Made by a program: the position numbers and the translations under genes
The notes under the pieces: model-generated
Databases searched by the model: none
What the model saw: the letters and a program-made list of their open reading frames with translations, nothing else
Told to the model about the DNA's origin: nothing
Shown: in pieces, positions 1-43,315 of the stretch
Layout: the number at the start of each line of letters is the position of its first letter
Numbering within the stretch: the stretch's first letter is position 1
Source of the DNA: Phyllobacteriaceae bacterium
GTDB taxonomy: Bacteria; Pseudomonadota; Alphaproteobacteria; Rhizobiales; Devosiaceae
NCBI GenBank assembly: GCA_012799265.1
Contig: JAAZLP010000073.1
Span: 1-43,315, forward strand
DNA length: 43,315 nucleotides
Direction: 5' to 3'

Positions 1-498
1 CGCCTGATCGAAATCTGGACGTCGATCCCGGCCCCCTACCTGCTGCTCATCATCTCATCAGTGATTGCCCCCAGCTTCTGGGTGCTACTGGGGATATTGC
101 TGCTGTTTTCCTGGGTATCACTGGTGGGCATCGTGCGCGCCGAATTCCTGCGCGCCCGCAACTTTGAATATGTGAATGCGGCCCGGGCGCTTGGTGTCTC
201 CAACCGAACCATCATGTGGCGGCATCTCCTGCCCAATGCCATGGTGGCGACGCTTACCTTCATTCCGTTTATCCTGTCCGGCTCGGTCGCCACCCTCACC
301 TCACTCGATTTCCTGGGTTTCGGATTGCCGCCGGGATCGCCCTCCCTAGGTGAACTGCTGGCGCAAGGGAAAAGCAATCTTCAGGCGCCGTGGCTCGGGC
401 TGACCGGATTTTTCACCATCGCCATCATGATGACCTTGCTCGTCTTCATCGGCGAAGCGGTACGCGATGCCTTTGATCCGCGGAAGACCTTCCGATGA
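1..498 (+). CDS. yejE: Peptide (microcin C-type) ABC transporter permease, 5'-truncated by the window edge
   Basis: Frame is open from base 1 (RLIEIWTSIP...). Contains the EAA-type loop RAEFLRARNFEYVNAARALG and the YejE-like C-terminus SLDFLGFGLPPGSPSLGELLAQGK...GEAVRDAFDPRK. ATGA overlap with the next gene. Confidence 0.9.
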   Translation, partial: RLIEIWTSIPAPYLLLIISSVIAPSFWVLLGILLLFSWVSLVGIVRAEFLRARNFEYVNAARALGVSNRTIMWRHLLPNAMVATLTFIPFILSGSVATLTSLDFLGFGLPPGSPSLGELLAQGKSNLQAPWLGLTGFFTIAIMMTLLVFIGEAVRDAFDPRKTFR

Positions 499-2117
499 CC
501 GCGCCCTTGCTCTCCGTCCGTGATCTCTCTGTTCACTTTGGCGTCTTTACAGCCGTTAAGGGCGTGTCCTTCGACATAGCGCCGGGCGAGACGCTGGCGT
601 TGGTCGGGGAAAGCGGCTCGGGCAAGTCGGTTACGGCGCTTTCGGTACTGAAACTGCAACCGGCGTCGGCGACGATCACCGGTTCTATCCGCTTCGACGG
701 AAACGAACTGGTTGGCGCTTCCGACGCCGAATTGCGTGCGGTGCGCGGCAATGAAGTCGGGATGATCTTCCAGGAGCCAATGAGCTCACTCAATCCGGTG
801 CACACGATCGGCAGGCAGATTGGCGAAGTGCTGGCCGTGCATCAGGGCATGCGGGCCACTGCCGCGCGGGCGCGAACCATTGAACTGCTCGACGCCGTTG
901 GCATCCCCGATCCGGCGAGCCGATTGGACGACTATCCGCACCAGCTATCCGGCGGACAGCGTCAGCGCGTCATGATCGCTATGGCCATTGCCAATAATCC
1001 GAAACTGCTGATTGCCGACGAGCCCACCACGGCCCTCGACGTGACCGTGCAGGCGCAAATCCTTGACCTGCTGAAGGACCTGCAGAAGCAGTTCGGCATG
1101 GCCGTCCTGTTCATCACCCATGACCTGGCGATCGTCAAAAAGATCGCGGACCGGGTTTGCGTCATGACGAACGGGGAGATTGTCGAGAGCGGACCGGTGG
1201 GCGAGATATTTGCCGATCCAAAGCACGACTACACCAAAAAACTCCTTGCTGCCGCTCCGAAAGGCAACCCACTTGTGCCGGCGGAAGACGCGCCTGCTGT
1301 AGCGGAAGTCGATGATCTCAAGGTCTGGTTCCCCATCAAACGCGGCATCCTCCGCCGCACCGTCGGACATATCCGCGCCGTCGACGGCGTCAGCCTTTCC
1401 ATCCGCAAAGGCGAAACCCTGGGCGTGGTGGGCGAGAGCGGCTCAGGCAAGTCATCGCTGGGCTATGCCCTCCTCCGTCTGATCCCCTCCAAAGGCCGGA
1501 TCGTGGTGCTTGGACAGGATGTGCAATCCCGCAGTTGGCGCGACCTACGTCCATTGCGAAAGCACATGCAGATCGTCTTCCAGGACCCCTTTGGCTCACT
1601 GAGCCCGCGTATGTCAGTCAGCCAGATCGTTGAAGAGGGTCTGCTGGTGCACCAACCCCAAGTGAGCGCGGAGGAACGCCTGAAGAAGGTCGCCGCAGCG
1701 CTTGAAGAAGTCGGGTTGGATGTTTCCACTGCCGCCCGCTACCCGCATGAATTCTCCGGCGGGCAGAGACAGCGCATAGCGATTGCCCGCGCTTTGGTGC
1801 TGGAGCCCGAGCTGGTTGTTCTCGATGAACCGACCTCGGCCCTCGACGTCTCCATTCAGGCTCAGGTAATCGACCTTCTACGCGCCGTGCAAGAGCGGCG
1901 CGGCCTCAGCTACCTTTTCATCAGTCATGACCTCAAGGTCGTTAGGGCGTTGGCGCACCGACTTATCGTCATGCGCCACGGCAAGGTGGTCGAAGAGGGC
2001 CTGGCGCGCGACGTCTTCGCAGCGCCCAAGGAAGATTATACCCGCCAACTGATGGCGGCAGCTTTTGATCTGGCCACAACAGAAGCCGGATTGCCGAATA
2101 CGAGACCGACCGACTAA
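495..2117 (+). CDS. yejF: Peptide ABC transporter ATP-binding protein with two fused NBDs
   Basis: Two Walker A motifs (GESGSGKS), two signature motifs (LSGGQRQR, FSGGQRQR) and two Walker B motifs (DEPT). Follows yejE. Confidence 0.9.
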   Translation: MTAPLLSVRDLSVHFGVFTAVKGVSFDIAPGETLALVGESGSGKSVTALSVLKLQPASATITGSIRFDGNELVGASDAELRAVRGNEVGMIFQEPMSSLNPVHTIGRQIGEVLAVHQGMRATAARARTIELLDAVGIPDPASRLDDYPHQLSGGQRQRVMIAMAIANNPKLLIADEPTTALDVTVQAQILDLLKDLQKQFGMAVLFITHDLAIVKKIADRVCVMTNGEIVESGPVGEIFADPKHDYTKKLLAAAPKGNPLVPAEDAPAVAEVDDLKVWFPIKRGILRRTVGHIRAVDGVSLSIRKGETLGVVGESGSGKSSLGYALLRLIPSKGRIVVLGQDVQSRSWRDLRPLRKHMQIVFQDPFGSLSPRMSVSQIVEEGLLVHQPQVSAEERLKKVAAALEEVGLDVSTAARYPHEFSGGQRQRIAIARALVLEPELVVLDEPTSALDVSIQAQVIDLLRAVQERRGLSYLFISHDLKVVRALAHRLIVMRHGKVVEEGLARDVFAAPKEDYTRQLMAAAFDLATTEAGLPNTRPTD

Positions 2118-2150
2118 CCTCACAACCAAGAACGACGAGGGAGCCGCACG

Positions 2151-4007
2151 ATGACACTTCCAAAGCTTTCAACGCTGGCCATCGCAGGCCTCCTAGCGCT
2201 GGGCCTTGCAGCCCCCGCGCAGGCCCAGACACCAAGCGGGGTGTGGAGCAATTCCTTCCAGCTCGAAGGCGAGCCGAAATATGGGCCCGATTATACCCAT
2301 TTCGACTACGTCAATGTCGATGCACCCAAAGGCGGAACCGTGCGGCTGGGGAGCCTTGGCGGTTTCGATACGTTCAACCCTATCCTGCCAAAGGGCGAGG
2401 TCGCGGACGGCATTGGGCTTCTCTTCGAAACCCTCCTCACCCCATCGCTCGATGAAGTGGGCACCTATTATGGCCACCTCGCCAAGGAGCTGATGGTCGC
2501 GCCCGACAATAGCGCGGTGACCTTCCGGCTTGATCCTGATGCACGCTGGCACGATGGCGAGCCGGTCACCGCCGAGGACGTCGTTTGGACCTTCAACGAA
2601 CTGATCGAGGTGAACCCGGACCGGGCCCAGTACTACGCAGATATCACATCGGTCGAAGTGACCGCGCCGGGTGAGGTTACCTTCTCCTTCAAAGGCACGG
2701 ACAACCGCGAGCTGCCGCTGATTCTGGGCCAGTTGCTTGTGTTGCCGCAGCATTGGTGGGAAGGCACCGACGCCAATGGCAAGCAACGCAATATCGGCGA
2801 ATCCACGCTGGAGCCGCCTCTCGGCTCGGGCCCCTATAAGCTCGCAAGCTTCGATGCTGGCCGCACCATCACCTATGAACGCGTGCCCGACTATTGGGGC
2901 GTCAACCACCCGACCCAGGGGGGTCAGAACAATTTCGATACCTACAAGATCGAATTCTTCCTCGACCTGACGGTGCAGTTTGAAGCCTTCAAGGGCGACC
3001 AGTTCGACTGGTGGAGTGAAAACCAGGCCCGCCGCTGGGCGACAGCCTATGACTTCCCGGCCGTTACTGAAGGCCGCGTCATCCAGGAACTGTTCCCACA
3101 AGACTACAATGGCTCGGGCATCATGGTCGGCTTCGTCATGAACCTGCGCCGCGACAAGTTCGCTGACCCGCTGGTGCGCGAGGCGCTCAACTATGCCTTC
3201 GACTTCGAAGAGCTGAGCAACACGCTTTTTTATGGCCAGTATGAGCGCATCGACAGCTTCTTCTTTGGTCTGCCGTTCAAGTCCTCTGGCCTGCCGGAAG
3301 GCGAGGAGCTGGACATCCTCGAAAGCGTGCGGGACCTTGTTCCCGAAAAGGTCTTTACCACGCCCTATACCAATCCGGTGAGCGGCGATCCGGGCAAGCT
3401 ACGCGCCAATCTGCGGACCGCCATGCAGCTCTTCAACGAGGCAGGCTACACGCTTGAGGGCAACCAGATGGTCGGCCCGGATGGTCAGCCCTTCACCTTT
3501 GAAATCCTGCTCAATGGCCCGACCATCGAGCCGGTGGCGCAAAACCTTGTGACCAACCTTGCCCAGATCGGCGTTGCGGCCACCATCCGCACCGTGGATA
3601 GCCCGCAATTCATCAACCGCGCCCGCAGCTTTGATTATGACATGATCTATTCGGGCTGGGCGCAGTCCTTCACGCCGGGCAATGAGCAGCGCTTCTTCTT
3701 TGCCAGCTCGACCGCTAATCAGGAAGGCGCGCAGAATTATTCGGGTCTCGCCGATCCGGGGGTCGATGCGCTCATTGAAAAGCTGATTGTGGCTGATGAT
3801 CGCGAAACGCAGGAAGCGGCCACCAAAGCGCTCGATCGCGTCCTGCTGGCACACCACATCATCATCCCGAGCTATTCGCTGCGCACCACCCGCTCAGCCC
3901 GCTGGGACCGTTTCAGCCGTCCTGACGAACTGCCGGAGTTTTCATCAGGTTTCCCGACGCTCTGGTGGTGGGATGAAGAAAAAGCGGCCAAGACTGGAGG
4001 CCTCTGA
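2151..4007 (+). CDS. Family 5 extracellular solute-binding protein, YejA-like
   Basis: Signal peptide ending AQA. YejA-type motifs GEPKY..DYTHFDYVNVDAPKGG, FDTFNP, PLGSGPY and REALNYAFDFE. RBS GAGGGAG. Confidence 0.88.
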   Translation: MTLPKLSTLAIAGLLALGLAAPAQAQTPSGVWSNSFQLEGEPKYGPDYTHFDYVNVDAPKGGTVRLGSLGGFDTFNPILPKGEVADGIGLLFETLLTPSLDEVGTYYGHLAKELMVAPDNSAVTFRLDPDARWHDGEPVTAEDVVWTFNELIEVNPDRAQYYADITSVEVTAPGEVTFSFKGTDNRELPLILGQLLVLPQHWWEGTDANGKQRNIGESTLEPPLGSGPYKLASFDAGRTITYERVPDYWGVNHPTQGGQNNFDTYKIEFFLDLTVQFEAFKGDQFDWWSENQARRWATAYDFPAVTEGRVIQELFPQDYNGSGIMVGFVMNLRRDKFADPLVREALNYAFDFEELSNTLFYGQYERIDSFFFGLPFKSSGLPEGEELDILESVRDLVPEKVFTTPYTNPVSGDPGKLRANLRTAMQLFNEAGYTLEGNQMVGPDGQPFTFEILLNGPTIEPVAQNLVTNLAQIGVAATIRTVDSPQFINRARSFDYDMIYSGWAQSFTPGNEQRFFFASSTANQEGAQNYSGLADPGVDALIEKLIVADDRETQEAATKALDRVLLAHHIIIPSYSLRTTRSARWDRFSRPDELPEFSSGFPTLWWWDEEKAAKTGGL

Positions 4008-4012
4008 CAAAC

Positions 4013-4040
4013 AAAGGGCGGCTTACGGGCCGCCCTTTTT
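4013..4040. terminator. Bidirectional intrinsic terminator
   Basis: AAAGGGCGGC-ttacgg-GCCGCCCTTTTT, a perfect 10-bp stem between convergent genes. Confidence 0.85.
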
Positions 4041-4065
4041 GCATCCGAAGCAACGGGATATCCTG

Positions 4066-7000
4066 CTAGTAATCCCGCTCGAAGAACACACCCAGGCTCG
4101 TATCGCCATTCTGGCCCGCCGTGCCTTTGACGGTCAGATCATCGGTAACATCGAGATTGATCGTCACCTTGGACTGGCCGTTCGCGCCAGCGGTGACACC
4201 CAGATAGATGTTTTCCTGCAGATAAGTCCCAGCCTGGACGCCGACATTGCCGGCATCATCGGTGACGATATCAAGATCGGCCAGACCTGCTGCACCGCGA
4301 AGGCTGTCAACCAGCCCGCCACCGCCGCCACCACCGACCAGTTCGGCTGCAGCCGCTGCGAGCTGTGCCAGCTGGATAGGCGAAAGCTCGCCCATGGAGC
4401 GCTTGAAGATGAGGCGGCTCAGCACTTCATCCTGCGGCAGCGCCGGGTTGGACGAGAAGGTGATGTCCGGCGCCGAAGCTCGGCCCGCAAGCGTGACGAA
4501 GACGGTGATTCCATCGCCGTCAGTGCGCGCGACAAAGTTGAGCTGCGGATCAAGGTCACCCATCAGGGTCACCGAACCGGTCTCGAAGGTGATGCGCTGA
4601 CCGAGGATCGAAAGGCGACCACGATTGAGCTGGAAGCCGCCGACCGGCTGGATATTGCTGATCGGACCAGTGAGACGGACAGAGCCGCCCACTTCCGCGT
4701 CAAGCCCACGGCCACGAATGAAGATCTGGTTGGGGGCGTTGACCGTGACATCGAGGTTAAGCGTCGACGACGAAGCCCCCGTGCTGGTGGTGCGCTCGTC
4801 GATCCGGGCACGATCCAATGTGCGCTGTACGTCTGCCGGTGTGGCGCGGTGCTTCACATCGATCAGCGCTGCCGCGCCGCCGAGGCTTTCCGGTACGGTG
4901 ATATTGGCGTTCTCGACAAAGAGATTGCCAGAAAGCAGCGAGGTCGTACCCAGGTTGCCGGTGAGCCCGAGATTGCCCGACACGGTCGCAACGATAAGGC
5001 TGCCATCGGCATAACGCGCGGAATTGAGCGCGAGGGTGAGATTGGCCGGGAAGCCGCCCGTGAGGCCAACGGTGCCGGAACCGGAAATGGTACCGCCAGT
5101 GGCCAGGCTCGCGCTCAGGCTTTCAACATTGGCTGTCGTGCCGTTGAGCGAGACGCGACCGGCAATGTCGGTCAACCGCAGATTGAGTTCGGGATCCACA
5201 TAGCCTGCGCCGGAAGTCGATACGGAGCCGCCGAATTGCGGACTGGTAAGACTGCCAGTGACGCGGGCGTCGAGATTGGCTGTGCCCGAAAGCTGGCCAC
5301 CGCGGTCAATAAGGAAGCGGTTGCCCAAGGCCAGGGGCGCAGAACCGGTGAGCGAGACAGACACGCCCGGGCCGGAAAGAGGAATGGTGCCGGAACCGGA
5401 GACCGCCAGGCCGCCACTGCCATTGGCTGAAAGGCTCGAAAGGGTCACCACATTGCCGGCATAGATACCGTTGGCGGCGAGCGAGAGCGGCGTAATGCCG
5501 AATTCGGCGATGGCGCTCGCACTGATGCCGGCGGCTTGGGCGTCAAAGGCGACGCGCGGATCGGAGGCCGAACCGGAGATCGTTGCGCGGCCGTTGACAG
5601 TGCCAGCCAGACCGAGATTGGGCACAATGGTATTGGCGATGGACAGCGGCAGGTCTGCAATATCGACGACCATATTGAGCGCATTGCCTGCGGTGCCCGT
5701 GGCCGTGATACTGCCGGAGCCGACATTGAAGCGGACCGCATCGAGCGCCACGCTATCGCCGCTGACCACCAGCGCGGTCGGATTCGCCAAGTTCGCCGAA
5801 AGCTGCCCCTGCACCAAGTTGGCGCGGTCAAGATCAAGGCGGAAACCATTGTCGAGCGGGCTCAGCGAACCGGCCACTTCGACCTTGGTGCCGATATTGA
5901 GCCCAGCGCGGGCCTCGAAATTCGTGGTTGTGCCAGAATTGGTGGCCCGCGCTTCTACGTTGTCGACCAGAAGACCGCTCGCAACAATCTTGCTGGCATT
6001 GGCCCGGCCATCAACAACGGGAACGCCGAAGAGATCGGCGATGCCCGCCGAAATATCGGCTTCGCCGACGCTGATGTCGTTGACCACTAGGCGTGAGGCT
6101 TTGGCAGAAACGGAAGCCGCCTGCTTGCCGTCCTGCGGCTGTAGCTGAACAGAGCCGTTGACCGAGCCTGAGGCATCCATCAGCGCCAGAGCTGCCGCCA
6201 GGGAAATATCCGGCGCTGCCACATCAAGACGACCATTGAGAAGCCCCGTCTCGACTGCACGAGTCACTGCACCTGTGATGCGTGTGCCGGCGATGTCAAA
6301 GGCCAGATCGCGCAGCGACTGCTGGGTGTCGTTGCTGGCAAAATGGCTCTTGAGAGAGGCCGCGTGGCCGCCAACCATGGCGGTGCCGCTGACGTCGCCG
6401 TCGAGCACACCAGAGAGCAGCGTCGCCGCCACGCCGAGCTTGGCGTCGCGCAGCGCATAGTCTCCCAATTGACCCTGTGGCACCTGGCCATCGAGCACCA
6501 GAACCAAGGGTTCTTCCGGGGCACTTGAGCGGGCAGAGCCACGCACGGTCAGCGCGCCGCTGGCTTCGGGAGAAATCAGGCCGAGATCAGCTAGATCGAG
6601 GGCGATGGTGAAATCGGACGTTTCGCTCGCAAAGCTGCCATCGGCGCCGAACTGCACCTGCGCATTGGCGAGACGGAAATCTTGGGCGGTAATACCGGCC
6701 TCAGTGCGGGCAAGACGGCCAGTCAGCTTCACCGCGCCTTCAAGCAGCGCGTCGGCCGTCGGATCATCGACGCGCAGGCTCGTGCCCGTTCCGTCAAAGG
6801 TGAGGTCAAAGCCACCGGAAAGCGGCATGATCTTGCCTTCAGCAGCAAGGCTGAGCGCGCCGCCCAACTGACGACCGGCCAGTCCGGAGAACGGTGAGAT
6901 ATTGGCTGTATCGAGCTGGATACGACCGTCGAAATCGGTGCCATCGATCAGGCCAGCGACGCTGGCCGTAAGCGCCTCGCCAACAATGCGCAGCTGCGCC

Positions 7001-8400
7001 AGTTCAACGGGCTGTCCGGCATTCCAGAGGCCGGCAATGCCAAGGCCAACACTTTCGCCGAGTGCTGCTTCAACGCCTTCATCAGCGGTGATACCGGAGA
7101 GAGCCCCGTCGCCGTTGAAGGTGACCATACGGGTCGCGGGATTGTCGATATCTCGCGCGATGCCATCAATGTCGAGGGCAAAGGTTTCAGCACGGAAGCC
7201 GTCGGTCTCGAAGCCGTTGACATCGACCAGAGCCTGCCAGGCTTCGCCGGTTGACGTGCCGAACTCGATGGCGATTTTTGCGCCGTCGACAAAGGTGGAG
7301 CTGCCCGGAACCGGCAAGGTAACGCGGTTGCCAGCGCGGTCGGCTATGCTTGCGGTGAGATCGAGGCGCGAGAGGAAATTGTCGGCAGTCGTGGACGCGT
7401 TGGCCCTCAGGACTAGCTGTCCACCGGACAGGGTGAAATTGGAGACTTCAAAGCCGCCAGCACTCTTGACGAGCGCATCGGCGCTAAGGCGGGTCTCGGC
7501 GCCGAAGAAGGCGCGATAAGGCTCGGCTACCAGGGTCGAAAGCGGCCCGCCCAGATCGGCGTCAACGACAAAACCCTCAGCCTGCTGGCTGATCTTTGCC
7601 GTGCCCGCCAAGGCCTCGCGATCGTTGGCGAGCAGGCGCATCTGGGTGTTGAGATCAGCAACCGGCCCTTCCCCGTCCAGCGTCAGGGTAACGGCGGGGC
7701 GTCCTTCGATATTGAGCAGGTTGGCAATGACGCCATTGGGCGGCTGGACCAGCGAGAGCCCTAGATCAATCGTATTGCCGTCGCGCCGATAGACAGCGTC
7801 GAGGTCAAGGGTGCCACCGGGGCCATCCAGACGCTCGATATCAAGGACGGCATCCAGATTGCCGCCTTCCAGCGTCATCGAGGCGGTCAGCGAAATCTCG
7901 GAGCCGAGACCAAAGACGCCTTCACCGAAGGTTACTTTCGGAACAGCCAGCTCGCCCAGCTGAATGGCGACTGGAAATTCCGGCACCTCGAACGAGCCTG
8001 CCTCGGGTGGGGGCAAGTCAACTGCGCTCTCCGCGGGAATGGCATTGCGGATGTAATCGATTGACTCGGCGCGCAGAGAATTGACTTCCAGACGGCCGGT
8101 GAAGAGCGCTGCCTGGTTCCAGTTGAGGCTGGCATTGTTCACTCGCAGCCAGACGCCTTCCTGGTCGGAGATGGTAATCTCGCGGATCGAGACATCTGAG
8201 CCCAGGATGCCATCAATATTGGAAAGCCTGATCTGCCGTTCAGGGGTCGACAGGCGATCCTGCACGAAGCTGGTAAGCCAATCCTTCTGCTCTTCGTTGT
8301 TCATATCCTGCGCGAACAGCGCAACGGGTACCGCAGCAGAAGCGAGCAACAGGGCGCCGATGGTAACGCGGCGGCGGGTCTTGGTCGAAAAACGCTGCAT
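4066..8400 (-). CDS. tamB: Translocation and assembly module subunit TamB
   Basis: 1444 aa, Gly/Ala/Leu-rich beta-taco-like repeats. C-terminal DUF490-like region (IFIRGRGLDAEVGG, LPQDEVLSRLIF, ...FFERDY). Directly downstream of tamA. Confidence 0.92.
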   Translation of the reverse strand: MQRFSTKTRRRVTIGALLLASAAVPVALFAQDMNNEEQKDWLTSFVQDRLSTPERQIRLSNIDGILGSDVSIREITISDQEGVWLRVNNASLNWNQAALFTGRLEVNSLRAESIDYIRNAIPAESAVDLPPPEAGSFEVPEFPVAIQLGELAVPKVTFGEGVFGLGSEISLTASMTLEGGNLDAVLDIERLDGPGGTLDLDAVYRRDGNTIDLGLSLVQPPNGVIANLLNIEGRPAVTLTLDGEGPVADLNTQMRLLANDREALAGTAKISQQAEGFVVDADLGGPLSTLVAEPYRAFFGAETRLSADALVKSAGGFEVSNFTLSGGQLVLRANASTTADNFLSRLDLTASIADRAGNRVTLPVPGSSTFVDGAKIAIEFGTSTGEAWQALVDVNGFETDGFRAETFALDIDGIARDIDNPATRMVTFNGDGALSGITADEGVEAALGESVGLGIAGLWNAGQPVELAQLRIVGEALTASVAGLIDGTDFDGRIQLDTANISPFSGLAGRQLGGALSLAAEGKIMPLSGGFDLTFDGTGTSLRVDDPTADALLEGAVKLTGRLARTEAGITAQDFRLANAQVQFGADGSFASETSDFTIALDLADLGLISPEASGALTVRGSARSSAPEEPLVLVLDGQVPQGQLGDYALRDAKLGVAATLLSGVLDGDVSGTAMVGGHAASLKSHFASNDTQQSLRDLAFDIAGTRITGAVTRAVETGLLNGRLDVAAPDISLAAALALMDASGSVNGSVQLQPQDGKQAASVSAKASRLVVNDISVGEADISAGIADLFGVPVVDGRANASKIVASGLLVDNVEARATNSGTTTNFEARAGLNIGTKVEVAGSLSPLDNGFRLDLDRANLVQGQLSANLANPTALVVSGDSVALDAVRFNVGSGSITATGTAGNALNMVVDIADLPLSIANTIVPNLGLAGTVNGRATISGSASDPRVAFDAQAAGISASAIAEFGITPLSLAANGIYAGNVVTLSSLSANGSGGLAVSGSGTIPLSGPGVSVSLTGSAPLALGNRFLIDRGGQLSGTANLDARVTGSLTSPQFGGSVSTSGAGYVDPELNLRLTDIAGRVSLNGTTANVESLSASLATGGTISGSGTVGLTGGFPANLTLALNSARYADGSLIVATVSGNLGLTGNLGTTSLLSGNLFVENANITVPESLGGAAALIDVKHRATPADVQRTLDRARIDERTTSTGASSSTLNLDVTVNAPNQIFIRGRGLDAEVGGSVRLTGPISNIQPVGGFQLNRGRLSILGQRITFETGSVTLMGDLDPQLNFVARTDGDGITVFVTLAGRASAPDITFSSNPALPQDEVLSRLIFKRSMGELSPIQLAQLAAAAAELVGGGGGGGLVDSLRGAAGLADLDIVTDDAGNVGVQAGTYLQENIYLGVTAGANGQSKVTINLDVTDDLTVKGTAGQNGDTSLGVFFERDY

Positions 8401-10340
8401 CAGAAGGACTGCCCGATACCGGCATAAATGGCGTAGTCGGGATCCCCTGCCCGCTTGTTGAGCGGCACTGCAACATCGAGGCGAATGGGACCGAGGCCCG
8501 TGTAATAGCGCACGCCGATACCCGCGCCGAGGCGGAGGTCTTCTATGCCCGGGAAGTGGTCGGCAGCGACATAGCCGCCGTCGATAAAGCCAACCACGCC
8601 GATCTCTTCAGTTACTTTGGCTCGAGCCTCGAGCGATGCTTCGAGGAGGTAGCGGCCACCGGTTACGACACCAGAGCCGTCGTCAACGCCGATGGACTTG
8701 AAGCCATAGCCGCGGACAGAACCGCCGCCGCCGGCAAAGAAGAGCTTGTCGGGCGGGGTTTGATCCAGCGAGGGCCCCACCACAGCGCCCGCCTTCACGC
8801 GGCCAGCCAGAACATAGGGATCGTTTTCGCCAAAGCCGAAATAGGTGCGGGCTTCGGCAGTGATGCGACCACCGGCATTGCCATAGACGAAGTCGTAGAA
8901 GGGCTCGATATTTCCGGCAGCAAACCAGCCTTCGGTTGGGTCGACCGTAGAATTGCGCCCGTCATAGATAACGCCGGCATAGAGGCCTGCGGTCGCGAAG
9001 TCTCGGGTGCCGAAATCGTCGTCGAAACGAGCGCGCTCGAAGCTGGCGCCGCCTTCAAAGGTGATCTCATCGGAGAAGAACCAGGTGGCACCGACGCGGG
9101 CAAGTGCCGACGTTTCCGTGAAGGTTGGATAGATCGTCCGCTCGGCCGAGATCGTGGCAACCAGATCAACGTCGGGATGATAAAAGCCCGGCTTGGTGAA
9201 GGTGCCGCCGATCAGATAATCGAACTGGGCGGTATCGACGGGGAAGGCGATGGAGGCCACGCGCGCGTCAAGCCGCAGGCGCTCGGCCTGACCGAACAGA
9301 TTGCGCCAGAGGTGATAGCCTTCGACGCCGAAGCCATCGATACTAGAATAGGTGGCACCAGCGCCAAAGCGGCGACCGGGCAACTCCTCCACCAGAAGTT
9401 CGTAGGGCAAAAGCCCATCGCTACCGATCGAATCCGCGGCCTGAAGGCGTGCCGCGCGAAAGACTTCAAGACGATCAAGACGCTTCTGCGCCCGCGCGAC
9501 ATCGTCGGGATCGTATTCCTGACCAACTTCGAGCCCCGTCTGTTGGGCAACAAAATCGGGGTTCATATTGGTGGTGCCGGCAACCGTGACAGGGCCAAAG
9601 GCGGCACGGCGGCCCGGATTGACCGTGATCAGGACATCAACGGTATTTGTCGCATGGTCTGCAACCACATCGCGCCCGGCAATCTCGGCCTTGGCATAGC
9701 CCTGCTGGCGCCAGGCTTCGAGCGCAAGCGCTTCGGCGCGCGTAATGACTGTCGACCTGGCGATTTCTCCAGCGCCAAAACCACGAAGAACGGGCAGATC
9801 GACCTGATCATCTGGGTCGTCCGTCGCTGGCGCCTGGTTAGCGATGCTGACATTGGCAAAGCGGAAAAGCGGACCGGTGGTGACTGAAATGGTTACGTCG
9901 ACCGGATCGGGCAGGTTAACGTCAGGCGCGATACTGGCAGCTTCGACACCGCCAATCCTGATGCTGACCGCGCCACCATAATGCCCCTCATTGTAGAGGG
10001 CGGCGAGCAGGCGCCTGTAATCACCCCGGGCCTTGGCGATAAGCCCGGCAGCGCCGGAGGCGGGATGACCCTGATCTGCCAGGAGAGCCGACGCATTGCG
10101 CAGTGCAGCCTCAATCGCGCCGCCTTCGCTTGAGGTGAAGGTGACGACATAAGGCTGCGGATCCACGATCACCGCGTCTTCATCGCGGTCCGCCTGATCC
10201 TCAAAAAACTTGAAACCAAAAATTCCGAACGCATAGGCAGGCGAAGGCGCAGCAGTTCCCACTGCCACTGCCAACACCATGCACAAGGCGCCAAAACTCA
10301 ATACACGACGCGCGCTTTGCAGTTGTCTATCCCCGCCCAT
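8400..10340 (-). CDS. tamA: Omp85-family autotransporter assembly protein TamA
   Basis: Signal peptide, POTRA-like region, barrel lid motif FFAGGGGSVRGY, and C-terminus GPIRLDVAVPL...YAGIGQSF. Confidence 0.92.
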   Translation of the reverse strand: MGGDRQLQSARRVLSFGALCMVLAVAVGTAAPSPAYAFGIFGFKFFEDQADRDEDAVIVDPQPYVVTFTSSEGGAIEAALRNASALLADQGHPASGAAGLIAKARGDYRRLLAALYNEGHYGGAVSIRIGGVEAASIAPDVNLPDPVDVTISVTTGPLFRFANVSIANQAPATDDPDDQVDLPVLRGFGAGEIARSTVITRAEALALEAWRQQGYAKAEIAGRDVVADHATNTVDVLITVNPGRRAAFGPVTVAGTTNMNPDFVAQQTGLEVGQEYDPDDVARAQKRLDRLEVFRAARLQAADSIGSDGLLPYELLVEELPGRRFGAGATYSSIDGFGVEGYHLWRNLFGQAERLRLDARVASIAFPVDTAQFDYLIGGTFTKPGFYHPDVDLVATISAERTIYPTFTETSALARVGATWFFSDEITFEGGASFERARFDDDFGTRDFATAGLYAGVIYDGRNSTVDPTEGWFAAGNIEPFYDFVYGNAGGRITAEARTYFGFGENDPYVLAGRVKAGAVVGPSLDQTPPDKLFFAGGGGSVRGYGFKSIGVDDGSGVVTGGRYLLEASLEARAKVTEEIGVVGFIDGGYVAADHFPGIEDLRLGAGIGVRYYTGLGPIRLDVAVPLNKRAGDPDYAIYAGIGQSF

Positions 10341-10715
10341 TTACGCTTCAACCAATACCGGGCTGATTGCGATAATTGCCGCACGGGCGGAAAGATTCCG
10401 TTAAGGGTCCACCCATCGCTTTGATTTCCCGTTGTGTTGGATCGGGATTTCGTGGCCAGTTTACGGCCAGCGCCGCGTGGGTGCCACCCTGACAGGCCAG
10501 ATTTGGCCCATCAGTGGTGGAAAGTGGCCATTGGGCAACGTCTGGTCGCGCGCCAACGCCTCAGCCAAAGTCTGGTCAACTACCTGGCATCGAGCCAAAC
10601 ACGTTGCCATCGTCCCGCCAGGTCTTGTTTTGGCCCGCCAATCTCTGGAAAGGTTGGCGAGGCGCGACCTCGCAATCACGCCTGATTCAAACACCGACAC
10701 CTACCAGGACCCAAT

Positions 10716-11492
10716 ATGTATCCCCTGCTTGATCCCAGCCGCTTCGTCGTATTCATCACTGGCGCAACGTCTGGCTTTGGCGCTGCTGCGGCAAGGCGCT
10801 ACGTGGCTGCTGGCGGCAAAGTGATTGCCACAGGACGTCGAGAAGAGCGGCTGCTGGCACTGCAGGAAGAGCTAGGGGCCGACAATTGTCACGTCATCAC
10901 TCTTGATGTCCGTGACCGTGTCGCACTCAAAAAGGCTATCGAGAGCATCCCAGCGCCATTCGATGCCATCAACATCGTCCTGGCCAATGCGGGTCTGGCG
11001 CTTGGTCTGCAGCCTGCCGCGGAAACGGACCTAGACGATTGGCAGACCATGATCGACACCAATGTGTCCGGCCTCGTCTATACGGTCCGCCTGCTCCTGC
11101 CCGGAATGATCGCCCGTGGTGGCGGCCATGTCGTCACGCTGGGCTCGGTAGCGGGGGATTTCGCTTATCCCGGGGCGTCCGTCTACGCAGCGACCAAAGC
11201 TTTCGTAAAACACTTCGCTCTCGCAATCCGGTCGGACCTGCAGGGCAAGAATGTGCGAGTCACCAATATCGAGCCGGGCCTTACTGAAACGGAATTCTCG
11301 CTTGTGCGCTTCAAGGGCGACGAGAGCAAAGCCGACAATGTCTATGCTGGAACAACGCCTATGAATGCGGAAGACATCGCAGAAAGCATCTTCTGGGCAA
11401 CCTCTCTGCCGGCGCATGTAAACATCAATCGGATCCAGATGATGGCCACCACGCAGGCTATCGGACCCTTCGATATTTACCGCGACAAATAA
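10716..11492 (+). CDS. SDR family NADP-dependent 3-hydroxy acid dehydrogenase, YdfG-like
   Basis: TGATSGFG, NAGLALG, YAATK catalytic motif, RVTNIEPG...TEFSLVRFKGD and LPAHVNIN, all typical of the YdfG clade. Confidence 0.85.
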   Translation: MYPLLDPSRFVVFITGATSGFGAAAARRYVAAGGKVIATGRREERLLALQEELGADNCHVITLDVRDRVALKKAIESIPAPFDAINIVLANAGLALGLQPAAETDLDDWQTMIDTNVSGLVYTVRLLLPGMIARGGGHVVTLGSVAGDFAYPGASVYAATKAFVKHFALAIRSDLQGKNVRVTNIEPGLTETEFSLVRFKGDESKADNVYAGTTPMNAEDIAESIFWATSLPAHVNINRIQMMATTQAIGPFDIYRDK

Positions 11493-11546
11493 CCGTTCGC
11501 GCACCAAACGCTTGCGGCAGCCGATACTTTGCACATTAAGTGCAGC

Positions 11547-13742
11547 ATGCTCAGGTTGCCGCTTCTATCGCCATTCATTATTGCCGCGGTCGCCGCTTTT
11601 GCCGCGACCGCGAGTGCACTCATCCTGTTCCTCGCGGCGAACACGCCATGGCTGGGCACTCGGCTGACGCAAGCGGACGAGATCGTCCTCATGGATGGGC
11701 GACCGTTTGGGCTCGAGCCGAGCCTTGTCCTCGATAGTCTGGCAGCGGACGGCTTGCCTAAAGTCGATATCGTTGGGCGAGACGTGCTCGCGGAGCCGGA
11801 TAGCCTCTACACTTTCGCTGAACTCAATGCCTTCTATCAGCGTCAGGACCAGTTGTTCGGCCTGCTGTTACAACCTGAAGTCATTGCGAAAGTCCGCGAC
11901 CAGACCGGGGCAGCTCATCACCTGACGATAAAACCCAGCGCCACGCCGCTCTGGGCATTGCCCGTCAGTTTCTGGGTGCAATTCTTCACCGGGTTGATCA
12001 GCATCATCATCGCTGGGTGGGTGTGGGCTCTTCGCCCAAACCAGCTTGCACCGACGTTGTTCGCGATCTCGGGCCTTGGCGTCCTGATGGTGACCCTGAC
12101 ATCGGCCTATTATGCCCATCGCGGGCTGGCACTCCCCAGCCAGACCTATCAACTCATGTTGTCGGTGAACCATCTGGGGATCTTCCTTTTTGGCGGCGGC
12201 TTGATCGGGATGTTCCTTATCTATCCCAGACAGTTGGTCGGCCTGCGCTGGCTCTACGCGATACCGGTCGTTTTTGGCGCCCTTTATCTGGGTGACACTT
12301 TCCAGTTGGTGCTGGAAGCAGAGCATTTCTACCTGATTACAATGCTCATCACCGTGACGATCCTGGGCCTGATCGTCGCGCAATGGTGGGCAACGCGAGC
12401 TTCTCCACCAGACCGTGCGGTGCTCGGGTGGCTGGGACTATCCGTTGCCATCTCGGTCTCATTATTCTGCTTCCTCTCGATCGCACCGACCGTGCTGGGG
12501 TTAAACAGCCCGCTTTCTCAGCATTATGCTGCCGGCGCGATCGTAATCATCTATGTCGGCCTGGCCTTGGGCCTCCGGCGATATCGCCTGTTTGAGCTGG
12601 GCGGCTGGGCCTACCGGATCCTCTACTACACCTTCGGCGCCTTCCTGCTCTTGGTGCTGGATGGACTGCTGATCACGGGCCTCAACATGGAGCTCGCTCC
12701 AGCCCTGGCCACCTCGCTCCTGCTGGTCGGTTTGGTCTATCTTCCGATGCGGGACTGGCTGTGGCACAAGATTTTCACGCGTAGCCGGATTGAGCAGCAT
12801 GAACTGTTCTCGGAGGCGATGGATGTCGCCTTTGCCCCTACGCCTGATGAACGATCGCTGCGCTGGAGAGGCCTGCTACAGCGGCTTTTTGATCCGCTCG
12901 AAACAGAGGAAGTCGCTGAAGGTCCCCCCAGCCCGATGATTGAAGAGGAGGGTCAGGTTCTCGAGCTTCCTTCGGTCGTTGGCACCCCTGCGCTCAAACT
13001 TCGTTATCCCTTTGCAGGCACGGACCTGTTCCAGCCGGCCCAGCAAACCCTCGCAACCCAGCTTATCGCATTGACCGAACGGGCTGAGGAAAGTCGCGAG
13101 GCTTACATGCGCGGCGTGAGCGAGGAACGTCGGCGCATGGCGCGCGATCTCCACGATGATGTGGGCGCCCGCCTCCTCACCGGCCTCCACACGGCTGACG
13201 ACCGGACACGACCGGTGATCCAGGCCGCTCTGGCCGACATCCGCTCTATCGTCTCGGGTCTCGCTGGCGATGAAGCTTCGTTGGAGCGTGTACTCGCCGA
13301 AATGCGCCACGAAACGGCACGACGCCTTGAGGCTGCGGGCATTGAGTTCGATTGTCCCGCGCCTGATGGCGACCTGCCGGATGTCAGACTGGACTATCGT
13401 ATTCACAAGGCGATGACATCTACCGTTCGAGAGATCGTTTCGAACGCTATCCGTCATTCGGGTGCCACACGACTGACGGTTCTGCCGGAACTCTCGGATA
13501 GAGGTTTGCTCATGCGGTTTGAGGACAACGGCAGAGGTATTCCTGATGCAGCTATGAGCGGCAACGGGGACGGGTTTGGCCTCCGCAGTCTTCGTCAGCG
13601 CATTATAGACTTGGGCGGGACGATCCACTTCGAAACCGACAAGGGCACAGTGATTACAATCACGCTGCCACTGAGGCTCTCGGCCCGCCCCCCGGAACCG
13701 GGGGTGCCATCGACCGCGGCGAGGCTAGACTCTGCTCTATGA
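11547..13742 (+). CDS. Membrane sensor histidine kinase (HisKA_3/NarX-like)
   Basis: Many hydrophobic TM segments. H-box ERRRMARDLHDDVG, N-box EIVSNAIRHS, G-boxes DNGRG and GFGL. ATG 11547 preferred over TTG 11529; start is uncertain. Confidence 0.85.
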   Translation: MLRLPLLSPFIIAAVAAFAATASALILFLAANTPWLGTRLTQADEIVLMDGRPFGLEPSLVLDSLAADGLPKVDIVGRDVLAEPDSLYTFAELNAFYQRQDQLFGLLLQPEVIAKVRDQTGAAHHLTIKPSATPLWALPVSFWVQFFTGLISIIIAGWVWALRPNQLAPTLFAISGLGVLMVTLTSAYYAHRGLALPSQTYQLMLSVNHLGIFLFGGGLIGMFLIYPRQLVGLRWLYAIPVVFGALYLGDTFQLVLEAEHFYLITMLITVTILGLIVAQWWATRASPPDRAVLGWLGLSVAISVSLFCFLSIAPTVLGLNSPLSQHYAAGAIVIIYVGLALGLRRYRLFELGGWAYRILYYTFGAFLLLVLDGLLITGLNMELAPALATSLLLVGLVYLPMRDWLWHKIFTRSRIEQHELFSEAMDVAFAPTPDERSLRWRGLLQRLFDPLETEEVAEGPPSPMIEEEGQVLELPSVVGTPALKLRYPFAGTDLFQPAQQTLATQLIALTERAEESREAYMRGVSEERRRMARDLHDDVGARLLTGLHTADDRTRPVIQAALADIRSIVSGLAGDEASLERVLAEMRHETARRLEAAGIEFDCPAPDGDLPDVRLDYRIHKAMTSTVREIVSNAIRHSGATRLTVLPELSDRGLLMRFEDNGRGIPDAAMSGNGDGFGLRSLRQRIIDLGGTIHFETDKGTVITITLPLRLSARPPEPGVPSTAARLDSAL

Positions 13743-14404
13743 ACGATATTTCTGCTCCAGAAGCGGCGCGCCGATGCCTGCTTATTGAAGACCAGCCATC
13801 CACCAGGGAGTGGATGATCAGTGTTCTGCGCAAAGCGTTTTCCAACCTTGAGATCGAAACTGTTGGCACGCTCAAGGCAGGTCTCAGCTTCCTCACTGAA
13901 CGCGGAGAAGGGCTTTGGCTCGCGATCATAGATCTGGGCTTGCCCGACGGTTCCGGCATTGAAATCGTCAAGCGCCTGAGAAGCGAATTTCCCGATGTCA
14001 TCCCGATCGTTGCCACTATCTATGACGATGACGCGCACCTCTTCGAAGCGATATCGTTTGGCGCTCGGGGATATGTGCTAAAGGACGAGGAAGCCGATCT
14101 GCTCGTAAGCTATCTGCAGAGGATTGAGCGGGGTGAGCCACCGCTTTCGCCCTCCATCGCCTTGCGAATTCTCTCTCATTTCCAGGCACCCGCCAAGCAA
14201 CCGGATGATGAAGCAGGCTTGAGTCCCCGTGAGACGGAAGTCCTTACGCTGCTCGCGCGCGGGCTGACTGTCGCGGAGGCCGCGAAACGCCTGGGCCTGC
14301 AACCGCAAACGGTCGCTTCCTATGTGAAGGTGATCTACCAGAAACTCTGTGTTTCAAGCCGCGCAGAAGCTACCCGCGAAGCTATCCGCCGAGGCCTTGC
14401 CTGA
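13739..14404 (+). CDS. NarL/LuxR-family response regulator
   Basis: Receiver domain (LIED, DLGLPDGSG, GARGYVLK) plus LuxR HTH (LSPRETEVLTLLARG). ATGA overlap with the kinase. Confidence 0.92.
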   Translation: MNDISAPEAARRCLLIEDQPSTREWMISVLRKAFSNLEIETVGTLKAGLSFLTERGEGLWLAIIDLGLPDGSGIEIVKRLRSEFPDVIPIVATIYDDDAHLFEAISFGARGYVLKDEEADLLVSYLQRIERGEPPLSPSIALRILSHFQAPAKQPDDEAGLSPRETEVLTLLARGLTVAEAAKRLGLQPQTVASYVKVIYQKLCVSSRAEATREAIRRGLA

Positions 14405-14430
14405 CGGTCGCTCTGATCGATTGTGATTTT

Positions 14431-15462
14431 TCATAGTCGTAGGAATGCCGCCGTCTCAGGATCGACGGGAATCCCCTCACGCCGGCGACGACCCATCTCC
14501 TCCCACTCCCTGTCACCCGGCGCCATCACGCGGCCGCCTTCGCGCGATGGGGAACTGCGCAAGCTCGCCAGATAAGCGGCAATGGCTGTGGCAAAGGCCT
14601 CTCTCCCGACGTATTTTTCGGGATCAATGACGAGGACGAAGTGCCCCATATTGCGCGGCGTCGAGATGTCACTCGTGCCGTACATCGGGATGAAATCGGG
14701 ATCGAGGGTGGTTCCAGTCAGAAGCGCGGAAAACAAGGTCGCCACGCCCGCCAACGCAGCCCCTTTGAACCCGAAGTCGGCGCCGCCTAGTGGCAGCAGC
14801 ATATCGGCAGCGTGCGGGTCTGAGGTTGGCTCACCATCGGGCGTAGCGGCAACGCCATCGGGAAGCGGCTTATCCAACGATCTGTGCAGCAAGACCCGAT
14901 TGAGGGGGATCGAACTGGTTGCCATGTCGAGTAGCCAGGGTCGCGAGCCTGGTACGGGCGCTGCAAAGGCCAGCGGATTGGTGCCGTGGAATTTTTGCGC
15001 GCCGTCATAGAGCGCCACCATTGAGTCCGTATTGGTTGTGACAAAGGTGACAAAACCCGCTTCCGCGCCCGCCACGGCATAAGCGCCAGCCGCCCCGAGA
15101 TGGGACGAACGCCTGACGCCCACAGCGCCCACTCCGGCTTTTTGCGCGAGCTCCATGCCCACCTCGACGGCCCTATAGGCGGCGAGATGCCCCATGCCAT
15201 CATCTCCGTCGACCATGGCGCTGCCCGCAGCGCGGTGATCGACGCTGATCTGAGGGGATTTATTAAGCCTGCCGCCGGCCAGCATCCGACAATAATGCCC
15301 AGTCAGGCGGACGCCATGGCTATCAATGCCTACAAGAGAAGCATGCATCATCGCGCGGATCGCTGCTTGCCGCGAGGCCTCACTGGTCCCTGCTTCGGCC
15401 AGCCGCGTGTCCACATGCTCACGAAGGCGAGCCTCGTCAAACCGCTGCGTCCCCCTCTCCAT
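14431..15462 (-). CDS. Ldh_2 family (malate/L-lactate/sulfolactate/ureidoglycolate-type) dehydrogenase
   Basis: Motifs GIDSHG, SSHLGA, GTNPLAFA, DMATS and LLPLGG..GFKG. Start placed at ATG 15462, just after RBS GGAGGAGG. Confidence 0.85.
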   Translation of the reverse strand: MERGTQRFDEARLREHVDTRLAEAGTSEASRQAAIRAMMHASLVGIDSHGVRLTGHYCRMLAGGRLNKSPQISVDHRAAGSAMVDGDDGMGHLAAYRAVEVGMELAQKAGVGAVGVRRSSHLGAAGAYAVAGAEAGFVTFVTTNTDSMVALYDGAQKFHGTNPLAFAAPVPGSRPWLLDMATSSIPLNRVLLHRSLDKPLPDGVAATPDGEPTSDPHAADMLLPLGGADFGFKGAALAGVATLFSALLTGTTLDPDFIPMYGTSDISTPRNMGHFVLVIDPEKYVGREAFATAIAAYLASLRSSPSREGGRVMAPGDREWEEMGRRRREGIPVDPETAAFLRL

Positions 15463-15610
15463 CACTGGCCTCCTCCATAAGCAAATGCCGCATTCGCCAT
15501 AGAGGGCCTTAGAGAAGACCGGCGCAACCCCGTCGGGCAAAACAGCACGCTTTGTCTGGCACTCTGCGGTCGAAACCTATATTGGCTCAGATGAAATCTA
15601 GGAGTTGTCC

Positions 15611-16780
15611 ATGATCATCGAACCCAAGATCCGCGGCTTCATCTGCACCACTGCTCACCCGACGGGCTGCGCAACCAATGTTCAGCGGCAGATCGACCAT
15701 GTCGTGATCAAGGGCGCCATTCCGTCCGATCGCAAGCGCGTTCTCGTTCTCGGCTGCTCGACGGGCTATGGCCTCGCCTCCCGCGTCGTCACCACCTTTG
15801 GCTCTGACGCCGACACCGTTGGCGTTTCGTTCGAGCGCGAGCCGGGGGAAACCAAGCCCGCGTCGGCTGGCTGGTACAATAACCGTGCCTTCGAAAATCG
15901 CGCCCGTGCGGCCGGCCGCAAGGCCGTGACGATTGAAGGCGACGCTTTCTCGGATGCGGTCAAGGCACATACCATCGAAGCCATCAAGGCCAATCTCGGT
16001 CAGGTGGACCTCGTCGTCTATTCGCTGGCTTCGCCCGTGCGTACCGACCCGAAGGATGGCGTGACCTACCGTTCGGCCATCAAGCCCTACGGCCAGCAGG
16101 TCACCTCCAAGACGCTCAACACTGGCACCGGTGAAGTCTCCGAAATCACTGTAGAACCGGCGACCGAAGAAGAAGCTCAGGCGACCGTCAAGGTGATGGG
16201 CGGCGAGGATTGGGAACTCTGGATCGAGGCGCTGTCCAACGCTGGCGTGCTGGCCGACAATTTCCTCACCCTCAACTACACTTATCTTGGCTCCGAGCTG
16301 ACCTGGCCCATCTACCATAAGGGTACGCTGGGCAAGGCCAAGGCTGACCTCGACCGCGCCGCCAAGGCGATCCGCGCTGCGCATGGTGAATGCTCAGCGA
16401 ATGTGGTGGCCCTCAAGGCCGTCGTCACTCAGGCCAGCTCGGCCATTCCGGTTGTGCCGCTCTATGGCACGCTGCTGATCAAGGTAGAGGACGAGATGGG
16501 GCTGGGCGAAGGACCGATCCACCAGATCGACCGCCTGTTCCGCGAAAAGCTCCAGGGTAATGTCGCCGTTGACGAAGAAAACCGCATCCGCGTCGACGAC
16601 TGGGAACTCTCCGAGCCCATGCAGAAGGAACTGGCTCGTCGTTGGGAACTGCTCTCCACCGAGACACTGGCCGATCTCGCCGACCTGCCCAAGTATCGCG
16701 AAGAGTTCCTGAAACTCTTTGGCTTCGCCGTTGGCGGGGTCGACTATTCCAAGGATGTCGATCCGCGCGTGGTCGAATAG
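15611..16780 (+). CDS. fabV: Enoyl-ACP reductase FabV / trans-2-enoyl-CoA reductase
   Basis: N-terminus MIIEPKIRGFICTTAHPTGC, GCSTGYGLASR, YSLASP, VMGGEDW and the Y-X8-K motif YHKGTLGKAK. RBS AGGAG. Confidence 0.92.
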   Translation: MIIEPKIRGFICTTAHPTGCATNVQRQIDHVVIKGAIPSDRKRVLVLGCSTGYGLASRVVTTFGSDADTVGVSFEREPGETKPASAGWYNNRAFENRARAAGRKAVTIEGDAFSDAVKAHTIEAIKANLGQVDLVVYSLASPVRTDPKDGVTYRSAIKPYGQQVTSKTLNTGTGEVSEITVEPATEEEAQATVKVMGGEDWELWIEALSNAGVLADNFLTLNYTYLGSELTWPIYHKGTLGKAKADLDRAAKAIRAAHGECSANVVALKAVVTQASSAIPVVPLYGTLLIKVEDEMGLGEGPIHQIDRLFREKLQGNVAVDEENRIRVDDWELSEPMQKELARRWELLSTETLADLADLPKYREEFLKLFGFAVGGVDYSKDVDPRVVE

Positions 16781-16786
16781 GATTTC

Positions 16787-16810
16787 AGGGGCGCCTCGGC
16801 GCCCCTTCTC
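16787..16810. terminator. Hairpin, likely terminator between convergent fabV and epmB
   Basis: AGGGGCGC-ctcg-GCGCCCCT followed by TCTC (weak U tract). Confidence 0.6.
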
Positions 16811-17840
16811 ATTTAGGCGGATAGGCGTGTTCGCCGCCCTGCCAATCGCGCACAGTGAAATACCCATCGGTGCCGTTGAGAGAGGCCACCCGAATGTCGG
16901 CTTTGCCGTAGCCGCCCGGAATGTCGAGCACATATGTCGGCTGGCAAAGCCCGGAAATTCGTCCCCGCAGCGCCGCTACCAATGCCTGCCCCTCCTCAAT
17001 GCTCACCCGGAAATGGCTCGTGCCGGGTGCGAGATCGGGGTGATGCAGGTAGTAGGGTCGGATGCGGTTCTCGACGAAGCCGCGCATGAGTGCCGCGAGC
17101 GTTTCGACATTGTCATTGACGCCCTTGAGCAGCACCGTCTGGCTGATCAGCATGACACCGCCGTCGATGAGCCGGTCAAAGGCGTCTCTTGCTGCGCCCG
17201 TAAGCTCTCGGGGGTGATTGGCGTGAACGGCGAGATAGGTGGTCTTGCCGCTGGCTTTCAGCGCTTCGACCATGGCCGCGTCGATCCGCTCCGGCTCAAC
17301 CACCGGCACGCGGGTATGGAAGCGGACGACTTTGACATGGTCGATAGAAGCTAGCCGCTCCATGAGGTCGCGCAGGCGTCGCGGCGAGAGGACGAGCGGA
17401 TCGCCACCGGTGAGGATGACTTCCCAGATCTCAGCATGTTCGGCGATATAGCCGACGGCAGCGTCGAGCTCGGCTGATGTCAGCGTGCCGAGCCCCTGCG
17501 GTCCCACCATCTCGCGCCGGAAGCAGAACCGGCAATAGACCGGGCAGACATGCACGGCCTTGAGCAGCACACGGTCGGGATAGCGGTGAACGATGCCTTC
17601 CACCGGCGAATGGGTGAGATCGCCGATAGGATCGGCGCGCTCGTCTAGCGTCGTCGCCAGTTCGGCGGCAGAGGGGACATATTGGCGTGCAATAGGATCG
17701 TTCTGATCGTTGGGATCGATCAGGGACAGGACGGCGGTGGTCAGCGAGATGGCGTATCTTTCTGCCACTTCCTCAAGGCCGGTTGCATCCGCGACGAGAC
17801 CAGCATCAACGAGGCCCGCGATGGACTTGATGGCACTCAT
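16809..17840 (-). CDS. epmB: KamA-family radical SAM lysine 2,3-aminomutase (EF-P beta-lysylation)
   Basis: HRYPDRVLL, CPVYCRFCFRR (CxxxCxxC), ILTGGDPL, QTVLLKGVND and YVLDIPGGYGK. ATGA overlap with epmA at 17837-17840. Confidence 0.88.
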   Translation of the reverse strand: MSAIKSIAGLVDAGLVADATGLEEVAERYAISLTTAVLSLIDPNDQNDPIARQYVPSAAELATTLDERADPIGDLTHSPVEGIVHRYPDRVLLKAVHVCPVYCRFCFRREMVGPQGLGTLTSAELDAAVGYIAEHAEIWEVILTGGDPLVLSPRRLRDLMERLASIDHVKVVRFHTRVPVVEPERIDAAMVEALKASGKTTYLAVHANHPRELTGAARDAFDRLIDGGVMLISQTVLLKGVNDNVETLAALMRGFVENRIRPYYLHHPDLAPGTSHFRVSIEEGQALVAALRGRISGLCQPTYVLDIPGGYGKADIRVASLNGTDGYFTVRDWQGGEHAYPPK

Positions 17841-18895
17841 TCTGCCACCGGTGCCCAAAGAATCGCCTCAAGCCGTTGTGCCCCCGTCGCCAGCATCACC
17901 AAGCGGTCAAAGCCCAGTGCGACACCGCTTGCGTCCGGCATGAAATCCAGCGCCGCGAGGAAGTCTTCGTCTATCGGATAGCGCTCACCATAAAGGCGCG
18001 CCTTTTCCTCCATTTCCGCCTCGAAGCGTCGCCGCTGCTCGGCGGCATCGGTCAGTTCGCCAAAACCATTGGCGAGCTCGACGCCGCAGGCATAGACCTC
18101 GAACCGTTCCGACACACGGCGATCATCTGGTACGCGACGCGCTAGAGCGGCCTCGCAGGCTGGATAGCGATCAAGCACTGTGACGCGGCCATTGCCGAGA
18201 TTGGGTTCAACCCGATCCATCAGAATGAGCGAGAAGAGATAACTCCAACTGCGGTCCTCCGGCACCGACATCCCTTGCGCGAGCATCTGATCTGCAAGCA
18301 TCTCGCCGTCGGGAACACCTTCCTCATTCATTGTCGCTAGCAGGTCGATATCCGCAAACTGGCGGAAGGCGTCAGCAACGCTGACGCGCTCGGCCTCTGC
18401 GCGCGGATCACAGGTCCGGCGTCGGAATTCGAACTGTTTGATACCCGTGGTTTCAGCCGCAAGGCGGATAATGGCGAGTGTGTCGGCGATGATCGCGTCA
18501 TAGGGTTCACCCGCGCGATACCATTCGAGCATGGTGAACTCCGGGTGATGCAGCGCGGATCGTTCGCGATTGCGCCAGACGTGCTGAAGACTGGCGATAC
18601 GCTCTTCGCCTGCGGCCAGCAGCTTTTTCATCGTGAATTCGGGCGAGGTATGAAAGTACATTGCCTGCCCTGCCCCATCGTTGCCAATCATGGTGGTGGC
18701 AAAGGCGTGCAGGTGTGTCTCGTTGCCCGGCGAGCGCTGGAGGCCCGGCGGGTCGACCACGAGGAAGTCCCGCTCGGCCATCCAGAGACGAATTGCTGCG
18801 TCGATCCGGGCACGTGCGAGCAGTCCCTGCCGTAGGTCCGCATGGCGCTCAGGGTGCCACCAAGGCGTCGATCCGGTCATTTCTGGCGTGCTCAT
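17837..18895 (-). CDS. epmA: EF-P lysine aminoacylase (LysRS2 paralog)
   Basis: HTSPEFTMKKLLAAG, HHPEFTMLEWYR, ERFEVY..GVELANGFGELTD and GVALGFDRL. Adjacent to efp. Confidence 0.93.
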   Translation of the reverse strand: MSTPEMTGSTPWWHPERHADLRQGLLARARIDAAIRLWMAERDFLVVDPPGLQRSPGNETHLHAFATTMIGNDGAGQAMYFHTSPEFTMKKLLAAGEERIASLQHVWRNRERSALHHPEFTMLEWYRAGEPYDAIIADTLAIIRLAAETTGIKQFEFRRRTCDPRAEAERVSVADAFRQFADIDLLATMNEEGVPDGEMLADQMLAQGMSVPEDRSWSYLFSLILMDRVEPNLGNGRVTVLDRYPACEAALARRVPDDRRVSERFEVYACGVELANGFGELTDAAEQRRRFEAEMEEKARLYGERYPIDEDFLAALDFMPDASGVALGFDRLVMLATGAQRLEAILWAPVAE

Positions 18896-19026
18896 GGGCG
18901 GTTTCTTTAGGGACCGGTCTGGCGAAAAGGCGAGGAATGCTGTATCGGGCGCTCCACAACGGATTTTATCGGCGCCCGGACGGCACTGCCTCTAGACCGC
19001 GCCTGTGATTGGAACAAGGAAGAATT

Positions 19027-19596
19027 ATGGTCAAGGTCATCGCCTCGTCCCTGCGCAAAGGCAATGTCGTCGAACAGGACGGCAACCTGCACGTTATCCT
19101 CACCGCTGAAAACGTTCACCCGGGCAAGGGCAACTCGGTGACCAACGTCACCATGCGCCGCATCTCCGATGGCGTGAAGGTCATCGGCCGCTGGCGTACC
19201 GTGGAAATGGTCGAAAAGGCCGATGTTGATGATCGTGAATACGATTACCTCTACTCGGACGGCGAAGGCCACCATTTCATGGAGCCGGAAAGCTACGAGC
19301 AGATCACCGTTTCCGATGACATCATTGGCGACCAGAAGGCCTACCTCACCGATGGCATGAAGGTTCACCTGATGACGCATGAAGGCATTGCGCTCTCGAT
19401 GGAACTGCCGCAGCGTATGACCTTCGAAATCGTCGAAACCGAACCGGTCGTGAAGGGCCAGACAGCTTCCTCGTCCTACAAGCCAGCTGTTCTCAACAAT
19501 GGCCTGCGCGTCATGGTCCCCCCGCACATCGACGCTGGCACCCGCATTGTCATCCTGACGGAAGACAATTCCTACGTAGAACGCGCCAAGGACTGA
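19027..19596 (+). CDS. efp: Translation elongation factor P
   Basis: PGKG modification loop, [12 protein letters not shown] and [20 protein letters not shown] at 19027. Confidence 0.96.
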
Positions 19597-19628
19597 TCTC
19601 AGAGTCAATTTTTGCAATACCAAAAAGT

Positions 19629-19652
19629 AACGGGCCCTCGCGGGCCCGTTTT
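19629..19652. terminator. Intrinsic terminator after efp, probably bidirectional
   Basis: AACGGGCCC-tcgc-GGGCCCGTTTT, with an A-run upstream. Confidence 0.8.
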
Positions 19653-19657
19653 CGTTG

Positions 19658-19879
19658 TCAGTCCTCGTCCAGCGCGCGACCGGCATCTTGCCAGAATTTC
19701 TCTGCTCGTCCGGCTGGCGCACCTTCCGCCAGCCACCGATCATAGGCCATTTCGCGCTGCAATGCCTCTTTGGCTCTAAGCCAATATTCATTGGCGCGGC
19801 CCTCCGGGCGACCATCTTGCTCCCAGAAGAAATAGGCGGTCTGGCGCAACCGCTCGGCAATGGCCTTGTTTTTCTGCAT
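19658..19879 (-). CDS. DUF2934-type small protein
   Basis: IAERLRQTAYFFWEQDGRPEGRANEYWLRA matches the recalled DUF2934 pattern. A second partial copy follows (AYDRWLAEGAPAGRAEKFWQDA). Confidence 0.75.
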   Translation of the reverse strand: MQKNKAIAERLRQTAYFFWEQDGRPEGRANEYWLRAKEALQREMAYDRWLAEGAPAGRAEKFWQDAGRALDED

Positions 19880-19905
19880 GGCGCACCGACCGATTGATGA
19901 AGGGA

Positions 19906-20394
19906 TCAGGCAGCCTTGAGATTGACGGAAGCCTCAGCCAGCGAGCTGAGTTTTTCGTCGGTTGCCTTCTCTTCATCCAGCGTTGCAAGGAAGAGATTTA
20001 GCGCCTCCTTGTGACCCAGCTGCTTTGCCCAGGTCGCCAGGGTGCCGTAACGAGCGATCTCGTAATGCTCGACGGCCTGCGCTGCTGACACGAGACCGGC
20101 ATCAAGAGCCTGGGTGCCCTTGTACTCCTCCATGATCTCCTTGCCTTCCTCGATGATCCCAAGGATGGCGTCGCACGTCTTGCCGCGTGGCGCCTTGCCG
20201 AGTAGCTCGAACACCTGTTCCAGACGCTCGATCTGGGCTTCAGTTTCCGCAGCATGCTGTTCAAAGCCCGCCTTCAAATCCGGCAATACTGCCGCCTTGG
20301 CCATTTTTGGCAGAGCTTTGAGGATCAGCTTTTCAGCGTAATAGATATCCTTGAGCGTATCGAGGAAAAGGTCGTCCAGTTGCTTTTCAGCCAT
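19906..20394 (-). CDS. Ferritin-like DUF892 (YciE/YciF family) stress protein
   Basis: LKDIYYAEK, KTCDAILGIIEEG, AQAVEHYEIARYGTL and TLDEEKATDEKL. ATG 20394 follows GGAG. Confidence 0.92.
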   Translation of the reverse strand: MAEKQLDDLFLDTLKDIYYAEKLILKALPKMAKAAVLPDLKAGFEQHAAETEAQIERLEQVFELLGKAPRGKTCDAILGIIEEGKEIMEEYKGTQALDAGLVSAAQAVEHYEIARYGTLATWAKQLGHKEALNLFLATLDEEKATDEKLSSLAEASVNLKAA

Positions 20395-20431
20395 TTGTCT
20401 CGCTCCATGAATGGTGTGACGCTGGCCTAGC

Positions 20432-20456
20432 AACGATAAGGGGGCGACGAAGTTCC
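20432..20456 (-). promoter_or_regulatory. Sigma-EcfG (RpoE2/SigT) general stress response promoter
   Basis: Minus strand reads GGAAC-ttcgtcgcccccttat (16 nt)-CGTT, the alphaproteobacterial EcfG consensus, upstream of typical general-stress genes. Confidence 0.85.
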
Positions 20457-20484
20457 GCGTCTAACCGATGGGTCCGACGGGAGC

Positions 20485-21453
20485 CTAGAAGAAGCGTTCT
20501 GTAAGCCAACGCATCTGCTCGCGTTCCTGAAATGGACCGCCACCTTCGTGGTTGTTGAACTCGTACTCGATGATGGTCTTGTCCGCTCCCGCAAAGGCTC
20601 TATAGGCCCCATAGACTGTAGATGGCGGGCAGATATCGTCCATCATCGCCACTGAGAATAGAGCTGCCGCCTTGCTGTGGCGCGCAAAGGAGACGCCATC
20701 AAAAAAGCTCAGCGTCTCGAAGACAGCTTCTTTCTTCTCACGATGCTGGGCAAGAAAGCGCACGATCTCGAGATATGGGTCGCGCCCGGCGACCCGCACC
20801 GCCCGCGGGAAGTCGCAGAGGAACGGCACGTCGGGCATCACAGCCTTGATGCGATGATCAATGCCCGCCACTGCCAGCGAAATACCGCCGCCCTGACTAC
20901 CCCCGCAGACAGCGACACGCTCCGGATCGACGAATTCCTGACCAATCAGCGCATCGACGGCACGGACACCATCGGTGAAGACGCGGCGGTAGTAGTAGTC
21001 GTTCTTGTCCAACACGCCCTTCGTCATCACACCAGGAATTTGCCCCGTGCTGCCAACTGGATCAGGGGTCGCACCCGTGCTCCAGACACTGCCCTGCCCT
21101 CGAGTATCCATGCGGAAATAGGCATATCCCGACGCGGCCCAGTGCAACCCTTCATGTGGGAAGCCGCGCCCGCCGCCATAGCCGACATACTGTACAACAA
21201 GCGGCAATCGGCCTTCACGATGCGTCGGCATCACAAGCCAGCCTTTGACCGGATGACCGCCGAACCCGGGGAATGTGACGTCGAATGCCTCGACCAGCGT
21301 CAGGGTCGTATCCGCCGGCTTAATGGAAACCTCTCCCCCCACCGCGCGCGCTTCGGCGATAGTCGCCTCCCAGAAGGCGGTGAAATCGGGTGGGGGAACA
21401 ACCGCGCTTTCGTACGCATCGATGGCTGGATGGGTCAGATCGGGAAATGGCAT
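20485..21453 (-). CDS. Acetylxylan esterase / cephalosporin-C deacetylase (CE7)
   Basis: CE7 motifs RGQ, GGSQGG nucleophile elbow, DDICPPST and HEGG. Start MPFPDL at 21453 after RBS AGGAGG. Confidence 0.9.
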   Translation of the reverse strand: MPFPDLTHPAIDAYESAVVPPPDFTAFWEATIAEARAVGGEVSIKPADTTLTLVEAFDVTFPGFGGHPVKGWLVMPTHREGRLPLVVQYVGYGGGRGFPHEGLHWAASGYAYFRMDTRGQGSVWSTGATPDPVGSTGQIPGVMTKGVLDKNDYYYRRVFTDGVRAVDALIGQEFVDPERVAVCGGSQGGGISLAVAGIDHRIKAVMPDVPFLCDFPRAVRVAGRDPYLEIVRFLAQHREKKEAVFETLSFFDGVSFARHSKAAALFSVAMMDDICPPSTVYGAYRAFAGADKTIIEYEFNNHEGGGPFQEREQMRWLTERFF

Positions 21454-21533
21454 CGTTTCGGCCTCCTGAATTCTCCCCAATTTGCACCCGCACGACAGGA
21501 AGAGGCCATCATTCCGGCCGTTTTGCACAGGTC

Positions 21534-21935
21534 TTAGATGGGGTTGATTTCCCGATGAAACTGGAGTGCGGCGCGGGCTGGCCAGAACGCCTTGTCAGAA
21601 GGCAGGTGCAAGCGCGGCCCAACCTCGCCGGTCTGAACCACAACAGGGCAGTAATCGTCATTGATGACCACCAGGCCCCGATAGAGAAGTCTGGCCGCAG
21701 CATGCTCAACGACGATAGCGTTGTGAAATGACAGCAGCCCGCCAACGCCCAAAGGCTCGAATAGAAAGACTTCCAGAGCTGGATCGAGAAGATCGTCCCC
21801 GGGTGGAAATCGCCTGGCGGCAATCGCGCAACGCCAGTCATAAAGCTCAAACATCAGGCGCGTGAAGGCAGCAGCATCATCATCCAGCTGGAATCCACTC
21901 TGGAAACCCTCGCCAAAGCCTTGATCGTCCCCCAT
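21534..21935 (-). CDS. Hypothetical protein resembling a degenerate HNH endonuclease domain
   Basis: YDWRCAI...LEVFLFEPLGVGG....NAI...RGLVVINDDY...LHLP....P...LQFHR follows the HNH_2 scaffold, but the catalytic His residues are absent. Confidence 0.55.
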   Translation of the reverse strand: MGDDQGFGEGFQSGFQLDDDAAAFTRLMFELYDWRCAIAARRFPPGDDLLDPALEVFLFEPLGVGGLLSFHNAIVVEHAAARLLYRGLVVINDDYCPVVVQTGEVGPRLHLPSDKAFWPARAALQFHREINPI

Positions 21936-21977
21936 TGGGGGAGGTTCGTACGTAGAAGTCCCGCGGTCAAGCTGGCG

Positions 21978-22706
21978 CTAGAAGATCTGGCCGCGATCCA
22001 GACCCCGGCAAGCTTCCATTAGGGCCACCGACTTTTCTGGATAGCCGCCCTCTAGCGCTGACGTGAGCTGGTTATAGAGCTCGGCCGAACGGCGCCTGTA
22101 CTCGGCCCCTTCCAGACTGGCATCGCGCGTGAGAGCCAGGGCCAAAGTCAATTCCTCAACCCCAAGGACGGATCGCAGCAGCATGTCCTGTCCCGCATCG
22201 GCAATGACCATGTGAACTTCGAGGCAGGCCAGACCGAACTGCTCCAGACTGTCGCCGGCATTTCCCATCTGGTGGCACCAATATTTGAGCAGACGGACAT
22301 GCTCGGCTGTTCTGCTGAGCGCGGCCTGCTCCACCAGGGGCGGCTCCATGAGTGCGCGCACACGGAAGAGGCTTTCATAAAATGCCGGATCCGGCGGTGC
22401 CTCGAAATGCCAGGCCAGCAGCTGCGGATCAAAGAAGTTCCAGCGATTTCGCGGTGATACCCTTGTGCCGACCTTGGGTCTGGCTTCCACCAGGCCCTTC
22501 GCTTCGAGTGTCTTGAGCGCCTCCCGGAGCACCGTGCGGGAAACGCCATACTGCTCCATCATCACCGTATCGCTGGCGAGAACAGAGCCGATGGGAAACC
22601 GACCCGAAACGATGGCCGTGCCGATCTCATTGATAACAAAGTTATGGAAATTGCGCGCGGCACGCCGTCCGGACAGTGTGCGGATAAGACTGCCGGTTTC
22701 GATCAT
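21978..22706 (-). CDS. GntR/FadR-family transcriptional regulator
   Basis: wHTH YGVSRTVLREALKTLEAKGLVEARPKVGTRV followed by WNFFDP (DgoR-like) and an FCD-type C-terminus. Confidence 0.9.
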   Translation of the reverse strand: MIETGSLIRTLSGRRAARNFHNFVINEIGTAIVSGRFPIGSVLASDTVMMEQYGVSRTVLREALKTLEAKGLVEARPKVGTRVSPRNRWNFFDPQLLAWHFEAPPDPAFYESLFRVRALMEPPLVEQAALSRTAEHVRLLKYWCHQMGNAGDSLEQFGLACLEVHMVIADAGQDMLLRSVLGVEELTLALALTRDASLEGAEYRRRSAELYNQLTSALEGGYPEKSVALMEACRGLDRGQIF

Positions 22707-22763
22707 CTACGCCCTTCTCAAGCGATGTCGGCGCCCACGCGCCGAACCCGCTTCCGCAATCCT

Positions 22764-23732
22764 TTACGATGACTTCTCGCCCGGTGTCGAGGCGGCGAAA
22801 ATCAGCCTTTGCAACACGATAAACAGGAACAGTAGTGCCCCAATGACGATCTTTGTCCACCAGCTGGAGAGCGAGCCATCGAAGATGATGTAGGTCTGAA
22901 CGAGACCCAGCAGCATGACGCCGATGAACGTGCCGAGGACAAATCCATAGCCACCTGTCAGCAGCGTTCCGCCAATGACCACAGCGCTGATGGCGTCGAG
23001 TTCTACGCCCACTGCCGCGAGTGGGTAACCCGCAGACGTGTAGAGCGAGAACACGATGCCCGATAAGGCGGCGAGCATTGAGGACAGCATGTAGACGCCG
23101 ATCGTCGTGCGCGCGACGGGCACGCCCATCAAAGACGCGGACGTCGGATTACCGCCCAATGCGTAGACGTAGGATCCGAACTTGGTTCGGTGGGCAACGA
23201 GCGCGCCGATGATGAACACGGCGACCATCAGAAGGCCGATAAAGCTGAGACGCCCACCTCCGGGTAACCGGATCATCATCTCAGAGATCCACTTGTAGAA
23301 CTCGTGGTTTACCGGCACTGAATCCTGCGTGATGACCGAGGCCCCGCCTCTGGCCAAGAACATGCCCGCCAGCGTGACAATGAAAGCCGGCACCTGCAGG
23401 TAGTGGATGGCCATGCCCATTGCGCCACCAAAAAGGGCTGCGATGGCCAAAGCCATGGCGAAGGCAGTCAGCGGATGCCAGCCAGCCCAACTGATCAGGA
23501 CCGCGATAAGGACGCCGGTAAAGCCGATGACCGCCCCGACGGAGAGATCAATACCGCCAGAAAGGATGACAAAGGTCATGCCAACGGCAGTTATCCCAAG
23601 GAAGGCATTGTCCGTAAGAAAGTTCCCCAGGACGCGCGTCGAGAACATCGAGGGGAATTGCATGACGGCGAGCGCATAGGCGATTGCAAAGATGATCGCG
23701 GTGGCGACCAGCGGACGAAGCGAACGGCTCAT
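22764..23732 (-). CDS. yjfF: Sugar (galactofuranose-type) ABC transporter permease
   Basis: DNAFLGITAVGMTFVILSGGIDLSVG, ELDAISAVVIGGTLLTGG and FDGSLSSWWTKI. Confidence 0.85.
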   Translation of the reverse strand: MSRSLRPLVATAIIFAIAYALAVMQFPSMFSTRVLGNFLTDNAFLGITAVGMTFVILSGGIDLSVGAVIGFTGVLIAVLISWAGWHPLTAFAMALAIAALFGGAMGMAIHYLQVPAFIVTLAGMFLARGGASVITQDSVPVNHEFYKWISEMMIRLPGGGRLSFIGLLMVAVFIIGALVAHRTKFGSYVYALGGNPTSASLMGVPVARTTIGVYMLSSMLAALSGIVFSLYTSAGYPLAAVGVELDAISAVVIGGTLLTGGYGFVLGTFIGVMLLGLVQTYIIFDGSLSSWWTKIVIGALLFLFIVLQRLIFAASTPGEKSS

Positions 23733-24727
23733 TTGCTGCCCTCCCGGGTCATCAGGCGTGTCGGAACAAGCCGCGAAGCCATGGGCGATTGAATGATGAG
23801 CACCAGGAAAATGAGCGCCGCCTTGACGATGAGGTTGAACTCGGGCGGAAAGCCGGAGACCAGAATCCCGGTGTTCATCGCCTGAATGATGATGGCGCCG
23901 ACCACTGCCAGAGGTACTGAGAAGCGACCGCCAAGGAGTGAGGTTCCGCCAATCACCACGGCGAGGATGGCGTCGAGCTCAAGCCACAAACCGGCATTAT
24001 TTGCGTCGGCCCCGCGAATGTCCCCGGCAACGATGATGCCGGCGATCGCGGCGCAGAGACCCGAAAGCCCATAGACTAGGAAAAGCAACATGCGGCTCCT
24101 GATGCCCGCCAGGCTTGCAGCGGCGCGATTTACGCCGACCGCCTCGATGAAAAGCCCGAGTGCCGTCCGACGCACAAGCAAGGTCACCAATATGAGAAGG
24201 CAGATAGCGATGACGGCTGCCATCGGCAGACCGAGAAACGAGCCGGTGCCGATAAAGATAAGCAAGGGATCATTGAAGGTGACGATGAAGCCTTCAGTGA
24301 TGAGCTGCGCAATTCCGCGCCCGGCAACCATCAGAACCAGGGTGGCAACGATGGGCTGGATATCGAGGACAGCGACGAGGAACCCGTTCCAAAGGCCGCA
24401 GAGCAGACCGACCGTGAGGGCCGCAGCCACCGCGACAGGCGCAGGATAACCGGCCACCACCATTGTCGCAGCGACTGCACCCGCCATTGCCATGACAGCG
24501 CCGACCGAAAGGTCGACACCCTTGGTCGCAATGACCCCAACCATGCCGATCGCCAGAATGGCCACCGGTGCCCCACGGTTGAGCACGTCGATCACGCTGC
24601 CGAACAGCCGCCCGTCCTGCCAGGTGATGCGGAAGAAGTTAGGGAACAAGAGCCAGTTGATGAGAAGAACACCAACCAGGGCGATCACCTGTGGGCTGGC
24701 GAGCGCCGAAAGAAAACGCCGCATCAT
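23729..24727 (-). CDS. ytfT: Sugar ABC transporter permease
   Basis: DGRLFGSVIDVLNRGAP, LMVAGRGIAQLIT and ADANNAGLWLELDAILAVVIGG. Confidence 0.85.
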   Translation of the reverse strand: MMRRFLSALASPQVIALVGVLLINWLLFPNFFRITWQDGRLFGSVIDVLNRGAPVAILAIGMVGVIATKGVDLSVGAVMAMAGAVAATMVVAGYPAPVAVAAALTVGLLCGLWNGFLVAVLDIQPIVATLVLMVAGRGIAQLITEGFIVTFNDPLLIFIGTGSFLGLPMAAVIAICLLILVTLLVRRTALGLFIEAVGVNRAAASLAGIRSRMLLFLVYGLSGLCAAIAGIIVAGDIRGADANNAGLWLELDAILAVVIGGTSLLGGRFSVPLAVVGAIIIQAMNTGILVSGFPPEFNLIVKAALIFLVLIIQSPMASRLVPTRLMTREGSK

Positions 24728-26238
24728 GCCGCCGGCTCCCGATGGTTGGCGATTGCCTGGACGATAACGCCGGGATTGATATTCTCGCCGTTGAGTTCGG
24801 CCACCATTTCCCGATCACGCATGACCACGATGCGGGAGGAATAGGCGACTACTTCGTCGAGCTCTGAAGAGATGACGACCAGAGCAAGCCCCTCGTCTCG
24901 AAGCCGGTTGATGGTCCGGACGATTTCAGCATGGGCGCCGACGTCAATGCCGCGGGTGGGCTCGTCGAGAATGAGGAAGTCTGGATCAGTGGCGAGCCAG
25001 CGCGAGAGGATGGCCTTTTGCTGATTGCCGCCGGAGAGAAGCTTGATGGGCATGTCGAGCGAGGCCGCGCGGATATCCATGGCCTCCCCGAACTTGCCCG
25101 CAATTTCCATCTGCTCATCGCGATTGAGCGCGCTGAACCAGCCAAGCTTTCCCTGCAGCGCGATGACGATGTTCTCGCGCACGGACAGGTCACCGAAAAT
25201 GCCCTCGGCCTTGCGGTCTTCAGGGCAGAAACCAAAACCATGCGCAATCGCGTCGGTGGGTCTGGCTATGCTGGCTGGCTTGCCTGCTACGGTGACGCTG
25301 CCTTCGTCAGCAGCATCCGCACCGAACATGATCCGCGCCATCTCCGTCCGGCCAGAGCCAAGAAGGCCTGCAACGCCGACCACCTCGCCCTTATGGATTG
25401 AAATGTTGAACGGATGAACGCTGCGCTTGCGGCCATAATTCTTGAATTCGACCAGCACATCGCCAAGGGGCCGTGCGTCCTCGACGGCGGTGGCGCCGGA
25501 GAATGCAACGTCTTTGCCGAGCATGAGACGAACGACGTCCGTGCGGGTCATGTCGTCGAGTGCGCGGGTTTCAATCAGCTTGCCGTTCCGCAGGATGGTA
25601 ACGCGGTCCGCAACAGCAAAAACCTGATCAAGAAAATGGGTGATGAAGACAATCGCGAGCCCCTGGCTTTTCAGGTCGCGGATGATTTCGAACAGGCGCT
25701 CAACTTCATTGCGATCGAGACTTGCCGTTGGCTCGTCGAGGATCAGCACCTTCCCGGAAAGTTCGACTGCTCTGGCAATGGCCACAATCTGCTGAACGGC
25801 AACGGAATGCGCCCCCAATTCGCTGGCCGGGTCGATGTCGAGGCCATAGCGTTTCAGGATGACCCGTGAGTCCTGCTCCATCTTGCGGCGATGAACGAGC
25901 CCAAACCGCGTCGGCTGATGGCCGAGGAAAAGGTTCTCTGCGACAGAGCGGTTCGGCAGGAGGTTGACCTCCTGATAGACCGTGCCGATGCCGTATTTCT
26001 GCGCTTGCTGGGGATTTTCAAGCGTGACAGGAACGCCTTCCGCAACCACCTGTCCCAATGTCGGCTGATAGGCGCCGGTGAGAATTTTGATCAGCGTGGA
26101 CTTGCCGGCGCCGTTCTCACCCAAAAGGGCATGAACTTCGCCCGGCCTCAGGCCAAAATCGACATTGTCGAGCGCGACATGCAGGCCAAAGACTTTGGTG
26201 ATCCCGCGCGCTTCAAGCGCATAGCCAGCCTCTGCCAT
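24724..26238 (-). CDS. ytfR: CUT2 sugar ABC transporter ATP-binding protein
   Basis: GENGAGKST, LSGGNQQK and DEPTRGIDVGAH. Lies in an operon with ytfQ, ytfT and yjfF homologs. Confidence 0.85.
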   Translation of the reverse strand: MAEAGYALEARGITKVFGLHVALDNVDFGLRPGEVHALLGENGAGKSTLIKILTGAYQPTLGQVVAEGVPVTLENPQQAQKYGIGTVYQEVNLLPNRSVAENLFLGHQPTRFGLVHRRKMEQDSRVILKRYGLDIDPASELGAHSVAVQQIVAIARAVELSGKVLILDEPTASLDRNEVERLFEIIRDLKSQGLAIVFITHFLDQVFAVADRVTILRNGKLIETRALDDMTRTDVVRLMLGKDVAFSGATAVEDARPLGDVLVEFKNYGRKRSVHPFNISIHKGEVVGVAGLLGSGRTEMARIMFGADAADEGSVTVAGKPASIARPTDAIAHGFGFCPEDRKAEGIFGDLSVRENIVIALQGKLGWFSALNRDEQMEIAGKFGEAMDIRAASLDMPIKLLSGGNQQKAILSRWLATDPDFLILDEPTRGIDVGAHAEIVRTINRLRDEGLALVVISSELDEVVAYSSRIVVMRDREMVAELNGENINPGVIVQAIANHREPAA

Positions 26239-26282
26239 TGCTCTCCCCCCTCACCGGGCAGTCTATTCTCCGAACCGACGAA

Positions 26283-26309
26283 GTCACCCCGGCTTATCGC
26301 CGGGATGAC
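26283..26309 (-). repeat. REP-like intercistronic palindrome
   Basis: Transcript strand reads GTCATCCCGGC-gataa-GCCGGGGTGAC, an 11-bp stem with one G-U pair, between the SBP and ATPase genes. Confidence 0.6.
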
Positions 26310-26334
26310 AACTTTTGGTCCGCCAGTTTTCGTC

Positions 26335-27306
26335 TTAGTAGCCGAGGCCCTTGCGGCGTTCATATTCACCGGCCGGATCATCCTCAGCCGTATAAAGCTT
26401 GGACTCGGTGATGATGAACTTCTCCGGCTCGGTGCCATTGGCCCAATATGCGCCCAGAGCATCGAAGGCCGGGCCAGCCATATTCGGCGTGAGCTCGACA
26501 GTAGCGTTTGCTTCGCCAGCAGCGATAGCGGTGAAGATATCAGGCACTGCGTCGATGGAGACGACGAGGATATCGGTGCCCGGCTTCAGGCCTGCATCCT
26601 TGATAGCCTGGATGGCGCCCACGGCCATGTCGTCATTGTGCGCGTAAACGGCACAGATGTCGGCACCGCCGTTTTCAGCCTTGATGAACCCTTCCATCAC
26701 TTCCTTGCCCTTCGAGCGGGTGAAGTCACCGGTCTGGCTGCGGATGATGGAGATGTTGTCGTGGCCTGCAATGGCCTCTTCAAAGCCCTGCTTGCGGCTG
26801 ATGGCAGGGCTGGAACCGACAGTACCCTGCAGTTCGACGACCTTGCACTCTTCCGTGCCTACAGTGTTGACGAGCCATTCACCGGCAACGCGGCCTTCGA
26901 GAACTTGGTCCGACATCACGGCGGTCATATAGAGGTCTTCGGATGCGTCGACGCCGCGATCGAGCAGCACGACAGGAATTTCGGCTTCCTTGGCTTCGGC
27001 CAGAACTTCGTCCCAGCCGGTAGCGACCACAGGGGCGACGAGGATGGCATCAACGCCCTGGGCGATGAAACCGCGAATGGCCTTGATCTGGTTTTCCTGC
27101 TTCTGCTGGGCGTCGGCGAACTTGAGATCAACGCCGCGGGCTTCAGCTTCCTGACGGGTGACCGAAGTCTCGGCAGCGCGCCAGCCGGATTCCGAACCGA
27201 TCTGCGAGAACCCGATGACCTTGCCAGAAATGTCCTGGGCAAAGGCAGCGGTAGACAAGGCAGTAGCGAGGCCTGCCGCCAGGGCAAGCTTGGTAACGAT
27301 GCTCAC
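26335..27306 (-). CDS. ytfQ: Sugar ABC transporter periplasmic binding protein (galactofuranose-binding type)
   Basis: GFSQIGSESGWRAAET, DAQQKQENQIKAIRGFIAQGVD, QTGDFTRSKGKEVME and ANATVELTPNMAGPAF. GTG start 27306 after RBS GGGAGGA; signal peptide ends AFA. Confidence 0.88.
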   Translation of the reverse strand: MSIVTKLALAAGLATALSTAAFAQDISGKVIGFSQIGSESGWRAAETSVTRQEAEARGVDLKFADAQQKQENQIKAIRGFIAQGVDAILVAPVVATGWDEVLAEAKEAEIPVVLLDRGVDASEDLYMTAVMSDQVLEGRVAGEWLVNTVGTEECKVVELQGTVGSSPAISRKQGFEEAIAGHDNISIIRSQTGDFTRSKGKEVMEGFIKAENGGADICAVYAHNDDMAVGAIQAIKDAGLKPGTDILVVSIDAVPDIFTAIAAGEANATVELTPNMAGPAFDALGAYWANGTEPEKFIITESKLYTAEDDPAGEYERRKGLGY

Positions 27307-27613
27307 GATGAAGTCCTCCCAAAAGCCGCCGGGCGTTTTCGCCTCCGACGGTACGAGGACGCTACTAAAAGTACTATTATATGTAAAGTGGGTTTGATTT
27401 GTCGCGTGGGTCCAACGGAACACAGAGGAAATGGCGTTCTGGATCAAACACTTATGACTTTACTTGTGCCGACACGCCTTAGGATTTTTGAAACGATTTC
27501 ATTTAATACCCAGCGAGATTGATCGACAATAAGACGCGGTGTTCATCGGCACGAACACAAAAAGAGCACCGCCTAGTAGCAAGCGGTGCTCTCCAAAATC
27601 GGTGCGACAAAAG

Positions 27614-28564
27614 TCAGGCAGAAACTGTTTCGCGGAAGTGCGCCAGAACCTTTTCCGCATCAACGGCGGTGCAGATCGTCTGGTGTGGGCGACCGTTCCA
27701 GGCCGGATCACCGCCCTTGCGCGTTTCGGGCATCTGGGCCGTCTGGCCAACAGCGAGGCCGTCGCGGATGGTAACGATCGGGCCCTTGCGGGTTTCGAAC
27801 CATTCCGGGAACAGCGCATAGGTGACGGCAAGGAGGTCGTGGCCGACCACGCCCGGGAAACCCATGACATTGTTATAGAAGTTGGCATAGTGCTCGCACA
27901 TCTGGCGGAGCAGTTCGCCATTTTCGCCTACATCGCGCGCCAGAGCGGCGAGGTAGTCCTTGTCGAGAAGGATATCGTGCGTCACGTCGAGGCCGACCGC
28001 AACGACTGGCCATTCCGCCGCGAACATTTCGTCCGCAGCAACCGGATCGCCATGGATGTTCGCCTCGGCAAGCGGGGTAACGTTGCCGCTGCGGCCCTTA
28101 TAGCCAAAGGCACCACCCATGATGATGACCTGCTTGACCTTCTTGGCGATGGAAGGATCCTGACGCAGCGCCAGGCCCAGATTGGTCATGCGCCCGACGG
28201 CGATAATGGTGACTTCGCCCGGATGCGCATTGACGGTGTCGATGATGAACTGGTGAGCGGTACCCGCCAGCAGGCCGCTTTCGTCAACAGCCGGAATATC
28301 GATTTCGCCCAGACCGTTGATGCCATGGACGATGGCCGGCTCTTCCTTGTGCACACCATCGAGCGTTTCGCCAGCGCCATGGATAACGGGCGCAGCAATG
28401 CCGAATTTTTCGCGAAGGAACAGCGCATTGCGCGTCGTCGTGTCGATGCTGGCATTACCAACTACGGTGGTGATGCCGAGCAGTTCGATCTGGGGCAGCT
28501 TGCTCAGATAGAGCAACGCCATTGCGTCATCGATGCCTGGATCGGTGTCGAATATAACCTTCAT
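27614..28564 (-). CDS. Nucleoside hydrolase (inosine/uridine-preferring family)
   Basis: Ca-binding motif DTDPGIDDA, plus VHGINGLG, IMGGAF, AEANIHGDP, GLDVT and HD. Confidence 0.92.
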   Translation of the reverse strand: MKVIFDTDPGIDDAMALLYLSKLPQIELLGITTVVGNASIDTTTRNALFLREKFGIAAPVIHGAGETLDGVHKEEPAIVHGINGLGEIDIPAVDESGLLAGTAHQFIIDTVNAHPGEVTIIAVGRMTNLGLALRQDPSIAKKVKQVIIMGGAFGYKGRSGNVTPLAEANIHGDPVAADEMFAAEWPVVAVGLDVTHDILLDKDYLAALARDVGENGELLRQMCEHYANFYNNVMGFPGVVGHDLLAVTYALFPEWFETRKGPIVTIRDGLAVGQTAQMPETRKGGDPAWNGRPHQTICTAVDAEKVLAHFRETVSA

Positions 28565-28606
28565 GGGAATGCCCTATCGCTGTGGTCAGATTGTCATTCG
28601 CAGATT

Positions 28607-28622
28607 TTGACCAAACGGTCAA
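28607..28622. promoter_or_regulatory. RutR-type operator, copy 1 (TTGACCAAACGGTCAA)
   Basis: Perfect TTGACC-N4-GGTCAA palindrome, extending to TTTGACC...GGTCAAA, about 43 bp upstream of the nucleoside hydrolase start. Confidence 0.8.
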
Positions 28623-28698
28623 AGGTCGCGCGGAACCTTCGGTGCGTGTAAGGCGTGTTGCGTGCACCTTGCAAGCATGCTCGGCAGACCCATATTTT

Positions 28699-28715
28699 AG
28701 TTACAAATCGTAACT
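28699..28715. promoter_or_regulatory. Palindromic operator candidate AGTTAC-N5-GTAACT
   Basis: Perfect 6-5-6 inverted repeat immediately before the RBS (GAGGT) of the LLM/FAD-oxidase fusion. Confidence 0.55.
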
Positions 28716-28727
28716 GAGGTACAAAAC

Positions 28728-31004
28728 GTGACTGACTACGGACACGACCTGATCTTCGGCACGTTCTCGACACCCGCCGCTCAGCAGCATGACGCCGTGA
28801 TCGCGCTTGCGCAGCATGCCGAGCAGGTTGGCCTCGACATGGTGACCATCCAGGACCATCCATACAATCCCGGCTTCCTTGATGCCTACACCCTCCTCAC
28901 CTGGATCGCTGCGAGCACAAGCAAGCTTCGCGTATCGGCGAATGTGACGAACCTGCCGCTGCGGTTTGCGCCGGTGCTGGCCAAAATGGCAGCGAGCATC
29001 GACATTCTTTCAGGTGGACGTTTTGAGATGGGGCTTGGGGCTGGTGGCTTTGCCGAGGCCATCAAGTCCATGGGCGGCCCGAGCCTGACAACCGGTGAAA
29101 GCATTGAAGCGGCTAGCGAAGCCATGGATCTTATGCGCGGCATCTGGAGGGGCGACGGCCAGATGTTCAAGCTGCACGGCAAGCACTACGACGTGCCCGG
29201 CGTCCGCTCCGGCCCGCAACCCGCTCATGACATCGGAATATGGTTGGGCGCCTATAAGCCACGCATCCTCCGGTTGACCGGCACGAAGGCAGATGGCTGG
29301 CTGCCTAGCCTCGGCTATCTCAAGCTGGAGGACGTGGCGGAATCGCACCGGATTATCGACGAGGCCGCACTGACTGCTGGCCGTGACCCGCGAGAAATCC
29401 GCCGCCTGCTCAACATTTCCAGCCTGGCTCTTTCGGACACCAATGAAGGCTTCTTGAAGGGCCCTCGCGAGCAGCTGATCAATCAATTGCAGGAGCTCAT
29501 CTTCGAGTATGGCTTTAGCGGCTTCTTCATCAGCGGTGATGACCCGACCATCATGGAAGTGGTGGGGAAGGATATCGCACCGGCAGTTCGTAAGGCAGTG
29601 AGCAAGGCCCGTACCGTCAGTGGGACGGTACCCGCGCCGAGCGCAGCAGATCGGCAGCGACAGGCAGCTCGCCTGCCCGACATAAACTATGAGGCCATCC
29701 CAGACGACCTCAAGGCAAGCGCCGTCGAGCCCGGGGACCGCGACTATGACAATGTCCGTCATTCCTACATTTATGCAGGCAGCCCCGGCCTTGTCCTGAT
29801 GCCGCGCTCAGCAAATAAAGTCTCGGAAGCCGTGCTTTATGCGCGAGCCCAGAACAAGCCGATCGCCGTGCGCAGCGGTGGGCATGGGATTGCAGGGCAT
29901 TCGACCAATGATGGTGGGATCGTCATTGATCTGCGGCACCTCAATCGCATTGAAGTCCTGGACCGAACAAAAAATCTGGTGCGCATTGAAGCTGGTGCAC
30001 GCTGGGGCCAAGTTGCCGAAGAACTTGAGAAGTGCAAGCTGGCGCTTAGCTCGGGTGATTATGGCGGCGTCGGCGTTGGCGGCCTCGCAACAACGGGCGG
30101 CTTGGGTTATTTCGCCCGCAAATACGGCCTGACCATCGACCGCATTCGCGCAGCAGAAATAGTTCTGGTGGACGGTAACATCGTGCGCGCTGATGCGGAC
30201 ACCAATCCCGATCTTTTTTGGGCGATCCGTGGCGCCGGCGCAAACTTTGGCGTCGTCACCTCCTTTGAGTTTGAGGCATACGAGATCGGCAATGTGATCC
30301 GCGCCATCCAGGTGTTTGACCTCAGCGACGCGGAGACATTTCTGGTCAATTGGGGCCGGATCATCAAGGCAGCGCCCCGCGAGCTGACTAGCTTCCTTTC
30401 CGTGTTCTCGAGCCGCAAGGCGCCGATGGCACAAGCCATTTCCGTCTTCGCTGGCGATGACACCGAGGCCGCAACAAAGGCGCTGACACCGCTGCTCGAC
30501 GCCGGTCCGGTCCTGCAGCAGCAGGCGCATATTGCCCCCTACCCTACGCTCGTGCCGTGGCAGGAAGGTCCGCATGGCGGCAGCACAATGGGCGTTAGCC
30601 ATTCAGGATTGATCGAGCACATCACCCCAGAGATTGCCGGACACATCGCTTCGATCGTACGTTCCCGCAGCGCCGAAATGGTGCAGTTGAGGGCGGCCGG
30701 CGGTGCGGTCAACGACATGCCGGCAGACGCGACGGCCTATGCGCATCGGACACAGAATTTTTCACTACTCGCTGCGTCCTACGACAATCCGGCAGCACTC
30801 AACGCGCAGTGGGACCAGCTGAAGCCGCTGCTCAAGGGCATGTACGCGGCTTTTGAAACAGACATGTCGCCAGAAATCCTGCTGGCAGCCTATCCGGAGC
30901 CGACGCTGAGCCGTCTTCGTCAGCTCAAGGCGAAATATGATCCGGACAACGTCTTCAACACCAGTTTCAACATTCTTCCGGCTGCGGATAACGTGGTTGC
31001 CTGA
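28728..31004 (+). CDS. Fusion of an LLM-family oxidoreductase and an FAD-linked oxidase (VAO/berberine-bridge type)
   Basis: N-terminal LLM domain (QDHPY, ASIDILSGGRFEMGLGAG, ADGWLPS). C-terminal FAD-binding domain with RSGGHG, DLFWAIRGAGANFGVVT and the BBE tail RLRQLKAKYDPDNVF. Confidence 0.85.
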   Translation: MTDYGHDLIFGTFSTPAAQQHDAVIALAQHAEQVGLDMVTIQDHPYNPGFLDAYTLLTWIAASTSKLRVSANVTNLPLRFAPVLAKMAASIDILSGGRFEMGLGAGGFAEAIKSMGGPSLTTGESIEAASEAMDLMRGIWRGDGQMFKLHGKHYDVPGVRSGPQPAHDIGIWLGAYKPRILRLTGTKADGWLPSLGYLKLEDVAESHRIIDEAALTAGRDPREIRRLLNISSLALSDTNEGFLKGPREQLINQLQELIFEYGFSGFFISGDDPTIMEVVGKDIAPAVRKAVSKARTVSGTVPAPSAADRQRQAARLPDINYEAIPDDLKASAVEPGDRDYDNVRHSYIYAGSPGLVLMPRSANKVSEAVLYARAQNKPIAVRSGGHGIAGHSTNDGGIVIDLRHLNRIEVLDRTKNLVRIEAGARWGQVAEELEKCKLALSSGDYGGVGVGGLATTGGLGYFARKYGLTIDRIRAAEIVLVDGNIVRADADTNPDLFWAIRGAGANFGVVTSFEFEAYEIGNVIRAIQVFDLSDAETFLVNWGRIIKAAPRELTSFLSVFSSRKAPMAQAISVFAGDDTEAATKALTPLLDAGPVLQQQAHIAPYPTLVPWQEGPHGGSTMGVSHSGLIEHITPEIAGHIASIVRSRSAEMVQLRAAGGAVNDMPADATAYAHRTQNFSLLAASYDNPAALNAQWDQLKPLLKGMYAAFETDMSPEILLAAYPEPTLSRLRQLKAKYDPDNVFNTSFNILPAADNVVA

Positions 31005-31040
31005 GAGGATCGACAAAGACCGCTTGACGAATGTCGGTTT

Positions 31041-31056
31041 TTGACCAAACGATCAA
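31041..31056. promoter_or_regulatory. RutR-type operator, copy 2 (TTGACCAAACGATCAA)
   Basis: 15/16 identical to copy 1. Lies 24 bp upstream of fgd and downstream of a TTGACG -35-like hexamer (31024-31029), so it overlaps the expected -10 region. Confidence 0.78.
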
Positions 31057-31080
31057 ATATTCGCAGTCCGGGAGGGGTCC

Positions 31081-32082
31081 ATGCGCTTTGGCTTTAAGGC
31101 ATCCGCCGAACAGTTCGGCCCCAACGAACTGCTGAAGTTCGCCGTCGAGGCAGAGGACGCCGGGTTCGACTCGGTGTTCGTATCGGACCATTTCCAACCG
31201 TGGAAGCACACGGATGGTCATGCGCCGTTTGCGCCGGGCTGGATGTCTGCCGTGCTGGCGCGCACCGAACGCGTCATTCTTGGCACCTCGGTGCTGACGC
31301 CCACCTTTCGCCTCCACCCCACAGTTGTGGCTCATGCCTTCGGTACAATGGGTGCCATGTTCCCCGGGCGCGTCATTCTGGGCGTGGGTACAGGCGAGAG
31401 CCTCAACGAAGTGCCGGCCACGGGCATGGAATGGCCGGAGCTGAAAGAGCGTTCAGCGCGGCTGCGCGAAGCCGTCAAACTCATCCGCCAGCTGTGGTCC
31501 GAAGACCGGGTGACCTTCGAGGGCGAGTATTACAAGACATCCAACGCAACGATCTATGACAAGCCGGCTGAGCCTGTGCCGATCTATATCGCTGCCGGTG
31601 GACCGTTGAATGCCAAATATGCCGGACGCGCGGGCGATGGGTTTATCTGCACCTCCGGCAAGGGCGCTGATCTATACACCAAGGAACTGCTGCCCAATGT
31701 CGAGATCGGACGCTCCGAGAGCGACCGGCAGGAAAAACGCTTCGAACGCATGATCGAAGTGAAGGTGTCATTCGACACGGACTATGATCGCGCGCTCAAT
31801 GACACGCGCAACTGGGCAGCGCTCTCGCTTTCTGCTGAAGAAAAGCACTCCGTGCAGGACCCGGAGGAAATGGAACGCCTGGCCGAGGCTTTGCCCATTG
31901 AGCGAGTGGCCAAACGCTGGATCGTCTCTTCCGACCCGGATGAGCATGTGGCGGCGATCAAGACCTATATGGATTATGGCTTCGACCATCTGGTTTTCCA
32001 CGCGCCAGGGACCGACCAACCGCGCTTCCTCAACCTCTATTCTCGCGAAATCCTGCCGCGCCTGCGCAAGATCACCGGCTAA
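31081..32082 (+). CDS. fgd: F420-dependent glucose-6-phosphate dehydrogenase
   Basis: [58 protein letters not shown] and HLVFHAPG closely follow mycobacterial FGD1. Confidence 0.9.
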
Positions 32083-32100
32083 TTCTGGGAGCCTCGGACT

Positions 32101-32913
32101 ATGACACCGCGCTTTTCTGTCTGGGGCATTACCGGCATTCCGGAAGTTGAGAAGGGCGACGACCTCGTTGCACTGATCGCTGAGGCAGCATTTGCGCAAG
32201 CGCAAGCTGAACCCGAATTCGCCTTGCAGAATGGCGACATTCTCGTGGTGACCTCCAAGATCGTCTCGAAGTCCGAAGGCATGCAAGTGCCGGCTGCGGA
32301 ACGCGAGCGCGCCATTGCCGAGGACACCGTTCGTGTCGTTGCGGAACGCGTTCACCCCGGGGGGGTGTTCCGAATTGTCGAGACGCGTCAGGGCCTCGTC
32401 ATGGCGGCTGCAGGGATTGACATGTCGAACGTCCCAGAGGGAACTGCGCTGCGGCTGCCACTCGATCCGGACGCTTCTGCTCGGGCGCTTTGCGCAGGTC
32501 TGCGGGAGATGCTGGGCATCGAGATTGGCGTAATCATCACAGACACAATCGGCCGGGCATGGAGAGTTGGGCAGACGGACATGGCCATCGGCGCCGCTGG
32601 TCTGCAACTCACGGATGATCTTCGAGGCGCTGTGGATGCCAATGGCCGGCCTTTGCATGTCACCCAGGCCGTGATCGCCGATGAAATCGCCGGCGCCGCT
32701 GACCTGGTCAAAGGCAAGACGAGTAAAATTCCAGTGGCCGTTGTCCGCGGCCTTGGCCGCTATGTCCGTGACCTGGGTGCGCCTGGAGCACGGACGCTGA
32801 CACGCACCGGCGATGATGACATGTTCCGCTTCGGCAGCGCAGAGGCTTATCGGATTGGCTATGAAGCTGCACTGGCAGAAATGAAAAACAAGCAGCGGCA
32901 GGATCAGGACTGA
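32101..32913 (+). CDS. cofE: Coenzyme F420-0:L-glutamate ligase (single-domain CofE)
   Basis: [76 protein letters not shown] and PVAVVRG. No FbiB nitroreductase domain. Confidence 0.92.
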
Positions 32914-32915
32914 CC

Positions 32916-33839
32916 ATGCGCTTTCTCGCCTCTCTGGCCCTTGTCGTCGCGCTCGCAATGCCTGCCTCGGCAGAAACGACTTATCCCCTTGCGATCGATA
33001 ACTGCGGACAGACCGTCACGATTTCTTCTGCACCACATCGTGTGGTGGCAATCAAATCGACAGCGACGGAACTGCTTCTCTCCCTTGGCTTGAGGGACAG
33101 GATTGTCGGCGTGGGCTTTCAGGACGGCCCGCTGCCGCCGGCGCTAGAAACAGAGCTACCCATTCTCTCTGACAAACTGCCGAGCCAGGAAGTGGTACTC
33201 GAGACCGAACCTGACCTCGTCTATGGTGGCTGGGAGAGTAATTTCTCTGGCGCCGGCGCCGGTGAGCGGCCGACGCTGCAACACATGGGCGTCGCAACCT
33301 ATGTCGCGCCTTCAGCCTGTCGCTCAGTTAAACCGCCGAGCCTGACGACTGACGCTCTCTTCGCGGAAATGCGTGAGATCGGCGCCATCTTTGACGTCGG
33401 GGTAAACGCGGAAGCGCTCGTCGGAGAACAACAGGCTCTCCTCGCCAGTGTGACACCCGATAGCCGCGGCCTGAGCGCTGTGTGGTATTCCTCGGCAACC
33501 AAGACGCCTTATGTCGGCGCGGGCAACAATGCCCCGGCGCTGATCATGCACGCTCTTGGATTGCAAAACATCTTTGGCGACATCGATGAAGGATGGACCT
33601 CCACCTCATGGGAGGCGATCGTCGATGCCAATCCTGACGTCATCATTCTCGTCGACGCGACGTGGAACTCCGCAGAGCAGAAAAAGCAGCTCCTTGCTGA
33701 AAACCCGATCACGCGTGAGATGGATGCGGTGAAGAACCAGCGCTATCTCACCCTGCCCTTCCCGGCATCGGAAGCGGGAGTCCGGACAATCCCCGCGATA
33801 GTGGACCTAGCCGAACAACTGGCACGGATCCGTTTCTGA
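32916..33839 (+). CDS. Putative F420-0 ABC transporter substrate-binding protein (BtuF/FecB fold)
   Basis: YPLAIDNCG, RVVAIKST, EPDLVYGGWESNFSGAGAGER, TPYVGAG and SWEAIVDANPDVI resemble the recalled F420-0 SBP clade. Starts 2 bp after cofE. Confidence 0.78.
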   Translation: MRFLASLALVVALAMPASAETTYPLAIDNCGQTVTISSAPHRVVAIKSTATELLLSLGLRDRIVGVGFQDGPLPPALETELPILSDKLPSQEVVLETEPDLVYGGWESNFSGAGAGERPTLQHMGVATYVAPSACRSVKPPSLTTDALFAEMREIGAIFDVGVNAEALVGEQQALLASVTPDSRGLSAVWYSSATKTPYVGAGNNAPALIMHALGLQNIFGDIDEGWTSTSWEAIVDANPDVIILVDATWNSAEQKKQLLAENPITREMDAVKNQRYLTLPFPASEAGVRTIPAIVDLAEQLARIRF

Positions 33840-34841
33840 ATGAGACCAGCCAGCCTCTCTGCGCTGACCGTGCTTTTGTTGGCCTCGGCGCTGATTGCGG
33901 TGACACTGGGGCCAGCGGAAATCACAGCTGGCGACGTGTGGTTGACCATCCTCCACCACCTTGGCCTCATGGCTGAACCTTCTCTTTCCCGTCTGCAGGA
34001 TGCCATTGTATGGGAACTGCGCCTGCCGCGCGTTCTCGTTGCCATGGGGGTTGGTGCAGGGCTCGCGCTTGCTGGCGCGGTGATGCAGGCGCTGACCCGC
34101 AATCCCCTGGCAGACCCATACCTCCTGGGTCTCTCGTCCGGCGCAGCACTGGGCGCCGTTATCTTCCTTCTCTTGGGCGCAGTGTTGCTGATGCCATTGG
34201 GCGCGTTTTTCGGCAGCACTGGCGCACTGGCTCTGGCTCTGCTGATCGCGCAACTGCTCGGCGGGGCGACGCCATCGCGCGCTATCCTTGCGGGCATCTG
34301 CATTTCAGCGCTGGCAACAGCGGCGACGTCGTTCCTGATTTTCTGGTCTGCAACAGGGGACAGCTATCGCGAAATTCTGAGCTGGCTGATGGGATCGCTG
34401 GCCGGTTCGCTCTGGTCGGATGTGGGCCTGGTCTTTGCGGCACTTCTGCTCTGCGTGCCGATCATCCTCTTCTTTGGGCGAGCGCTAGACGCCTTTGCCT
34501 TCGGCGACACTTCGGCGGCCGCCTTGGGCATTGATGTGCCACGCCTGCGCTGGACCATGCTGGGCGCTTCGGCGCTACTCACAGGCATCATGGTCGCCGT
34601 AGGGGGCGCCATCGGCTTTGTCGGCCTCGTCGTGCCCCATGTTGTTCGCCTTGCCATAGGCACATCTCATCGGGCCCTTCTGCCCCACGCCATGATGGTC
34701 GGTGCAATCTTCATGCTCTGGGCAGACACGCTGGCCCGAACCCTGTTTGATCCGCGCGAACTGCCGGTGGGAATCATCACCGCGCTCATCGGCGCACCGA
34801 TTTTCCTCCTGGTCCTGCTCCGCTATCGGAGGATCACGTGA
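33840..34841 (+). CDS. Putative F420-0 ABC transporter permease (FecCD/BtuC family)
   Basis: IVWELRLPR, QALTRNPLADPYLLGLSSGA, GAIGFVGL and ELPVGIITALIGAP. Abuts the SBP gene. Confidence 0.82.
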   Translation: MRPASLSALTVLLLASALIAVTLGPAEITAGDVWLTILHHLGLMAEPSLSRLQDAIVWELRLPRVLVAMGVGAGLALAGAVMQALTRNPLADPYLLGLSSGAALGAVIFLLLGAVLLMPLGAFFGSTGALALALLIAQLLGGATPSRAILAGICISALATAATSFLIFWSATGDSYREILSWLMGSLAGSLWSDVGLVFAALLLCVPIILFFGRALDAFAFGDTSAAALGIDVPRLRWTMLGASALLTGIMVAVGGAIGFVGLVVPHVVRLAIGTSHRALLPHAMMVGAIFMLWADTLARTLFDPRELPVGIITALIGAPIFLLVLLRYRRIT

Positions 34842-35605
34842 GCCTCTCGGTTTCAGATGTCTCGGTGACGCGCGGCGGTAAGCCAATTCTATCCAACGTT
34901 GGCTTCACCGCACCGAAAGGGGCCATCACTGGCCTTCTCGGGCCGAACGGCGCTGGAAAGTCCACCCTGCTGCACACGCTGCTCGGCCTGATGCCGACCA
35001 GTGGAAGCGCGGTTTTCGAAAGGGTGGACCTGTTATCGATGCCCAGACGAGAGCGCGCGCGCATGGCGGCATTGGTGGAGCAATCAGTATCAACCGAGGA
35101 ACGCCTCAGCGTGAGGGACGTCGTGGCGCTGGGCCGCATCCCCTATCAGTCAGCTCTCAGCGGAGCAGATGACCCGGCTGGCTCAGAAATAATCAATCAA
35201 GCGCTGGCCGACGTTGGCATGCAGGAGTTTGCAGACCGGCGCATCCAGTCGCTTTCTGGAGGCGAGCAGCAGCGCGTGCACATTGCGCGCGCACTTGCGC
35301 AACAGCCGCGGCTCCTCCTGCTGGATGAGCCGACCAGTCATCTCGACATCCGCGCACAACTCGAACTGACGGCACTACTGCGGCGCAAGGCAGTCAGTGG
35401 CATGACAGTGGTCGTTGCAATCCACGACCTCAACCTGGCGGCCCGCTACTGCGACCATCTTGTGGTGCTGGACCGGGGCCGCCTCTCAGCCGAAGGGGCA
35501 CCAAATCAAGTGCTGACAGCGCGGATGCTGGAAGCTGTTTATGGCGTGCGGGCCCGGCTGCTGGATGACCCGCAATCGGACCGGGCCACCATAGTCTACG
35601 ACTAG
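34838..35605 (+). CDS. Putative F420-0 ABC transporter ATP-binding protein (FecE/BtuD-like)
   Basis: GPNGAGKST, LSGGEQQR, LLLDEPTSHLD and HDLNLAARYCD. GTGA overlap with the permease. Confidence 0.85.
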   Translation: MSLSVSDVSVTRGGKPILSNVGFTAPKGAITGLLGPNGAGKSTLLHTLLGLMPTSGSAVFERVDLLSMPRRERARMAALVEQSVSTEERLSVRDVVALGRIPYQSALSGADDPAGSEIINQALADVGMQEFADRRIQSLSGGEQQRVHIARALAQQPRLLLLDEPTSHLDIRAQLELTALLRRKAVSGMTVVVAIHDLNLAARYCDHLVVLDRGRLSAEGAPNQVLTARMLEAVYGVRARLLDDPQSDRATIVYD

Positions 35606-35639
35606 CCAGCGCCCTGAACTCGTCTTCGGCGAAAGCGGA

Positions 35640-35685
35640 TTGACAAGTCTTCAGTCTCACCCCAAAAATTTGATCGGCTGGTCAA
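35640..35685 (+). promoter_or_regulatory. Sigma70-like promoter with RutR-type operator, copy 3 (TTGATCGGCTGGTCAA at 35670-35685)
   Basis: TTGACA at 35640-35645, an A-rich -10-like element near 35664-35669, then the palindrome TTTGATC-ggct-GGTCAAA over the expected start site. Confidence 0.75.
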
Positions 35686-35717
35686 AAATTCCAGCAACAA
35701 GGGAGCGGTGAGGGACC

Positions 35718-36719
35718 ATGGAATTCGGCATTACCTTCAAGGGTTTTATTGAGGCTGAACGGGCGCGCTATCTGGTACGCGCTGCTGAATATGCCGGGTT
35801 CTCTTATTGCTGGTTCTACGACAGCCATATTCTATGGCGCGACTGCTATGCCGCCATCGCCATGTGCATGGAGCACACCACGGATATGCGGTTCGGCCCG
35901 CTGGTGACTAATCCCGACGTGCGCGACTGGTCAGTGGCGGCATCGATCTTTGGCTCGCTCTCCAAACAGTCCGGCGGTCGCTTCGATCTGGCAGTTGGCC
36001 GCGGCGATAGCTCCATGCGCGTCATGGGCAAGAAGCCGGCAACGCTCAAACGCGTTGCAGAATTCATCGACAAGACCAAGGCAATGGTGCGGGGCAAAGA
36101 AGTCACCTATGGCGAAATTCCAGCTGCAGTAAAATTCCCTTGGGCGGTTGGCCACGACATGCCGAGCTGGATCGCAGCCTATGGCCCACTGGCCCTTAAG
36201 ACCGCGGGCGAGAGCGCTGATGGCGTCGTACTGCAGATCGCCGATCCGGGACTTTGCAAGTGGTTCACCGACCAATGTATTGAAGCCGGCAAGGCTGTTG
36301 GCAAGGATATGAGCAAGTATCGGTCCATGGCCGCTGCCCCTGCCTATTTCGGGGACCGCAAGCGTGCGATCGAGAAGGTGAAGTGGTTCCCCGCAATGGT
36401 CGGCAATCACGTGGCCGATATCGTCGAAAAATATGGTTCGAACAGCGACAAGGTGCCAGCCAGCCTGACCTCTTACATCGAGAAGCGCCGCGGCTATGAT
36501 TATTCAAAGCACGGCCAGGCGGATAACCCCTACCTCGATTTCATCACGGACGATGTGGTGGAAAGCTTCTGCGTGCTGGGTGAACCCGACGAGCACATCA
36601 GCAAGATCCGCGAGCTTGAAGCGGCAGGCGTCACGCAGTTCAACATCTATCTCGACAGCGGCGACGAGGAAGAAATCATCGCCAACTACGGGCGCCACGT
36701 TATTCCGGCGTTCGCCTGA
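35718..36719 (+). CDS. Mer-like F420-dependent LLM oxidoreductase (CPS_4043/TIGR03842-type)
   Basis: AGFSYCWFYDSHILWRD, FGPLVTNP..RDWSVAAS, GRGDSS.RVMGKKP, ADGVVLQIADP, WFPAMVGNHVAD, GYDYSKHG and GVTQFNIYL. Family assignment is from recall. Confidence 0.78.
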   Translation: MEFGITFKGFIEAERARYLVRAAEYAGFSYCWFYDSHILWRDCYAAIAMCMEHTTDMRFGPLVTNPDVRDWSVAASIFGSLSKQSGGRFDLAVGRGDSSMRVMGKKPATLKRVAEFIDKTKAMVRGKEVTYGEIPAAVKFPWAVGHDMPSWIAAYGPLALKTAGESADGVVLQIADPGLCKWFTDQCIEAGKAVGKDMSKYRSMAAAPAYFGDRKRAIEKVKWFPAMVGNHVADIVEKYGSNSDKVPASLTSYIEKRRGYDYSKHGQADNPYLDFITDDVVESFCVLGEPDEHISKIRELEAAGVTQFNIYLDSGDEEEIIANYGRHVIPAFA

Positions 36720-36725
36720 TAGCGA

Positions 36726-36754
36726 GCTTCGTCAGCCAAACTGACCGACGAAGC
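36726..36754. terminator. Hairpin between convergent LLM and melA genes
   Basis: GCTTCGTC-(13 nt)-GACGAAGC, an 8-bp stem followed by ATTTGT. Confidence 0.5.
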
Positions 36755-36766
36755 ATTTGTCCCGTT

Positions 36767-38113
36767 TTAGCGATGCGCCCAGTCCGGCAGCATAGTGCCG
36801 TGGGCCGCAATCAGATCATCCACGAGCGTCCAGATTTGGTCGAGATCGAGTTCTGCCGCCGTGTGTGGGTCCATCATGGCGGCATGGTAGATGTGCTCGC
36901 GCTTTTGCTCCACCAGCGCGCGCACGGTCAGTTCCTGAACGTTGATATTGGTTCGGATCAGAGCTGTTAGCTGTGGCGGCAGCTCGCCCACAAAGGTGGG
37001 CTGGATACCATTGTTGTCAACGAGGCACGGGACCTCGACAGCGGCAGCATCCGGCAGCGAAGTGATGACCCCATTATTGCGCAGGTTTCCGTAGATGACT
37101 GAAGGTTCACCGGTCCAGACCGAGTTTACGATGGAGCTTGCATACTCCTTCGACTGGCGTACTTCGATCCGATCCGCCTGGCGGTAGTTTTCAGAGGTGC
37201 GCTTCCAGCCCTCGATCTGTTCGATGCATCGTTTGGGATATTCGTCGAGCGGAATGCCAAATTTCTCGATCAGATCATCGCGCCCATCCTTGATGAAGTA
37301 TGGCGTATATTCCGCGAAGTGCTCGGAGCTTTCCGTGACGAAGTAGCCGAGCCGCTTCATCATTTCATAGCGCACCTTGTTGGGGCAGCGCGGGTTCCAG
37401 CCCGGCTTGGGCGCTGTGCCCTCAGCATAGGCGCGGTGGAGATCGGGGTAGAGATCGCGGTAGCTGCCGTCCGGCTGACGATGCTCGAAGGTAAGGAAAA
37501 AGGCCATGTGGTTGATGCCGGCCGACTTATAGCGAATTTCCTCATAGGGAAGGCCCAGATCATTCGCCAGTTCATGGGCAGTGCCCTGCACCGAGTGACA
37601 AAGCCCGACCTGCTTGATAGTCGGGTATTTCTCGGCAATGGCCCAGGTGTTGATGGCCATAGGGTTCACATATTGCAGCATGACAGCGGCTGGCGCGACC
37701 TCGAGCATGTCCTCACAGATGGCCCATAGGTGAGGCACCGTCCGCAGCCCGCGCATGATCCCGCCAACACCCAGTGTGTCGGCTATGGTGTGACGCAGCC
37801 CGAACTTCTTTGGCACTTCGAAGTCGATAATTGTCGACGGCTCATAGCCGCCGATCTGGAAACAGACGACCACGAAATTCGTGCCATCCAGAGCCTGACG
37901 CTGGTCGGAGAAGGTAGCCACCGTGGCGGGGACGCCGAGCGTCGAGATCAGCTTGCGGGCGATGATTTCGCTCTCTTCCAACCGTGCCGGATTGATATCC
38001 ATGAGGCGAATTTCGGCCCCTGCCAGGGCCGGACGCTGAAGGATGTCGCCGACGATGTTTTTCATGAACACCGACGACCCGGCACCGATGAACGTAATCT
38101 TTGGGCTGGACAT
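36767..38113 (-). CDS. melA: Family 4 glycoside hydrolase, alpha-galactosidase
   Basis: KITFIGAGS, FQIGGY, TIADTLG.GGIMRGLRT, YVNPMA, GLCHSVQGT, AGINHMA, FVTESSEHFAEY and HAAMMDPHTAAEL. Confidence 0.92.
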   Translation of the reverse strand: MSSPKITFIGAGSSVFMKNIVGDILQRPALAGAEIRLMDINPARLEESEIIARKLISTLGVPATVATFSDQRQALDGTNFVVVCFQIGGYEPSTIIDFEVPKKFGLRHTIADTLGVGGIMRGLRTVPHLWAICEDMLEVAPAAVMLQYVNPMAINTWAIAEKYPTIKQVGLCHSVQGTAHELANDLGLPYEEIRYKSAGINHMAFFLTFEHRQPDGSYRDLYPDLHRAYAEGTAPKPGWNPRCPNKVRYEMMKRLGYFVTESSEHFAEYTPYFIKDGRDDLIEKFGIPLDEYPKRCIEQIEGWKRTSENYRQADRIEVRQSKEYASSIVNSVWTGEPSVIYGNLRNNGVITSLPDAAAVEVPCLVDNNGIQPTFVGELPPQLTALIRTNINVQELTVRALVEQKREHIYHAAMMDPHTAAELDLDQIWTLVDDLIAAHGTMLPDWAHR

Positions 38114-38240
38114 GGACTTCCTCCTCCGACCGATTGCTCACCGGCCTGCCTTGTTCGCGTGATGCTATCGCAGCGACGGCAGCATTCAATCCAGCTGCAA
38201 CGCCAAATTGCGGAATTAAGAAGTTCGCGCCGACAAGAAG

Positions 38241-38262
38241 AAGGCGGGATCGCTCCCGCCTT
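38241..38262 (-). terminator. Probable terminator of the multicopper oxidase gene
   Basis: AAGGCGGGA-tcgc-TCCCGCCTT stem just past the stop codon, followed on the minus strand by CTTCTTGT. Confidence 0.6.
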
Positions 38263-38269
38263 TCTGAAC

Positions 38270-39733
38270 TTACACCACTTCGACAATGCCCATCATGCCG
38301 TGATCCTCATGAAAGAGGAGGTGGCAGTGGTAGACAAACTTGCCAGTGAAATCGAGGAAGCGATGGCGAATGGTAAGAGAGCCGTTTGGAGGCAGCCCGC
38401 GGGTATCCTCGAAGCTTAGAACCTCATCCACCGGCACGCCGTTGACGGCCACCACCTGGAAGTCGTTCACATGGATATGGAAGGGGTGCCAGTCGGGGGA
38501 GTCATTGTAGATGACCCATTCCTCGAAGGCCCCCAGTTGAACGGTCTGATCAACGCGGCCCATATCGACCTGCTTGCCATCTATTAGGAAACGCGTTCCG
38601 CCCGGCTGGCTGCGATCAACTGAGAAGCGGATTTCCCGCGTACGGTCGACCGGCATTCCGCGCAAGTCTTCGCTTAGCGGGAGCAGAGCTGTGGGGATGA
38701 CATGATCGGTCACGGCCTCGCCCTCAACGACAAGCGTCGCAAGCAGCTCGTCGGGTTCATACTGGCGCTCCGAGCCAAGCCAGAGCATCTTGCGCAGCTC
38801 CCACGAACCAAGGAACTGATGGCCCTTGACGAGAACGTCGGCCCGGCAGCCCGGCTCGATCAGGAGGCGCTCCAGCTTTTCAACGCGCGTCATCGCGTTG
38901 CCGTCCTTGGATATCTGGTAGAGCGGATGCCCCTCCATGCCGATCATCAGGTATGTCTCGGAGGTCGCATTTACGAGCCGCCAGCGCTGCACTTCCCCCG
39001 GCCGGATACGCAAGGTCGGGTTGATCTGGCCGTTCACCGTGCGCGTCTGGAAGTGCATTTCCTGATCGTCCGCAGGGACGATCGTGTTGCTGTCATCAAA
39101 CTGGACTGACTGAATTACCAGAAGTTGATCGACGCGACCCTTTATGCCCTCAAGTTCGTCGAGGCCGCCCTCGATGATGAGCGCACCAGCAAGTCCACCT
39201 GACACCTGCGAGAAGGTCAGCCCATGCACATGCGGATGATACCAATATGTCCCTGATGGATGGTCCTCAGGGATCTTGATCTCATAGTCGAAAGTCTCGC
39301 CTGGCTGGATCACCAGGAAGACATTGTCGCTGTTGCCTGACGGCGAGACATGCAGCCCATGGGTGTGCAGGTTGGAGGCATCCGCAAGATCGTTAATGAA
39401 CTTGATGCGGAGGGTGTCGCCCGGCTGCGCCATGAGCGTTGGCCCCGGATAGGAGCCCTCAAACGTCATCGCCGTTGCTCTTTGTCCATCAATATCGGTG
39501 GGACCATAAGAAAGGCGCAGCGTCGTCTCGAGCACACCATTCACGGAGCGCCGTACTTCCGGGAAACGGAGCTCGTCCCCGGTGACCTGCGCAACAGAGC
39601 GGCCCAGCTTCTTTTCGACCGCCGCCACCTCGTGATGACCGTGATGCTGGCCGAGTGCCTGTGTGCTGACCGATGCTGCCGCCAGCGCGCTACCGGCGGT
39701 GAGTAGACGCCGACGACTGATAGAATTGACCAT
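38270..39733 (-). CDS. Tat-exported three-domain multicopper oxidase
   Basis: Twin-arginine signal SRRRLL. All four copper motifs are present: HTHG, WYHPH, HPFHIH and HCHLLFHEDHGM (axial Met). A short His-rich patch HHGHH follows the signal peptide. Confidence 0.92.
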   Translation of the reverse strand: MVNSISRRRLLTAGSALAAASVSTQALGQHHGHHEVAAVEKKLGRSVAQVTGDELRFPEVRRSVNGVLETTLRLSYGPTDIDGQRATAMTFEGSYPGPTLMAQPGDTLRIKFINDLADASNLHTHGLHVSPSGNSDNVFLVIQPGETFDYEIKIPEDHPSGTYWYHPHVHGLTFSQVSGGLAGALIIEGGLDELEGIKGRVDQLLVIQSVQFDDSNTIVPADDQEMHFQTRTVNGQINPTLRIRPGEVQRWRLVNATSETYLMIGMEGHPLYQISKDGNAMTRVEKLERLLIEPGCRADVLVKGHQFLGSWELRKMLWLGSERQYEPDELLATLVVEGEAVTDHVIPTALLPLSEDLRGMPVDRTREIRFSVDRSQPGGTRFLIDGKQVDMGRVDQTVQLGAFEEWVIYNDSPDWHPFHIHVNDFQVVAVNGVPVDEVLSFEDTRGLPPNGSLTIRHRFLDFTGKFVYHCHLLFHEDHGMMGIVEVV

Positions 39734-39969
39734 ATGATCCCTCAAAATTCTGAAGCGCCGTAGTCATATGGGAGAGATCAGGATTCGGCTTCCCAAAATC
39801 CGCGCACTGAACGGCCTTTAGCAAAGCGCATCAGGCGTCCTCGGTCAGGGACGGTTGGGCATCGCTCGTGGGAATGGTTCGCTGCGGTGACCCCCTTCCT
39901 CGCAGTGCCGTGGAGGTTTCCTGCCGCTACAATGGCCTTGGCCGCTTTGACGACAAGCCTCAAGCAAGC

Positions 39970-40200
39970 TCAATGCACGTCATGTATGTCGACCCGCGTC
40001 GCATTGCTGGAAAGCAGGAAGGATAACACCGGACGCTCCTGTTCCAGTGGCAGGGCGATGCGAAGGGCGGACGTGGGACCGTCGAACTCAAACATGATCG
40101 AGTGGGCGTCGAGCCCCTGCTGGATGAGCGCGGCACGCGCTTGAGATGCGTCCGCATGCTGGGCGAAATGCACCAACGCAATTCTGGAACGGCTAGGCAT
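39970..40200 (-). CDS. Small hypothetical protein
   Basis: 76-aa ORF starting 8 bp after the fixK-like stop on the same strand. Amphipathic beta-alpha pattern (IALVHF..HADASQARAALIQQG). No family recognised. Confidence 0.4.
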   Translation of the reverse strand: MPSRSRIALVHFAQHADASQARAALIQQGLDAHSIMFEFDGPTSALRIALPLEQERPVLSFLLSSNATRVDIHDVH

Positions 40201-40208
40201 GCAAAGTC

Positions 40209-40877
40209 TCAGTGCAGGGTCTCGCATTCGGCCAGATCGCGCAGCCGAGCGATGTCGCGAATGACAAAACTACCACGATTGGGAAGGTCGATGATGCCGC
40301 GCGTGCGCAGCTTGGTCATGTTGCGGCTGACCGTTTCGATCGTGAGAGCGAGGTGATCGGCAATATCGGCCCGGCACATGGGCAATTCGATCCGCTGGTC
40401 GTTTTCCTGCTTGCCAGCGCGGCCAGCAAGCGAAAGCAGAAAGCCGGCAAGCCGCTCCATTGCGGATTTGCGGCATAATAGTTCCGACCGGTCATGCATG
40501 CTGGCAATCTCGCCCGCGGCCATGGTCAGGAGCTTCTCCCCCAGCTCCGGTCGATTGCGAATGGCCCTCATGATGTCACCCCGTGCCGTCACCTGCACTT
40601 TACCAGGCGTCAGCGCATCACAATCGAACCTGTAGGTATCCCCGTGGCCGAAGCCGATAATGTCCCCCGGATAAGCAAAGGCGACCACCTGGCGGCGGCC
40701 ATCGGGAAAGACCTTGCTCGCCCGAAACACTCCCGTCACCACCTCGTAGAGCGCTTCGGCATCGTCGCCTTCATGAAACAATACCGTCGTCGCCCCGACC
40801 ACTCGTCCTGGTTCATAGGAGACATGACGCATCGGCGTGTTTAGGCCTGGTGCTGCGGCATTGGGGAACAGGTACAT
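40209..40877 (-). CDS. fixK: Crp/Fnr-family regulator, FixK-like
   Basis: cNMP-like domain (LFHEGD, DGRRQVVAFAYPGDIIG) and HTH RADIADHLALTIETVSR. No N-terminal Cys cluster. ATG 40877 follows GGAG. Confidence 0.8.
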   Translation of the reverse strand: MYLFPNAAAPGLNTPMRHVSYEPGRVVGATTVLFHEGDDAEALYEVVTGVFRASKVFPDGRRQVVAFAYPGDIIGFGHGDTYRFDCDALTPGKVQVTARGDIMRAIRNRPELGEKLLTMAAGEIASMHDRSELLCRKSAMERLAGFLLSLAGRAGKQENDQRIELPMCRADIADHLALTIETVSRNMTKLRTRGIIDLPNRGSFVIRDIARLRDLAECETLH

Positions 40878-40944
40878 AATGAACTCCGGCTTGCTTGGGG
40901 CAAACGGAATTGACCATGGCAACGTAATCGGCCTATCCGGTAAT

Positions 40945-40960
40945 TGTAACAGATTGTAAC
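40945..40960 (-). promoter_or_regulatory. K-box (FxkR binding site) GTTACA-N4-GTTACA
   Basis: Minus strand reads GTTACA-ATCT-GTTACA, an exact direct repeat 68 bp upstream of the fixK-like start. Confidence 0.85.
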
Positions 40961-40981
40961 GGCACCACTTCCAGAGCCTCG

Positions 40982-41695
40982 ATGTCCCAAGGCCCCCAGC
41001 ATATCCTCGTCGTCGACGACGACGCACAGATTCGCCGCATGCTGCGACGGTGTCTGGAGGATGAGGGTTTTGCTGTCAGTGAATCGACCGACGGCAGCAA
41101 CATCGACGCGGCCCTGCTTGGGGCCATAGACCTCGTTACTCTCGATCTCAATCTGGGGCGTGCCGATGGTCTCGCCGTCGCGCGCCATATTCGCCACCTT
41201 TCCGAAGTGCCGATCATCATGATCACCGGCAAAGGCGATATGATCGACCGCATCGTCGGGCTTGAACTGGGCGCTGACGACTATATCGCCAAACCGTTCC
41301 ACCTGCGCGAAGTGCTGGCCCGCATCCGTAGCGTTTTGCGACGCAGCGCCAGTGCGGCGCCCCGGGCGTTGGCTGACAACGTCATTCGGTTCGATGGCTT
41401 CACCCTCGATGAATCAAGACGCTCCCTGACCGGACCCGATGGCAACAACATTGAACTGACGACCGGCGAGTTTGATCTGCTGTTGGTCTTTGCCCGCCAT
41501 GCCCATCAGGTGCTTGACCGCGACCGGATCCTCGATCTGCTTAAGGGCCAGAACTGGACCCCTAATGATCGAAGCATCGACAATCAGGTCGCTCGCCTGC
41601 GTAAGCTGATCGAGACCGACACGCGCCATCCGCGCCTGATCAAGACTGTGCGTGGCGCCGGTTACAGTTTCACGCCCGAAAAGATCGAGCGCTAG
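40982..41695 (+). CDS. fxkR: OmpR/PhoB-family response regulator, FxkR-like
   Basis: Receiver (VVDDD, LDLNL, GLELGADDYIAKPF) plus wHTH (DRSIDNQVARLRK, IKTVRGAGY). Sits between fixK-like and hybrid fixL genes next to a K-box. Symbol is assigned from context. Confidence 0.78.
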   Translation: MSQGPQHILVVDDDAQIRRMLRRCLEDEGFAVSESTDGSNIDAALLGAIDLVTLDLNLGRADGLAVARHIRHLSEVPIIMITGKGDMIDRIVGLELGADDYIAKPFHLREVLARIRSVLRRSASAAPRALADNVIRFDGFTLDESRRSLTGPDGNNIELTTGEFDLLLVFARHAHQVLDRDRILDLLKGQNWTPNDRSIDNQVARLRKLIETDTRHPRLIKTVRGAGYSFTPEKIER

Positions 41696-41701
41696 CAACG
41701 C

Positions 41702-43246
41702 CTACCGCTCGAGGACCTCGGCAATTGCGCGCGACAGATCGGCAAGGCGATAGGGTTTGCTCAAGACCTTCAAATGCGCGATGGCGTCCTCGTCCCGGCG
41801 CACCAGTTCGTCGGCATAGCCCGAGGTCAGCAACACCTTCATGCCCGGCCAGTTCTCGGCGACACGATGCGCCAACTCATAGCCGGACATGCCACCGGGC
41901 ATGACCAGATCGGTGAACACCAGGTCGATTGTGGCGCCACTCTGCAGCACAGTCAGCGCTTCAAGCGCGTCACCAGCCACCAGCGTTGCGAAGCCCAATT
42001 CTTCCAGTCTCGCGACCGTCAGCCTGCGCACCCGGGCATCGTCTTCAACCACCAGGATCGTCTTGCCGGTATCGGGCCGCAGCGTCTCGCTCTCGCCGTC
42101 ATCCGACACAGCTGGTCCGCCATGCCGCGGCAGATAGATATTGACCGTCGTGCCGCGCCCAACCTCACTATAGATCGTGGCATGGCCACCTGACTGCTTG
42201 GCAAAGCCATAGATCATCGAAAGACCGAGGCCCGTGCCACGCCCTGTGTCCTTTGTCGTGAAGAACGGCTCGAAAGCCCTCTCTCGCACATCGGCGGGCA
42301 TGCCCTGCCCCGTGTCAGCGACACTGAGCCGGACATAGTCGCCTGGCTGCAAGTCATCGAGATGATCCGACATCGTCGCATCGACGCTAACATTACTCGT
42401 TTCGATGATAAGGCGCCCACCCTCCGGCATCGCATCCCGCGCATTCACTGCAAGGTTGACGATTGCGCTCTCCACCTGTGAGGGGTCGACCCGGGTCGAC
42501 CACAGGCGGGGTGTCAAAGCGTTTGAGAGAGAGATCGTGGATCCCAGCGTCCGGTGCAGCATGTCCGTGAGACCGAGCACGAAATCGTTGAGATTGACGA
42601 CCTCCGGCTCGAGATGGGACCGTCGCGCAAAAGCCAGCAATCGCCCGGTCAGCCGCGCCCCTATATCTGCCGCTTCCAGCGCCTCTGTTGCCAGCTCACG
42701 CTGCGCCGACGTTGTGAGACGGCTTTCAAGCATTTCGAGATTGCCGATAATTACTGTCAGCAGATTATTGAAATCATGCGCGATGCCGCCCGTGAGCTGC
42801 CCCATGGCCTCCATCTTCTGGGCCTGGCGCAACGCCTGCTCGGTAGCCTTCTGATTGGACAGGTCGTGAATAATGCCGGTGAAATAGACCCGCCCATCCA
42901 TCTCGAATTCACTGACAGCCAGATGCATCGGAAATTCCGATCCGTCGCGTCGGCGCCCGGTCACTTCGCGCCCGATGCCGATGATCTTGCGCGCACCCGT
43001 CCGGCGATAGTTGGCGATATAGCCGTCATGGGCCGAATGGTATGGCTCCGGCATGAGGAAATGCACATTCCGCCCGATGAAGTCCGCCTCATCATAGCCA
43101 AACAGACGCGCCGTAGCGGGATTGACCGTCGTGATCAGGCCGTCGCCATCGATCGTGATTATCGCGTCGAGCGCGGATTCCAGAATGGCCGTGAGCTTCT
43201 TCGCCTGGCCAAGGAGGGCGGTGGAATCTTGACTAAAATCGGTCAC
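41702..43246 (-). CDS. fixL: Hybrid FixL: heme-PAS, histidine kinase and receiver domains
   Basis: FixL heme-PAS motif [53 protein letters not shown]-box [30 protein letters not shown] and a C-terminal receiver (DLVMPG). Confidence 0.88.
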
Positions 43247-43315
43247 GAGCGGTTCGCCTGCTTGTTACTAGACACTAAAGCAAATGCAACTTCACCGAGT
43301 GTCGTGTCATCCTAG

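What the first reader, a model, noticed from the sequence alone, without database searches (positions are those of the whole stretch)
27614..36719. Candidate new system: F420-scavenging, F420H2-driven pyrimidine/nucleoside catabolic regulon in an alphaproteobacterium
Seen: a nucleoside hydrolase, fgd, cofE, a BtuCDF-type ABC transporter and a Mer-like LLM cluster together, three of their promoters share one 16-bp palindrome, and no cofC/cofD/cofGH/fbiC is in the window. Established: CofE adds the glutamyl tail to F420-0, FGD regenerates F420H2 from G6P, and RutR-type TetR regulators bind TTGACC-N4-GGTCAA and respond to uracil/thymine. Inference: the cell imports F420-0 made by neighbours, matures it, reduces it with G6P, and uses it to reduce pyrimidine bases released by the hydrolase. 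That would be a cross-fed alternative to NAD(P)H-dependent PreTA/PydXA. I am not aware of this being demonstrated.
Basis: partly seen in the sequence, partly recalled or inferred. Interest (0 to 1): 0.93.

Follow-up and report, generated by a model that had tools for sequence, protein, structure and literature searches.

The report
Borrowed-F420 uracil breakdown in Devosia
Devosia bacteria lack the known genes for making the redox cofactor F420, yet carry a gene set under a predicted pyrimidine-sensing switch that likely imports F420 and likely uses it to start uracil and thymine breakdown in place of the usual enzyme, so an everyday nutrient pathway would run on a cofactor made by neighbours.

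Summary
Observation confirmed; interpretation largely supported by genomics, untested biochemically. This Devosia locus holds fgd, cofE, the TIGR03868/69/73 'putative F420-0' ABC importer and a TIGR03842 Mer-like enzyme, with three RutR-type boxes. The genome (85.8% complete) has the later pyrimidine-breakdown genes beside rutR, but no PreTA and no cofC/D/G/H. In 151 Devosiaceae genomes cofD is never found, importer and TIGR03842 co-occur 64 of 64, and 141 carry exactly one of TIGR03842 or PreA (2 both, 8 neither). All 18 tested carriers outside this cassette type have cofG instead; in one closed genome cofGHDCE, fno and TIGR03842 directly follow the pyd genes. One Devosia has the cassette plus a decayed preTA. 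Against: 6 of 43 carriers in another set keep PreA, kin are not independent, and the imported F420 form is unknown. The importer is an old untested database proposal. The scan proposed both halves before on other DNA (e1-2651888, e1-1478994, e1-6807014, e1-4236325). Not seen in those notes' summary lines: the shared box, the family-wide either/or pattern and the decayed preTA.

The parts
27614..28564 (-). IU-family nucleoside hydrolase; peripheral member sharing the divergent promoter
   Evidence: PF01156 E 3e-79; below RihA/RihB/RihC/UriH cut-offs; ortholog beside the cassette in 12 of 80 loci, each with a box upstream
28607..28622 (.). RutR-type box TTGACCAAACGGTCAA (13 of 14 to the E. coli consensus)
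   Evidence: 4th in the genome-wide ranking
28728..31004 (+).
   Evidence: PF00296/PF01565/PF08031; in only 2 of 100 loci screened, L070 and L103, which look like one genome; look-alike clusters mostly Actinomycetota
31041..31056 (.). RutR-type box TTGACCAAACGATCAA, 24 bases before fgd
   Evidence: a box precedes fgd in 43 of 61 loci, namely all those where fgd leads the operon
31081..32082 (+). fgd, F420-dependent glucose-6-phosphate dehydrogenase (makes F420H2)
   Evidence: TIGR03554 507 over cut-off 420; PDB 5LXE FGD1 478 bits
32101..32913 (+). cofE, F420-0:gamma-glutamyl ligase, without the FbiB reductase domain
   Evidence: TIGR01916 222 over 181; single domain PF01996; 38% identical to the de novo cofE of G060; look-alike clusters mostly Actinomycetota
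32916..33839 (+). periplasmic binding protein, putative F420-0 importer (TIGR03868-like)
   Evidence: 390.4 bits, 2 under cut-off; named relatives at 44-55% identity are Micrococcales; PDB 4MLZ E 2e-89
33840..34841 (+). ABC permease, TIGR03869
   Evidence: 437.9 over 437.35
34838..35605 (+). ABC ATPase, TIGR03873-like
   Evidence: best family, 329.5, under cut-off 372.4
35670..35685 (.). RutR-type box TTGATCGGCTGGTCAA, 32 bases before the LLM
   Evidence: a box precedes the LLM in 67 of 80 loci against 31 of 2400 random windows
35718..36719 (+). TIGR03842 Mer-like F420 oxidoreductase; candidate F420H2-dependent uracil/thymine reductase
   Evidence: 488 over 295; model pLDDT 87.6, best folds are Mer, TM 0.81; either/or with PreA

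Best explanation
The cassette is likely a RutR-controlled module that likely imports a ready-made F420 species, is predicted to add its glutamate tail with CofE and reduce it with FGD and glucose-6-phosphate, and likely uses the TIGR03842 enzyme to reduce uracil and thymine to their dihydro forms in place of PreTA. PydB, PydC, PydD and PydE, encoded beside rutR on contig C473, would then finish the breakdown and release nitrogen. Shown here: gene families, the boxes, the missing cof and preTA genes, and the distribution patterns. Established for the families: the CofE and FGD reactions, and uracil control of E. coli RutR. Inferred: the cargo (F420-0 is the best guess; about 515 Da would pass porins whereas F420-2 at about 774 Da would not, from recalled values), the LLM's substrate, binding by the Devosia RutR-like protein, and supply by neighbours. 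The module looks like a mosaic: LLM from F420-making Hyphomicrobiales, importer and cofE of actinobacterial type.
For: (1) G000 has rutR divergent from pydD-pydE-pydC-pydB-ABC, unbroken on C473 and without preTA; no PreA or RutA in the genome. (2) Devosiaceae draw of 151: TIGR03842 64, PreA 81, both 2, neither 8; the pattern holds inside three genera (47 vs 10 of 56; 5 vs 29 of 36; 11 vs 6 of 18). (3) G028 has the intact cassette plus preT in three frames and preA lacking residues ~57-234, while its pydB, C, D and E are unbroken. (4) Independent physical links: closed genome G060 has rutR, box, pydC, pydB, ABC, box, cofGHDCE, fno, TIGR03842 in one run; G334 has box-LLM-pydB; L147 has LLM-pydC and L153 pydC-rutR-cof-LLM. 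(5) The same box type precedes pydD/pydC and preT and matches the E. coli RutR consensus incl. positions 4 and 13. (6) F420 supply always travels with the LLM: a strong importer match in exactly the 64 LLM genomes, cofD in 0 of 151; of 43 carriers, 18 have cofG and the other 25 have importer+cofE. (7) An F420-reducing partner is swapped but usually kept: FGD, FNO, or a TIGR03557 enzyme in Pelagibacterium. (8) Nearest solved folds are F420-dependent Mer.
Against: No biochemistry or induction data. PreA is kept in 6 of 43 TIGR03842 carriers (4 of the 18 F420 makers), in G142 and G376 inside the pyd operon, so the LLM is not always a replacement. 8 of 151 have neither enzyme. Devosiaceae LLMs form one clade (95/89), so 64 of 64 partly reflects inheritance of one block. 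The RutR-like protein scores below the RutR cut-offs (226 of 368; 209 of 230). The genome-wide ranking also puts boxes before a peptide-type binding protein (rank 1) and a P450, and E. coli RutR binds many sites with no measurable effect on transcription. Binding protein and ATPase fall under their TIGR cut-offs. G033 has RutA-family genes as another route. L149 has no F420-reducing gene in the cassette. G000 is only 85.8% complete.
Confidence: 0.68

Rival explanations
1. F420 is imported as proposed, but the LLM reduces another RutR-linked base (a modified pyrimidine, or a purine-breakdown intermediate such as yanthine), and PreTA loss only coincides with it or reflects partial overlap.
For: 6 of 43 carriers keep PreA; RutR regulons include purine genes; an F420-type luciferase-family protein is proposed as yanthine reductase in Chloroflexota (PMC12507026 passages).
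Against: 141 of 151 either/or with PreA; direct neighbours are pydB and pydC; decayed preTA in G028.
Confidence: 0.14
2. The LLM is the pyrimidine reductase, but the cell makes its deazaflavin by unrecognised enzymes, or the ABC system carries something else (FO, a flavin, a corrinoid or a siderophore).
For: The binding protein belongs to PF01497, the iron/B12 class; the F420-0 label is a genome-context proposal; FO-5'-phosphate can stand in for F420 (PMC8859854, abstract start only).
Against: Importer and cof genes alternate across 43 carriers; cofE is kept, and FO or its phosphate offers no carboxyl for CofE (established chemistry); the pyd operon has its own NMT1-type transporter; four unrelated cof enzymes would all need unknown stand-ins.
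Confidence: 0.13
3. A general F420 salvage island for redox or detoxification; the palindrome belongs to another TetR regulator and the pyrimidine link is incidental.
For: Ddn-type F420 enzymes in 2 of 5 Devosia tested; top-ranked box before an unrelated binding protein; regulator below the RutR cut-off.
Against: Same box type at pydD, pydC and preT; PreA exclusion; the LLM family sits beside pyd genes in several lineages.
Confidence: 0.05

Closest known systems
Reductive pyrimidine (Pyd) pathway with PreTA/PydXA as first enzyme
   Same: pydB, pydC, pydD, pydE, ABC transporter and RutR-type control are present.
   Different: No PreA/PreT; the first step is assigned to an unrelated luciferase-like barrel that would use F420H2 rather than NAD(P)H or ferredoxin.
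Putative F420-0 ABC importer TIGR03868/TIGR03869/TIGR03873 with cofE and fgd (Micrococcales)
   Same: Same three families beside cofE and fgd, no cofC/D/G/H; nearest named binding proteins are from Isoptericola, Microbacteriaceae and Promicromonosporaceae.
   Different: Gram-negative host, RutR-type boxes and one apparent client enzyme. The proposal has no test in the papers I could search.
TIGR03842 (CPS_4043) family in cofGHDCE-fno/fgd operons of F420-making Proteobacteria
   Same: Same enzyme family; Devosiaceae copies nest among them in the tree; same box in 5 of 10 cofG loci plus G060.
   Different: Biosynthesis genes are replaced by importer + cofE; the family has no assigned reaction.
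Mer, methylene-H4MPT reductase (PDB 8QPL, 1Z69)
   Same: Best sequence and fold match, TM 0.81, 26-29% identity; F420H2 hydride transfer to a nitrogen heterocycle.
   Different: Far below the Mer cut-off (125 of 349); different substrate region.

Membership tests
TIGR03842 F420-dependent LLM | Score over the curated cut-off | tested here: met
   488 vs 295
TIGR03842 F420-dependent LLM | F420 supply in the same genome | tested here: met
   cofG or importer+cofE in 43 of 43; importer in 64 of 64
TIGR03842 F420-dependent LLM | Uses F420H2 rather than FMNH2 in vitro | not testable with these tools
   only fold and context
Dihydropyrimidine dehydrogenase PreA/PydA | DHODH-like FMN/Fe-S subunit (NF006183) with PreT partner | tested here: not met
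   no match over cut-off in G000; the LLM is unrelated. It may work like PreTA but is not a member
Dihydropyrimidine dehydrogenase PreA/PydA | Reduces uracil/thymine | not testable with these tools
   inferred
Putative F420-0 ABC importer | Three subunits over the TIGR03868/69/73 cut-offs | tested here: inconclusive
   permease over; binding protein 2 bits under (61 of its 64 orthologs are over); ATPase under but best family
Putative F420-0 ABC importer | Host has cofE but lacks cofC/D/G/H | tested here: met
Putative F420-0 ABC importer | Binds and transports F420-0 | not testable with these tools
   none
FGD (TIGR03554) | Score over cut-off; SDH, GE, KG, KH and KRW active-site stretches as in solved FGD1 | tested here: met
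   residue roles recalled
RutR regulon | Boxes matching TTGACCAnnTGGTCAA with A4 and T13 | tested here: met
   13, 12 and 12 of 14
RutR regulon | Regulator over the RutR cut-off | tested here: not met
   226 of 368 and 209 of 230; RutR is still its best family and it is divergent from pydD, so RutR-like
RutR regulon | Uracil-released binding and induction | not testable with these tools
   none
Pyrimidine-specific nucleoside hydrolase (RihA/RihB/UriH) | Score over sub-family cut-off | tested here: not met
   126-190 bits vs 382-459; IU family only
Mer | TIGR03555 cut-off | tested here: not met
   125 vs 349

The most novel reading that the evidence does not exclude
Most Devosia and many Pelagibacterium are conditional F420 auxotrophs: they gave up PreTA for a deazaflavin-dependent uracil/thymine reductase and feed it with F420 taken from actinobacteria or archaea. 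That would make F420 a shared community cofactor like vitamin B12, and TIGR03842 a new, unrelated class of dihydropyrimidine dehydrogenase.
Probability: 0.6. Interest if true: 0.87.

Novelty: new variant of a known kind. Interest (0 to 1): 0.75.

Why it matters
[quoted passage not shown] This locus offers one simple assay for three open points: what TIGR03842 does, what Proteobacteria use F420 for, and whether F420 is traded between cells. Cultured Devosia strains of both types exist (cassette-type and PreTA-type), so growth on uracil with and without F420 has a built-in control. A proven importer would also let engineers supply F420 to hosts that cannot make it.

Tried and rejected
De novo F420 synthesis elsewhere: not found (in G000; 27, 48, 52, 86 in relatives). 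PreTA or Rut as the first step in G000: not found; the weak NF006183 hits (E 4e-11 at best) are far under the cut-off. Hydrolase and LLM-BBE fusion as core members: rejected on distribution. Strict exclusion of PreA: rejected, 2 of 64 and 6 of 43 keep it. Other F420 clients in G000: no Ddn-type match, PPOX-type matches all under cut-off. A wider pyrimidine regulon from exact or 1-mismatch boxes: of 38 sites, 15 contigs were read and none of these gave a clear pyrimidine gene. The cofG row (0 of 10) is an artefact of my over-long query start; one search shows boxes before cofG in 5 of those 10. Expression: contigs of 4 RNA runs from 2 studies cover parts of the locus, but contigs cannot show transcription or levels and may be DNA, so this is not used. 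Literature: searches gave no paper on F420-dependent uracil reduction or F420 uptake. Three papers were not held, and subscription journals are not searched. No complex prediction was run.
Full report
Observation. The window is contig C410 of a 3.19-Mb assembly, 85.8% complete. Its LLM is 94-97% identical to Devosia proteins. NCBIfam places them as fgd (TIGR03554, over cut-off), cofE (TIGR01916, over), a three-part ABC system whose best families are the 'putative F420-0' models TIGR03868, TIGR03869 and TIGR03873 (only the permease over its cut-off), and a TIGR03842 enzyme (488 vs 295). The palindrome occurs with 0, 1 and 1 mismatches at 28607, 31041 and 35670, each shortly before a start codon; 0 of 100 shuffles gave as many matches.

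The box. The E. coli RutR consensus is TTGACCAnnTGGTCAA, with positions 4 and 13 most important, and uracil releases RutR (PMC2475637, passages). The three sites match 13, 12 and 12 of 14 and keep both key positions. In 80 related loci a site with at most one mismatch lies within 150 bases of the LLM start in 67 and of fgd in 43 of 61, against 0 of 60, 0 of 61 and 0 of 64 for the three transporter genes, 1 of 62 for cofE and 31 of 2400 random windows. The 18 fgd genes without a site are internal: 10 follow the LLM, which has the site, and 8 lie in F420-maker loci. The same type of box sits at the pydD-rutR junction and before preT. A matrix from six such sites of other loci (pyd, preT, cofG and one LLM promoter) ranks the window sites 4th, 10th and 12th in the genome. 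It also ranks first a site before a peptide-type binding protein, and another before a P450, which I cannot explain. The published RutR regulon table lists pydXABC but no F420 gene (PMC5343134, passages and supplement part 15).

F420 supply. G000 has no cofC, cofD, cofG, cofH or fno. Because it is incomplete, relatives were tested: cofD in 0 of 151 Devosiaceae genomes (the family name is from the labels), cofC in 0 of 5 closed Devosia. A strong match to the binding-protein model (387 bits or more) occurs in exactly the 64 genomes with TIGR03842; 8 others hold only a weaker paralog of 234-262 bits. In a second, partly overlapping set of 43 TIGR03842 carriers, 18 have cofG and 25 do not; those 25 have cofE and the importer next to the LLM. 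So the enzyme always has either synthesis or the importer. The F420-reducing partner varies: FGD, FNO, or a TIGR03557 enzyme in Pelagibacterium; L149 has none in the cassette. CofE adds glutamates to F420-0 and extends the tail (PMC8498797, passages), so the cargo must already carry the phospholactyl arm. F420-0 is the best guess, but a short F420-n fits too. The wording of the original TIGRFAM proposal is recalled; the tools show only the family names.

The client enzyme. Contig C473 carries rutR divergent from pydD, pydE, pydC, pydB and an ABC transporter, with no preTA, and neither PreA nor RutA is found in G000. In the 151-genome draw TIGR03842 is in 64, PreA in 81, both in 2 and neither in 8, and the either/or pattern holds separately in three genera. 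G028 has the intact cassette and, behind an intact box, a preT in three frames and a preA with large deletions, while its pydB, C, D and E are whole. Frameshifts alone could be sequencing errors, as they seem to be in G020 and G030; the deletion is harder to explain that way. In closed genome G060 one run of genes reads pydC, pydB, transporter, cofG, cofH, cofD, cofC, cofE, fno, TIGR03842, with boxes before pydC and cofG. G334 has box, LLM, pydB. The model (pLDDT 87.6) is closest to F420-dependent Mer (TM 0.81).

Results against. PreA is intact in 6 of the 43 carriers; two of these appear to be the same two genomes counted as 'both' above. In G142 and G376 preTA sits in the pyd operon while the cof-LLM operon lies elsewhere, which leaves room for a different or overlapping substrate. 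In a tree of 50 LLMs (49 loci chosen from those held, plus the window) the 29 cassette-type rows form one clade (95/89) among F420-making Hyphomicrobiales, so co-occurrence counts are not independent; no phylogeny-aware test was run. The regulator is under the RutR cut-offs. The hydrolase ortholog flanks only 12 of 80 loci, though unrelated hydrolase paralogs lie near several others.

Origin. The named relatives of the binding protein among ten representatives looked up are all Micrococcales (4 clusters named, 6 unnamed), and cofE resembles mostly actinobacterial clusters while sharing 38% with the de novo cofE of G060. A mosaic of an alphaproteobacterial LLM with an actinobacterial-type importer is likely; direction of transfer was not tested.

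What is known. The pathway is the reductive Pyd route with a different first enzyme. The importer is a long-standing untested annotation. Ten literature searches (listings only) found no report of F420-dependent uracil reduction or F420 uptake. PMC12507026 (passages) proposes an F420-type enzyme for yanthine reduction; PMC7332683 has no mention of F420 (word search). Three likely relevant papers were not held, so a prior mention there cannot be excluded. Earlier notes of this scan proposed the reductase idea and the Devosia salvage idea separately; I saw only their summary lines, had stated both ideas before reading them, and tested them here.

Verdict. Real, conserved and well supported by genomics: a new variant of a known pathway, with about 0.8 for the reductase role, about 0.8 for import of some F420 species, and 0.68 for the whole. 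Interest 0.75.

Noticed in passing
window 28728-31004: LLM + FAD-binding + BBE fusion of unknown function, of a mostly actinobacterial family, inserted between two boxes in very few Devosia; it may be a second F420 user.
   Followed up: partly
L163 (G028:C39) 3035-4938: Decayed preTA behind an intact RutR-type box in a genome that has the F420 cassette; a possible snapshot of enzyme displacement.
   Followed up: yes
L136 3039-4064; L131 3230-4297: In Pelagibacterium and one Devosia fgd is replaced by a TIGR03557-family enzyme (33% to fgd), a candidate F420-reducing dehydrogenase of unknown substrate.
   Followed up: partly
L005 5156-5171 (G000:C224): Perfect box TTGACCAATTGGTCAA before a DppA/Opp-type binding protein; top-ranked site in the genome, cargo unknown.
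   Followed up: partly
L004 1365-2662 (G000:C210): One-mismatch box just before a cytochrome P450; conservation not tested.
   Followed up: no
G033:C1 4016028-4019411: Three tandem RutA-family genes over the cut-off in a Devosia that also has the cassette.
   Followed up: no
G004:C1 1958111-1958461; G010:C1 3930481-3930834: Ddn-type deazaflavin-dependent nitroreductases in Devosia that cannot make F420; extra users of imported cofactor.
   Followed up: no
G463:C1 1637693-1638556 and similar: A weaker TIGR03868 paralog (234-270 bits) in several Devosiaceae, also in genomes without the cassette; cargo unknown.
   Followed up: no
L175 8633-9334 (G008); L176 9362-10147 (G021): Distant PreA-like genes (31-34%) near another ABC transporter; possibly a separate heterocycle reductase.
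   Followed up: no
L002 29-347 and L003 17-335 (G000:C84, C98): Pairs of box-like palindromes about 300 bases apart at two contig ends, probably the ends of a repeated element.
   Followed up: no
window 16809-18895: Adjacent epmA and lysine-aminomutase-like genes (EF-P modification); ordinary.
   Followed up: no

What the first reader, a model, noticed from the sequence alone, without database searches (positions are those of the whole stretch)
35718..36719. Orphan Mer-like LLM as candidate F420H2-dependent uracil/thymine reductase
Seen: a separately promoted LLM gene with its own RutR-type box, directly after the F420 supply operon. Recalled knowledge: the CPS_4043/TIGR03842 family is predicted to be F420-dependent, has no assigned function, and often lies near dihydropyrimidinase genes. 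Inference: it performs the first reductive step (uracil to 5,6-dihydrouracil) or acts on a modified base, and it is the main consumer that justifies F420 import.
Basis: inference. Interest (0 to 1): 0.78.

Follow-up and report, generated by a model that had tools for sequence, protein, structure and literature searches.

The report
Likely F420-dependent uracil reductase in Devosia
This bacterium has the genes for breaking down uracil but no detectable gene for the usual first enzyme, and an uncharacterised enzyme that takes that enzyme's place across many genomes likely does the step with the cofactor F420, which these bacteria appear to import rather than make; no assay has shown this yet.

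Summary
35718-36719 encodes a TIGR03842 protein (488 bits; cut-off 295). It has a conserved -35 element and RutR-type box and follows fgd-cofE-ABC importer genes.

This 86%-complete genome has a hydA/carbamoylase/aminotransferase/MMSDH/RutR-like cluster elsewhere but no preA. Among 67 good-quality genus genomes with hydA, 58 have only this gene, 8 only preA, 1 both, 0 neither; the F420-reducing fgd follows the same split. In 121 Halomonadaceae genomes, 10 have this gene, 39 have preA, none both, and all 49 have hydA. Outside Devosia the gene often closes a cofGHDCE-fno operon beside pyrimidine-catabolic genes. HydA partners of the two enzymes interleave on one tree.

Best reading (0.8): an F420H2-dependent uracil/thymine reductase unrelated to PreTA. 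Cofactor, substrate and direction are inferred, not assayed. Against: 6 of 80 carriers also keep preA. Ten literature searches found no paper stating this role. This scan proposed the same idea at least nine times before on other DNA; my tests here add within-genus swapping and dependence on imported cofactor.

The parts
35718..36719 (+). TIGR03842 luciferase-like hydride transferase; proposed F420H2-dependent uracil/thymine reductase
   Evidence: 488.1 bits vs cut-off 295.45; model closest to Mer, Z 35.1, rmsd 2.6, 313 aligned
35640..35669 (+). promoter-like site (TTGACA, 18 nt, AAAAAT)
   Evidence: TTGACA seen in 27 of 29 genus leaders
35670..35685 (.). RutR-type box directly behind the -10 element
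   Evidence: 29 of 29 genus loci; 0 of 240 control windows
31041..31056 (.). RutR-type box before the F420 supply operon
   Evidence: a box is at the matching place in 7 of 7 full-length Devosia/Pelagibacterium loci examined
31081..32082 (+). [quoted passage not shown]
   Evidence: TIGR03554 507 vs 420
32101..32913 (+). cofE, F420-0:glutamate ligase
   Evidence: TIGR01916 222.4 vs 180.65
32916..33839 (+). putative F420-0 ABC transporter, binding protein
   Evidence: TIGR03868 390.4 vs 392.4
33840..34841 (+). putative F420-0 ABC transporter, permease
   Evidence: TIGR03869 437.9 vs 437.35
34838..35605 (+). putative F420-0 ABC transporter, ATPase
   Evidence: TIGR03873 329.5 vs 372.4, best family
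28607..28622 (.). RutR-type box between the divergent nucleoside hydrolase and LLM-oxidase fusion genes
   Evidence: 1 mismatch
28728..31004 (+). LLM domain fused to a berberine-bridge-type FAD oxidase; accessory, possible second F420 user
   Evidence: full-length or nearly so in 12 of 90 relatives, in 0 of 11 preA-bearing ones
27614..28564 (-). nucleoside hydrolase (IU family); would release bases from nucleosides
   Evidence: PF01156 267 bits; Rih/UriH models all below cut-off

Best explanation
The gene encodes a Mer-like TIM-barrel protein of family TIGR03842 that likely reduces uracil (and probably thymine) to the 5,6-dihydro base by direct hydride transfer from reduced coenzyme F420, taking the place of the dihydropyrimidine dehydrogenase PreTA that is not found in this genome. 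Proposed cycle: uracil lifts repression by the RutR-like regulator at the boxes before this gene, the F420 operon and the catabolic cluster (inferred from E. coli RutR). The ABC system imports a deazaflavin precursor, CofE adds glutamates, and Fgd reduces F420 with glucose-6-phosphate (inferred from family membership and absence of cofD/cofH). The enzyme puts a hydride on C6 of the pyrimidine and a proton on C5 (inferred from chemistry; the acid residue is not identified; His37, His231, Tyr262 and His265 are invariant in 105 close homologues). HydA, the carbamoylase, the omega-aminotransferase and MMSDH on contig C473 then give CO2, ammonia, beta-alanine and acetyl-CoA (genes shown, flux inferred). 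Shown here: family, fold, boxes, gene content and distribution. Not shown: cofactor binding, substrate, direction, import.
For: (1) Own genome: hydA over cut-off, with carbamoylase, MMSDH, AptA-type aminotransferase, ABC transporter and RutR-like gene in one cluster; preA best 41.9 bits vs 335; no tblastn hit with a relative's PreA. (2) Genus, 90 relatives: this gene only 71, preA only 10, both 1, neither 8. Among the 67 that are at least 90% complete, at most 5% contaminated and hydA-positive: 58/8/1/0. (3) Halomonadaceae, 121 genomes: 10 vs 39, overlap 0, all 49 hydA-positive. (4) 80 GTDB loci (Alpha-, Beta-, Gammaproteobacteria, Chloroflexota and others): within 10 kb cofE 51, fno 49, cofD 43, hydA 32, carbamoylase 29, RutR-like 27, preA/preT 0. 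Unbiased clustering of neighbours gave mainly cof, fno, pyrimidine-catabolic, transporter and transhydrogenase genes. hydA in 48 of the 50 genomes tested; preA over cut-off in 6 of 80. (5) 80 metagenome loci of a 41%-identical clade: nitrilase-type hydrolase 48, MMSDH 41, hydA 38, preA/preT 0. (6) HydA partners interleave: the preA label needs 8 changes, at least 5 forced by well-supported branches, and HydA of three preA-type genus members is 93-94% identical to this genome's (quick tree). (7) Two different F420-reducing enzymes (Fgd here, Fno elsewhere, 12 loci with a transhydrogenase beta gene) travel with the gene, which fits a consumer of F420H2. (8) The fold is closest to F420 enzymes: Mer Z about 35, RutA Z 24.5. 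Asp97 and Gln173 match Mer positions that contact the pterin's pyrimidine ring and F420. (9) Precedent: LLHTs LxmJ and Fht add hydride to a C=C bond or an aromatic ring; F420 is at -340 mV (PMC8498797).
Against: No biochemistry exists; all support is by association. 6 of 80 carriers also have intact preA. Five of these hold 2-3 hydA-family genes, and in the five examined the two reductases sit in separate clusters, which could mean redundancy or a second substrate. One more genus genome has a 130-residue PreA fragment (51% identical, 2.6-kb contig) that the E<=1e-80 threshold missed. The own genome is 85.8% complete, so its lack of preA and cof genes alone proves little. Genomes are related, so the Fisher values overstate. 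11 Halomonadaceae genomes pass the hydA cut-off with neither reductase; the 3 of them placed on the tree fall in a separate hydantoinase clade, the other 8 were judged by score only. The RutR-like protein is below both RutR cut-offs (225.9 vs 368; 208.6 vs 230). No ligand could be modelled.
Confidence: 0.8

Rival explanations
1. It is an F420H2-dependent ring reductase, but its main substrate is another base: a modified pyrimidine (such as 5-hydroxymethyluracil), a nucleoside, or a purine such as 2,8-dioxopurine (yanthine).
For: 6 of 80 carriers keep preA as well, mostly in a second cluster. PMC12507026 predicts a luciferase-family F420 yanthine reductase in Chloroflexota uric-acid clusters. 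A nucleoside hydrolase shares the regulon in this window.
Against: Near-perfect complementarity with preA among hydA-bearing genomes in two unrelated families. The same HydA orthologues serve both reductases. No cluster resembling SsnA or xanthine dehydrogenase stood out among the 45 commonest neighbour clusters, judged by N-terminal sequence and 11 annotated representatives.
Confidence: 0.12
2. It uses F420 but serves another step or the other direction: oxidation of dihydrouracil to uracil for salvage, or reduction of malonate semialdehyde.
For: F420 enzymes can be bidirectional (PMC8498797). Direction is not shown by any search.
Against: It is co-regulated with F420-reducing Fgd or Fno. It is exclusive with PreA rather than with MMSDH, which lies beside it in 41 of 80 metagenome loci. 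The F420 potential of -340 mV lies below the uracil couple (about -0.26 V, recalled).
Confidence: 0.04
3. It is an FMNH2/O2-dependent monooxygenase like RutA that opens the uracil ring oxidatively; the link to F420 genes is incidental.
For: RutA is also a luciferase-like enzyme under RutR control; the folds are homologous (Z 24.5).
Against: It is not among the RutA-model matches in its own genome. Mer scores Z 35. It closes a cof-fno operon in many genera (cofD within 10 kb in 43 of 80 loci). Its partner HydA needs a reduced ring.
Confidence: 0.03
4. It is a true Mer-type methylene-tetrahydropterin reductase of one-carbon metabolism.
For: Mer gives the best structural and PDB sequence matches (27-28% identity).
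Against: TIGR03555 124.8 vs 348.7. The catalytic Glu6 of jMer (E6Q leaves 0.4% kcat, PMC11094777) is Thr or Cys in 105 of 105 homologues. The gene context is pyrimidine catabolism.
Confidence: 0.01

Closest known systems
Dihydropyrimidine dehydrogenase (PydA, PreT-PreA, ferredoxin-dependent PydAc) of the reductive Pyd pathway
   Same: Proposed reaction and pathway slot; same downstream HydA orthologues, carbamoylase, aminotransferase and MMSDH; RutR-type boxes before both.
   Different: No homology. A single 333-aa luciferase-like barrel with no FAD, FMN or Fe-S domains; the proposed donor is F420H2 by direct hydride transfer, not NAD(P)H or ferredoxin through flavins (PMC7332683).
TIGR03842 (F420_CPS_4043) family
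   Same: Member by score; named only as a predicted F420-dependent LLM oxidoreductase.
   Different: No substrate in the model's name; 0 papers in the library hold TIGR03842 or CPS_4043.
Mer, F420-dependent methylene-H4MPT reductase (8QPL, 1Z69)
   Same: Closest fold (Z about 35); Val63, Asp97 and Gln173 match jMer Val62, Asp96 and the carboxamide at 178.
   Different: Catalytic Glu6 absent; below the family cut-off; the context is pyrimidine catabolism.
F420H2-dependent LLHT reductases LxmJ (dehydroalanine) and Fht (picrate)
   Same: Same superfamily and the same type of chemistry (hydride to an activated C=C bond or ring), per PMC8498797.
   Different: Different substrates; sequence relationship not tested here.
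Predicted luciferase-family F420 yanthine reductase of Chloroflexota (PMC12507026)
   Same: Same logic in print: an F420-type luciferase-family enzyme stands where a DPD-like reductase is missing.
   Different: Purine (uric acid) pathway with SsnA, and also untested. Whether it belongs to TIGR03842 was not checked; the supplement was not read.
RutA pyrimidine monooxygenase
   Same: Luciferase-like fold, uracil substrate, RutR control.
   Different: FMN/O2-dependent, oxidative; this protein does not match TIGR03612.

Membership tests
TIGR03842 / CPS_4043 | HMM score over the curated cut-off, full length | tested here: met
   488.1 vs 295.45, residues 2-332
F420-dependent luciferase-like hydride transferases | Fold nearest to F420-binding members rather than FMN monooxygenases | tested here: met
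   The top 15 entries are all F420 enzymes (Z 35.1 to 28.0); FMN enzymes start at Z 26.8
F420-dependent luciferase-like hydride transferases | Non-prolyl cis-peptide after beta3 with a small hydrophobic residue | tested here: inconclusive
   Val63 is invariant and aligns with jMer Val62; cis geometry not inspected
F420-dependent luciferase-like hydride transferases | Source of F420 and of F420H2 encoded in the genome | tested here: met
   cofE, fgd and a putative importer are adjacent; cof-fno operon in other genera. Import itself is untested.
F420-dependent luciferase-like hydride transferases | Binds and turns over F420/F420H2 | not testable with these tools
   Needs an assay; F420 is not an offered ligand
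Mer (TIGR03555) | Score over cut-off | tested here: not met
   124.8 vs 348.7
Mer (TIGR03555) | Catalytic glutamate at the end of beta1 (jMer Glu6) | tested here: not met
   Thr or Cys in 105 of 105
PydA / PreTA dihydropyrimidine dehydrogenase | Homology: FMN, FAD/NAD(P)H and Fe-S domains | tested here: not met
   Only PF00296; it works like, but is not, a DPD
PydA / PreTA dihydropyrimidine dehydrogenase | Fills step 1 of the Pyd pathway (with hydA, instead of preA) | tested here: met
   58/8/1/0 in the genus; 10/39/0 in Halomonadaceae. Genomic evidence only.
PydA / PreTA dihydropyrimidine dehydrogenase | Converts uracil to 5,6-dihydrouracil | not testable with these tools
   Needs an assay
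RutA (TIGR03612) | Score over cut-off | tested here: not met
   0 of 5 genomes have a RutA over cut-off; this gene is not among the matches
RutR regulon | Conserved 16-bp palindrome at the promoter | tested here: met
RutR regulon | RutR orthologue in the genome | tested here: inconclusive
   RutR-like gene divergent from the pyd cluster with a box in front, but below both cut-offs

The most novel reading that the evidence does not exclude
Most Devosia have traded the flavin/iron-sulfur PreTA for an F420 enzyme and cannot make the cofactor (cofD in 0 of 90 genomes), so F420 is a cross-fed vitamin that they scavenge from neighbours for essentially one reaction. In species with panC but no panD, this genome among them, that reaction would also supply beta-alanine for coenzyme A, as uracil breakdown does in Rhizobium etli (PMC7142369). 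Growth or uracil use of such strains would then depend on deazaflavin made by other microbes.
Probability: 0.3. Interest if true: 0.87.

Novelty: new variant of a known kind. Interest (0 to 1): 0.72.

Why it matters
If true, it names a new, non-homologous enzyme class for the first step of the most widespread pyrimidine degradation pathway and gives a function to a large orphan family (5645 clusters at E<=1e-40). It also answers an open question stated in the 2021 F420 review (PMC8498797): why Proteobacteria and Chloroflexi make F420. In many Proteobacteria sampled here the whole cof-fno operon ends in this gene, sits behind a RutR-type box and lies beside pyrimidine-catabolic genes. Devosia offers a clean test, since close relatives use either route, and a test of F420 import, which is so far only a database prediction. 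A small, metal-free uracil reductase could also be useful in biocatalysis.

Tried and rejected
Literature: 10 searches found no paper assigning uracil reduction to an F420 enzyme; the library lacks most subscription papers. PMC3662644 (passages) added nothing on this family.

Genome-wide RutR-box scan: 43 sites with up to 2 mismatches, many inside genes, so not used as a regulon map. A box before a cytochrome P450 on C210 recurs in only 1 of 4 relatives that have the gene: not counted.

RNA: one metatranscriptome library has contigs over parts of the gene, another has none there. Contigs cannot separate RNA from DNA, so there is no expression claim. A 9.4-kb contig of an unlabelled run spans 27400-36578, but it may be the source sample.

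The metagenome scan with alignment A4 failed for lack of a conserved stretch and was redone with one protein. The careful HydA tree did not finish; the quick tree was used. No complex prediction was run, because neither F420 nor uracil is an offered ligand. Mer and RutA identities were considered and rejected. The fragmented own genome was not used alone as proof of absence.

Full report
Observation. The ORF at 35718-36719 (333 aa) is a full-length member of TIGR03842 (488.1 bits, cut-off 295.45); Mer models score about 125 bits. Upstream lie fgd, cofE and the three genes of the putative F420-0 ABC importer. A RutR-type palindrome occurs three times in the window (28607, 31041, 35670) against 0.08 expected. 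The third lies directly behind a promoter-like site. It is present in 29 of 29 same-genus loci and 0 of 240 control windows, and the spacer between TTGACA and the box varies while both elements are kept. In several relatives fgd follows the gene instead of preceding it (coordinates), which fits a promoter of its own. E. coli RutR binds a 16-bp palindrome and is released by uracil, hardly by thymine (PMC2952853, passages). Named records with the same module are Devosia, and I take the window to be from that genus.

Own genome (85.8% complete). Contig C473 carries an ABC transporter, hydA (600 bits, over cut-off), a carbamoylase, MMSDH, an AptA-type aminotransferase and a divergent RutR-like gene with a box in front. 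preA is not found (41.9 vs 335 bits; no tblastn hit), nor are cofD, cofH, cofG, cofC or fno, nor RutA. In relative G050 the same cluster has preT-preA about 2 kb beyond the regulator, behind a box. So this genome has steps 2-5 of the reductive pathway and no known step 1.

Genus test. Of 90 relatives, 70 have the gene over cut-off, 2 in pieces at contig ends, and 18 lack it; 11 have preA and 83 hydA. Tally: this gene only 71, preA only 10, both 1, neither 8. Of those 8, six are under 90% complete and two lack hydA. Among the 67 good-quality hydA-positive genomes the tally is 58, 8, 1, 0 (lists typed). fgd follows this gene: 74 of 90 have it, and the only mismatches are two genomes 55% and 83% complete. 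cofD is found in 0 of 90, so the genus appears to depend on import. The LLM-oxidase fusion at 28728-31004 is full-length or nearly so in 12 of 90 and in none of the preA genomes. This gene is therefore the constant partner of the F420 module. Caveat: one search used E<=1e-80 and missed a short PreA fragment of foreign type (51% identity, 2.6-kb contig) in one carrier, so 'both' may be 2. Among 60 genomes of other families of the order, 18 have preA over cut-off and 1 has this gene (G114), with no overlap. In G114 a single 16-kb stretch holds box-carbamoylase-hydA-ABC and box-cofG-cofH-cofD-cofC-cofE-fno-TIGR03842.

Independent family. In 121 Halomonadaceae genomes, 10 have the gene and 39 have preA, with no overlap; all 49 have hydA, and they are the 49 best-scoring hydA genomes. 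Eleven more pass the hydA cut-off with neither reductase. That score split was seen after the fact; three of the eleven were put on the tree and fall in a separate hydantoinase clade.

Wider context. 80 GTDB loci were examined, the best 80 of 588 confirmed from 10 of 64 parts of the collection. Within 10 kb they show cofE 51, fno 49, cofD 43, cofH 38, hydA 32, carbamoylase 29, RutR-like 27, nitrilase-type hydrolase 11, fgd 6, preA/preT 0. Unbiased clustering of all neighbours added an NCS1-like permease (13 loci) and transhydrogenase genes (12-13 loci), which would feed NADPH to Fno. Genome-wide, hydA is present in 48 of the 50 tested and preA over cut-off in 6 of 80 (completeness not given). 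In 80 metagenome loci of a clade 41% identical to this protein, 47 of them 6 kb or longer, the neighbours were a nitrilase-type hydrolase 48, MMSDH 41, hydA 38, preA/preT 0.

Same product. On a quick maximum-likelihood tree of 83 HydA-type proteins, partners of preA and of this gene are interleaved. The preA label needs 8 changes, at least 5 forced by branches with SH-aLRT of 95 or more, and HydA of G021, G050 and G053 (preA type) is 93-94% identical to this genome's. The tree used 9 of 10 preA-only and 33 of about 72 LLM-type genus genomes. The simplest reading is that both enzymes feed HydA the same dihydropyrimidine and that the swap happened several times.

Against. Six carriers keep preA. 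In the five examined the two reductases lie in separate clusters, mostly each with its own hydA, carbamoylase or regulator. The two never share a cluster, which fits one slot per cluster, but a second substrate is possible. PMC12507026 (passages) predicts an F420 luciferase-family reductase for 2,8-dioxopurine in Chloroflexota, so related enzymes may take other bases. Everything here is association, and related genomes inflate the statistics.

Structure and mechanism. The AlphaFold model (pLDDT 89) is a TIM barrel. The top 15 matches are F420 enzymes, led by Mer (Z 35.1, rmsd 2.6, 313 residues); RutA scores 24.5. By the alignment and PMC11094777 (passages), jMer Val62 and Asp96 and the carboxamide at 178 (printed Gln178; Asn by my count of the chain) correspond to Val63, Asp97 and Gln173, which are kept in 105, 105 and 104 of 105 homologues. 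The catalytic Glu6 is Thr or Cys. So it is not a Mer, but it keeps residues that in Mer touch F420 and a pyrimidine ring. F420 is an obligate hydride carrier at -340 mV, and LLHT enzymes reduce dehydroalanine and picrate (PMC8498797, passages and section 23). The uracil couple lies near -0.26 V (recalled), so hydride transfer to C6 would be downhill. I put the reductase reading at 0.8.

Comparison with what is known. The DPDs described in PMC7332683 (abstract, introduction and part of methods) are flavin/iron-sulfur enzymes using NAD(P)H or ferredoxin. This protein would work like them but is no member. Ten searches found no paper with this assignment. The library omits most subscription journals; the original TIGRFAM and F420 survey papers (Selengut and Haft 2010; Ney 2017) were not read, and no supplements were opened, so an unseen mention is possible. 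The review names the role of F420 in Proteobacteria and Chloroflexi as open. This scan reached the same idea in nine earlier findings on other DNA, and one earlier finding described the Devosia salvage operon. My reading was set down before the look-up, and those notes are not counted as evidence.

Extension. panD was found in 0 of 5 and panC in 3 of 5 genus genomes, this one included. In Rhizobium etli, which lacks panD, uracil breakdown supplies beta-alanine (PMC7142369, passages). A link from imported F420 to coenzyme A is therefore possible, but the aminotransferase could also make beta-alanine, and 2 of 5 genomes lack panC.

Verdict. A real feature with a well-supported but unassayed function: a new variant of a known pathway, with an unrelated enzyme in step 1. 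Interest 0.72.

Noticed in passing
window 28728-31004 (+): LLM domain fused to a berberine-bridge-type FAD oxidase behind a RutR-type box. Full-length or nearly so in 12 of 90 relatives, all with the F420 module, none with preA; in other relatives it lies away from the module. Function unknown.
   Followed up: partly
window 27614-28564 (-): IU-family nucleoside hydrolase divergent from the fusion gene, sharing the 28607 box; likely feeds bases to the pathway.
   Followed up: partly
L096 12333-15274 and 11-12 other GTDB loci: NAD(P) transhydrogenase genes next to the cof-fno-TIGR03842 operon, mostly in Gammaproteobacteria; would supply NADPH for F420 reduction.
   Followed up: partly
L252/L101, L253, L254/L102, L255, L256-L259: Leisingera, Cribrihabitans, Aquamicrobium and Paraburkholderia genomes hold two pyrimidine clusters, one with preTA and one with the F420 module: good strains for testing a second substrate.
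   Followed up: partly
L076 4255-10917 (G041): In the one genus genome with both reductases, preT-preA lies apart from hydA, next to genes that by N-terminal sequence look like panB, type III pantothenate kinase, coaBC and panC (not scanned).
   Followed up: no
L025 1365-2662 (G000:C210): RutR-type box overlapping the start region of a cytochrome P450 gene; a box recurs in 1 of 4 relatives with the gene.
   Followed up: partly
L136 (Pelagibacterium record): cofE, importer and TIGR03842 with boxes, but no fgd or fno within 10 kb; the source of F420H2 there is open.
   Followed up: no
window 16809-19596: efp with epmA and a lysine-2,3-aminomutase-like gene; ordinary EF-P modification locus.
   Followed up: no
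window 14431-15540 (-): Ldh_2-family dehydrogenase, best match ureidoglycolate dehydrogenase but below cut-off; no RutR-type box near it.
   Followed up: no
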